From an uncultured Rhodospirillaceae bacterium (GTDB lineage Bacteria > Pseudomonadota > Alphaproteobacteria > Dongiales > Dongiaceae), in contig CAZQLF010000002.1 in NCBI GenBank assembly GCA_964594035.1, positions 1-24,830 of the forward strand: DNA of 24,830 bases, read 5' to 3'. The notes under the pieces are model-generated. The model saw only the letters and a list, made by a program, of their open reading frames with translations. It was not told where the DNA came from and made no database searches. Positions 1 through 24,830 of the stretch are shown here, in pieces. Each line of letters opens with the position of its first letter. Positions within the stretch are counted from its first letter, which is position 1. Both the position numbers and the translations under genes were made by a program.

Positions 1-746
1 TTGCGATTCACCTCGAAGGGCTCGGTCCCCTCAGCCGCGGCCTGGATGAGGACGAGATAGTTATCGAATTCGAGGCCCTTCTTCGTCGGCTTCCAGAGAA
101 CACCGACATCGCTGAGCCAGGCTTCCCACGTCACCCAGTTGCGGTCGTACTCGACCAGATGCAGCAGCACCTCGTCGAGCAACTCTCGTGGCTTGCGCAA
201 CGGGGCACGGCCGCGCAGATAGCTCGGCGCGCAAATCGGAAAGATCTCGTTGTCCAGCAGGTGAACCGCCTCGACGCCGGCCCAGCGGCCGGATCCATAG
301 CGCACCGCAAGGTCGATGCCCGCGGCGGCAAGATTTGACACAGGCGACGAAGCCACGACCTTCAGTTCGATATCGGGATTGAGGGCGCGGAATTTGTGAA
401 TGTGCGCCATCAGCCAGTAGGAGGCGAAGGTGACGCTGGTTGCGACCGTGATGTCCGCCCTGGGGCCTACGTGACGGATCTCTGCGACGGTGTTGGCAAT
501 ATGCTCCAGGCCAATCGTCACCGATTTGTGGAGGTAGGAGCCGGGGGGCGTCAACCGTAGCCCGCGCGGCAGGCGCTGAAACAGGCTCGTGCCCAGATGA
601 TCTTCAAGAATCTGGATCTGCCGGCTGACGGCAGCCTGGGTGACGTTCAGCTCCTGGGCGGCGCGGGTGAAGTTGAGATGACGCGCGGCAGCCTCGAAAA
701 CAACGAGGCTGTTGGCCGGCGGCAGTTTGGCGCGAAGCCCAGCCAT
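1..746 (-). CDS. LysR-family transcriptional regulator, GcvA-like (3' end runs off the window)
   Basis: Manual translation from ATG at 746: MAGLRAKLPPANSLVVFEAAARHLNFTRAAQELNVTQAAVSRQIQILEDHLG, the LysR HTH. The substrate domain has GIDLAVRYGSGRWPG, typical of the GcvA/AmpR subfamily. Not in the ORF track because no stop lies in the window. Confidence 0.93.
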   Translation of the reverse strand, partial: MAGLRAKLPPANSLVVFEAAARHLNFTRAAQELNVTQAAVSRQIQILEDHLGTSLFQRLPRGLRLTPPGSYLHKSVTIGLEHIANTVAEIRHVGPRADITVATSVTFASYWLMAHIHKFRALNPDIELKVVASSPVSNLAAAGIDLAVRYGSGRWAGVEAVHLLDNEIFPICAPSYLRGRAPLRKPRELLDEVLLHLVEYDRNWVTWEAWLSDVGVLWKPTKKGLEFDNYLVLIQAAAEGTEPFEVNR

Positions 747-754
747 CAGGTAAA

Positions 755-771
755 CTCATGCACCCAATGAG
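755..771. promoter_or_regulatory. Candidate LysR operator, inverted repeat CTCAT-N7-ATGAG
   Basis: Perfect 5-bp dyad 9 bp upstream of the LysR start, in the AT-rich divergent intergenic region. Resembles the CTAAT half-site of E. coli GcvA sites. Confidence 0.45.
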
Positions 772-789
772 AATTACTGCAATTCACAC

Positions 790-817
790 AGGCTACGAGC
801 AGTGATCCAATAGTCAA
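790..817 (-). promoter_or_regulatory. Possible sigma70 promoter for the LysR gene (TTGACT-N16-TAGCCT)
   Basis: Motif match only. Confidence 0.35.
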
Positions 818-847
818 GCGCATACCACATCATCGGGAGAAGGGCTC

Positions 848-1012
848 ATGGCCCAGGAAGCCGCGAATTTTTCGTCCTCGGTGCCGTTGCCTGCCGCGGA
901 CGAGGCCACGTCGCCCCGCCCAGAATTTCGCCCCGAGGCAACGCCCGCCCGGGTGCTGGACTTCGCCGACGCCATGCGCCGTGTCGAAGACGAGGTCTAC
1001 AATATCGCCTGA
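848..1012 (+). CDS. Small hypothetical protein, 54 aa (MAQEAANF...VLDFADAMRRVEDEVYNIA)
   Basis: ATG preceded by GGGAGAAGGG. Open for 55 codons with GC-rich third positions in the 3' half. Fills the gap between the divergent promoter and sgaA. Shorter than the 60-aa minimum seen in the ORF track. Confidence 0.65.
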   Translation: MAQEAANFSSSVPLPAADEATSPRPEFRPEATPARVLDFADAMRRVEDEVYNIA

Positions 1013-1052
1013 CCGGTGCTGCTAGCGCCGCCCCCTTTTCCGGAGAGCTGCC

Positions 1053-2249
1053 ATGCCAGGACGCAATGCGCTTTTCATCCCCGGCCCGACCAACATGCCC
1101 GACGCCATTCGCGTGGCCATGGATCTTCCGCTCGAAGATCAGCGCTCGCCGGACTTCCCGGCGCTTACTCTGGGCCTGTTTCAGGATCTGAAGAAGATCT
1201 TCAAGACGAGCACGGGCCAGGTCTTCCTGTTTCCCGCCAGCGGCAGTGGCGGCTGGGAAGCAGCGATCACCAACACGCTTTCTCCCGGCGATCATATTCT
1301 CGCTGCCCATCACGGCCAGTTCTCCCAGCAGTGGATCGAGCTGTGCCGCCGGCACGAGATGAAGGTCGAGATCCTGGAGGCCGAGTGGGGCGACGGTGCG
1401 CCGATCGAGCGCTATACCGAGCGGCTGGCCGCCGACAAGGCGCATGAGATCAAGGCCGTGCTCATCTGCCACAACGAGACAGCGACGGGTGTCACCTCGG
1501 ATGTCGCAGCACTGCGCAAGGCGCTGGATGCCGCGGGCCATCCCGCCCTGCTCTATGCCGACGGCGTCAGCTCGATCGCCAGCATCGACTTCCGCATGGA
1601 TGAATGGGGCGTCGACCTCGCCGTTTGCGGCTCCCAGAAGGGGTTCATGCTGCCGACAGGCCTCGCCATCGTCGCCGCCAGCCAGAAAGCGCTGGCCGCG
1701 GGCGCTTCGGCAAAATGTCCGCGTTTCTTTTTCGATTTCGCCGACATGATCCGCACCAATAAGGACGGCTATTTTCCCTACACGCCCGCAAGCACGCTGT
1801 TGCGCGGCCTGCGCGCTTCCATCGACCTGCTGTTGGGCGAGGGCCTGGAGGCGGTGTTTGCCCGGCATCACCGCATGGCCGAGGCTGTGCGCCAGGCTGT
1901 CGCGGCCTGGGGTCTTTCACTCTGTGCCAAAGAGCCGCGCTGGTACTCGGATACGGTCAGCGCCATTCGGGTGCCCGACGGTTTCGATGCCAACGACGTC
2001 GTGAAGCATGCCTACCACCGCTACAACCTGTCGCTCGGCATCGGGCTCTCGAGAGTGGCGGGCAAGGTGTTCCGCATCGGCCACCTCGGCAGCCTCAATG
2101 AGCTCATGATCCTGATGGCGTTGGCCGGTTCGGAAATGGCCATGCATGATGCGGGCATCAAGGTGCCGCTCGGCAGCGGCGTTGCTGCCGCGCAGGCACA
2201 TTTCCTCGCAAGCCGCCAGCCGGCCGGCATCGCCCGCGCCGCCGAATAG
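1053..2249 (+). CDS. sgaA: Serine--glyoxylate aminotransferase (class V PLP aminotransferase)
   Basis: LFIPGPTN N-terminus, HNETATGV, DGVSS, GSQKG (PLP lysine) and FRIGHLG motifs. Directly upstream of mtkAB-ppc. Confidence 0.88.
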   Translation: MPGRNALFIPGPTNMPDAIRVAMDLPLEDQRSPDFPALTLGLFQDLKKIFKTSTGQVFLFPASGSGGWEAAITNTLSPGDHILAAHHGQFSQQWIELCRRHEMKVEILEAEWGDGAPIERYTERLAADKAHEIKAVLICHNETATGVTSDVAALRKALDAAGHPALLYADGVSSIASIDFRMDEWGVDLAVCGSQKGFMLPTGLAIVAASQKALAAGASAKCPRFFFDFADMIRTNKDGYFPYTPASTLLRGLRASIDLLLGEGLEAVFARHHRMAEAVRQAVAAWGLSLCAKEPRWYSDTVSAIRVPDGFDANDVVKHAYHRYNLSLGIGLSRVAGKVFRIGHLGSLNELMILMALAGSEMAMHDAGIKVPLGSGVAAAQAHFLASRQPAGIARAAE

Positions 2250-2258
2250 GAAAACGCC

Positions 2259-3458
2259 ATGGACATTCACGAGTATCAGGCCAAGGAAATTCTCTCGGAG
2301 TTCGGCGTGCCCGTTCCTCGCGGCGGTCTCGCCTACAGCCCGGAACAGGCCGCCTATCGTGCGCGGGAGATCGGCGGCGAGCGTTGGGTGGTGAAGGCCC
2401 AGATCCACGCCGGCGGCCGCGGCAAGGCCGGCGGGATCAAGCTCTGCCGTGACGAGCACCAGGTGTGGGACGCAGCCGACGCACTGCTCGGCAAGCGTCT
2501 GGTCACCAGTCAGACGGGCCCGCGCGGCAAGGGGGTCTATCGCCTCTATGTCGAGGCGGCTACCGACATTGCCAAGGAGTTCTATCTGGGCCTGGTGTTG
2601 GACCGCAAGAGCGAGCGCGTCATGGTGGTGGCATCGTCGGCCGGCGGAATGGAGATCGAGGACATCAGCCATGATCGGCCCGAAACCCTGATCCGCCTTG
2701 CTATCGATCCTGCCGTCGGCATGCAGCCTTTCCAGGCGCGTGAGCTCGCTTTCGCGCTCGGATTCGAGCATGGCCAGGTGGCCAAGGCCGTGGAACTCCT
2801 CCTCGGCAGCTATCGTGCCTTTCGCGAGCTGGACGCCACCATGGTCGAGATCAATCCCCTGGTCCTGACTGCCGAGGGCCAGCTTTTGGCCCTCGATGCC
2901 AAGATGAGCTTCGACGACAACGCGCTCTTTCGCCGCCCGCATGTGTCGGAGCTGCGCGACAAGTCACAGGAGGATGCGCGCGAGACGAAAGCGACCGACC
3001 GGGGCCTCAGCTATGTCGGCCTGGACGGCAACATCGGCTGCATCATCAACGGCGCCGGCCTCGCCATGGCCACCATGGACATGATCATGCATGCCGGTGG
3101 CGAGCCTGCCAACTTCCTTGACATCGGCGGCGGCGCCACGCCCGAGCGGGTTGCCAAGGCCTTTGGCCTTGTCCTCTCCGACGAACGGGTCGAGGCCATC
3201 CTCGTCAACATCTTCGCCGGCATCAACCGCTGCGACTGGGTGGCGCAGGGCATCATCCAGGCGCTTCAGAAGGTCGAGATGAAGGTGCCGCTGGTGGTGC
3301 GTCTTGCCGGGACTCATGCCGAGGAGGGCCGGCGGGCGCTCGAAGGCAGCAGCTTTCCCATCATTGCTGCCGACAGCCTGGCCGATGCCGCCCTGAAGGT
3401 GGTCCGTGCCTGGCAGGACAGGCGAGCCGCCCAGGCACCGTTGAGGGCCGCATCATGA
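2259..3458 (+). CDS. mtkA: Malate--CoA ligase (malate thiokinase) beta subunit
   Basis: SucC-fold motifs ([32 protein letters not shown]). MtkA-type [13 protein letters not shown] where SucC has NIFGGIVRCD. Serine-cycle context. Confidence 0.85.
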
Positions 3459-4345
3459 GCGTTCTGCTACATGCCGATACCAGGGTCATTGTCCAGGGCA
3501 TCACGGGCAAGATCGGAACCTTTCACGCCCAGGAAATGCTGGATTACGGCACCAAGGTCGTCGGCGGCGTGACGCCCGGAAAGGGCGGGACCAGCCATCT
3601 CGGCCTGCCGATTTTCAACTCCGTGCGCGAAGCCGTGCGCCTTACCGGCGCTGCGGCCAGCATCGTCTTTGTCCCGCCGCCGTTTGCCGCCGATTCCATC
3701 ATGGAAGCGGCCGATGCCGGAATCCGGTTGTGCGTTGCGATCACCGACGGCATTCCCGCCCAGGACATGATCCAGGTGAAGCGTTTCATGCGCCGCTACA
3801 AGGCGAAGAATCGCATGCAGCTGGTCGGCCCCAATTGCGCAGGCGTCATCAGCCCGGGCAAGGCGCTGCTCGGAATCATGCCGGGCCACATCTACCAGCC
3901 GGGGAATGTCGGCATTGTCGGGCGCTCCGGTACGCTGGGCTACGAAGCGGCCGCCCAGATGCAGGCACTCGGCATCGGCGTCTCCACCAGCGTGGGCATC
4001 GGCGGCGATCCCATCAACGGCAGCTCGTTCAAGGATATCCTCGAGATGTTCGAGCAGGACCCGGAAACGAAAGCCGTCATGATGATCGGTGAAATCGGCG
4101 GCCCGCAGGAAGCCGAGGCAGCCCTTTTCATCCGCAAGAACATGACCAAGCCGACCGTGGGTTACATCGCCGGTCTTACGGCGCCGAAGGGCCGCCGCAT
4201 GGGCCATGCCGGCGCAATCATCTCCGCCTTCGGCGAAAGCGCCGATGAGAAGGTCGAGATCCTGCAGGAGGCCGGCGTGACCGTGGCCCCCAATCCCTCC
4301 GAACTTGGTTCGACCGTAGCGCGCGTGCTCGCGCAGGCGGCGTGA
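3455..4345 (+). CDS. mtkB: Malate--CoA ligase alpha subunit
   Basis: SucD fold (QGITG, GPNCAG, SRSGTL-like [18 protein letters not shown] with phospho-His). MtkB-like [16 protein letters not shown] insert. ATGA overlap with mtkA. Confidence 0.85.
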
Positions 4346-7101
4346 GGGGGAATACGCGGACGGTGACCCGCCAGGCAGCGGGCGCGGGCGCCATGGCAGC
4401 GGCCAAAGGCACCGTGGAACAACGTGATCCCGTGCTCGGGCGCGACGGTTATATCGGCCAGATCATCGATTTTCTCTTCGAGCGGCTGCGCGAGGTGGTG
4501 CGATTGCGCCAGCCGGAAATCGAGGCCTACCTGCTCGACGAGCGCTTGCTGGATGACCTGGCGCCGGCCCTGCAGCTGCGCGCGCTCCAAGCATACGGTA
4601 TCTGGTTTCAACTGGCGTCCATCGCCGAAGAAAACGCCGCCATGCGCGCGCGACGGCGCATTGAGCGCGACGGCGGGCCGGACGCCGTGCCGGGAAGCTT
4701 TTCCCATGTCATCGCGAAAGCCGCAGCAACCGGCATCGAGGCCAGCGCCGTTCAGGACCTGCTGGAACGCGGCCTGGTCCAGCCGGTATTGACCGCCCAT
4801 CCGACCGAGGCCAAGCGCGTGACCGTGCTGGACATCCACCGGCGCATCTATCGACTGCTGGTCGACCTGGAATCGCCGCGCTGGACCCGGGGTGAGCGTG
4901 CCGCCCTTGTCGGCAATCTTCGCAATGAGATCGACCTGCTCTGGCTCACCGGCGAGATCCGCCTGGAAAAGCCGAGCGTCGAACAGGAAGTGGCGTGGGG
5001 CCTGCACTTCTTCGACGAAACCATTTTTGGGCGCATTCCTGAACTACTGGAGCGTCTTGATGTTGCGCTCTCCCGCCACTACCCGGAAACTGTGTTCCGC
5101 ATCCCGCCGTTCTTTCGCTTCGGCTCCTGGATCGGTGGCGACCGCGACGGCAACCCCTTCGTCACCGCCGATGTAACGCGTCATGCGCTTGCGAGCAGCC
5201 GGGAAGCCACGCTCCAGCATTACCGCAATGAGATATCGGGGTTACTGCGCAGTCTGAGCGTAGCAGCTCATAGCGTCAGCGTGCCTTCAGCCTTTCTCAC
5301 GCGCCTGGAGACAGCACTCGAGCGTAGCGGAAAGCGCGGGGCCATCGAGGCGCGCAATCCGGGGGAAGTATTCCGGCAGTTCCTGAATTGCATCAACGGC
5401 CGGCTCGAGGCGAGGGGGCCAGCCGCCTACCAGCATCCCGACGAACTCGTCGCCGATCTTTTGGCCCTCGAGGAAGGTCTCGCAGGCGCGCGCTGTACGG
5501 GCCTGGCGCGCAGCCTTGTGCGGCCGGTGCGCCGCCAGGCCGAAACCTTTGGCTTCTGCGCTGCCAGCCTCGACATTCGCCAGAATGCCAAGGTGACCAA
5601 TCGCACGCTGCAAGCGATCTGGCGGCAAAGTCACAACGACCGCGAACCGCCTGCGGCCGACAGCGATGTATGGAAGGCCTGGCTGACGGCCGAATTGGCC
5701 CGCCCGCTCGACGGACTGCCTGCGTTCGAGGGCCTGTCGGAGGAAGCCGCGGAGGCGCTCAGCGTGTTTCGCCTGATGCGCGAGGAGGCCGCGAAGGATC
5801 GGACTTCGCTCGGTGCCTTCATCCTCAGCATGACGGCACGGGCCACCGACATTCTCGGGGTCTTCCTGCTAGCGAAATATGCTGGCCTTTTTGCCGATAG
5901 TCAGGGGATCGAAAGCTGCAGCATCCGTGTTGTCCCGCTGTTCGAGACGATTGGCGATCTCCAGCGCGCGCCGGCCATCCTGCGCGAGCTGCTGTCGCTG
6001 CCGCTGGTACGGCGTACGATACGCGCGCTCGGACGCAGCCAGGAGGTGATGCTTGGCTACTCCGATTCCAACAAGGACGGTGGTTTCCTCTCCGCCAACT
6101 GGGCGCTGTTCAAGGCACAGATCGAGCTTTCGCGCATTGGGCGTCAGTTCGGTATCCAGGTCACATTTTTCCACGGTCGTGGCGGATCGGTCAGCCGGGG
6201 CGGCGCGCCAACAGGCCGGGCCATAGAGGCCCAGCCGGCCGACTCTGTGGCGGGCCGGCTGCGCATGACGGAGCAAGGTGAAGTTGTTTCCGCGCATTAT
6301 GCCAATCGCGGCACGGCGCTCGCCCATATGGAATTGATGGCCTCAAGCGTGCTGAGCCACAGCCTGCGCGGGGCCGCAACACCTCTCGCAGCCAATCCGG
6401 AATTCGACGAGGCCATGGAGGCGCTGGCGGGCGTCTCCGAAGCAGCCTATCGCCGTCTCGCTGACCATCCTGGCCTGGTTGCCTATTATCATGCGGCGAG
6501 CCCGCTTGCCGAACTCGCCTGGCTCAAGCTGGGCTCGCGGCCGACGCACCGGTTTGGCGCACGCACGCTGGACGATCTTCGCGCGATTCCCTGGGTGTTC
6601 GGCTGGAGCCAGAACCGTCATCTCATTCCAGGATGGTATGGCATCGGCACGGCGCTCCATCGGTTTGTGGAAATAAGAGGGATCGCCGGCAAGGGCCTGT
6701 TGCAGCGCATGTTCGGCTCATTCCCTCTTTTTCGCCTCGTTGTCGACGAAGTCGAAAAGACCCTGCCGCTGGTCGACCTTGCCGTTGCCCGGCGCTTCGC
6801 AGCACTTGTCGGCGACGCCGCTTTGCGCGAGGAAATCCTCGGGATGATCGAAACCGAGTACGACCGCGCGAAGCGCTGCCTGCTTGACCTCACTGGCGAA
6901 AACGCACTCCTCGAGCGCTTCCCCAACTATCGCAGCCGTCTCGACAGCCGCTTGCCCATGCTGAACCGTGCCAGCTATCTCCAGGCCGAGCTGCTCGGCC
7001 GCGTCCGCTCGCGCCAGGTGAGCGCGGAACAGGACGAGCAGTTCGTCCCTCTTCTTCTTTCCATCAACTGTGTTGCAGCGGGGCTGGGCTGGACAGGCTG
7101 A
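4342..7101 (+). CDS. ppc: Phosphoenolpyruvate carboxylase (start uncertain: GTG 4342, GTG 4363 or ATG 4393)
   Basis: [46 protein letters not shown] and [10 protein letters not shown] motifs. Confidence 0.96.
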
Positions 7102-7104
7102 GCG

Positions 7105-7995
7105 CTAGCCTGCTGCAGCACTCGCGCTCTGGCGCTGGCTTCGTGCGCCATAGCCGACCGCCAGGATCACCGCGCCCACGATCAGGGCACCGCCCATGGC
7201 GGCATTTACAGTTGGCTGCTCGCCCACACCCAGCCAGGTCCAGAACGGGTTGAACAGCACGTCCAGCAGGTTGATCAGGACGGCCAGCACCGCCGGCACA
7301 TAGCGCGCGCCGACGACGAAGAGATAGAGCGGCAGGGCGAGCTGCACGACGGCCATGGCGACGAGGATGGCGATATCGCGCAGCGGCACCGCCGGTATGC
7401 CGTGGAACAGCGCTAGCACGACACTCATGCCGGCAGCGCCAATGATGATTGCCGGTACCATGTCGACATTGCGAAACCAGCGCAGCGATACCGACTGGCC
7501 GGCAAAGCAGAAGGCAACGCCCAGCGCCATGATCGTGCCGAGCCAGCTTCCGTGGCCCAGTTCCTGGCGCATGGTGATGTAGACGCCGGCGAGCGCGATG
7601 AATGCCGCCAGCCAGATCACGGCACTAGTCCTCTCGCGCAGCAGCAGCCAGGCGAGGATGGCGGCAAACAGCGGCGATGTGGCGGCCACGCACGAGACAT
7701 TGGCGACGGGAGCGGATGCCAGTGAGGTGATGTAGAGCGTAGAGCCGGAAGCAAAAAAACCACCGCAGAGCAACGTGCCCTTCGGTTCCATCGCCCTGAA
7801 ACGGGCGTACACCTCGCCGCGGTAACGGAATGCCAGATAGATGAACAAGGTCAGCGCCGTGAAGAAAGCGCGGTAAATCGCGATCGTCACGCCGTCGGTG
7901 GTGACGAGCGAGCGAACGAAAATGCCGGACAGACTCCAGAAAAGGGTCGCACCAAGCATCAGCGCGACGCCCTTGACGTAATCCGACTTGTGCAA
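7105..7995 (-). CDS. DMT/EamA-family transporter (about 10 TM)
   Basis: 296 aa, highly hydrophobic, two EamA-like halves (TSPLFAAILAWLLLRER; LLDVLFNPFWTWLGVGEQP). TTG start. Confidence 0.88.
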   Translation of the reverse strand: MHKSDYVKGVALMLGATLFWSLSGIFVRSLVTTDGVTIAIYRAFFTALTLFIYLAFRYRGEVYARFRAMEPKGTLLCGGFFASGSTLYITSLASAPVANVSCVAATSPLFAAILAWLLLRERTSAVIWLAAFIALAGVYITMRQELGHGSWLGTIMALGVAFCFAGQSVSLRWFRNVDMVPAIIIGAAGMSVVLALFHGIPAVPLRDIAILVAMAVVQLALPLYLFVVGARYVPAVLAVLINLLDVLFNPFWTWLGVGEQPTVNAAMGGALIVGAVILAVGYGARSQRQSASAAAG

Positions 7996-8031
7996 CGGCG
8001 TGCTGATGGGGACCCGCTACCTGAACAACGT

Positions 8032-8069
8032 GAGCAAGATTGGATCAGTAAACTGATCCGATCTTGCTC
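8032..8069. repeat. 38-bp near-perfect palindrome (18-bp arms, 1 mismatch, 2-nt centre)
   Basis: GAGCAAGATTGGATCAGT-AA-ACTGATCCGATCTTGCTC read directly. No adjacent poly-T tract. Confidence 0.9.
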
Positions 8070-8118
8070 CGGTGGGTCAGTTTAGCCTGTCAGATGTAGC
8101 GGCGAAAGTTGCGGCCGC

Positions 8119-8349
8119 TCAGGCCCGCCTCTGCAGCTGCGCAACTGAAACCCGTCCCTTGAATTGCCGGCTCGATGGGACACTCACCGCGGCAATGGCG
8201 GGCTTGGTCTTCGCCGCGAGGAGCAGCGTAACAGCGGGCGGCGTGATCGCAGCAAAGCGGCCGAGGCGGCGCAGGGTTGCGCGGCGCGACTGGTCGATGG
8301 CCGTATCCAAAGGTGAAGGCAGCACGCCTTCCTGATCTCTGGTTTGCAT
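8119..8349 (-). CDS. 76-aa single-unit twin-arginine-leader-like peptide (putative secreted peptide or RiPP precursor)
   Basis: ATG 8349: MQTRDQEGVLPSPLDTAIDQS-RRATLRRLGRFAAITPPAVTLLL-AAKTKPAIA-AVSVPSSRQFKGRVSVAQLQRRA. Homologous to each unit of the upstream gene. Product assignment is inference. Confidence 0.75.
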   Translation of the reverse strand: MQTRDQEGVLPSPLDTAIDQSRRATLRRLGRFAAITPPAVTLLLAAKTKPAIAAVSVPSSRQFKGRVSVAQLQRRA

Positions 8350-8924
8350 CGGTAGGTTCTTTCTCAGGCTGCCTTGCAAAGCTGAGGTACCAAGACCGGC
8401 TCCTTGAACTGCCGGCTGGATTCCGGGGCGGGACTGACGATCGCCTGCGCGCGCCTGGTGCTGGCCGACAAGAGGAGCGTGACGGCCGGCGGCGTGATGG
8501 CGGCAAAGCGCCCCAGCCGGCGCAAGGTCGCCCGGCGGCGCTGATCGATCATCGCATCGCCTGCCCGTTGCTGGAGCTTCGGCACTGAGACGTGCTCCTT
8601 GAACTTCCGGCTGGATATCGGTCCGATGCTCACCGCGACAGCGCGCTTTGGTTTCCCCGCAAGAAGAAGGGTTATGGCCGGTGGCGTGATGGCGGCAAAG
8701 CGCCCCAGGCGGCGCAGCGTTGCGCGGCGGCTTTGGTTGATTGCCGCTTCATCAGGATGCGGCTGAAGCTTCGACACAGTAACCGGTTCCTTGAGCTGCC
8801 GGCTGGAAGTCGGCGCTGGCGAGACCACGGCCTTGGCGCTCTTGGTCGCTGCCGACAGGAGCAAGGTGACGGCCGGTGGCGTGACTGCGGCGAAGCGGCC
8901 AAGGCGGCGCAAGGCCGCGCGGCG
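8218..8924 (-). repeat. Four coding repeats of a 23-codon block at 8856-8924, 8661-8729, 8469-8537 and 8218-8286
   Basis: Blocks translate RRA(A/T)LRRLGRFAA(V/I)TPPA(V/I)TLLL. Spacing is 195, 192 and 251 nt. Confidence 0.95.
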
Positions 8925-8987
8925 CGCCGGATCGGCCGCATTTTGTGCCGGCGATTGCGAATCCTGGCGCTTCGTGAGGTCGGTCAT
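8364..8987 (-). CDS. 207-aa three-unit repeat protein (tandem twin-arginine leader + variable core cassettes)
   Basis: ATG 8987 with GAGGGG SD 9 nt upstream. Units repeat at 65 and 64 aa. The leader motif is conserved in amino acids despite many synonymous changes, which supports real coding. Confidence 0.82.
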   Translation of the reverse strand: MTDLTKRQDSQSPAQNAADPARRAALRRLGRFAAVTPPAVTLLLSAATKSAKAVVSPAPTSSRQLKEPVTVSKLQPHPDEAAINQSRRATLRRLGRFAAITPPAITLLLAGKPKRAVAVSIGPISSRKFKEHVSVPKLQQRAGDAMIDQRRRATLRRLGRFAAITPPAVTLLLSASTRRAQAIVSPAPESSRQFKEPVLVPQLCKAA

Positions 8988-9022
8988 CGGCGCACACCCC
9001 TCATAGCCTGCTCGACTTTGCG

Positions 9023-9051
9023 AGCTTAAGCCGCCGGGCGCGGGCGAACAA
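9023..9051 (-). promoter_or_regulatory. Possible sigma70 promoter for the peptide genes (TTGTTC-N17-TAAGCT)
   Basis: Motif match between the tRNA 3' end and the 8987 start. Confidence 0.3.
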
Positions 9052-9080
9052 GGCAAGATGAATTAACGATTTCTGAGGGG

Positions 9081-9157
9081 TGGTCGGAGTGAGAGGATTC
9101 GAACCTCCGGCCTCTGCGTCCCGAACGCAGCGCTCTACCAGGCTGAGCTACACTCCG
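9081..9157 (-). tRNA. tRNA-Pro(CGG)
   Basis: 77 nt. Acceptor stem CGGAGTG/CACTCCG, D-arm GCTC/GAGC, anticodon arm CTGCG-TTCGGGA-CGCAG, T-loop GTTCGAAT, encoded CCA. Confidence 0.98.
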
Positions 9158-9182
9158 ATGCCGGTTCTCTTGCGGGCCGCGC

Positions 9183-9212
9183 GTTATAGCTCTTCCACTC
9201 GGATTGAGGCAA
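9183..9212 (-). promoter_or_regulatory. tRNA promoter TTGCCT-N18-TATAAC followed by a GC-rich discriminator
   Basis: Motif plus GCGGCCCGC downstream, as expected for stable-RNA promoters. Confidence 0.55.
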
Positions 9213-9236
9213 GGGCCGCCAGGCCCATCCCGCAGC

Positions 9237-10259
9237 CTAATAGGCGCGCTCGATGCAGAAATCGACGACGTCCAGCAGGGCGCGTTTTTCCGGCCCTTCC
9301 GGGAAAATACCCAGCGCATCGCGGGCGATGGCACCGTAATGGCGGGCGCGGGCAGCGGTATCGCGCAACGCCCCGTGGCCCTCCATCAGGCTGATGGCAC
9401 GCCGCAGATCGGCCTCCTCCTGCTCCAGCTTTTCCAGGCAGCGGCGCCAGAAGACCCGTTCTCCCTCATCGCCGCGCCGATAAGCGAGGATGACGGGCAG
9501 CGTGATCTTGCCTTCGCGGAAATCGTCGCCGACCGTCTTGCCGAGCTCCGCCTGCTTTGCCGAGAAGTCCAGCACGTCGTCGATCAACTGAAAGGCGATG
9601 CCGAGGTTGAGGCCGTAGCTTTCCAGAGCCTCCTCTTCCACCCGGGGACGCTCAGCTACGACCGCACCCACGCGGCAGGCGGCAGCGAACAGGGCTGCGG
9701 TCTTGCAGCGGATGACATCGAGATAGGCCTGCTCGGAGGTTTCGGTATCGTTCGTGGTCACGAGCTGTAGGACTTCACCCTCGGCAATGATCGCGGACGC
9801 ACCCGAGAGAATTTCCAGTACGCGCAGCGAACCATCCGCCACCATCAACTGGAAGGCGCGGCTAAACAGGAAATCGCCGACCAGCACGCTCGCCTGGTTG
9901 CCCCACACCGAATTGGCGGTGGCAAGGCCGCGGCGCAGATCGCTCTCATCGACGACATCGTCATGCAACAGCGTGGCGGTATGAATGAACTCGACGCAGG
10001 CAGCCAACGCCTGGTGGCGCCCACCCGTGTAGCCGCAGAGGCGTGCCGAGGCCAGCGTCAGCATGGGGCGCAGCCGCTTGCCGCCGGCGGCAATAAGGTG
10101 CCCAGCAAGCTGCGGGATCAGCGGCACCGGGCTGTGCATATTCTTGAGAATCAGCGCATTGACGACATGCAGATCCTCGGCCACCAGACGCTGCAATTCG
10201 TCCAGCGACGGCCGGCGGGCGCGACCCCGTTCTTCATCCAGGTTAACGATAACAGCCAC
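9237..10259 (-). CDS. ispB: All-trans polyprenyl diphosphate synthase (IspB/DdsA type); likely GTG start at 10259 (ORF track 10271)
   Basis: GGKRLRP, LLHDDVVD (FARM), RRG, FQLIDDVLD (SARM) and DDFREGKITLP motifs. Confidence 0.93.
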   Translation of the reverse strand: MAVIVNLDEERGRARRPSLDELQRLVAEDLHVVNALILKNMHSPVPLIPQLAGHLIAAGGKRLRPMLTLASARLCGYTGGRHQALAACVEFIHTATLLHDDVVDESDLRRGLATANSVWGNQASVLVGDFLFSRAFQLMVADGSLRVLEILSGASAIIAEGEVLQLVTTNDTETSEQAYLDVIRCKTAALFAAACRVGAVVAERPRVEEEALESYGLNLGIAFQLIDDVLDFSAKQAELGKTVGDDFREGKITLPVILAYRRGDEGERVFWRRCLEKLEQEEADLRRAISLMEGHGALRDTAARARHYGAIARDALGIFPEGPEKRALLDVVDFCIERAY

Positions 10260-10314
10260 GCGCGACCCCAATTCTTGACCCAGGCCCGCCTAGCGGCGAG
10301 CATGGAGGGGATGG

Positions 10315-10342
10315 AGCATAGAAGGGCGGGACGGGGGGTCAA
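10315..10342 (-). promoter_or_regulatory. sigma70 promoter for ispB (TTGACC-N16-TATGCT)
   Basis: Good consensus match upstream of ispB. Confidence 0.55.
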
Positions 10343-10417
10343 GGTGTGGCGGTTCGTCGCGCCTGACCCTGTATTTTCCCGGCCCAACTCAGCCAGGATT
10401 TGCGCCGGAGGCATTGG

Positions 10418-10633
10418 TTGAAGGAACTGGCCCGCACGAACGACCTGGTGCGCATGTCCTTTCTGCGCGCACTGTTGAAAGACGCCGGAATCGAGTTCGA
10501 CGTATTCGATTCCAACATGAACATCGCCGAGGGTGGCAATGCGGTGCTGCTGGCGCCCCGGCTGATGGTCGCCACCAAGGACTACGAAAGGGCCAAGCGC
10601 CTGCTGCGCGATGCTGGCGTCGATGAGGGCTGA
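10418..10633 (+). CDS. DUF2007-like small putative signal-transducing protein
   Basis: TTG start after GGAGG: MKELARTNDLVRMSFLRALLKDAGIE...PRLMV. Usual alphaproteobacterial position between ispB and a methyltransferase. Confidence 0.8.
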   Translation: MKELARTNDLVRMSFLRALLKDAGIEFDVFDSNMNIAEGGNAVLLAPRLMVATKDYERAKRLLRDAGVDEG

Positions 10634-11390
10634 CGCTTCGGCAGCCCCACCGGCATTGGCGACTACCGAAGATCGCATTCTCGGCGGTCGCCTCCGGCTG
10701 CGCCAACCGGTGTCCGGCTATCGCGTGGGCATCGATCCGGTGTTTCTCGCCGCCGCGGCGCCGGCGCGTGAAGCAGGACGAGCGCTCGATCTTGGCTGCG
10801 GCGTGGCGGCGGCAGGCCTTTGCCTGGCCTGGCGTCAGCCGGGCTTGCAGATAACCGGTCTCGAAATCCAGCCGGCGCTGGCAGAGCTTGCCACCGGCAA
10901 TGCCAGGCTGAACGGGATGGGTGATCGCTTGAACATCGTCGCCGGCGACCTGCTGTGTGCGCCCAGCCCGGTGGCGTCTGGCAGCTTCGACATCGTACTT
11001 GCCAATCCGCCTTTTCATATCGCGGGCCACGCAAGCGCGCCGAAGGAACCCGGCCGCGCCCAGGGTCATGTCGAAGGCGAGGCCGATCTCGGCGCCTGGA
11101 TCGCGCGTGCCCTGGATTTCGCTGCGCCCAGCGGCATGTTGGTGATGATCCACAAGCCGGAGCGGCTCGGTGAAATTCTCGCTTTGCTGGAAGGCCGCGC
11201 TGGCGCCATCGACCTGTTTCCGCTCTGGGCGGGTGCGGCGAAGCCGGCGCGCCGCATCTTGCTGCGCGCGAAGAAGGGGAGCGCAGCACCGCTCAGCCTC
11301 CATCGGGGTCTGGTGCTGCACGAAGCCGATGGGCGTTACACGGATGCTGCCGAGGCAGTGCTTCGGGATGGCGGAGCCTTGGACATTTAA
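10623..11390 (+). CDS. SAM-dependent methyltransferase, tRNA1(Val) adenine37-N6 (TrmN6/YfiC)-like
   Basis: LDLGCGVAAAG SAM motif, GLEIQP, FDIVLANPPF motif IV. Start refined to ATG 10623. Confidence 0.85.
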   Translation: MRADASAAPPALATTEDRILGGRLRLRQPVSGYRVGIDPVFLAAAAPAREAGRALDLGCGVAAAGLCLAWRQPGLQITGLEIQPALAELATGNARLNGMGDRLNIVAGDLLCAPSPVASGSFDIVLANPPFHIAGHASAPKEPGRAQGHVEGEADLGAWIARALDFAAPSGMLVMIHKPERLGEILALLEGRAGAIDLFPLWAGAAKPARRILLRAKKGSAAPLSLHRGLVLHEADGRYTDAAEAVLRDGGALDI

Positions 11391-12397
11391 GCCAGCAACG
11401 CGGCCAGGGTCGCCTTCACATCCTCGAAGGGAATACGCTCCATTTCCGGCCCGCCGTAGTCGCGCGCCCAGATGACTTTTCCTTTTGCCGTGACCGGCCG
11501 CCAGATGCGGGGATCCGTTGGCCCGAAGAGGCTCAGCAGCGGAATGCCCGTGGCAGCCAACAGATGGCCGGTGCCGGTATCGTTGCTGACGGCGGCCGCC
11601 AAGCGACGGCCGAGCCCCAGCCAGAGATCGATGTCGGAAAGCATTGCATTGTCGCTGCAGCCGGGAAAAAGCGCGTAGGGCAGCGCTTGGCGCAGCTGCT
11701 GGTACAGCGCGCGCTCCATGGGCCCCAACAGGACGACCGGCCGATGGCCCTGGCCCGCAATCCAGCCGGCCAGCGCGATCTGGCGATCCAACGGCCAATA
11801 GCGCAGCGAACCCGATGCGCCCGGCGCAATGCCCACATAGCTTTGGCCCGGCGGCAACAGCTCTGCTGCCTGGCGCAGGGTTTCAGGGGGCAGTTCAATC
11901 TCTCCGCTGCCATCGGCTGGACTGCCGCTCGCGGCCTCGAGCAGCGCGAACAAGCGCGCAAGCTTGTGCCGCGGACGAAATCCCCGCGGTTTGTAACGGC
12001 AGAAGACATAGCCGGGTGTTGCGGCCTGATAGATGTCGGCCGCCAGCAAAAGGCGCGTGGCGGCGATGACAGCATTATTGCTGCGGTGATCAATGATGAG
12101 ACCGAACCGCGGGAAGGCGCGCAGCCGCTTGATGGCTTCGTGCCAGGGCCGGCGAAGCTTCGCATTGACGATCAGTTCGTCGATCAGCGGTGCAGCGATG
12201 CGCGCCATCGAAGTGCGATAAGGGCTATCGCTTTCCGATACGAGCCAGGTGATGCGCTCACCCGGATAGGCGCGCCGCAGCGCGCGCAGCAGATGTAGCT
12301 TGTATACCCCATCCCCCAGGCTTTCACGTTCGGAGATTACCGCGATGCCGCGGCCAGCATGGGGCAGAGGTCTGATGGCGGGTGGCGCGGCGCTCAT
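11387..12397 (-). CDS. Glycosyltransferase family 9 (heptosyltransferase-like)
   Basis: LGDG...LRRAYPGERITWL N-terminus, RYWPLDR, and SNDTGTGHLLAATGIPLLSLFGPTDP C-terminal motif. Confidence 0.87.
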   Translation of the reverse strand: MSAAPPAIRPLPHAGRGIAVISERESLGDGVYKLHLLRALRRAYPGERITWLVSESDSPYRTSMARIAAPLIDELIVNAKLRRPWHEAIKRLRAFPRFGLIIDHRSNNAVIAATRLLLAADIYQAATPGYVFCRYKPRGFRPRHKLARLFALLEAASGSPADGSGEIELPPETLRQAAELLPPGQSYVGIAPGASGSLRYWPLDRQIALAGWIAGQGHRPVVLLGPMERALYQQLRQALPYALFPGCSDNAMLSDIDLWLGLGRRLAAAVSNDTGTGHLLAATGIPLLSLFGPTDPRIWRPVTAKGKVIWARDYGGPEMERIPFEDVKATLAALLA

Positions 12398-12449
12398 GGC
12401 GCGCGGACGCTAGCAGGAAGGCGCCCGCGTCGGCTAGTTTTCGGCCCTG

Positions 12450-12937
12450 TGAGACGAATCGGGCATTCAGGATACGCAGGGCCACCCAGGCAGACGCGGG
12501 CGCCATTGCCGAGGTCCATCTGCGCTCGCACCGCGAGACCTATGTGCCACTGGTAGGCGAGGCAGAGTATTGGCCGGCCGATCTCGCACAGCGCCTGGAG
12601 CAGTGGTGGGAGGCGCTGGCGGGGGAGGGAATGGCTTTCTTGGCGAGCGAAGGCGGTCAGGCCGTTGGCTTCGCCCATGCCCTGGGTTCCAGGATCACAA
12701 CCTTGTATATCCTGGCGAGCCATCATCGCCGCGGCATCGGGCGCGCTGCTGACGCGGCTTCTTGCAGCGCTCGCCGAGAGGGGTATTACAACGGCGAGCT
12801 TTGCGGTGTTGGCGGTGAACGAGAAGGCGATCCGATTCTACGAGGCGCTCGGAGCGAGGGCGACCGGGACCGCCGTCGTTCACGAACACGGCGCGCGCTA
12901 TGAGGATCGGTTGTTCGAGATTGCGACCGGCGGGTGA
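12450..12937 (+). pseudogene. GNAT-family N-acetyltransferase, frameshifted at about 12745 with no clear start (or sequence error)
   Basis: The N-half (IRRATQADAGAIAEVH...LYILASHHRRGIGR) and C-half (LLTRLL...LAVNEKAIRFYEALG) are in different frames. The junction reads ATC GGG CGC G CTG CTG. Confidence 0.78.
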
Positions 12938-12958
12938 GTTCGCCGCAGCCTTAAGTCG

Positions 12959-12988
12959 TTGACCCGCCACCCGCTGCCTCGCTATATG
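12959..12988 (+). promoter_or_regulatory. sigma70 promoter TTGACC-N18-TATATG, probably giving a leaderless mRNA
   Basis: The -10 ends 5 nt before ATG 12994. No SD sequence. Confidence 0.55.
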
Positions 12989-12993
12989 GCCCG

Positions 12994-13260
12994 ATGTTCA
13001 GTATTCCCAGCTTCCCCAAGCTGATCGTCCTCATCGGCATTATCACGGCCATCTGGTACGGTTTTCGCCTCGTGGGCCAGCTCGACCGGGCGCGGCGCCA
13101 GGCGGAGCGGATGGGCCAGCAGGCACCCAGGCAGGCACCGCCCAATCAGCGTCGGGCCGACGTCACCAATGTCGAGGACACGGTCAAATGCCGCGTCTGT
13201 GGCGCCTACGTGCCCTCACGCCAACCAAGCCGTTGCAATCGCAGCGATTGTCCGTTCTAG
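12994..13260 (+). CDS. Small membrane protein with a C-terminal Cys4 (CxxC...CxxxxC) putative zinc site
   Basis: N-terminal TM helix (LIVLIGIITAIWYGF), Q/R/P-rich linker, KCRVCGAYVP...CNRSDCPF. Confidence 0.8.
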   Translation: MFSIPSFPKLIVLIGIITAIWYGFRLVGQLDRARRQAERMGQQAPRQAPPNQRRADVTNVEDTVKCRVCGAYVPSRQPSRCNRSDCPF

Positions 13261-13290
13261 ATTGAAGTTTGCAGAAAGCGGGCGGTTTGC

Positions 13291-13319
13291 TTGACCCTCG
13301 CTGACTCGCTCGTTAGGTT
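13291..13319 (+). promoter_or_regulatory. sigma70 promoter of glyQS (TTGACC-N17-TAGGTT)
   Basis: Consensus spacing, 30 nt upstream of glyQ. Confidence 0.6.
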
Positions 13320-13349
13320 GCAGCGCAGCAAAAGCCGAGCCGCCTTGCC

Positions 13350-14258
13350 ATGGCCAACCCAGAAACCAGCTTCCAGCGGCTGATTTTGAAACTCCAGGAT
13401 TACTGGGCCCGAGAAGGCTGCGTGATCGTGCAGCCCTATGACATGGAGGTAGGGGCTGGCACCTTCCACCCCGCCACGACCCTACGCGCCCTCGGGCCGG
13501 AGCCTTGGCGCGCTGCCTATGTTCAGCCCTCCCGCCGGCCCACCGACGGGCGCTATGGCGAAAATCCGAACCGGCTGCAGCATTTCTATCAGTTCCAGGT
13601 GATCCTGAAGCCCTCGCCGGACAACAGCCAGGCGCTGTATCTGGCAAGCCTGGAAGCGCTCGGCATTCGGCTGCGCGACCATGATGTACGCTTCGTCGAG
13701 GACGATTGGGAAAGTCCGACCCTGGGCGCCGCAGGGCTCGGCTGGGAAGTCTGGCTCGACGGCATGGAGATCAGCCAGTTCACCTATTTCCAGCAGGTGG
13801 GCGGCATCGAGTGCAATCCCGTGTCCACCGAGCTCACCTATGGCATGGAGCGCCTGGCCATGTTCGTCCAGGGCGTGGACAACATCTTCGCGCTGGATTG
13901 GAACGGTCTGGCGCCCGACGCCGGCGGCATGACCTATGCGGATGTCTATCTGCAGGCCGAGCAGGAATTCTCCGTCTACAACTTCGAGCTGGCCGATACG
14001 GCGGTGCTGTTCCGCCACTTCCAGGACGCGGAAAAGGAATGCAAAGCGCTGCTGGATCGCAAGCAGCCGCTGACGCTGCCTGCCTATGACCAGTGCATGA
14101 AGGCGAGCCATCTGTTCAATCTGCTGGATGCCCGCGGCGTGGTATCGGCGACCGAACGCCAGTCCTATATCGCGCGCGTGCGTGTGCTCGCCAAAGGCTG
14201 CTGCGAGGGCTGGCTCGGCCGCAAGACGGCCCAGGCGTCCGCGGCGAAGGCACGCTAA
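13350..14258 (+). CDS. glyQ: Glycine--tRNA ligase alpha subunit
   Basis: [33 protein letters not shown] and [19 protein letters not shown] motifs. Confidence 0.98.
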
Positions 14259-16375
14259 TGGCTGAATTCCTGCTCGAACTTCTGGCCGAAGAAATTCCTG
14301 CCCGCATGCAGGCGCGCGGGGCTCAGGATTTGAAGACCCTGGTCACCGAGAAGCTGACCGAACTCAAACTGACCTTCACCAAGTCGGAAGGGTTGGCGAC
14401 ACCGCGCCGGCTGGCGCTGTGGGTCGATGGCCTGCCGGCGACCCAGCCCGAGCGGCTGAACGAGATCAAGGGGCCGCGGGTCAACGCCCCCGACCATGTG
14501 ATCGAAGCCTTCCTGAAGGCGCGCAAGATCACCTCGCTGGATCAGTGCGAGCGCCGTGGCGCCGAGAGGAACGCCTCCTGGTTCTACATCGAACGGATTC
14601 CGGGCCTGCCAACGGGCCAGGTACTGGCGTCGATCCTGCCGGCTGCGGTGTTGGGAATTCCCTGGCCCAAATCCATGCGCTGGGCCTATGACAAAGCCTC
14701 TTGGGTGCGCCCGCTGCACAACATCATGGCGGTGTTCGACGGCGATCTGGTGTCCTTCGAAGTCGATCTCGGCACGCCCGAACACCCGCACAAGATCGCC
14801 TCGCGCAAGGAAACGTTCGGCCATCGCTTCCTGGGCCCGCAGAGCTTCACCGTCTCCAACTTCAACACCTACAAGGCGCGCCTTGGCGTGCGCCAGGTGA
14901 TCGTCGATCCCGCCGAGCGCCGCCATGTCATCGGCAAGCATGCCGAGCGGTTGGGCCGCACTGAATCGCTGACGGTGCGCCGCGACGAGGCGCTGATGGA
15001 CGAAGTGGTCGGCCTTGTCGAATGGCCGGTGGTGCTGATGGGCCGCATCGATCCGGCGTATATGGATCTGCCGCCGGAAGTGCTGACCACCACCATGCGC
15101 GCCAACCAGAAATATTTCGCCCTGCAGAATGCCGAGGGCAAGCTGGCGCCGCGATTTATCGTGGTGGCGAACATGGAGACGCGCGACCAGGGTGCCACCA
15201 TCATCGCCGGCAATGAGCGCGTGCTGCGCGCGCGCCTGGCCGATGCCCAGTTCTTCTGGGATCACGATCGCAAGCTGGGGCTGGAAGCACGGCTACCGGC
15301 ACTGAAATCCATCATCTTCCACGCCAAGCTCGGCACCCTCGCCGACAAGATCGACCGGATCGAGAAGCTGGCTCTCGAAATCGCCCGCGAATTGCCGGGT
15401 GGCGATATCTCGAAGGAAGTCAGCCGCGCGGCGCGACTGTGCAAAGCCGATCTCACCACCGGCATGGTGGGCGAGTTTCCTGAACTGCAGGGCATCATGG
15501 GGCGCTATTACGCCCTCGCCGCGGGCGAGAGCCCGGCGGTGGCCAACGCCATTGCCGAGCACTACGCACCGCTCGGACCCAGCGAACGCTGTCCCAGCGC
15601 GCCGGTTTCTGTGGCGCTGGCGCTGGCCGACAAGATCGACACGCTGGTTGGATTCTGGGCGATCGGCGAGAAGCCGACGGGCTCGCGTGATCCCTATGCG
15701 CTGCGCCGGGCGGCCCTCGGCGTCATCCGCCTGGTGGTGGAGAATGGTTTGCGTGTTCCTTTTCACCGGCTGATGGAGCTTGCTTCGTTCAACTTCAACG
15801 AGATGCAGCCCGGCATGCTGGTGGGTTTCGATCCTGCCGACCTGCTGGAATTCTTCGCCGACCGGCTGAAGGTCGCCCTCAAGGAAAAGGGTGTGCGGAA
15901 CGATCTCATCGCCGCCGTGTTTGCTCTCAAGCGGGAAAACGGCCTGGGCGAGGACGATTTCGTGCGCCTGCTCACCCGCGTCGATGCATTGGCGAAATTC
16001 CTGTCGAGCGAAGACGGCGTCAATCTCTTAACCGCCTCCAAACGGGCGGGGAACATACTGCGCATCGAGGAAAAGAAAGACGGCCGCGGTTATGACGAGG
16101 TGCCGGACGCCTCGTTGCTGCGCCTGCCGGAAGAGTTCACCCTGGTCGAAGCCATGCGTGACGCCCGCGACCGCACGGAAGCGGCCTTGAAGCGCGAAGC
16201 CTACACGGCGGCCATGGCGGCGCTGGCGCGGCTGCGCGAACCAGTCGACGATTTCTTCGACAAGGTCACTGTCAATGACGAGGATACGTCCCAGCGCGCC
16301 AACCGGCTGCGCCTTCTGTCGCGCATCCGCGCGACGCTCAACACGGTAGCGGACTTCTCCAAGATCGAGGGCTGA
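14258..16375 (+). CDS. glyS: Glycine--tRNA ligase beta subunit
   Basis: TAATG overlap. FLLELLAEEIPARM, KSMRW, VLRARLADAQFF, MVGEFPELQG, GSRDPYALRR. Confidence 0.97.
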   Translation: MAEFLLELLAEEIPARMQARGAQDLKTLVTEKLTELKLTFTKSEGLATPRRLALWVDGLPATQPERLNEIKGPRVNAPDHVIEAFLKARKITSLDQCERRGAERNASWFYIERIPGLPTGQVLASILPAAVLGIPWPKSMRWAYDKASWVRPLHNIMAVFDGDLVSFEVDLGTPEHPHKIASRKETFGHRFLGPQSFTVSNFNTYKARLGVRQVIVDPAERRHVIGKHAERLGRTESLTVRRDEALMDEVVGLVEWPVVLMGRIDPAYMDLPPEVLTTTMRANQKYFALQNAEGKLAPRFIVVANMETRDQGATIIAGNERVLRARLADAQFFWDHDRKLGLEARLPALKSIIFHAKLGTLADKIDRIEKLALEIARELPGGDISKEVSRAARLCKADLTTGMVGEFPELQGIMGRYYALAAGESPAVANAIAEHYAPLGPSERCPSAPVSVALALADKIDTLVGFWAIGEKPTGSRDPYALRRAALGVIRLVVENGLRVPFHRLMELASFNFNEMQPGMLVGFDPADLLEFFADRLKVALKEKGVRNDLIAAVFALKRENGLGEDDFVRLLTRVDALAKFLSSEDGVNLLTASKRAGNILRIEEKKDGRGYDEVPDASLLRLPEEFTLVEAMRDARDRTEAALKREAYTAAMAALARLREPVDDFFDKVTVNDEDTSQRANRLRLLSRIRATLNTVADFSKIEG

Positions 16376-16376
16376 G

Positions 16377-19061
16377 ATGAGCCAGTGGGTCTATCGCTTC
16401 GGCGAGGGCAAGGCCGACGGGCGAGCGGACATGAAGAACCTGCTCGGCGGCAAGGGCGCCAACCTAGCCGAGATGTCCAATCTCGGGCTGCCGGTGCCGC
16501 CCGGCTTCACCATCACCACCGAGGTCTGCACGTTCTTCTATCAGAACGGCAAGACCTATCCCGCTGGGCTCGACGCTGATGTGAAGGCAGCGCTCTCCAC
16601 GATCGAAAGCCAGGTTGGCCGCAAGTTCGGCCAGTCTGATAATCCGCTGCTGGTCTCCGTGCGCTCCGGTGCGCGCGTCTCAATGCCCGGCATGATGGAT
16701 ACGGTTCTCAATCTCGGCCTCAACGACCAGACGGCCGCGGGGCTCGCGAAGCGGACCGGCAATCCGCGCTTTGCCTATGACAGCTATCGCCGCTTCATCC
16801 AGATGTATGGCCATGTGGTGCTGGGCGTCGACCATCACCACTTCGAGGAATTGCTCGAGCTGCACAAGGAAGACCGCGGTGTCAGCCTGGATACGGAGCT
16901 CGAGGCCGAGGATTGGCAGAAGCTGGTCGAAGCCTACAAGGCCAAGGTGAAGGAAGAGCTCGGCGAACCCTTCCCGCAGGATCCGATGAAGCAGCTGTGG
17001 GGCGCCATCGGTGCCGTCTTCGGCAGCTGGATGACGCCGCGCGCCATCACCTATCGCAAGCTGCACGACATCCCCGAAACCTGGGGCACAGCCGTCAATG
17101 TCCAGGCCATGGTCTTCGGCAATATGGGCGATGATTGCGCTACGGGCGTTGCCTTTACCCGCAATCCCTCCAACGGTACCAACGAGTTCTATGGCGAATT
17201 CCTGGTGAACGCCCAGGGCGAAGACGTGGTGGCGGGCATCCGCACGCCCCAGCACCTGACTCTCTCCGGCAAGAAGGCCAACCGCTCCACGCTGCCGGCC
17301 ATGGAAGAAGCCATGCCGGCTGTGTTCAAGGAGCTGGATGGCGTGCGCCGGCGCCTGGAATCGCACTACCGCGACATGCAGGATATCGAGTTCACGGTGG
17401 AGAGCGGCAAGCTCTACATGCTGCAGACTCGCTCCGGCAAGCGCACCGCCCAGGCGGCGCTCAAGATTGCCGTCGACATGGTGCGCGAGGGGCTGATCGA
17501 TCGCCGCCTGGCGGTGGCCCGCATCGATCCCGCGTCCCTCGACCAGCTGTTGCACCCCACCCTCGATCCAAAAGCACCGCGCAAGGTGATCGCGCGCGGC
17601 CTTCCTGCTTCGCCCGGTGCTGCCGCGGGCCATGCCGTCTTTACCGCCGACGAAGCCGAGGACCGTGGTTCCAAGGGTGAAAAGGTGATCCTTGTTCGCA
17701 CGGAGACCAGCCCGGAAGACATCCACGGCATGCATGCTGCCGTCGGCGTTCTGACCACGCGTGGGGGCATGACCAGCCACGCGGCGGTGGTGGCCCGCGG
17801 CATGGGCCGGCCTTGCGTCTCCGGCGCCGGCGATCTGCGCATCGACGAGACGCAGAAGGTGATCAAGGTGCGCGACGTGGTGGTCAAGGATGGCGATTTG
17901 CTGACCATCGATGGTGGCACCGGCGAAGTGATGCTGGGAGAAGTGCCTACTATCCAGCCGGAGCTTTCCGGCGATTTTTCCGAGCTCATGACCTGGGCCG
18001 ACCAGGTGCGTCGCATCAAGGTGCGCACCAACGCCGAGACGCCGCTCGATGCCCGCATGGCGCGGAAGTTCGGTGCCGAGGGCATCGGGCTCTGCCGCAC
18101 CGAGCATATGTTCTTCGATGCCGGCCGCATCGTCGCCATGCGCGAGATGATCGTGGCCGAGACCACCGAGGGCAGGCGTGCGGCACTGGCCAAGATCATG
18201 CCCATGCAGCGCGACGATTTCGTCGAGCTGTTCCGCATCATGCGCGGCCTGCCGGTGACGATCCGTCTGCTTGATCCGCCGCTGCACGAGTTCCTGCCCA
18301 ACAGCCGTCCGGAGATGGAGGAGGTGGCCAAGGCTGCCGGCATTCCGACCGACCAGGTGGCCCAGCGCGCCGCGATGCTGAAGGAATCGAACCCGATGCT
18401 GGGCCATCGCGGCTGCCGCCTCGGCATCACCTATCCCGAAGTCTATGAGATGCAGGTGCGCGCCATCTTCGAGGCAGCGACCCTGGTGAAGCAGGAAACC
18501 GGCGAGACGGTCGAAACCGAGATCATGATCCCGCTGGTTGCCATTCCCCGCGAACTTTCGATCCTCAAGGAAATGGTGGACCGTGTGGCGGGGGAAGTGG
18601 CCGCGGCGCGAAAGATGACGACGCCCTATCTCGTCGGCACCATGATCGAGCTGCCGCGCGCCTGTCTGATGGCCGACAAGATCGCTGCCGATGCGGCCTT
18701 CTTCAGCTTCGGCACCAACGATCTGACCCAAACGACCTATGGCCTCAGCCGTGACGATGCGGCGCGGTTCCTGCAGGATTATGAGCGGCGCGGCATCCTG
18801 CCCATCGATCCCTTCATCACGCTCGATCCCGATGGGGTGGGTGAGCTGGTGCACATCGCGGTGGAGAAGGGCCGCCGCCAGCGTCCCGATCTCAAGCTCG
18901 GTATCTGCGGCGAACATGGCGGCGATCCGGCCTCGGTGCGCTTCTGCGCGCGCGCCGGTCTCGACTATGTTTCCTGTTCGCCCTTCCGCGTACCCATTGC
19001 CCGTCTTGCGGCGGCCCAGGCGGCGCTCGCCGAGACCACCGCGGCGCATGCCACCGACTGA
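16377..19061 (+). CDS. ppdK: Pyruvate, phosphate dikinase
   Basis: LLGGKGANLAEM, LLVSVRSGAR, GGMTSHAAVVARG (phospho-His), GIGLCRTEHMF, SFGTNDLTQ. Confidence 0.98.
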   Translation: MSQWVYRFGEGKADGRADMKNLLGGKGANLAEMSNLGLPVPPGFTITTEVCTFFYQNGKTYPAGLDADVKAALSTIESQVGRKFGQSDNPLLVSVRSGARVSMPGMMDTVLNLGLNDQTAAGLAKRTGNPRFAYDSYRRFIQMYGHVVLGVDHHHFEELLELHKEDRGVSLDTELEAEDWQKLVEAYKAKVKEELGEPFPQDPMKQLWGAIGAVFGSWMTPRAITYRKLHDIPETWGTAVNVQAMVFGNMGDDCATGVAFTRNPSNGTNEFYGEFLVNAQGEDVVAGIRTPQHLTLSGKKANRSTLPAMEEAMPAVFKELDGVRRRLESHYRDMQDIEFTVESGKLYMLQTRSGKRTAQAALKIAVDMVREGLIDRRLAVARIDPASLDQLLHPTLDPKAPRKVIARGLPASPGAAAGHAVFTADEAEDRGSKGEKVILVRTETSPEDIHGMHAAVGVLTTRGGMTSHAAVVARGMGRPCVSGAGDLRIDETQKVIKVRDVVVKDGDLLTIDGGTGEVMLGEVPTIQPELSGDFSELMTWADQVRRIKVRTNAETPLDARMARKFGAEGIGLCRTEHMFFDAGRIVAMREMIVAETTEGRRAALAKIMPMQRDDFVELFRIMRGLPVTIRLLDPPLHEFLPNSRPEMEEVAKAAGIPTDQVAQRAAMLKESNPMLGHRGCRLGITYPEVYEMQVRAIFEAATLVKQETGETVETEIMIPLVAIPRELSILKEMVDRVAGEVAAARKMTTPYLVGTMIELPRACLMADKIAADAAFFSFGTNDLTQTTYGLSRDDAARFLQDYERRGILPIDPFITLDPDGVGELVHIAVEKGRRQRPDLKLGICGEHGGDPASVRFCARAGLDYVSCSPFRVPIARLAAAQAALAETTAAHATD

Positions 19062-19977
19062 GGCTGGCCTGGCGGCTCTGCAGCGTCTGAAGACGGGCGG
19101 CAAACCAGCCATCGCCGCCGCCCTTGCCGCCCTCGAACGCGCTCCCGAATCGCCCGAGAACCTTTCGCTGCTTGACGCCGCCTATGCCGCGGCCAGCGCC
19201 CATGTGATCGGGCTCACCGGCCCGCCGGGCGTGGGGAAATCGACCTTGGCCGGCGCGCTCATCCGCCTTTATCGCAAGTCTGGCCGCCGCGTGGCGGTGA
19301 TTGCCGTCGACCCCTCGTCGCGGCGTTCGGGCGGGGCACTGCTGGGCGATCGCACGCGCCTTGCCCATGATGCGCAAGATGAAGGCATCTTCGTTCGCTC
19401 TATGGCCGCGCGCGACCGGCTGGGCGGATTGGCGGAGCTGACTGTGGCGGCCATGGTGCTATTGCGCGCGCTCTACGACGTCGTGCTGCTTGAGACAGTC
19501 GGCGTCGGACAATCGGAAACCGATGTGGCCGACTGCGCCGATACTGTGGTCTTCTGCGTGCAACCCGGCGCCGGCGACAGCCTGCAATTCATGAAGGCGG
19601 GCATCGTTGAAATTCCCCATCTGGTCGTCGTTACCAAATCCGATATGGGCGAAGCCGCGGCACGCGCCCGCGCCGATGTCGAGGGCGCCCTCGAACTCGC
19701 CGATGGCGACGGCACGCCCGTCGAGGTGCTGGCGCTTTCGGCGACACGTGGCGAAGGTCTCGATGAGCTGCAGGCGGAGATCGATCGCCGCTGGGTCTGG
19801 CTGTCGGCGGAAGGGCGTCTGTCGCGCGTGCGCCAGGACCAGGCGCAGCGCTGGCTGATCGAGGGTGTGCGCCAGCGCTTCGGCCGCCGCGGACTTGAGC
19901 GGGCAGGCAGCGTGTCGCTGGCGACGGCGGAATCGCCCTTCGCCAGGCTTGCGCAGCTTTCGCGGCAACTGCACTGA
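19048..19977 (+). CDS. meaB: MeaB/ArgK-family GTPase (B12-mutase chaperone)
   Basis: GLTGPPGVGKST P-loop, IAVDPSS, GGALLGDRTR, ETVGVGQSE, GDSLQFMKAG, VVTKSD. ATG 19048 overlaps the ppdK end. Confidence 0.9.
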   Translation: MPPTEAGLAALQRLKTGGKPAIAAALAALERAPESPENLSLLDAAYAAASAHVIGLTGPPGVGKSTLAGALIRLYRKSGRRVAVIAVDPSSRRSGGALLGDRTRLAHDAQDEGIFVRSMAARDRLGGLAELTVAAMVLLRALYDVVLLETVGVGQSETDVADCADTVVFCVQPGAGDSLQFMKAGIVEIPHLVVVTKSDMGEAAARARADVEGALELADGDGTPVEVLALSATRGEGLDELQAEIDRRWVWLSAEGRLSRVRQDQAQRWLIEGVRQRFGRRGLERAGSVSLATAESPFARLAQLSRQLH

Positions 19978-20069
19978 ACGCGGGCGCGGCATCGAACACG
20001 CCTTCGCCGCAGGCGAGCAGGGCCGCCTTTGCCGTCATTGCCGCGTCCTATCTGCTCTCCGCCCTGGCG

Positions 20070-20939
20070 GTGAGGCTGTTGGCGCCGGTGTATTGGGGCG
20101 TGGTTCCCGACCTTCTTGCCCGTTTTCAAACACGCAAGCCGACCGAGAAATCGCAGGCATTCCTTCTGCAGGCGCGCGCGATCCTTGGAGCTGAAACCGA
20201 CAAGACCCTGCTTGCGCTCCACCGAACGAACGAAGGGGCGGTCCATCAGCGCATGATCATCGTCGCGGCGCATCGGCGCCGGGGCGGCTGGAATCCTGAA
20301 ATCGTGCTCACCGGGCGCGAACGGCTGGATCGGGCGCACGCAAAGGGCCGTGGCGTCATCTTGTGGTCCGATTCTTTTGCGCACGCGGCCGTCATCGGAA
20401 AACGCGCCCTGGCTGAGGCAGGCTTTCGCTGCTGGCATCTCAGCACCAGCGGGCACGGCATCCTGAATTCGCCCCTGGCGAACAGGTATCTCAATCCGCG
20501 GGTGATCGAGGCTGAGCTGCGCTATCTCGCCGGGCGCATCGTCTTCGAGCGCAGCGCTCCGACGGCGGCAGTCCGCCGGATGATAAAGGTTTTGTCCGAA
20601 AACGGTCTTGTTTCGCTTACCAACAATGCCTTCGCCGGCAAAGGGCTTGCCACACCTTTTGGCAAGGGTGCGGAGTTGCTTTTGGCGCAGACGCCGCTGC
20701 GCCTCGCCGCAATCCAGCGCGTGCCGCTATTGCCGTTCCAGATGATTGAACGTGATCGCTTCCACCGTTACGAGGTGATCCTGGGGCCCGATCTCAGCGA
20801 GACGCCGCGCGCCGACTCTGCCGATGCGCTGCAGGCGGTCGCATCGGCCTATGCGGCTTACCTGATTGAACGCGTGCAAGCACATCCGGAGCAGTTCTCT
20901 GGTTGGCCAATGGTGCGGCTGCTGGATCAGGACAGTTAG
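20070..20939 (+). CDS. Lipid A/lysophospholipid acyltransferase-like protein, divergent (N-terminus may extend to about 19974)
   Basis: GRERLDRAHAKGRGVILW block and C-terminal RVPLLP...RYEVILGP...P(E)QF-GW pattern of the LpxL-like family. Catalytic motif not evident. Confidence 0.6.
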   Translation: MRLLAPVYWGVVPDLLARFQTRKPTEKSQAFLLQARAILGAETDKTLLALHRTNEGAVHQRMIIVAAHRRRGGWNPEIVLTGRERLDRAHAKGRGVILWSDSFAHAAVIGKRALAEAGFRCWHLSTSGHGILNSPLANRYLNPRVIEAELRYLAGRIVFERSAPTAAVRRMIKVLSENGLVSLTNNAFAGKGLATPFGKGAELLLAQTPLRLAAIQRVPLLPFQMIERDRFHRYEVILGPDLSETPRADSADALQAVASAYAAYLIERVQAHPEQFSGWPMVRLLDQDS

Positions 20940-22018
20940 GCAGGGCGATACTTCGCCATCGCCTGTTTCAACCTGTCGTGCGGCAGTTCGTAGAGCGTGT
21001 GGCCCTGGAACCCGGACATGGTTTCCGCGGCCGTCAGCGCGTTGATGATCGCTTCTTCCGTCGCTTCTGCCGCTGCACGGAACAGCAGCGTCATCCGCTC
21101 GGCACCAAGCATGCGCACGTCGACATGCTGGGCATCGCGCGGAACGCTGTTTCCTGTGGCAAAGGCGAGGAAGATATCGCCACTGCCGTTGGCGCCGATG
21201 CCACCGGCCCAGCCGAGGCCCGTGGTGGCGCGGCGCGCCAAGCGCTGGCACTGGATCGGCAGCAGCGGTGCGTCAGTTGCCAGGATGACGATGATCGAAC
21301 CTTCCGTTGCTGTTGGCGCTGCCTGGAACGGCTCGGGATGGCCCGGCACAACAGGGTGATTAATCCCGCGGGCTACCGGGACCCCATCCACCCGCAGCAG
21401 ATCGCGCGCCCCGTAATTGGCTTGGACGAGCACGCCGACGGTAAAGCGGTCGCCACCTTCCGTGGCAATGCGGCTTGCCGTGCCGATGCCGCCCTTGAAT
21501 TCATGGCAGATCATGCCGGTGCCGCCGCCGACATTGCCTTCCTCGACCGGGCCGCCTTTGGCTTTTTCAAGCGCCTCATGGGCCATGGCTTCGGTGACGG
21601 GAAACGTCTCGGCATCGGAGAGCCAGCCGTCATGGGTCTCGGCCACCACTGGCAGGTGGAAGGCCTGCTTGATGCCTTTCTTCGCGGCATAACTGCAGAT
21701 GGCGTCGCGCACCACGCCCACACAATGGGTGCAGGTGATGCCGATGGGAGCGGAGAGCAGGCCCTGCTCGGCGAGCCAGATGGTGCCGGTCATCTCGCCA
21801 TTGCCGTTGAAGCTGTGAAATCCGGCAAAGCAGTAGTCGGTAAAGATGTTGCGATGGGGCCAGATCATCGTGACGCCGGTGCGCACCACCGCCGGCTTGT
21901 CGCGGATCAAGGTCGAATGGCCTACTTCGATGCCGGCCACGTCGGTGATGGCGTTCAACGGGCCGGTGGGCAAACGGCCAAGCTTGATCCCAAGGTCGCG
22001 CAGCCTGGCTCGTCCCAT
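20936..22018 (-). CDS. dmpA: P1-family (DmpA-like) L-aminopeptidase/D-esterase
   Basis: RLRDLGI, NAITDVAG, EEGNVGGGTGM, VQANYG, EG|SIIVILATDAP autocleavage site, GSGDIFLAF. Confidence 0.9.
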   Translation of the reverse strand: MGRARLRDLGIKLGRLPTGPLNAITDVAGIEVGHSTLIRDKPAVVRTGVTMIWPHRNIFTDYCFAGFHSFNGNGEMTGTIWLAEQGLLSAPIGITCTHCVGVVRDAICSYAAKKGIKQAFHLPVVAETHDGWLSDAETFPVTEAMAHEALEKAKGGPVEEGNVGGGTGMICHEFKGGIGTASRIATEGGDRFTVGVLVQANYGARDLLRVDGVPVARGINHPVVPGHPEPFQAAPTATEGSIIVILATDAPLLPIQCQRLARRATTGLGWAGGIGANGSGDIFLAFATGNSVPRDAQHVDVRMLGAERMTLLFRAAAEATEEAIINALTAAETMSGFQGHTLYELPHDRLKQAMAKYRPA

Positions 22019-22040
22019 GGCCTGAATCCTACATTCGGGG

Positions 22041-22889
22041 TTAGAACTTCGCCCAGTCGGGCTTGACGGGCGTCAGCCGGGAGGCGCCACTGATGAGGAC
22101 GCCCTGGCCGAGTGCCTCGAGGCGCACGAGGGCCAGACCCACATCGCCACTGGCGCTGCGCATTTCGCCGGCTTCCTTGTCGCCCAGCAGCAGTGGTGCT
22201 CCGAACTCCGGCACCGGTCCTTCGATTGCGACCGGCATCAGCCGCTTGCGCACCAGGCCGCGATAGCGCGTGCGTGCCGTCAACTCCTGGCCCATATAGC
22301 AGCCCTTGTCCCAGTCGATGGCATTCAGCTCGTCGAAGCCGTTCTCCAGCAGGATCGCCTTTTCGACCGGCAGGTCGCGGCTGCCATCGGGCACGCCAAG
22401 CGACATGCGCAACCGGTCGTAATCCTCGGCGCTTCCCGTCTCGGCCGGCAGTGAAGCGGCTGGCAGATAGGCGCGCGCGCCGAGCGTGGCCAGCCGCGGA
22501 TCGACGAAAGCGACTCCGCCGTGTTCGGCGCGCGCCTGACCGGCTTCGGGGGGAAGATGAAGCGTGCCCAGCGCATCATCGCCGAAATAGAGCCCGACCG
22601 AGAGCGCGTTCTCCTCGGCCAGCGCCACCTTTGAGCGCAGCTTGTAGAGTGTCAGGCGGCGCAACAGATCGGCACGCCGGGCGGCCTCGCATTCGATCAC
22701 CAGACGCTCGCCATCGACGGCGATGAAGATGTCGTGAAGATATTTGCCCTGCGCCGTGAGGAAGGCAGCGTAGATGGCCCGCGTCGGCGTGGCTTTGGCG
22801 ACGTCGTTCGATACCAGCCCCTGCAGGAAGGCCTGGCGGTCCTCGCCGGTGAGCGAGATCAAGGCGCGGTCGCGGGCAATCAGGAACAT
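22041..22889 (-). CDS. ygfZ: YgfZ/GcvT-family folate-binding protein
   Basis: GEDRQAFLQGLVSND, FLTAQGKYL and KGCYMGQE signature. Start refined to ATG 22889. Confidence 0.93.
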   Translation of the reverse strand: MFLIARDRALISLTGEDRQAFLQGLVSNDVAKATPTRAIYAAFLTAQGKYLHDIFIAVDGERLVIECEAARRADLLRRLTLYKLRSKVALAEENALSVGLYFGDDALGTLHLPPEAGQARAEHGGVAFVDPRLATLGARAYLPAASLPAETGSAEDYDRLRMSLGVPDGSRDLPVEKAILLENGFDELNAIDWDKGCYMGQELTARTRYRGLVRKRLMPVAIEGPVPEFGAPLLLGDKEAGEMRSASGDVGLALVRLEALGQGVLISGASRLTPVKPDWAKF

Positions 22890-23066
22890 GGGCTCATTCC
22901 GGTTCGTAGCTGTCGCTTCCTCACATGGGCGCGCCATGCCACTTCTTCCAGACCAGATTGCCGCGCACGCCAGGGCGAGGCAAGCGGGCTTGCCGGCCGT
23001 ACGCTACCGGAGACACACAAGCCCTCGATCTTGCCAGCCGTACACTAAATGTCGACACTCCGCGCC

Positions 23067-24137
23067 ATGACAATCCAGCGGATCGGAATCCTCACCAGCG
23101 GCGGCGATTGTGCGGGCCTCAATCCAGCGATTCGCGCTGTCGTCCATCGCGCCGTGCTGGGCTATGGCTGGCAAGTGGTCGGAATTCGCAACGGCACCGC
23201 TGGCTTGCTGACGCGGCCGATCGAATGGGTTGCGCTGACGCCGAGCGAGACAGATGTCGAACTGCTACGCCGCGGCGGCACGATCCTCGGCAGCACCAAC
23301 AAGGGCGATCCCTTCGCCTATCCGATGCCCGATGGCCGCGTGGTCGACCGCAGCAATGAAGTCATCGAGGGCTATAACCAGCTGCGCCTCGATGCCCTGA
23401 TCGTCGCCGGCGGCGATGGCTCGCTGCACATCCTGCGCAAGCTCGCCCAGCAGGGCGGGATTCCGTTGGTCGCCATCCCCAAGACCATCGACAACGATCT
23501 GGGGCTGACCGAGGTTTCCATCGGCCATGCGACGGCGCTGTCGGCGGCGACCAACGCGCTGGATCATTTACAGCCCACGGCAGCGAGCCACAGCCGGGTG
23601 ATGGTGCTGGAGGTGATGGGCCGCGACGCTGGCCATATCGCGCTTTCGGCGGGGATAGCCGGCGGCGCCGATGTGATTTTAATCCCGGAAATCCCCTACA
23701 GTTTTTCCAGTATCACGGCGCGTATCGACGCACTGAAGGCTCACGGGCGCAACTTCGCCCTCGTCATCGTCGCCGAGGCGGTGAAGCGCGATCCCGACGA
23801 TCCACAGGAAGGCGCCGTCCATGGCAGCATTGGCCACTACATCGCCGCGCGCATCGGTGCGCTGACCGGTGCCGAGACGCGGGTCACCGTGCTGGGTCAT
23901 ATCCAGCGCGGCGGCACGCCCAATGCGCGCGATCGCATCATGGCCTCGGCCTTTGGCGTGCGCGCTGTCGACCTCATCGCGCAGGGCAAGTTCGATCGCA
24001 TGGTCGCCTGGCAAGCGCGCGGCGTGGAGGACGTGCCGATCCTGGAAGCGATCCGCCATTACCAGGCAGTGGACCCGCAAGGGACACTGGCCCACACCGC
24101 GCGGGGTCTCGGCATTTGTCTCGGCGAGGCCGCATGA
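23067..24137 (+). CDS. pfkA: 6-phosphofructokinase (PfkA family, probably ATP-dependent); start 23067 or 23049
   Basis: ILTSGGDCAGLN, GGTILGS, GGDGS, PKTIDND, EVMGRDAG, TVLGHIQRGG. Confidence 0.92.
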   Translation: MTIQRIGILTSGGDCAGLNPAIRAVVHRAVLGYGWQVVGIRNGTAGLLTRPIEWVALTPSETDVELLRRGGTILGSTNKGDPFAYPMPDGRVVDRSNEVIEGYNQLRLDALIVAGGDGSLHILRKLAQQGGIPLVAIPKTIDNDLGLTEVSIGHATALSAATNALDHLQPTAASHSRVMVLEVMGRDAGHIALSAGIAGGADVILIPEIPYSFSSITARIDALKAHGRNFALVIVAEAVKRDPDDPQEGAVHGSIGHYIAARIGALTGAETRVTVLGHIQRGGTPNARDRIMASAFGVRAVDLIAQGKFDRMVAWQARGVEDVPILEAIRHYQAVDPQGTLAHTARGLGICLGEAA

Positions 24138-24598
24138 ATTTCTGGAACTTTTCGCTGCAGCTCTATGGCAAGCCCGGGGTAGGTCAGGCCTGCATTGCGC
24201 TCCAGGACGGGCTAGGCCTCGATGTCAACCTGCTGCTGTTTTGCTGCTGGCATGGCCGCGAGAACCGCGCGCTCTCCGAACAGGATATCCGCCGGGCGAT
24301 GGCGGCGGCAGAGGCCTGGCAGCGCGAGGTGGTGCAGCCACTACGCGCCGTGCGCCGCCGGCTGAAGGCTGGCGTGGCGCCCGTCCCGGCGCTGGAAAGC
24401 GAGGCGCTGCGCCGCAAAGTCAACGATCTGGAGCTTGAGGGCGAGCGGATTGCCCAGGCAACCCTTGAAGCGCTGCCGGCCCCCGCGGCCGGGCGGCGCT
24501 CCGCGGCGCAAGCCAACCTGGCGCTTTATCTCACGATCATGGGACGTGATCCGGCCCGGGCGCCGGAGCTCCAGACACTGAGCGAAGCCTGCGGTTAG
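24134..24598 (+). CDS. TIGR02444-like conserved hypothetical protein
   Basis: [23 protein letters not shown]...[10 protein letters not shown]...[14 protein letters not shown]...ELEGE pattern. ATGA overlap with pfkA. Confidence 0.8.
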
Positions 24599-24830
24599 CC
24601 CGCGCCCCAGCGCTTGACCCGGCCGGTATCGATGCCGAAGAGGTCGAGGACGCGGCCGATGCTGTGGTCGACCATCTCCTCCAGGTTCTTGGGCCGGGCG
24701 TAAAAGGCCGGCACGGGCGGGGCGACGATCGCGCCCATCTCCGACAGAGAAAGCATGTTGCGCAGATGACCGCTATGCAGCGGCGTCTCGCGCAGCATCA
24801 GCACGAGTCGGCGGCGTTCCTTCAGCGTCA
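24595..24830 (-). CDS. ubiX: Flavin prenyltransferase UbiX, C-terminal part (5' end outside the window)
   Basis: [17 protein letters not shown]...PPVPAFY...[10 protein letters not shown] motifs. Confidence 0.93.

Follow-up and report, generated by a model that had tools for sequence, protein, structure and literature searches.

The linear polyphosphorylated peptides (LPP) of Bacillota (Popov et al. 2026) are made by clusters in which an RRE, an NTP-transferase and an HprK-like kinase responsible for polyphosphorylation of core Ser3 are combined with a leader cut of the signal-peptidase-I type (PMC13381572). Their precursors, encoded by one to three genes per cluster, have conserved N-termini and variable C-termini, the modified serine lies 3 residues past the cut, and the clusters are frequent in polysaccharide loci (PMC13381572). 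An HprK-like kinase is likewise paired with a nucleotidyltransferase for paeninodin and pseudomycoidin, where the kinase acts on a serine of the linear precursor (PMC8498205). Self-cleaving S74 domains have been described in a different setting: in MyRF, the cleavage strand, which carries both residues of the catalytic dyad, is cut between P586 and S587 inside the donut of the neighbouring subunit, and both the S74 'donut' and the coiled coil are needed for cleavage in MyRF and endoNF (PMC8326128).

The window, meaning the whole stretch of DNA that was analysed (24.8 kb, a whole contig), encodes on its minus strand two adjacent genes built from cassettes that share features with each of these systems. 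Gene A (8364..8987), a 207-aa open reading frame for which translation, homologues and measured selection are available, contains three fused cassettes, A1 (8757-8987), A2 (8562-8756) and A3 (8367-8561), followed by its stop codon (8364-8366). Its ATG lies at 8987, 9 nt downstream of a Shine-Dalgarno-like GAGGGG read from the sequence (8997..9002, minus strand). Gene B (8119..8349), identified as an open reading frame with its translation, encodes a single cassette of 76 aa and is the orthologue of the second gene at the syntenic locus of a sister genome (L002). Because only 14 nt separate the TGA of gene A from the ATG of gene B, the two genes are probably co-transcribed.

Each of the four cassettes proceeds from a 23-aa twin-arginine leader through a basic segment ending in AxA and a Ser/Pro core of 5-7 aa to an SSRxFK tail, an anatomy that the initial annotation had proposed and that the sequence bears out in all four units. 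Unit A1 consists of leader block RRAALRRLGRFAAVTPPAVTLLL (8856..8924), c-region SAATKSAKA (8829-8855), core VVSPAPT with Ser at +3 after AxA (8808..8828) and follower stub SSRQLKEPVTVSKLQ (8763..8807), which retains only the Ser-Lys motif of S74. In A2, leader block RRATLRRLGRFAAITPPAITLLL (8661..8729) is followed by AGKPKRAVA (8634-8660), core VSIGPI with Ser at +2 (8616..8633) and stub SSRKFKEHVSVPKLQ (8571..8615). A3 comprises leader block RRATLRRLGRFAAITPPAVTLLL (8469..8537), SASTRRAQA (8442-8468), core IVSPAPE with Ser at +3 (8421..8441) and stub SSRQFKEPVLVPQLC (8376..8420). The leader block of B (8218..8286) has the same letters as that of A3, and precedes AAKTKPAIA (8191-8217), core AVSVP with Ser at +3 (8176..8190) and stub SSRQFKGRVSVAQLQ (8131..8175); all of these features lie on the minus strand. 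The 9-aa basic segment ends in A-x-A in 4/4 units, and every tail follows the pattern SSR(Q/K)(L/F)K..V.V..L. On rechecking, the block consensus RRA(A/T)LRRLGRFAA(V/I)TPPA(V/I)TLLL varied at exactly 3 positions across the four units and the first RR was preceded by 21 residues in both genes (RR at residue 22), precisely as first reported; the internal leaders of A2 and A3 begin at residues 87 and 151 of gene A.

Selection was quantified as pN/pS by the Nei-Gojobori method across the four window units and two orthologous units. The ratio was 0.135 in the leader at a pS of 0.48, where synonymous sites are near saturation, compared with 0.27 in the SSRxFK stub, 0.66 in the segment before RR and 0.78 in the c-region. 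Strong purifying selection therefore acts on the leader, as had been suspected from its free codon variation, and the codons cited at that stage were all correct (LLL as TTG CTC CTG, CTT CTT CTT, CTC CTC TTG and CTG CTC CTC; the Leu of RRLG as CTT, CTG, CTG and CTC). DNA identity between units is only 72-76%, a divergence that made the unit repeat invisible to Tandem Repeats Finder and that implies maintenance of the repeat at the protein level, not through recent gene conversion.

The earlier comparison of the leaders with Tat signals holds at the sequence level. The twin-arginine motif occurs as SRRATLRR, ARRAALRR and RRRATLRR in the window units, and leaders of the wider family keep RR in 171/176 cases, Leu at RR+3 in 97% and K/R at RR+4 and RR+5 in approximately 80%. 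The h-region has 15-17 uncharged residues with two central prolines and a Kyte-Doolittle mean of 1.4-1.8, and its best 19-residue hydropathy window (1.07-1.46) is under the usual transmembrane threshold. The c-regions carry 2-3 K/R and end in AKA, AVA, AQA and AIA. A Tat signal is ordinarily functional at the N-terminus alone, a position held by the leaders of A1 and B but not by those of A2 and A3. Actual Tat export is a prediction, as is the release of several short peptides that the initial annotation proposed.

Searching a library of 1.84 billion proteins with the leader defined a family of 1006 representative proteins (E<=1e-3), mainly alphaproteobacterial and unannotated, with a highly conserved N-terminus and hypervariable C-termini. 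The family leader follows the consensus RRx(F/A)L(K/R)(K/R)xG(R/K)FAAVTPPAVTLLL, then AxA. Signal-peptide h-regions are usually not conserved in sequence, whereas GRFAAVTPPAVTLLL is near-invariant across genera in this family while the 'mature' part is hypervariable, which points to a dedicated binding partner for the leader. The first Ser past the predicted AxA falls at +2 to +4 in 151/179 family sequences, and at +3, +2, +3 and +3 in the window units. Internal repetition of the leader had been called unusual, and proteins with two units indeed account for just 2 of the best 150 library matches, both of them close relatives; fused multi-unit forms appear, from these sequence comparisons, to be confined to the window's clade. 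The stub architecture is kept at the syntenic locus in at least 4 other genomes or contigs and in 5 further 50%-identity clusters, and Mesorhizobium genomes contain several family paralogues each. Pfam and NCBIfam scans returned nothing significant for the proteins of genes A and B and no match for the Mesorhizobium-type peptides, and the literature found under the partner enzymes' NCBIfam/Pfam names and under Tat-leader RiPPs does not describe the family. In some members, a cut at AxA would leave cores of 2-3 residues, which is odd for a secreted peptide; in these cases the leader may not be removed, or the product may be a small molecule.

A link between such peptides and PqqD/RRE, kinase and nucleotidyltransferase genes, which the initial annotation had raised, proved real and strong for the family. 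A kinase gene lies within ~2.5 kb at 51 of the 80 family loci in genomes, with a nucleotidyltransferase (NTase) gene as well at 50. Because spurious antisense ORFs, in genomes as GC-rich as these, overwhelmed a first clustering of neighbours at all loci, a cross-genus analysis was used instead: among 19 lineages of different genera, the kinase was present in 19/19 and the NTase in 18/19, and nothing else was conserved. The order and orientation of the two genes vary among these lineages. The kinase, annotated in the sources merely as 'hypothetical protein', is a PqqD/RRE-HprK-like fusion, whose PqqD domain scores 28.3 and 25.2 bits (Pfam threshold 23.4) and whose HprK_rel_A-like P-loop domain matches with E-values of 2e-19 to 2e-23; the NTase is an NTP_transf_5 protein. 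Across the genera of the 19 lineages, no dedicated SpI-like peptidase or MsbA-like exporter recurs as a conserved partner, and none is present in L019. At one locus (L089), a minimal peptide, S74-type peptides, the kinase and the NTase occur together in a single cluster, and the Mesorhizobium loci adjoin Bac_transf and Wzy_C genes.

The window itself contains no kinase, NTase or S74 gene, so the enzyme link for its genome rests on a sister MAG. The sister genome carries both a syntenic array (L002) and, on another contig (L088), an intact RRE-kinase/NTase module. Co-localisation of precursor and enzymes fails for the window and for the syntenic locus alike: the 10 kb around the L002 array hold no modifying enzyme, the family peptide is absent throughout the 13-kb L088 locus, and no stub-type array was seen directly beside the enzymes among the loci examined. 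Of 16 multi-locus assemblies that include an orphan locus, 15 possess a kinase-linked locus too, the lone exception being the sister genome of the window. A 387-aa unannotated ORF of the window (20903-22066) is unrelated to the kinase.

While the initial annotation had recognised the SSR pattern in all units, it had missed where the tail comes from. Long relatives of the window units (115-225 aa) match Peptidase_S74 (PF13884) in full, scoring 25-28 bits where the gathering threshold is 22, and position 1 of the model aligns with the first Ser of their SSRQLK, so that SSR(Q/K)(L/F)K of the window corresponds to model positions 1-6. By this alignment, the SSRxFK tail represents the first 15 residues of the self-cleaving Peptidase_S74 domain, with the Ser-Lys dyad included. 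All four window units still have the Ser-x4-Lys dyad, and S and K with their 5-residue spacing are invariant in 24/24 aligned members, stubs included; the window units end ~15 residues past the dyad, and the rest of the domain is gone. An AlphaFold2 monomer model of a long S74-type relative had a mean pLDDT of 52, too poor for geometry, and no S74 structure emerged when PDB sequences were searched with a profile.

We consider the chance slightly better than even that genes A and B constitute an orphan multi-cassette precursor array feeding a mainly alphaproteobacterial RiPP-type pathway that has its enzyme genes at another place in the genome. In such a pathway, the PqqD/RRE domain, fused to the HprK-like kinase, would bind the 23-aa block. 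The kinase would then phosphorylate the Ser located 2-4 residues past AxA, possibly repeatedly, and the NTP_transf_5 enzyme may attach a further group to the phosphate. The same leader could double as a Tat-type signal, given its RRx#LK/R motif, weakly hydrophobic h-region, basic c-region and AxA; a peptide modified in the cytoplasm would accordingly leave by the general Tat pathway and be cut by signal peptidase I, general functions that would take over from the SpI-like peptidase and the ABC exporter dedicated to LPP in Bacillota. At the other end, the SSRxFK...L tail would act as a follower derived from the self-cleaving S74 domain, marking the C-terminal boundary of the core. Where the domain is complete, as in the full-length relatives, self-cleavage at X|SS would remove it. 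A stub would be cut there, if at all, with the help of a factor in trans, and that cut would also split the fused units into peptides each with its own N-terminal leader. Against this explanation, the leaders of A2 and A3 are internal and no protease for unit separation was identified, and neither the 'donut' nor the coiled coil of S74 is present in the stub.

A more far-reaching version is less likely than not. The family would be a new, mainly alphaproteobacterial class of ribosomal peptides in which one ultra-conserved leader is both the RRE dock of a fused PqqD-HprK kinase and a Tat signal, while a self-cleaving S74 domain of phage type or its 15-residue stub sets the C-terminus of a phospho(glyco)peptide of 5-9 residues; in the polyprotein of the window's clade, the internal leaders would each come into use after stub cleavage, yielding four different exported mini-peptides per operon.

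Several other readings of the array deserve weighing. It could encode plain Tat-exported small periplasmic or secreted peptides on which the kinase and NTase do not act, with only the first leader of each gene working and the internal repeats forming part of the passenger. This accords with the leaders, which obey every sequence rule for a Tat signal, and with the lack of a modifying enzyme both in the 24.8-kb window and within 10 kb of the L002 array, but it fits poorly with the near-invariance of GRFAAVTPPAVTLLL across genera next to a hypervariable 'mature' part, with purifying selection on the internal leaders A2 and A3 as strong as on the N-terminal ones, and with a sister genome that retains the enzyme module without a local substrate gene; on balance, we judge it unlikely. 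Compatible with the preferred array explanation, as a sub-hypothesis on its processing, is a trans-cleaved polyprotein of S74 type, whose SSRxFK stubs would serve as 'cable' substrates: a full-length S74 paralogue would take them into its catalytic 'donut' and cut them at X|SS, setting the units free. MyRF sets the precedent, with its cut in the donut of a neighbouring subunit (PMC8326128), and the match of S74 model position 1, in long relatives, to the Ser that opens SSRQLK, the S/K spacing invariant in 24/24 members including stubs and the purifying selection on the stub (pN/pS 0.27) all agree with it. The idea nevertheless requires trimerisation through a C-terminal coiled coil, which the stubs lack, and an S74 gene, which is absent from the window, L002 and L088; with the geometry uncheckable in a model of pLDDT 52, its prospects are slim.

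Gene A also has three evenly spaced hydrophobic stretches with Arg clusters on their N-side, as would be seen in a small polytopic or anchored membrane protein that functions whole, its hydrophobic blocks being uncleaved transmembrane segments. These stretches, however, span 15-17 residues with two central prolines, their best 19-residue hydropathy (1.07-1.46) is below the transmembrane threshold, an alternating topology would violate the positive-inside rule at unit 2, and the orthologous L002 locus functions equally as separate single-unit genes, all of which make a membrane protein highly improbable. The units might instead be decaying relics of duplicated S74-type genes that lost the domain, in line with their being shorter than the relatives of 115-225 aa and with the partner gene not being nearby. 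The selection data largely refute such decay, with pN/pS at 0.13 (leader) and 0.27 (stub) while synonymous divergence is close to saturation. The frames are intact, and the stub architecture is conserved at the syntenic locus and in the further clusters noted above. A pseudogene relic was rejected as a reading of the array, and only a residual chance is left to it.

The orphan precursor array preferred here most likely serves a proteobacterial, Tat-leader form of a peptide-phosphorylation pathway that has so far been described only from Gram-positives. The initial label of a candidate new system was too strong, as the enzyme pair is shared with paeninodin-type lasso peptides and LPP (PMC13381572). 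The likeness to LPP extends to one to three precursor genes per cluster, a conserved leader with a variable core, RRE-kinase-NTase partners, a predicted leader cut of the signal-peptidase-I type, a Ser at +2 to +4 and, in Mesorhizobium, loci next to Bac_transf and Wzy_C genes. In contrast, the LPP leader YxxPxVLxHQxIxFETxxS is absent from all units, the family leader RRxFLK...GRFAAVTPPAVTLLL being unrelated in sequence; the family RRE is fused to the kinase, whereas that of LPP is a discrete protein; the host phylum differs; and the family has much shorter cores and no conserved dedicated SpI-like peptidase or MsbA exporter. The family further differs in carrying S74 follower domains or stubs, in cassettes that can be fused into multi-unit proteins and in precursors that can sit far from the enzymes. 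The sole motif shared with LPP or lasso leaders is a near-threshold match of 12 residues to the lasso leader; a lasso precursor was rejected, with NF033521 at 18.9 bits (cutoff 19) over these 12 residues and no cyclase or B2 peptidase near any locus.

More distant systems offer partial parallels. TorD/DmsD/NapD-type chaperones bind a Tat signal while the passenger matures (proofreading), and a cytoplasmic binder of the family signal, with its RRx#LK, mild h-region, basic c-region and AxA, would parallel this; what sets the family apart from ordinary Tat signals is sequence conservation of the h-region from genus to genus, passengers of just a few residues and internal repetition of the signal within a polypeptide. 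In cyanobactin PatE-type precursors, conserved recognition elements stand on the N- and C-terminal sides of every core. The window cassettes likewise have their own flanking elements for each core, and cassette number varies among relatives, but the repeat in the window comprises a complete leader instead of short recognition sequences, its enzymes have no relation to those of PatE-type systems and the array is partly split into separate genes. Compared with the S74/endosialidase CIMCD and the MyRF ICA, the window units have no beta 'donut', coiled coil or upstream beta-helix passenger, and in the family the S74 domain is attached to a leader peptide of ~60 aa, not to a fibre or a transcription factor.

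If the proposed pathway is correct, a family of ~1000 clusters without a Pfam or NCBIfam match would gain a testable function, and the HprK-kinase/NTP-transferase chemistry, so far known only from Bacillota LPPs and lasso peptides, would reach Gram-negatives. A housekeeping Tat/signal peptidase route may then stand in for a dedicated leader peptidase and exporter, and it would be a surprise to see an S74 domain of the phage-tailspike/MyRF type, on a RiPP precursor, fix where the core ends. The array offers four natural core variants behind near-identical leaders, which makes it a handy test case. It also exposes a blind spot of genome mining, in that precursor arrays may sit far from their enzymes.

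Around the two genes, a sigma-70 scan found no promoter, a terminator scan yielded nothing convincing for the array, and the neighbouring tRNA-Pro was the sole Rfam match within 7000-10500. An inverted repeat between the gene B stop and an EamA gene (8021..8080, minus strand; 29-nt arms, 2-nt loop, 83% complementary) is probably a transcription stop or an RNA-stabilising hairpin for the array, a role that can only be presumed since a clear T-run is absent. A DNA or RNA repeat element was rejected as a reading of the array. A metagenome scan with gene A found a single locus, on an independent contig of the same organism (L087), where the tail of unit A3, gene B and EamA are identical to those of the window.

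The array consists of two adjacent minus-strand genes: gene A (8364-8987), which encodes 207 aa in three cassettes (A1, A2 and A3) with GAGGGG located 9 nt upstream of its ATG, and gene B (8119-8349), which encodes 76 aa in one cassette and starts 14 nt past the gene A stop. Each cassette comprises a 23-aa leader, RRA(A/T)LRRLGRFAA(V/I)TPPA(V/I)TLLL, a basic 9-aa c-region with A-x-A at its end, a core of 5-7 aa (VVSPAPT, VSIGPI, IVSPAPE and AVSVP), and a tail with the pattern SSR(Q/K)(L/F)K..V.V..L. The sequence details of the initial annotation, including the 21 residues preceding the first RR and the Leu codons quoted, were all correct. The array is flanked by tRNA-Pro(CGG) (9081-9157) on one side and an EamA-family transporter gene (7105-7995) on the other, and it had no match among RNA families. 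An inverted repeat (8021-8080; 29-nt arms, 2-nt loop) separates the array from the EamA gene; it lacks a clear T-run and may serve in termination or as a hairpin for processing or stability.

Since DNA identity among the units is only 72-76%, they are missed by a tandem-repeat finder. Using the Nei-Gojobori method on the four window units and two orthologous units, pN/pS was 0.135 for the leader (pS about 0.5), 0.27 for the SSRxFK tail, 0.66 for the segment ahead of the RR and 0.78 for the c-region. The low DNA identity and this pattern together indicate an old, protein-coding repeat that selection has preserved in two particular blocks, and the purifying selection on the leader proposed earlier is thus upheld. 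One end of the array is reproduced exactly by a metagenome contig from an independent assembly of the same organism (L087, JACXTT010155359.1), which breaks precisely within unit A3; short-read assemblers apparently struggle with the array, and unit counts in other assemblies may therefore be too low.

No Pfam or NCBIfam model matched the gene A or gene B proteins, the sole near-match being a lasso-leader model (18.9 bits versus a cutoff of 19, over 12 residues). Homology search yielded 57 relatives, and a profile run against 1.84 billion representative proteins gave 1006 matches at E<=1e-3. The consensus of 176 distinct leaders is (D/E/A)RRx(F/A/V)L(K/R)(K/R)(L/C)G(R/K)FAAVTPPAVTLLL(A/S)(A/T), with the RR retained in 171 of them and most h-region positions 80-100% conserved. 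Past the AxA, the sequence is hypervariable and falls into four types. Minimal members have tails of 2-15 residues (e.g., VVISVK, VTS and QVISMAPAP), and Gly/His/Asn-rich members, which occur in Mesorhizobium, Bradyrhizobium and Ensifer and often as several paralogues per genome, carry 20-60 residues of low-complexity tail. In S74-type members a Peptidase_S74 domain comes after a short core and is either complete (proteins of 150-225 aa) or without its middle part (115-126 aa), while stub-type members, including those of the window, retain only the first 15 or so S74 residues. The literature searched contained no description of this family, which is large and without a name in any database or paper searched. 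Many Gly-rich tails at Mesorhizobium loci (L010, L027, L032, L036 and others) share the C-terminal motif GGSHGGSRSGDPN, and shorter paralogues have GNGWGDKNHIHxGPPGQ in common. Typical family loci also occur on short contigs in non-proteobacterial MAGs (L004, L006, L015, binned as Candidatus Udaeobacter, and L063, binned as Nitrospira), which could reflect mis-binning or horizontal transfer.

The origin of the tail is indicated by PF13884 (Peptidase_S74), which matches the long relatives above its gathering threshold and whose model position 1 is the first Ser of SSRQLK. This Ser and the Lys five residues on are invariant in all 24 aligned members, window units included. In MyRF and endoNF, the equivalent Ser and Lys form a catalytic dyad that cuts immediately N-terminal to the Ser (P586|S587), the site strand being cut within the beta 'donut' of a neighbouring subunit in an obligate trimer (PMC8326128). 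The window units have the dyad strand but lack the donut and coiled coil, and for this reason they are not classifiable as S74 peptidases; their tail is an S74-derived follower motif. In L001, a JGI contig and L003, S74-type genes (4300-5132 in L001) stand in adjacent sets that combine one long form, bearing the whole S74 domain, with one or two short forms, which keep the dyad and C-terminal helix and lack the WRYK…HIGPYAEDF middle; such sets may point to mixed trimers.

The S74-type genes of L001 and the JGI contig adjoin genes for a protein of ~370-400 aa and an NTP_transf_5 (PF14907) nucleotidyltransferase (NTase). The former has an N-terminal PqqD/RRE domain, above the Pfam threshold in Mesorhizobium and Phreatobacter versions and homologous over its length in L001, and a C-terminal HprK-related, TIGR04352-like P-loop kinase domain (E 2e-19 to 2e-23). 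Among 80 reference-genome loci, the peptide gene has this kinase no more than about 2.5 kb away in 51, and the NTase as well in 50. The RRE-kinase recurred in 19/19 lineages of different genera and the NTase in 18/19, as the sole partners conserved across genera; the genes differ in order and orientation from lineage to lineage, and none for a dedicated peptidase or transporter is shared across them. Kinase homologues are named just 'hypothetical protein' and are annotated with PF27840 (ScmC), in some cases together with PF05402; the public call for the kinase of L088 (start at 6001 versus 5893) begins about 36 codons too late and loses part of the RRE domain. In L005 (10025-11879) and L089 (3450-5720), a Cupin_8 (JmjC-like) gene accompanies a minimal-type peptide (…GRRPILRKLGRFAAV…AKA plus 6-8 aa), with a CPT-like P-loop kinase in addition in L005 and a 2OG-Fe(II) oxygenase in L089; these may be extra tailoring enzymes.

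The window is a whole contig (24.8 kb) that carries housekeeping and serine-cycle genes; it contains no kinase, NTase or S74 gene. Its plus-strand serine-cycle-type run at 1053-7101 encodes a class-V aminotransferase (sga-like), malate thiokinase/succinyl-CoA-ligase-like alpha and beta subunits and, assigned from translation only, a 919-aa PEP carboxylase-like ORF, which suggests a methylotrophic or C1-assimilating alphaproteobacterial host. A plus-strand 387-aa ORF (20903-22066) without a Pfam match was rejected as a family kinase, being unrelated; it overlaps a minus-strand 360-aa ORF (20936-22018) and may be spurious.

Orphan precursor loci are common in the family, and in 15 of 16 multi-locus assemblies they occur alongside a kinase-linked locus. 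The single exception is the related MAG containing L002, which has the same locus (ppdK...glyS/glyQ...ispB, tRNA-Pro, array, EamA) with two separate single-unit stub genes. Other relatives likewise have units next to EamA, either single ones or, in L084, at least 1+1+2. Both the number of units and whether they are fused thus change fast at a locus that is otherwise stable, A2 and A3 being an in-frame expansion specific to their lineage. A kinase search located the enzyme module of the L002 MAG on L088 (contig_24219 of assembly ERZ25039543, which also includes contig_53004, L005, of the same MAG). L088 encodes an NTase and an intact RRE-kinase with 70% identity to that of L001 over 381 residues; no family peptide occurs anywhere in its 13 kb, and the position matching the L001 S74-type genes is empty. 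In another genome, L089 unites a minimal peptide, two S74-type genes, kinase and NTase in a single cluster. In the sister genome, then, the enzymes have no substrate gene nearby and the substrate genes no enzymes nearby, which is the strongest available support for the window array as the precursor set of such enzymes.

Taken as a whole, the best reading, to which we give slightly better than an even chance, is that the kinase's RRE would dock the leader of each cassette, the Ser directly after the AxA would be phosphorylated and the NTase would possibly decorate the phosphoserine further. The general Tat route would then carry the modified peptide out via its leader, which follows Tat-signal sequence rules (RR motif, mildly hydrophobic h-region of 15-17 residues below the transmembrane threshold, basic c-region and AxA); signal peptidase I would cleave at the AxA, and the S74-derived tail would mark the C-terminal boundary of the core. 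The weakest point of this reading is how A2 and A3, the internal cassettes, would be released: Tat signals should not function at an internal position, and the known mechanism of S74 would not allow the stub to cleave itself. A putative trans factor cutting X|SS would leave downstream units with ~25 residues before the RR, resembling the 21 residues of the free-standing genes. The very short tails (2-3 residues) of some members also cast doubt on leader removal or product identity: some leaders may stay attached, or the actual product may be a small molecule.

The observation of a multi-cassette array in the initial annotation stands, and its interpretation is supported in part. A wholly new system is not borne out, because the enzyme pair is already known from lasso peptides and from linear polyphosphorylated peptides (LPPs) of Bacillota; the array most likely represents a variant form of a known kind of RiPP, with a Tat-type leader, a fused RRE-kinase, an S74-derived follower, multiple cassettes and an orphan location. 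In paeninodin-type lasso peptides, HprK-like kinases phosphorylate a Ser of the linear precursor, and in pseudomycoidin a nucleotidyltransferase puts a hexose onto the Ser phosphate (PMC8498205). The kinase/NTase pair was shown in 2026 to define the LPPs, working with a discrete RRE, a signal-peptidase-I-like leader peptidase and an MsbA-like exporter on precursors with conserved N-termini and variable C-termini, whose core Ser3, three residues past the leader cut, receives several phosphates (PMC13381572). Neither Proteobacteria nor Tat-type leaders nor fused RRE-kinases are mentioned in that study. The family closely parallels the LPPs in its enzyme pair and in its predicted RRE dependence and cut site of signal-peptidase type; a Ser also lies 2-4 residues past the AxA in each of the four window units and, across the family, in 151 of 179 members. 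The family differs from LPPs in its unrelated leader sequence, the fusion of RRE to kinase, the lack of a dedicated peptidase or exporter, very short cores, S74 followers and cassettes that can be fused. In Mesorhizobium (L019, 3007-7608), Bac_transf, Wzy_C (O-antigen-ligase-like) and two unannotated ORFs lie immediately upstream of the peptide/kinase/NTase module, a setting reminiscent of the polysaccharide loci in which LPP clusters of Bacillota are reported.

Follow-up and report, generated by a model that had tools for sequence, protein, structure and literature searches.

In the window (the whole 24,830-nucleotide stretch of DNA that was analysed), we identified four paralogous small-peptide units in tandem on the minus strand, between tRNA-Pro(CGG) and an EamA transporter gene, an assignment that is well supported (Table 1). 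The other genes in this 24.8 kb stretch are housekeeping genes. All units follow the same order: the leader, (S)RRATLRRLGRFAAITPPAVTLLL, is followed by a 9-aa basic stretch ending in AxA, a core of 5-7 aa, the motif SSRxxK and a short tail. The stop/start signals between units 1 and 2 and between units 2 and 3 are gone, resulting in an in-frame fusion of units 1-3 (ORF A). Unit 4 is a separate gene (ORF B), and an identical copy of this ORF was found in a metagenome locus (L021).

Table 1. Features of the tandem array and its surroundings, in window coordinates
Feature	Position	Strand	Details
ORF A	8364..8987	minus	207 aa from ATG 8987, GAGG upstream; three units in frame; word-index entry P0001
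ORF A, longest-ORF version	start TTG 9056	minus	
Unit 1 leader	8856..8924	minus	RRAALRRLGRFAAVTPPAVTLLL
Unit 1 pre-AxA stretch	8829-8855	minus	SAATKSAKA
Unit 1 core	8808..8828	minus	VVSPAPT; AxA = AKA; Ser at +3; follower SSRQLK
Unit 1 S74 stump	8763..8807	minus	SSRQLK + EPVTVSKLQ
In-frame GTG within unit 1 stump	8777	minus	AAGGA upstream
Unit 2 leader	8661..8729	minus	RRATLRRLGRFAAITPPAITLLL
Unit 2 pre-AxA stretch	8634-8660	minus	AGKPKRAVA
Unit 2 core	8616..8633	minus	VSIGPI; AxA = AVA; Ser at +2; follower SSRKFK
Unit 2 S74 stump	8571..8615	minus	SSRKFK + EHVSVPKLQ
In-frame GTG within unit 2 stump	8585	minus	AAGGAG upstream
In-frame ATG 8549 shortly upstream of unit 3 leader		minus	..GDAM-IDQRRR
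Unit 3 leader	8469..8537	minus	RRATLRRLGRFAAITPPAVTLLL
Unit 3 pre-AxA stretch	8442-8468	minus	SASTRRAQA
Unit 3 core	8421..8441	minus	IVSPAPE; AxA = AQA; Ser at +3; follower SSRQFK
Unit 3 S74 stump	8376..8420	minus	SSRQFK + EPVLVPQLC; then KAA, stop codon 8364-8366
ORF B	8119..8349	minus	76 aa from ATG 8349; unit 4 only; frame differs from ORF A
Unit 4 leader	8218..8286	minus	RRATLRRLGRFAAITPPAVTLLL
Unit 4 pre-AxA stretch	8191-8217	minus	AAKTKPAIA
Unit 4 core	8176..8190	minus	AVSVP; AxA = AIA; Ser at +3; follower SSRQFK
Unit 4 S74 stump	8131..8175	minus	SSRQFK + GRVSVAQLQ; then RRA, stop codon
Long hairpin	8021..8080	minus	between array and EamA gene; 29-nt arms; -40.9 kcal/mol over 86-nt stretch

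The array sequence is covered without indels by contigs of four independent rock-metagenome runs, which shows that the three-unit fusion does not stem from an assembly error. These four, all of them DNA runs, were the only runs containing the sequence. GC3 in the minus-strand array frames is 0.71-0.77 (0.77 in ORF A), similar to the neighbouring genes, and the units contain no frameshifts or internal stops. Plus-strand ORFs over the repeats (e.g. 8592-9029) were rejected on two grounds: they have a lower GC3, and the distribution of synonymous and non-synonymous differences agrees with the minus-strand frames. Tandem Repeats Finder missed the array because the units are too diverged and indel-bearing, and repeat finding with protein alignment was needed. 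None of the window ORFs had an above-threshold match in Pfam, NCBIfam or PADLOC, and the tRNA was the sole match of the Rfam search. The long hairpin downstream of the array is kept in the lineage of a related locus (L001), where the changes preserve the stem, and it is without a U-run. It is possibly a transcript end or a regulatory site.

The four units share 61-75% identity at the DNA level and 59-66% at the protein level, with 31 invariant alignment columns; they are genuine homologues, not a chance likeness. Synonymous sites between the units are near saturation (pS ~0.54) and the leader is nearly unchanged. The units are old and selected at the protein level. Among them, pN/pS was 0.09 in the leader, 0.27 in SSRxxK, 0.43 in the tail, 0.71 in the pre-AxA stretch and 0.72 in the core, and 0.38 overall. 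The initial annotation had read the cores VVSPAPT, VSIGPI, IVSPAPE and AVSVP (7, 6, 7 and 5 aa) after each AxA, and we found all of them, on the minus strand. Its further observations, that SSR invariably follows the core and that only the core changes length in frame, were also borne out: SSRxxK is present in 4/4 units, and the leader (23 aa) and the AxA-ending stretch (9 aa) have fixed lengths in all units. Inside the core, V-S is invariant in the four units of the window.

The cores had also been called hypervariable. Among the four window units by themselves, the core shows no greater relaxation than the pre-AxA stretch (pN/pS 0.72 vs 0.71), but across 18 distinct related units it is the most variable segment and the site of all length change. 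Pairwise identity in these units is 29% in the core, against 52% in the pre-AxA stretch, 63% in the tail, 90% in the leader and 92% in SSRxxK. An unconstrained linker joining a signal peptide to a domain would be expected to vary in a similar way.

The concentration of variation in the core is accompanied by changes of copy number. One locus (L009) has the gene order ispB, tRNA-Pro, two separate units and EamA, and three others (L001, L002 and L023) carry four units each, the last two of which are fused. Another family member, P0034, is a further independent fusion. Copy number differs between genomes (2, 4 and 4 units), with differing in-frame fusions. Lineages with only 63-70% identity retain, at one and the same chromosomal site, the truncated architecture ending in ..SSRQFKEPVSVPQLQ...

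Relatives of the units were collected as 33 word-index matches, 12 genome loci, 80 metagenome loci and 89 representative clusters (phmmer). A well-supported result is that peptides of 50-165 aa sharing the conserved N-terminal leader make up an uncurated family, in which the C-termini are unrelated. The family comprises no fewer than 89 clusters (50% identity), and most come from soil/rock Alphaproteobacteria such as Dongiaceae. No Pfam or NCBIfam model matched the leader family at threshold, and the literature searched contained no description of the family or system. The C-termini are bare cores of 3-10 aa, complete S74 domains, S74 stumps, short Cys-containing peptides or Gly/Asn-rich tails. 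Many members stop 3-10 residues past AxA (e.g. those ending in ...AVA-IVSAK and ...AKA-VVLSPIVY). Since these members consist only of leader, AxA and core, a core-sized piece is the sole non-leader part common to the family. This lends indirect support to the initial proposal that the core is the product. Counting from AxA, 52/64 distinct peptides have their first Ser at +2 or +3.

The leader of the window units carries the twin-arginine motif SRRATLR, which fits S/T-R-R-x-F-L-K, and the wider family has RRKFL, RRDFLK and RRAFLK. The h-region has 15 uncharged residues with a mean hydropathy of 1.6-1.7 and is followed by a basic c-region ending in AxA, which was detected in 64/74 distinct family peptides. 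AxA, taken at first for a bracket specific to the cores, appears instead to be the end of a twin-arginine-type signal or leader. The curated Tat models (TIGR01409, PF10518) did not match the window units, and one wider-family member scored 11.8 bits vs a cut-off of 16.7. The leader also shows the spacing LxxxGxxxxxT, similar to the lasso motif YxxPxLxxxGxxxxxTxG. It reached 18.4 bits with the NCBIfam model lasso_leader_L3 (NF033521; cut-off 19), a marginal score that serves as a lead only. Because the internal leaders of the fused ORF cannot work as N-terminal signal peptides, units 2 and 3 would require internal starts or a leader that works independently of position. Candidate internal starts for these two units are GTG codons with AAGGA(G) upstream.

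The motif SSRxxK had been regarded as a conserved recognition sequence. Sequence comparison instead places it at the very start (positions 1-6, the Ser/Lys dyad) of the self-cleaving chaperone domain Peptidase_S74. In the window it is the catalytic motif at the N-terminus of a domain that has been truncated, and not a site recognised by a protease. PF13884 matches the full-length relatives at 23-33 bits (gathering score 22) from profile position 1, which is the first Ser, and it does not match the window ORFs. The complete S74 domain occurs in paralogues of 150-165 aa. A tblastn search with the S74 part of these paralogues gave matches in 27 phage records, with 47-51% identity and E-values from 1e-12 to 1e-16. 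The records carry the labels tail fibre or 'intramolecular chaperone auto-processing domain', and the aligned parts are tail-fibre C-termini. The phage sequences SSKDYKENK and SSKELKEDK align on SSRQFKEPV of the window, with S, S and K invariant. In the window, the motif is SSR(Q/K)(L/F)K in 4/4 units with S, S, R and K invariant, and the S-x4-K dyad forms the domain start.

In the MyRF ICA domain (S74-type), the cut occurs between P586 and S587 with a Ser587/Lys592 dyad and requires a trimer, and the beta 'donut' and C-terminal coiled coil are needed for trimerisation and cleavage (PMC8326128). The window units keep ~15 S74 residues; some 9 to 20 residues follow SSRxxK, and the unit end or the next unit is reached 12-25 residues past the Lys. 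The beta-sheet body and C-terminal trimeric coiled coil are deleted. The stump would thus be unable to cut itself, and the product would keep a tail of 15-20 aa or be trimmed in trans. AlphaFold2 modelling of a full-length relative with 24 sequences gave a pLDDT of 49, too poor for use. PDB sequence searches with two family profiles returned no S74 entries, only chance matches to thiol peroxidase and a designed repeat protein.

We found a kinase homologue of the PqqD(RRE)-HprK type near the peptide gene in 37 of ~100 related loci, in most of them 240-500 bp from the leader motif. An NTP_transf_5 gene is often also near the kinase-linked peptide genes. The kinase (20 independent locus groups) and NTP_transf_5 (15) are the only conserved neighbour families, and in one locus (L086) peptide, kinase and nucleotidyltransferase form a compact operon. 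A tight grouping of the peptide genes with both enzyme genes recurs in many genomes, the kinase being an HprK-type P-loop Ser kinase fused to a PqqD-like peptide-binding domain (RRE). Of 12 diverse kinases, 9 match PqqD (PF05402, lowest E 1.8e-8) and 5 match Hpr_kinase_C. The kinases also match TIGR04352 HprK_rel_A (E 7e-18 and 5e-21) and lasso_PqqD (E 1.5e-7). With 65-75 bits vs the TIGR04352 equivalog cut-off of 200, they are homologous to the curated family and lie outside it. The nucleotidyltransferase of the relatives matches PF14907 (NTP_transf_5) at E 2.9e-30. A widespread pair of kinase and nucleotidyltransferase genes, similar to the NCBIfam 'HPr-rel-A system', appears to have its peptide partner in the leader family. 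In the literature searched, no peptide substrate was described for such a pair outside lasso clusters.

We found no kinase or nucleotidyltransferase gene in either the 24.8 kb window or the syntenic locus L009 (16 kb). The array is connected to these enzymes through paralogues that other genomes carry. The earlier suggestion of Ser phosphorylation or glycosylation by a trans-acting enzyme gained indirect support: relatives adjoin an RRE-HprK kinase and NTP_transf_5 and mostly place a Ser at +2/+3. No such enzyme is encoded in the window.

Since relatives lie beside the RRE-kinase and nucleotidyltransferase and SSRxxK is the stump of a self-cleaving domain, the window units are probably precursors of very short modified peptides. 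The window likely holds an orphan precursor array of a new RiPP-like system. We give an even chance to the full explanation, in which the array consists of RRE-kinase-type precursor units that undergo leader-guided Ser modification, twin-arginine export and AxA cleavage, with the enzymes elsewhere in the genome.

The units could instead be ordinary small Tat-exported proteins, whose leader is a signal peptide and whose core is an unconstrained linker before the S74 remnant, without modification. This is consistent with the fit of the leader to the Tat pattern (SRRATLR/RRKFL, 15-residue uncharged h-region, basic stretch to AxA), with the equal relaxation of core and pre-AxA stretch in the window (0.72 vs 0.71), and with the absence of a modifying enzyme there. 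However, ordinary h-regions are not 90% conserved over paralogues with unrelated mature parts, and strong purifying selection persists on the internal, fused leaders. Members with only 3-10 residues past AxA have no 'mature protein' for export, and the sole conserved neighbours are an RRE-fused kinase (20 independent locus groups) and a nucleotidyltransferase (15). We consider simple export unlikely. The two neighbours would also be left unexplained if the leader were a signal anchor, that is, an uncleaved membrane helix displaying a trimeric S74 domain in the periplasm, with the fused ORF as a small multi-pass membrane protein. The regular spacing of three hydrophobic segments, each with Arg clusters before it, would suit such an anchor, and S74/ICA domains act beside membrane anchors in MYRF (PMC8326128). 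But as a membrane helix, the h-region (15 residues, with Pro-Pro) would be short and weakly hydrophobic, the Arg-rich flanks of successive segments would fall on alternating sides of the membrane, and AxA is kept family-wide, which makes an anchor improbable.

The units may also be decaying relics, non-functional fragments from repeated partial duplication of an S74-domain protein gene. The S74 body is missing, units 1 to 3 are no longer separated by stop/start signals, and the SD-like sequence upstream of unit 4 is degenerate compared to L001. Decay is nevertheless highly improbable given the pN/pS values at pS ~0.54 (leader, 0.09; overall, 0.38), zero frameshifts or internal stops, coding-type codon-position GC, and the retention of the truncated architecture (..SSRQFKEPVSVPQLQ..) at the same site in lineages 63-70% identical. 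The initial annotation had drawn an analogy to cyanobactins, and a precursor of this multi-core type would present AxA and SSRxxK as recognition sequences to dedicated N- and C-terminal proteases that excise the cores. Short variable cores between conserved flanks, repeated within one ORF, agree with it. However, a complete 23-aa leader precedes every core and none is shared, relatives carry the units as separate genes, and SSRxxK is homologous to the S74 catalytic motif. Cyanobactin precursor models gave zero matches (Pfam, NCBIfam, E up to 10), and no conserved protease, whether PatA/PatG-type, subtilisin-type or any other, was found in the window or around the ~100 related loci. The analogy was abandoned, and a cyanobactin-type precursor is hardly credible.

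Compared to the PatE precursors of cyanobactins and other multi-core RiPPs, the array is similar in having several short, variable, length-polymorphic cores per ORF with conserved flanks and varying copy number. It differs in that the repeat unit is a whole gene (leader, core and follower) and not a core cassette, and in that a shared single leader, PatA/PatG proteases and a heterocyclase are lacking. NHLP/Nif11-type leaders and prochlorosins combine one highly conserved leader with very diverse cores in many scattered paralogues. Our family likewise has several copies per genome, some beside enzymes and others orphan, but its leader sequence is unrelated, its enzymes are different, and a C39-peptidase exporter was not seen. 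A signal can also serve maturation: the Tat signal peptide of TorA has a dedicated cytoplasmic binding protein, TorD, and bufferins are RiPPs with export signal peptides. In the same way, the export-type signal of the family could also be what a maturation factor recognises in the cytoplasm, export following once the peptide is modified. Unlike TorA/TorD, the binding module would be a PqqD-type RRE on the kinase, and the cargo would be a few residues instead of a cofactor-containing enzyme.

The same pair of enzyme families lies beside a small precursor in phosphorylated and phospho-glycosylated lasso peptides, represented by paeninodin (PadeK) and pseudomycoidin (PsmK with the uncharacterised NTP transferase PsmN) (PMC6993621). 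In pseudomycoidin, the homologues PsmK/PsmN act on Ser, which is phosphorylated, and a hexose is added to the phosphate (PMC6993621); this chemistry is also treated in PMC9266682. As in these systems, a PqqD-type peptide-binding domain is involved, Ser is the acceptor known from lasso peptides, and the leader spacing LxxxGxxxxxT is lasso-like, just short of the lasso_leader_L3 cut-off. In contrast to lasso clusters, no lasso cyclase, B1/B2 peptidase or ABC exporter occurs near the family loci, and neither a lasso cyclase nor a B or B1/B2 leader peptidase is found in the window or among the conserved neighbours of related loci. The PqqD domain of the family is fused to the kinase, and its leader is also twin-arginine-like. 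The conserved Ser, known here by sequence, lies towards the N-terminus of the core, and a C-terminal position is seen in only some members. With the Peptidase_S74/ICA domains of phage tail fibres, endosialidases and MYRF, the family shares SSRxxK at the domain start and the Ser(i)/Lys(i+5) dyad. Unlike in those proteins, its domain follows 4-9 aa after a signal-like leader and has no fibre/beta-helix to fold, and the window units keep only the first ~15 domain residues, the 'donut' and coiled coil being gone.

For the RRE-kinase-type precursors, we propose the following pathway. In the cytoplasm, the RRE of the kinase would bind the conserved leader, and the kinase would phosphorylate the conserved Ser just past AxA, the choice of this acceptor being a guess. 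The nucleotidyltransferase may then decorate the phosphate, as PsmK/PsmN do on the lasso peptide pseudomycoidin. The modified peptide would cross the membrane via the twin-arginine leader, which would be removed after AxA. In the complete-S74 paralogues, the domain would trimerise and cut itself off right before the first Ser of SSRxxK, and such a cut would leave exactly the piece named core in the initial annotation. The window units would be orphan precursors, and any enzymes acting on them would be encoded at other sites in the genome.

More tentatively, the family may represent a new RiPP class, a possibility that we consider less likely than not. Its leader would double as the handle of the RRE-kinase, and the kinase and a PsmN-like transferase would phospho(glyco)sylate Ser in cores of 3-9 residues. 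In one branch, a domesticated phage S74 domain would act as a self-removing follower that cuts at the core C-terminus. The window array would then be a 'cable-only' derivative (leader, core and cleavage-site strand), made as a three-unit polyprotein or from internal starts and trimmed in trans, perhaps by full-length S74 paralogues.

If confirmed, these findings would describe a RiPP-like pathway of just a leader-reading kinase and a transferase, whose products would be very short phospho- or glyco-peptides, possibly signals. They would also mean that bacteria use the self-cleaving S74 domain of phages as an inbuilt protease at the C-terminus. The truncated and partly fused array of the window offers a natural experiment on which parts of the precursor are still selected once the self-cleaving domain is lost.

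We found that two minus-strand ORFs carry four homologous units of ~65 aa each, with units 1-3 in ORF A and unit 4 in ORF B, and that every unit is built from the same five parts (see table). DNA identity among the units is 61-75%, marking them as genuine homologues, and the array was not detected by Tandem Repeats Finder. The core strings, their lengths (7, 6, 7 and 5 residues) and the invariant SSR given in the initial annotation were all as written, and unit length changes only within the core in all four units. Contigs from four independent rock-metagenome runs reproduced the sequence without indels, indicating that units 1-3 are truly fused in frame.

Features of the window and parts of the array unit, with pN/pS among the four units (Nei-Gojobori)
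Feature	Coordinates	Strand	Description	pN/pS
ORF A	8364-8987	minus	207 aa counted from ATG; P0001 of the gene caller	
ORF B	8119-8349	minus	76 aa	
Candidate internal start, unit 2	GTG 8777	minus	AAGGA(A/G) from tail Lys-Glu codons of unit 1	
Candidate internal start, unit 3	GTG 8585	minus	AAGGA(A/G) from tail Lys-Glu codons of unit 2	
Candidate internal start, unit 3		minus	in-frame ATG just upstream of leader	
Hairpin	8021-8080		29-nt arms; between last unit and EamA	
tRNA-Pro(CGG)	9081-9157			
Serine-cycle-type genes	1053-7101		class-V aminotransferase, two succinyl-CoA-ligase-like subunits (malate thiokinase type), PEP carboxylase	
Unit part 1			leader, RRA(A/T)LRRLGRFAA(V/I)TPPA(V/I)TLLL	0.09
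Unit part 2			nine residues, AxA at end	0.71
Unit part 3			core, VVSPAPT, VSIGPI, IVSPAPE or AVSVP	0.72
Unit part 4			SSR(Q/K)(L/F)K	0.27
Unit part 5			tail, E-x-V-x-V-x-x-L	0.43

Between the four units, pS was ~0.54, which is near saturation. GC3 of the unit frames (0.71-0.77) is in line with neighbouring genes (0.75-0.80), the overlapping plus-strand ORFs have lower GC3 (0.62-0.69), and an Rfam search of the window matched tRNA-Pro alone. Taken together, these results show that the units are old duplicates maintained as protein. On this evidence they are neither a DNA or RNA repeat nor decaying fragments.

The gene content of the window is housekeeping. The array lies between EamA and tRNA-Pro, with genes for a serine-glyoxylate-type aminotransferase, malate thiokinase-like subunits and PEP carboxylase on one side, and ispB, glyQS, ppdK and meaB on the other. 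An alphaproteobacterial MAG (L009) has the same site (ispB, tRNA-Pro, array, EamA) with two separate units, a soil lineage (L001, L002, L023) has four, every one of them with a GAGAGGAG-ATG start and the last two fused, and the homologous protein P0034 is an additional independent fusion. Thus, unit copy number and fusion state differ between relatives. The first array unit of L023 (1049-1363) combines the N-terminus found in window unit 1 (MTDL.K.Q..QSPA) with the core of unit 3 (IVSPAPE), and its stretch before the core is also nearly that of window unit 3 (SASTKRAQA vs SASTRRAQA). This mosaic suggests that units have exchanged sequence by recombination or gene conversion.

We also observed a hairpin of -40.9 kcal/mol over an 86-nt stretch, which is kept in the L001 lineage (L001 ~760-800) with stem-preserving base changes and is not a classical terminator, since it has no U-run. 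The serine-cycle-type genes hint at a methylotrophic or glyoxylate-assimilating alphaproteobacterium. Depth over tRNA-Pro was 50-450x, compared with ~4x in the flanks, in the rock metagenome runs, with many loose ends, because the tRNA sequence is common to many community members.

Peptidase_S74 (PF13884) is a self-cleaving intramolecular chaperone of phage tail fibres. The homology search recovered proteins of 150-165 aa in which the leader of the window units and a short core are followed by SSRQLK or SSKxLK and ~95 further residues; PF13884 matched them above the gathering score, opening at profile position 1, the first Ser. With the ~95-residue region, tblastn against phage genomes found 27 records, whose annotations read tail fibre or 'intramolecular chaperone auto-processing domain', at 47-51% identity and E 1e-12 to 1e-16. 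In the alignment, SSRQFKEPV of the window stands opposite phage SSKDYKENK and SSKELKEDK, and neither the two Ser nor the Lys varies. MyRF has an S74-type domain that is cut between P586 and S587 by a Ser587/Lys592 dyad, only as a trimer (PMC8326128). This homology and the MyRF precedent indicate that SSRxxK, initially annotated as a conserved follower, is the strand with the catalytic residues of a self-cleaving domain, and the predicted cut in full-length relatives coincides with the C-terminal end of the annotated core.

The window units keep only the first ~15 residues of this domain. With the domain body and C-terminal coiled coil deleted, the stump cannot cut itself and the units are not Peptidase_S74 members, though the follower derives from S74. 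Intermediate relatives with internal S74 deletions exist (126 aa). The stump residues S, S, R and K are invariant in 18/18 distinct truncated units, which points to a continuing role, perhaps in trans-cleavage or enzyme recognition. Elsewhere, leader peptides occur in tandem pairs with short Cys-containing ends (L010 8161-8511, L013 3159-3684, L014 3350-3742, L019 7635-8355), such as ..SCAAALAPP.., ..NSCAAIIDPFK.. and ..GESCIPTP. They may be extreme internal deletions of the S74 domain, since their CAA(I/L) piece resembles its GVCLAAIKAL helix.

The N-terminal part of each unit looks like a twin-arginine signal, with the motif SRRATLR in the window; distant members have RRKFL or RRDFLK instead. 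An uncharged h-region of 15 residues follows, and then a basic stretch ending in AxA. Leader pairwise identity is 90% among 18 distinct units, far above ordinary signal peptides. A six-frame scan of 100 loci, together with an exhaustive phmmer search that gave 89 clusters at 50% identity, found this leader joined to unrelated C-termini: just 3-10 residues after AxA (e.g. -IVSAK*, -VVISVK*, -VVLSPIVY*, -VAS*, -APIS*), complete or partial S74 domains, short Cys-containing peptides, and Gly/Asn-rich tails. In 52 of 64 distinct peptides, AxA is followed by a first Ser at +2 or +3, as it is in the window cores (VVS, VS, IVS, AVS). The family has no model in Pfam or NCBIfam; the only near match, NCBIfam lasso_leader_L3 (18.4 bits, cut-off 19), reflects an LxxxGxxxxxT spacing similar to that of lasso leaders.

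All-against-all ORF clustering found only two conserved neighbours, a kinase protein in 20 independent locus groups and an NTP_transf_5 nucleotidyltransferase in 15, and in L086 peptide, kinase and transferase form a compact operon. By tblastn, the kinase (380-390 aa) is near family members in 37 loci, mostly 240-500 bp from the leader motif. It is a PqqD-like domain fused to an HprK-type P-loop kinase: among 12 diverse members, PF05402 matched nine (best E 1.8e-8) and Hpr_kinase_C five, with further matches to lasso_PqqD (E 1.5e-7) and TIGR04352 HprK_rel_A (E 7e-18 and 5e-21, well under the equivalog cut-off). Both the kinase and the leader are assigned from profile matches below threshold combined with synteny. 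PADLOC gave no defence-system match.

Kinase and transferase genes are absent from the window contig, and the kinase is absent from seven other loci of at least 8 kb (L009, L010, L012, L013, L015, L019, L020). The family therefore comprises clustered and orphan genes, a mix common in leader-defined RiPP precursor families. Genes of the large Gly/Asn-rich branch (among L041-L100; e.g. L089 5890-6228, with tails such as SGG..GNNGWGNGG.DGSPNG..D..R) likewise adjoin the kinase and nucleotidyltransferase. In a MAG labelled Candidatus Udaeobacter (L011, Verrucomicrobiota), the kinase and leader-S74 peptide have the same amino-acid sequences as their counterparts in L006, a peat/soil metagenome contig. 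Since every other named genome with the family belongs to the Alphaproteobacteria (Dongiaceae, Aliidongia), L011 may reflect a binning error. In L006 (1910-6997), a small NRPS-like set (AMP-binding enzyme, carrier protein, P450-like gene, short-chain dehydrogenase) adjoins a divergent S74-peptide pair, with a 2OG-Fe(II) oxygenase on its opposite side; these are conserved in no other locus.

The array is not a precursor of the cyanobactin type, the analogy drawn initially, as none of the defining features was found, and a lasso peptide was ruled out because neither cyclase nor peptidase is present. A plain signal peptide followed by a linker may describe the window locus, given the Tat-like leader. 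The leaders of units 2 and 3 cannot serve as N-terminal signals, since they lie inside a fused ORF. These units would use internal translation starts, or the leader would be mainly a position-independent recognition element, which would favour binding by the PqqD-like domain. GTG 8777 and GTG 8585, in frame at equivalent positions 9 nt downstream of the AAGGA(A/G) hexamer, are possible starts.

We rate the system as a probable leader-dependent peptide-modification system, of which we found no description in curated models or published literature. The PqqD-like domain would bind the leader, the kinase would phosphorylate the conserved Ser, and the transferase would perhaps extend the modification; Tat export and leader removal after AxA would follow, and complete S74 domains would excise themselves before SSRxxK. 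In the lasso peptide pseudomycoidin, a homologous enzyme pair acts on Ser, PsmK phosphorylating it and PsmN adding a hexose to the phosphate (PMC6993621; PMC9266682). The present system resembles this tailoring cassette as if freed from the lasso machinery and joined to a leader of Tat-like type; one branch adds a self-cleaving domain domesticated from phage. The window units would then be orphan precursors served in trans.
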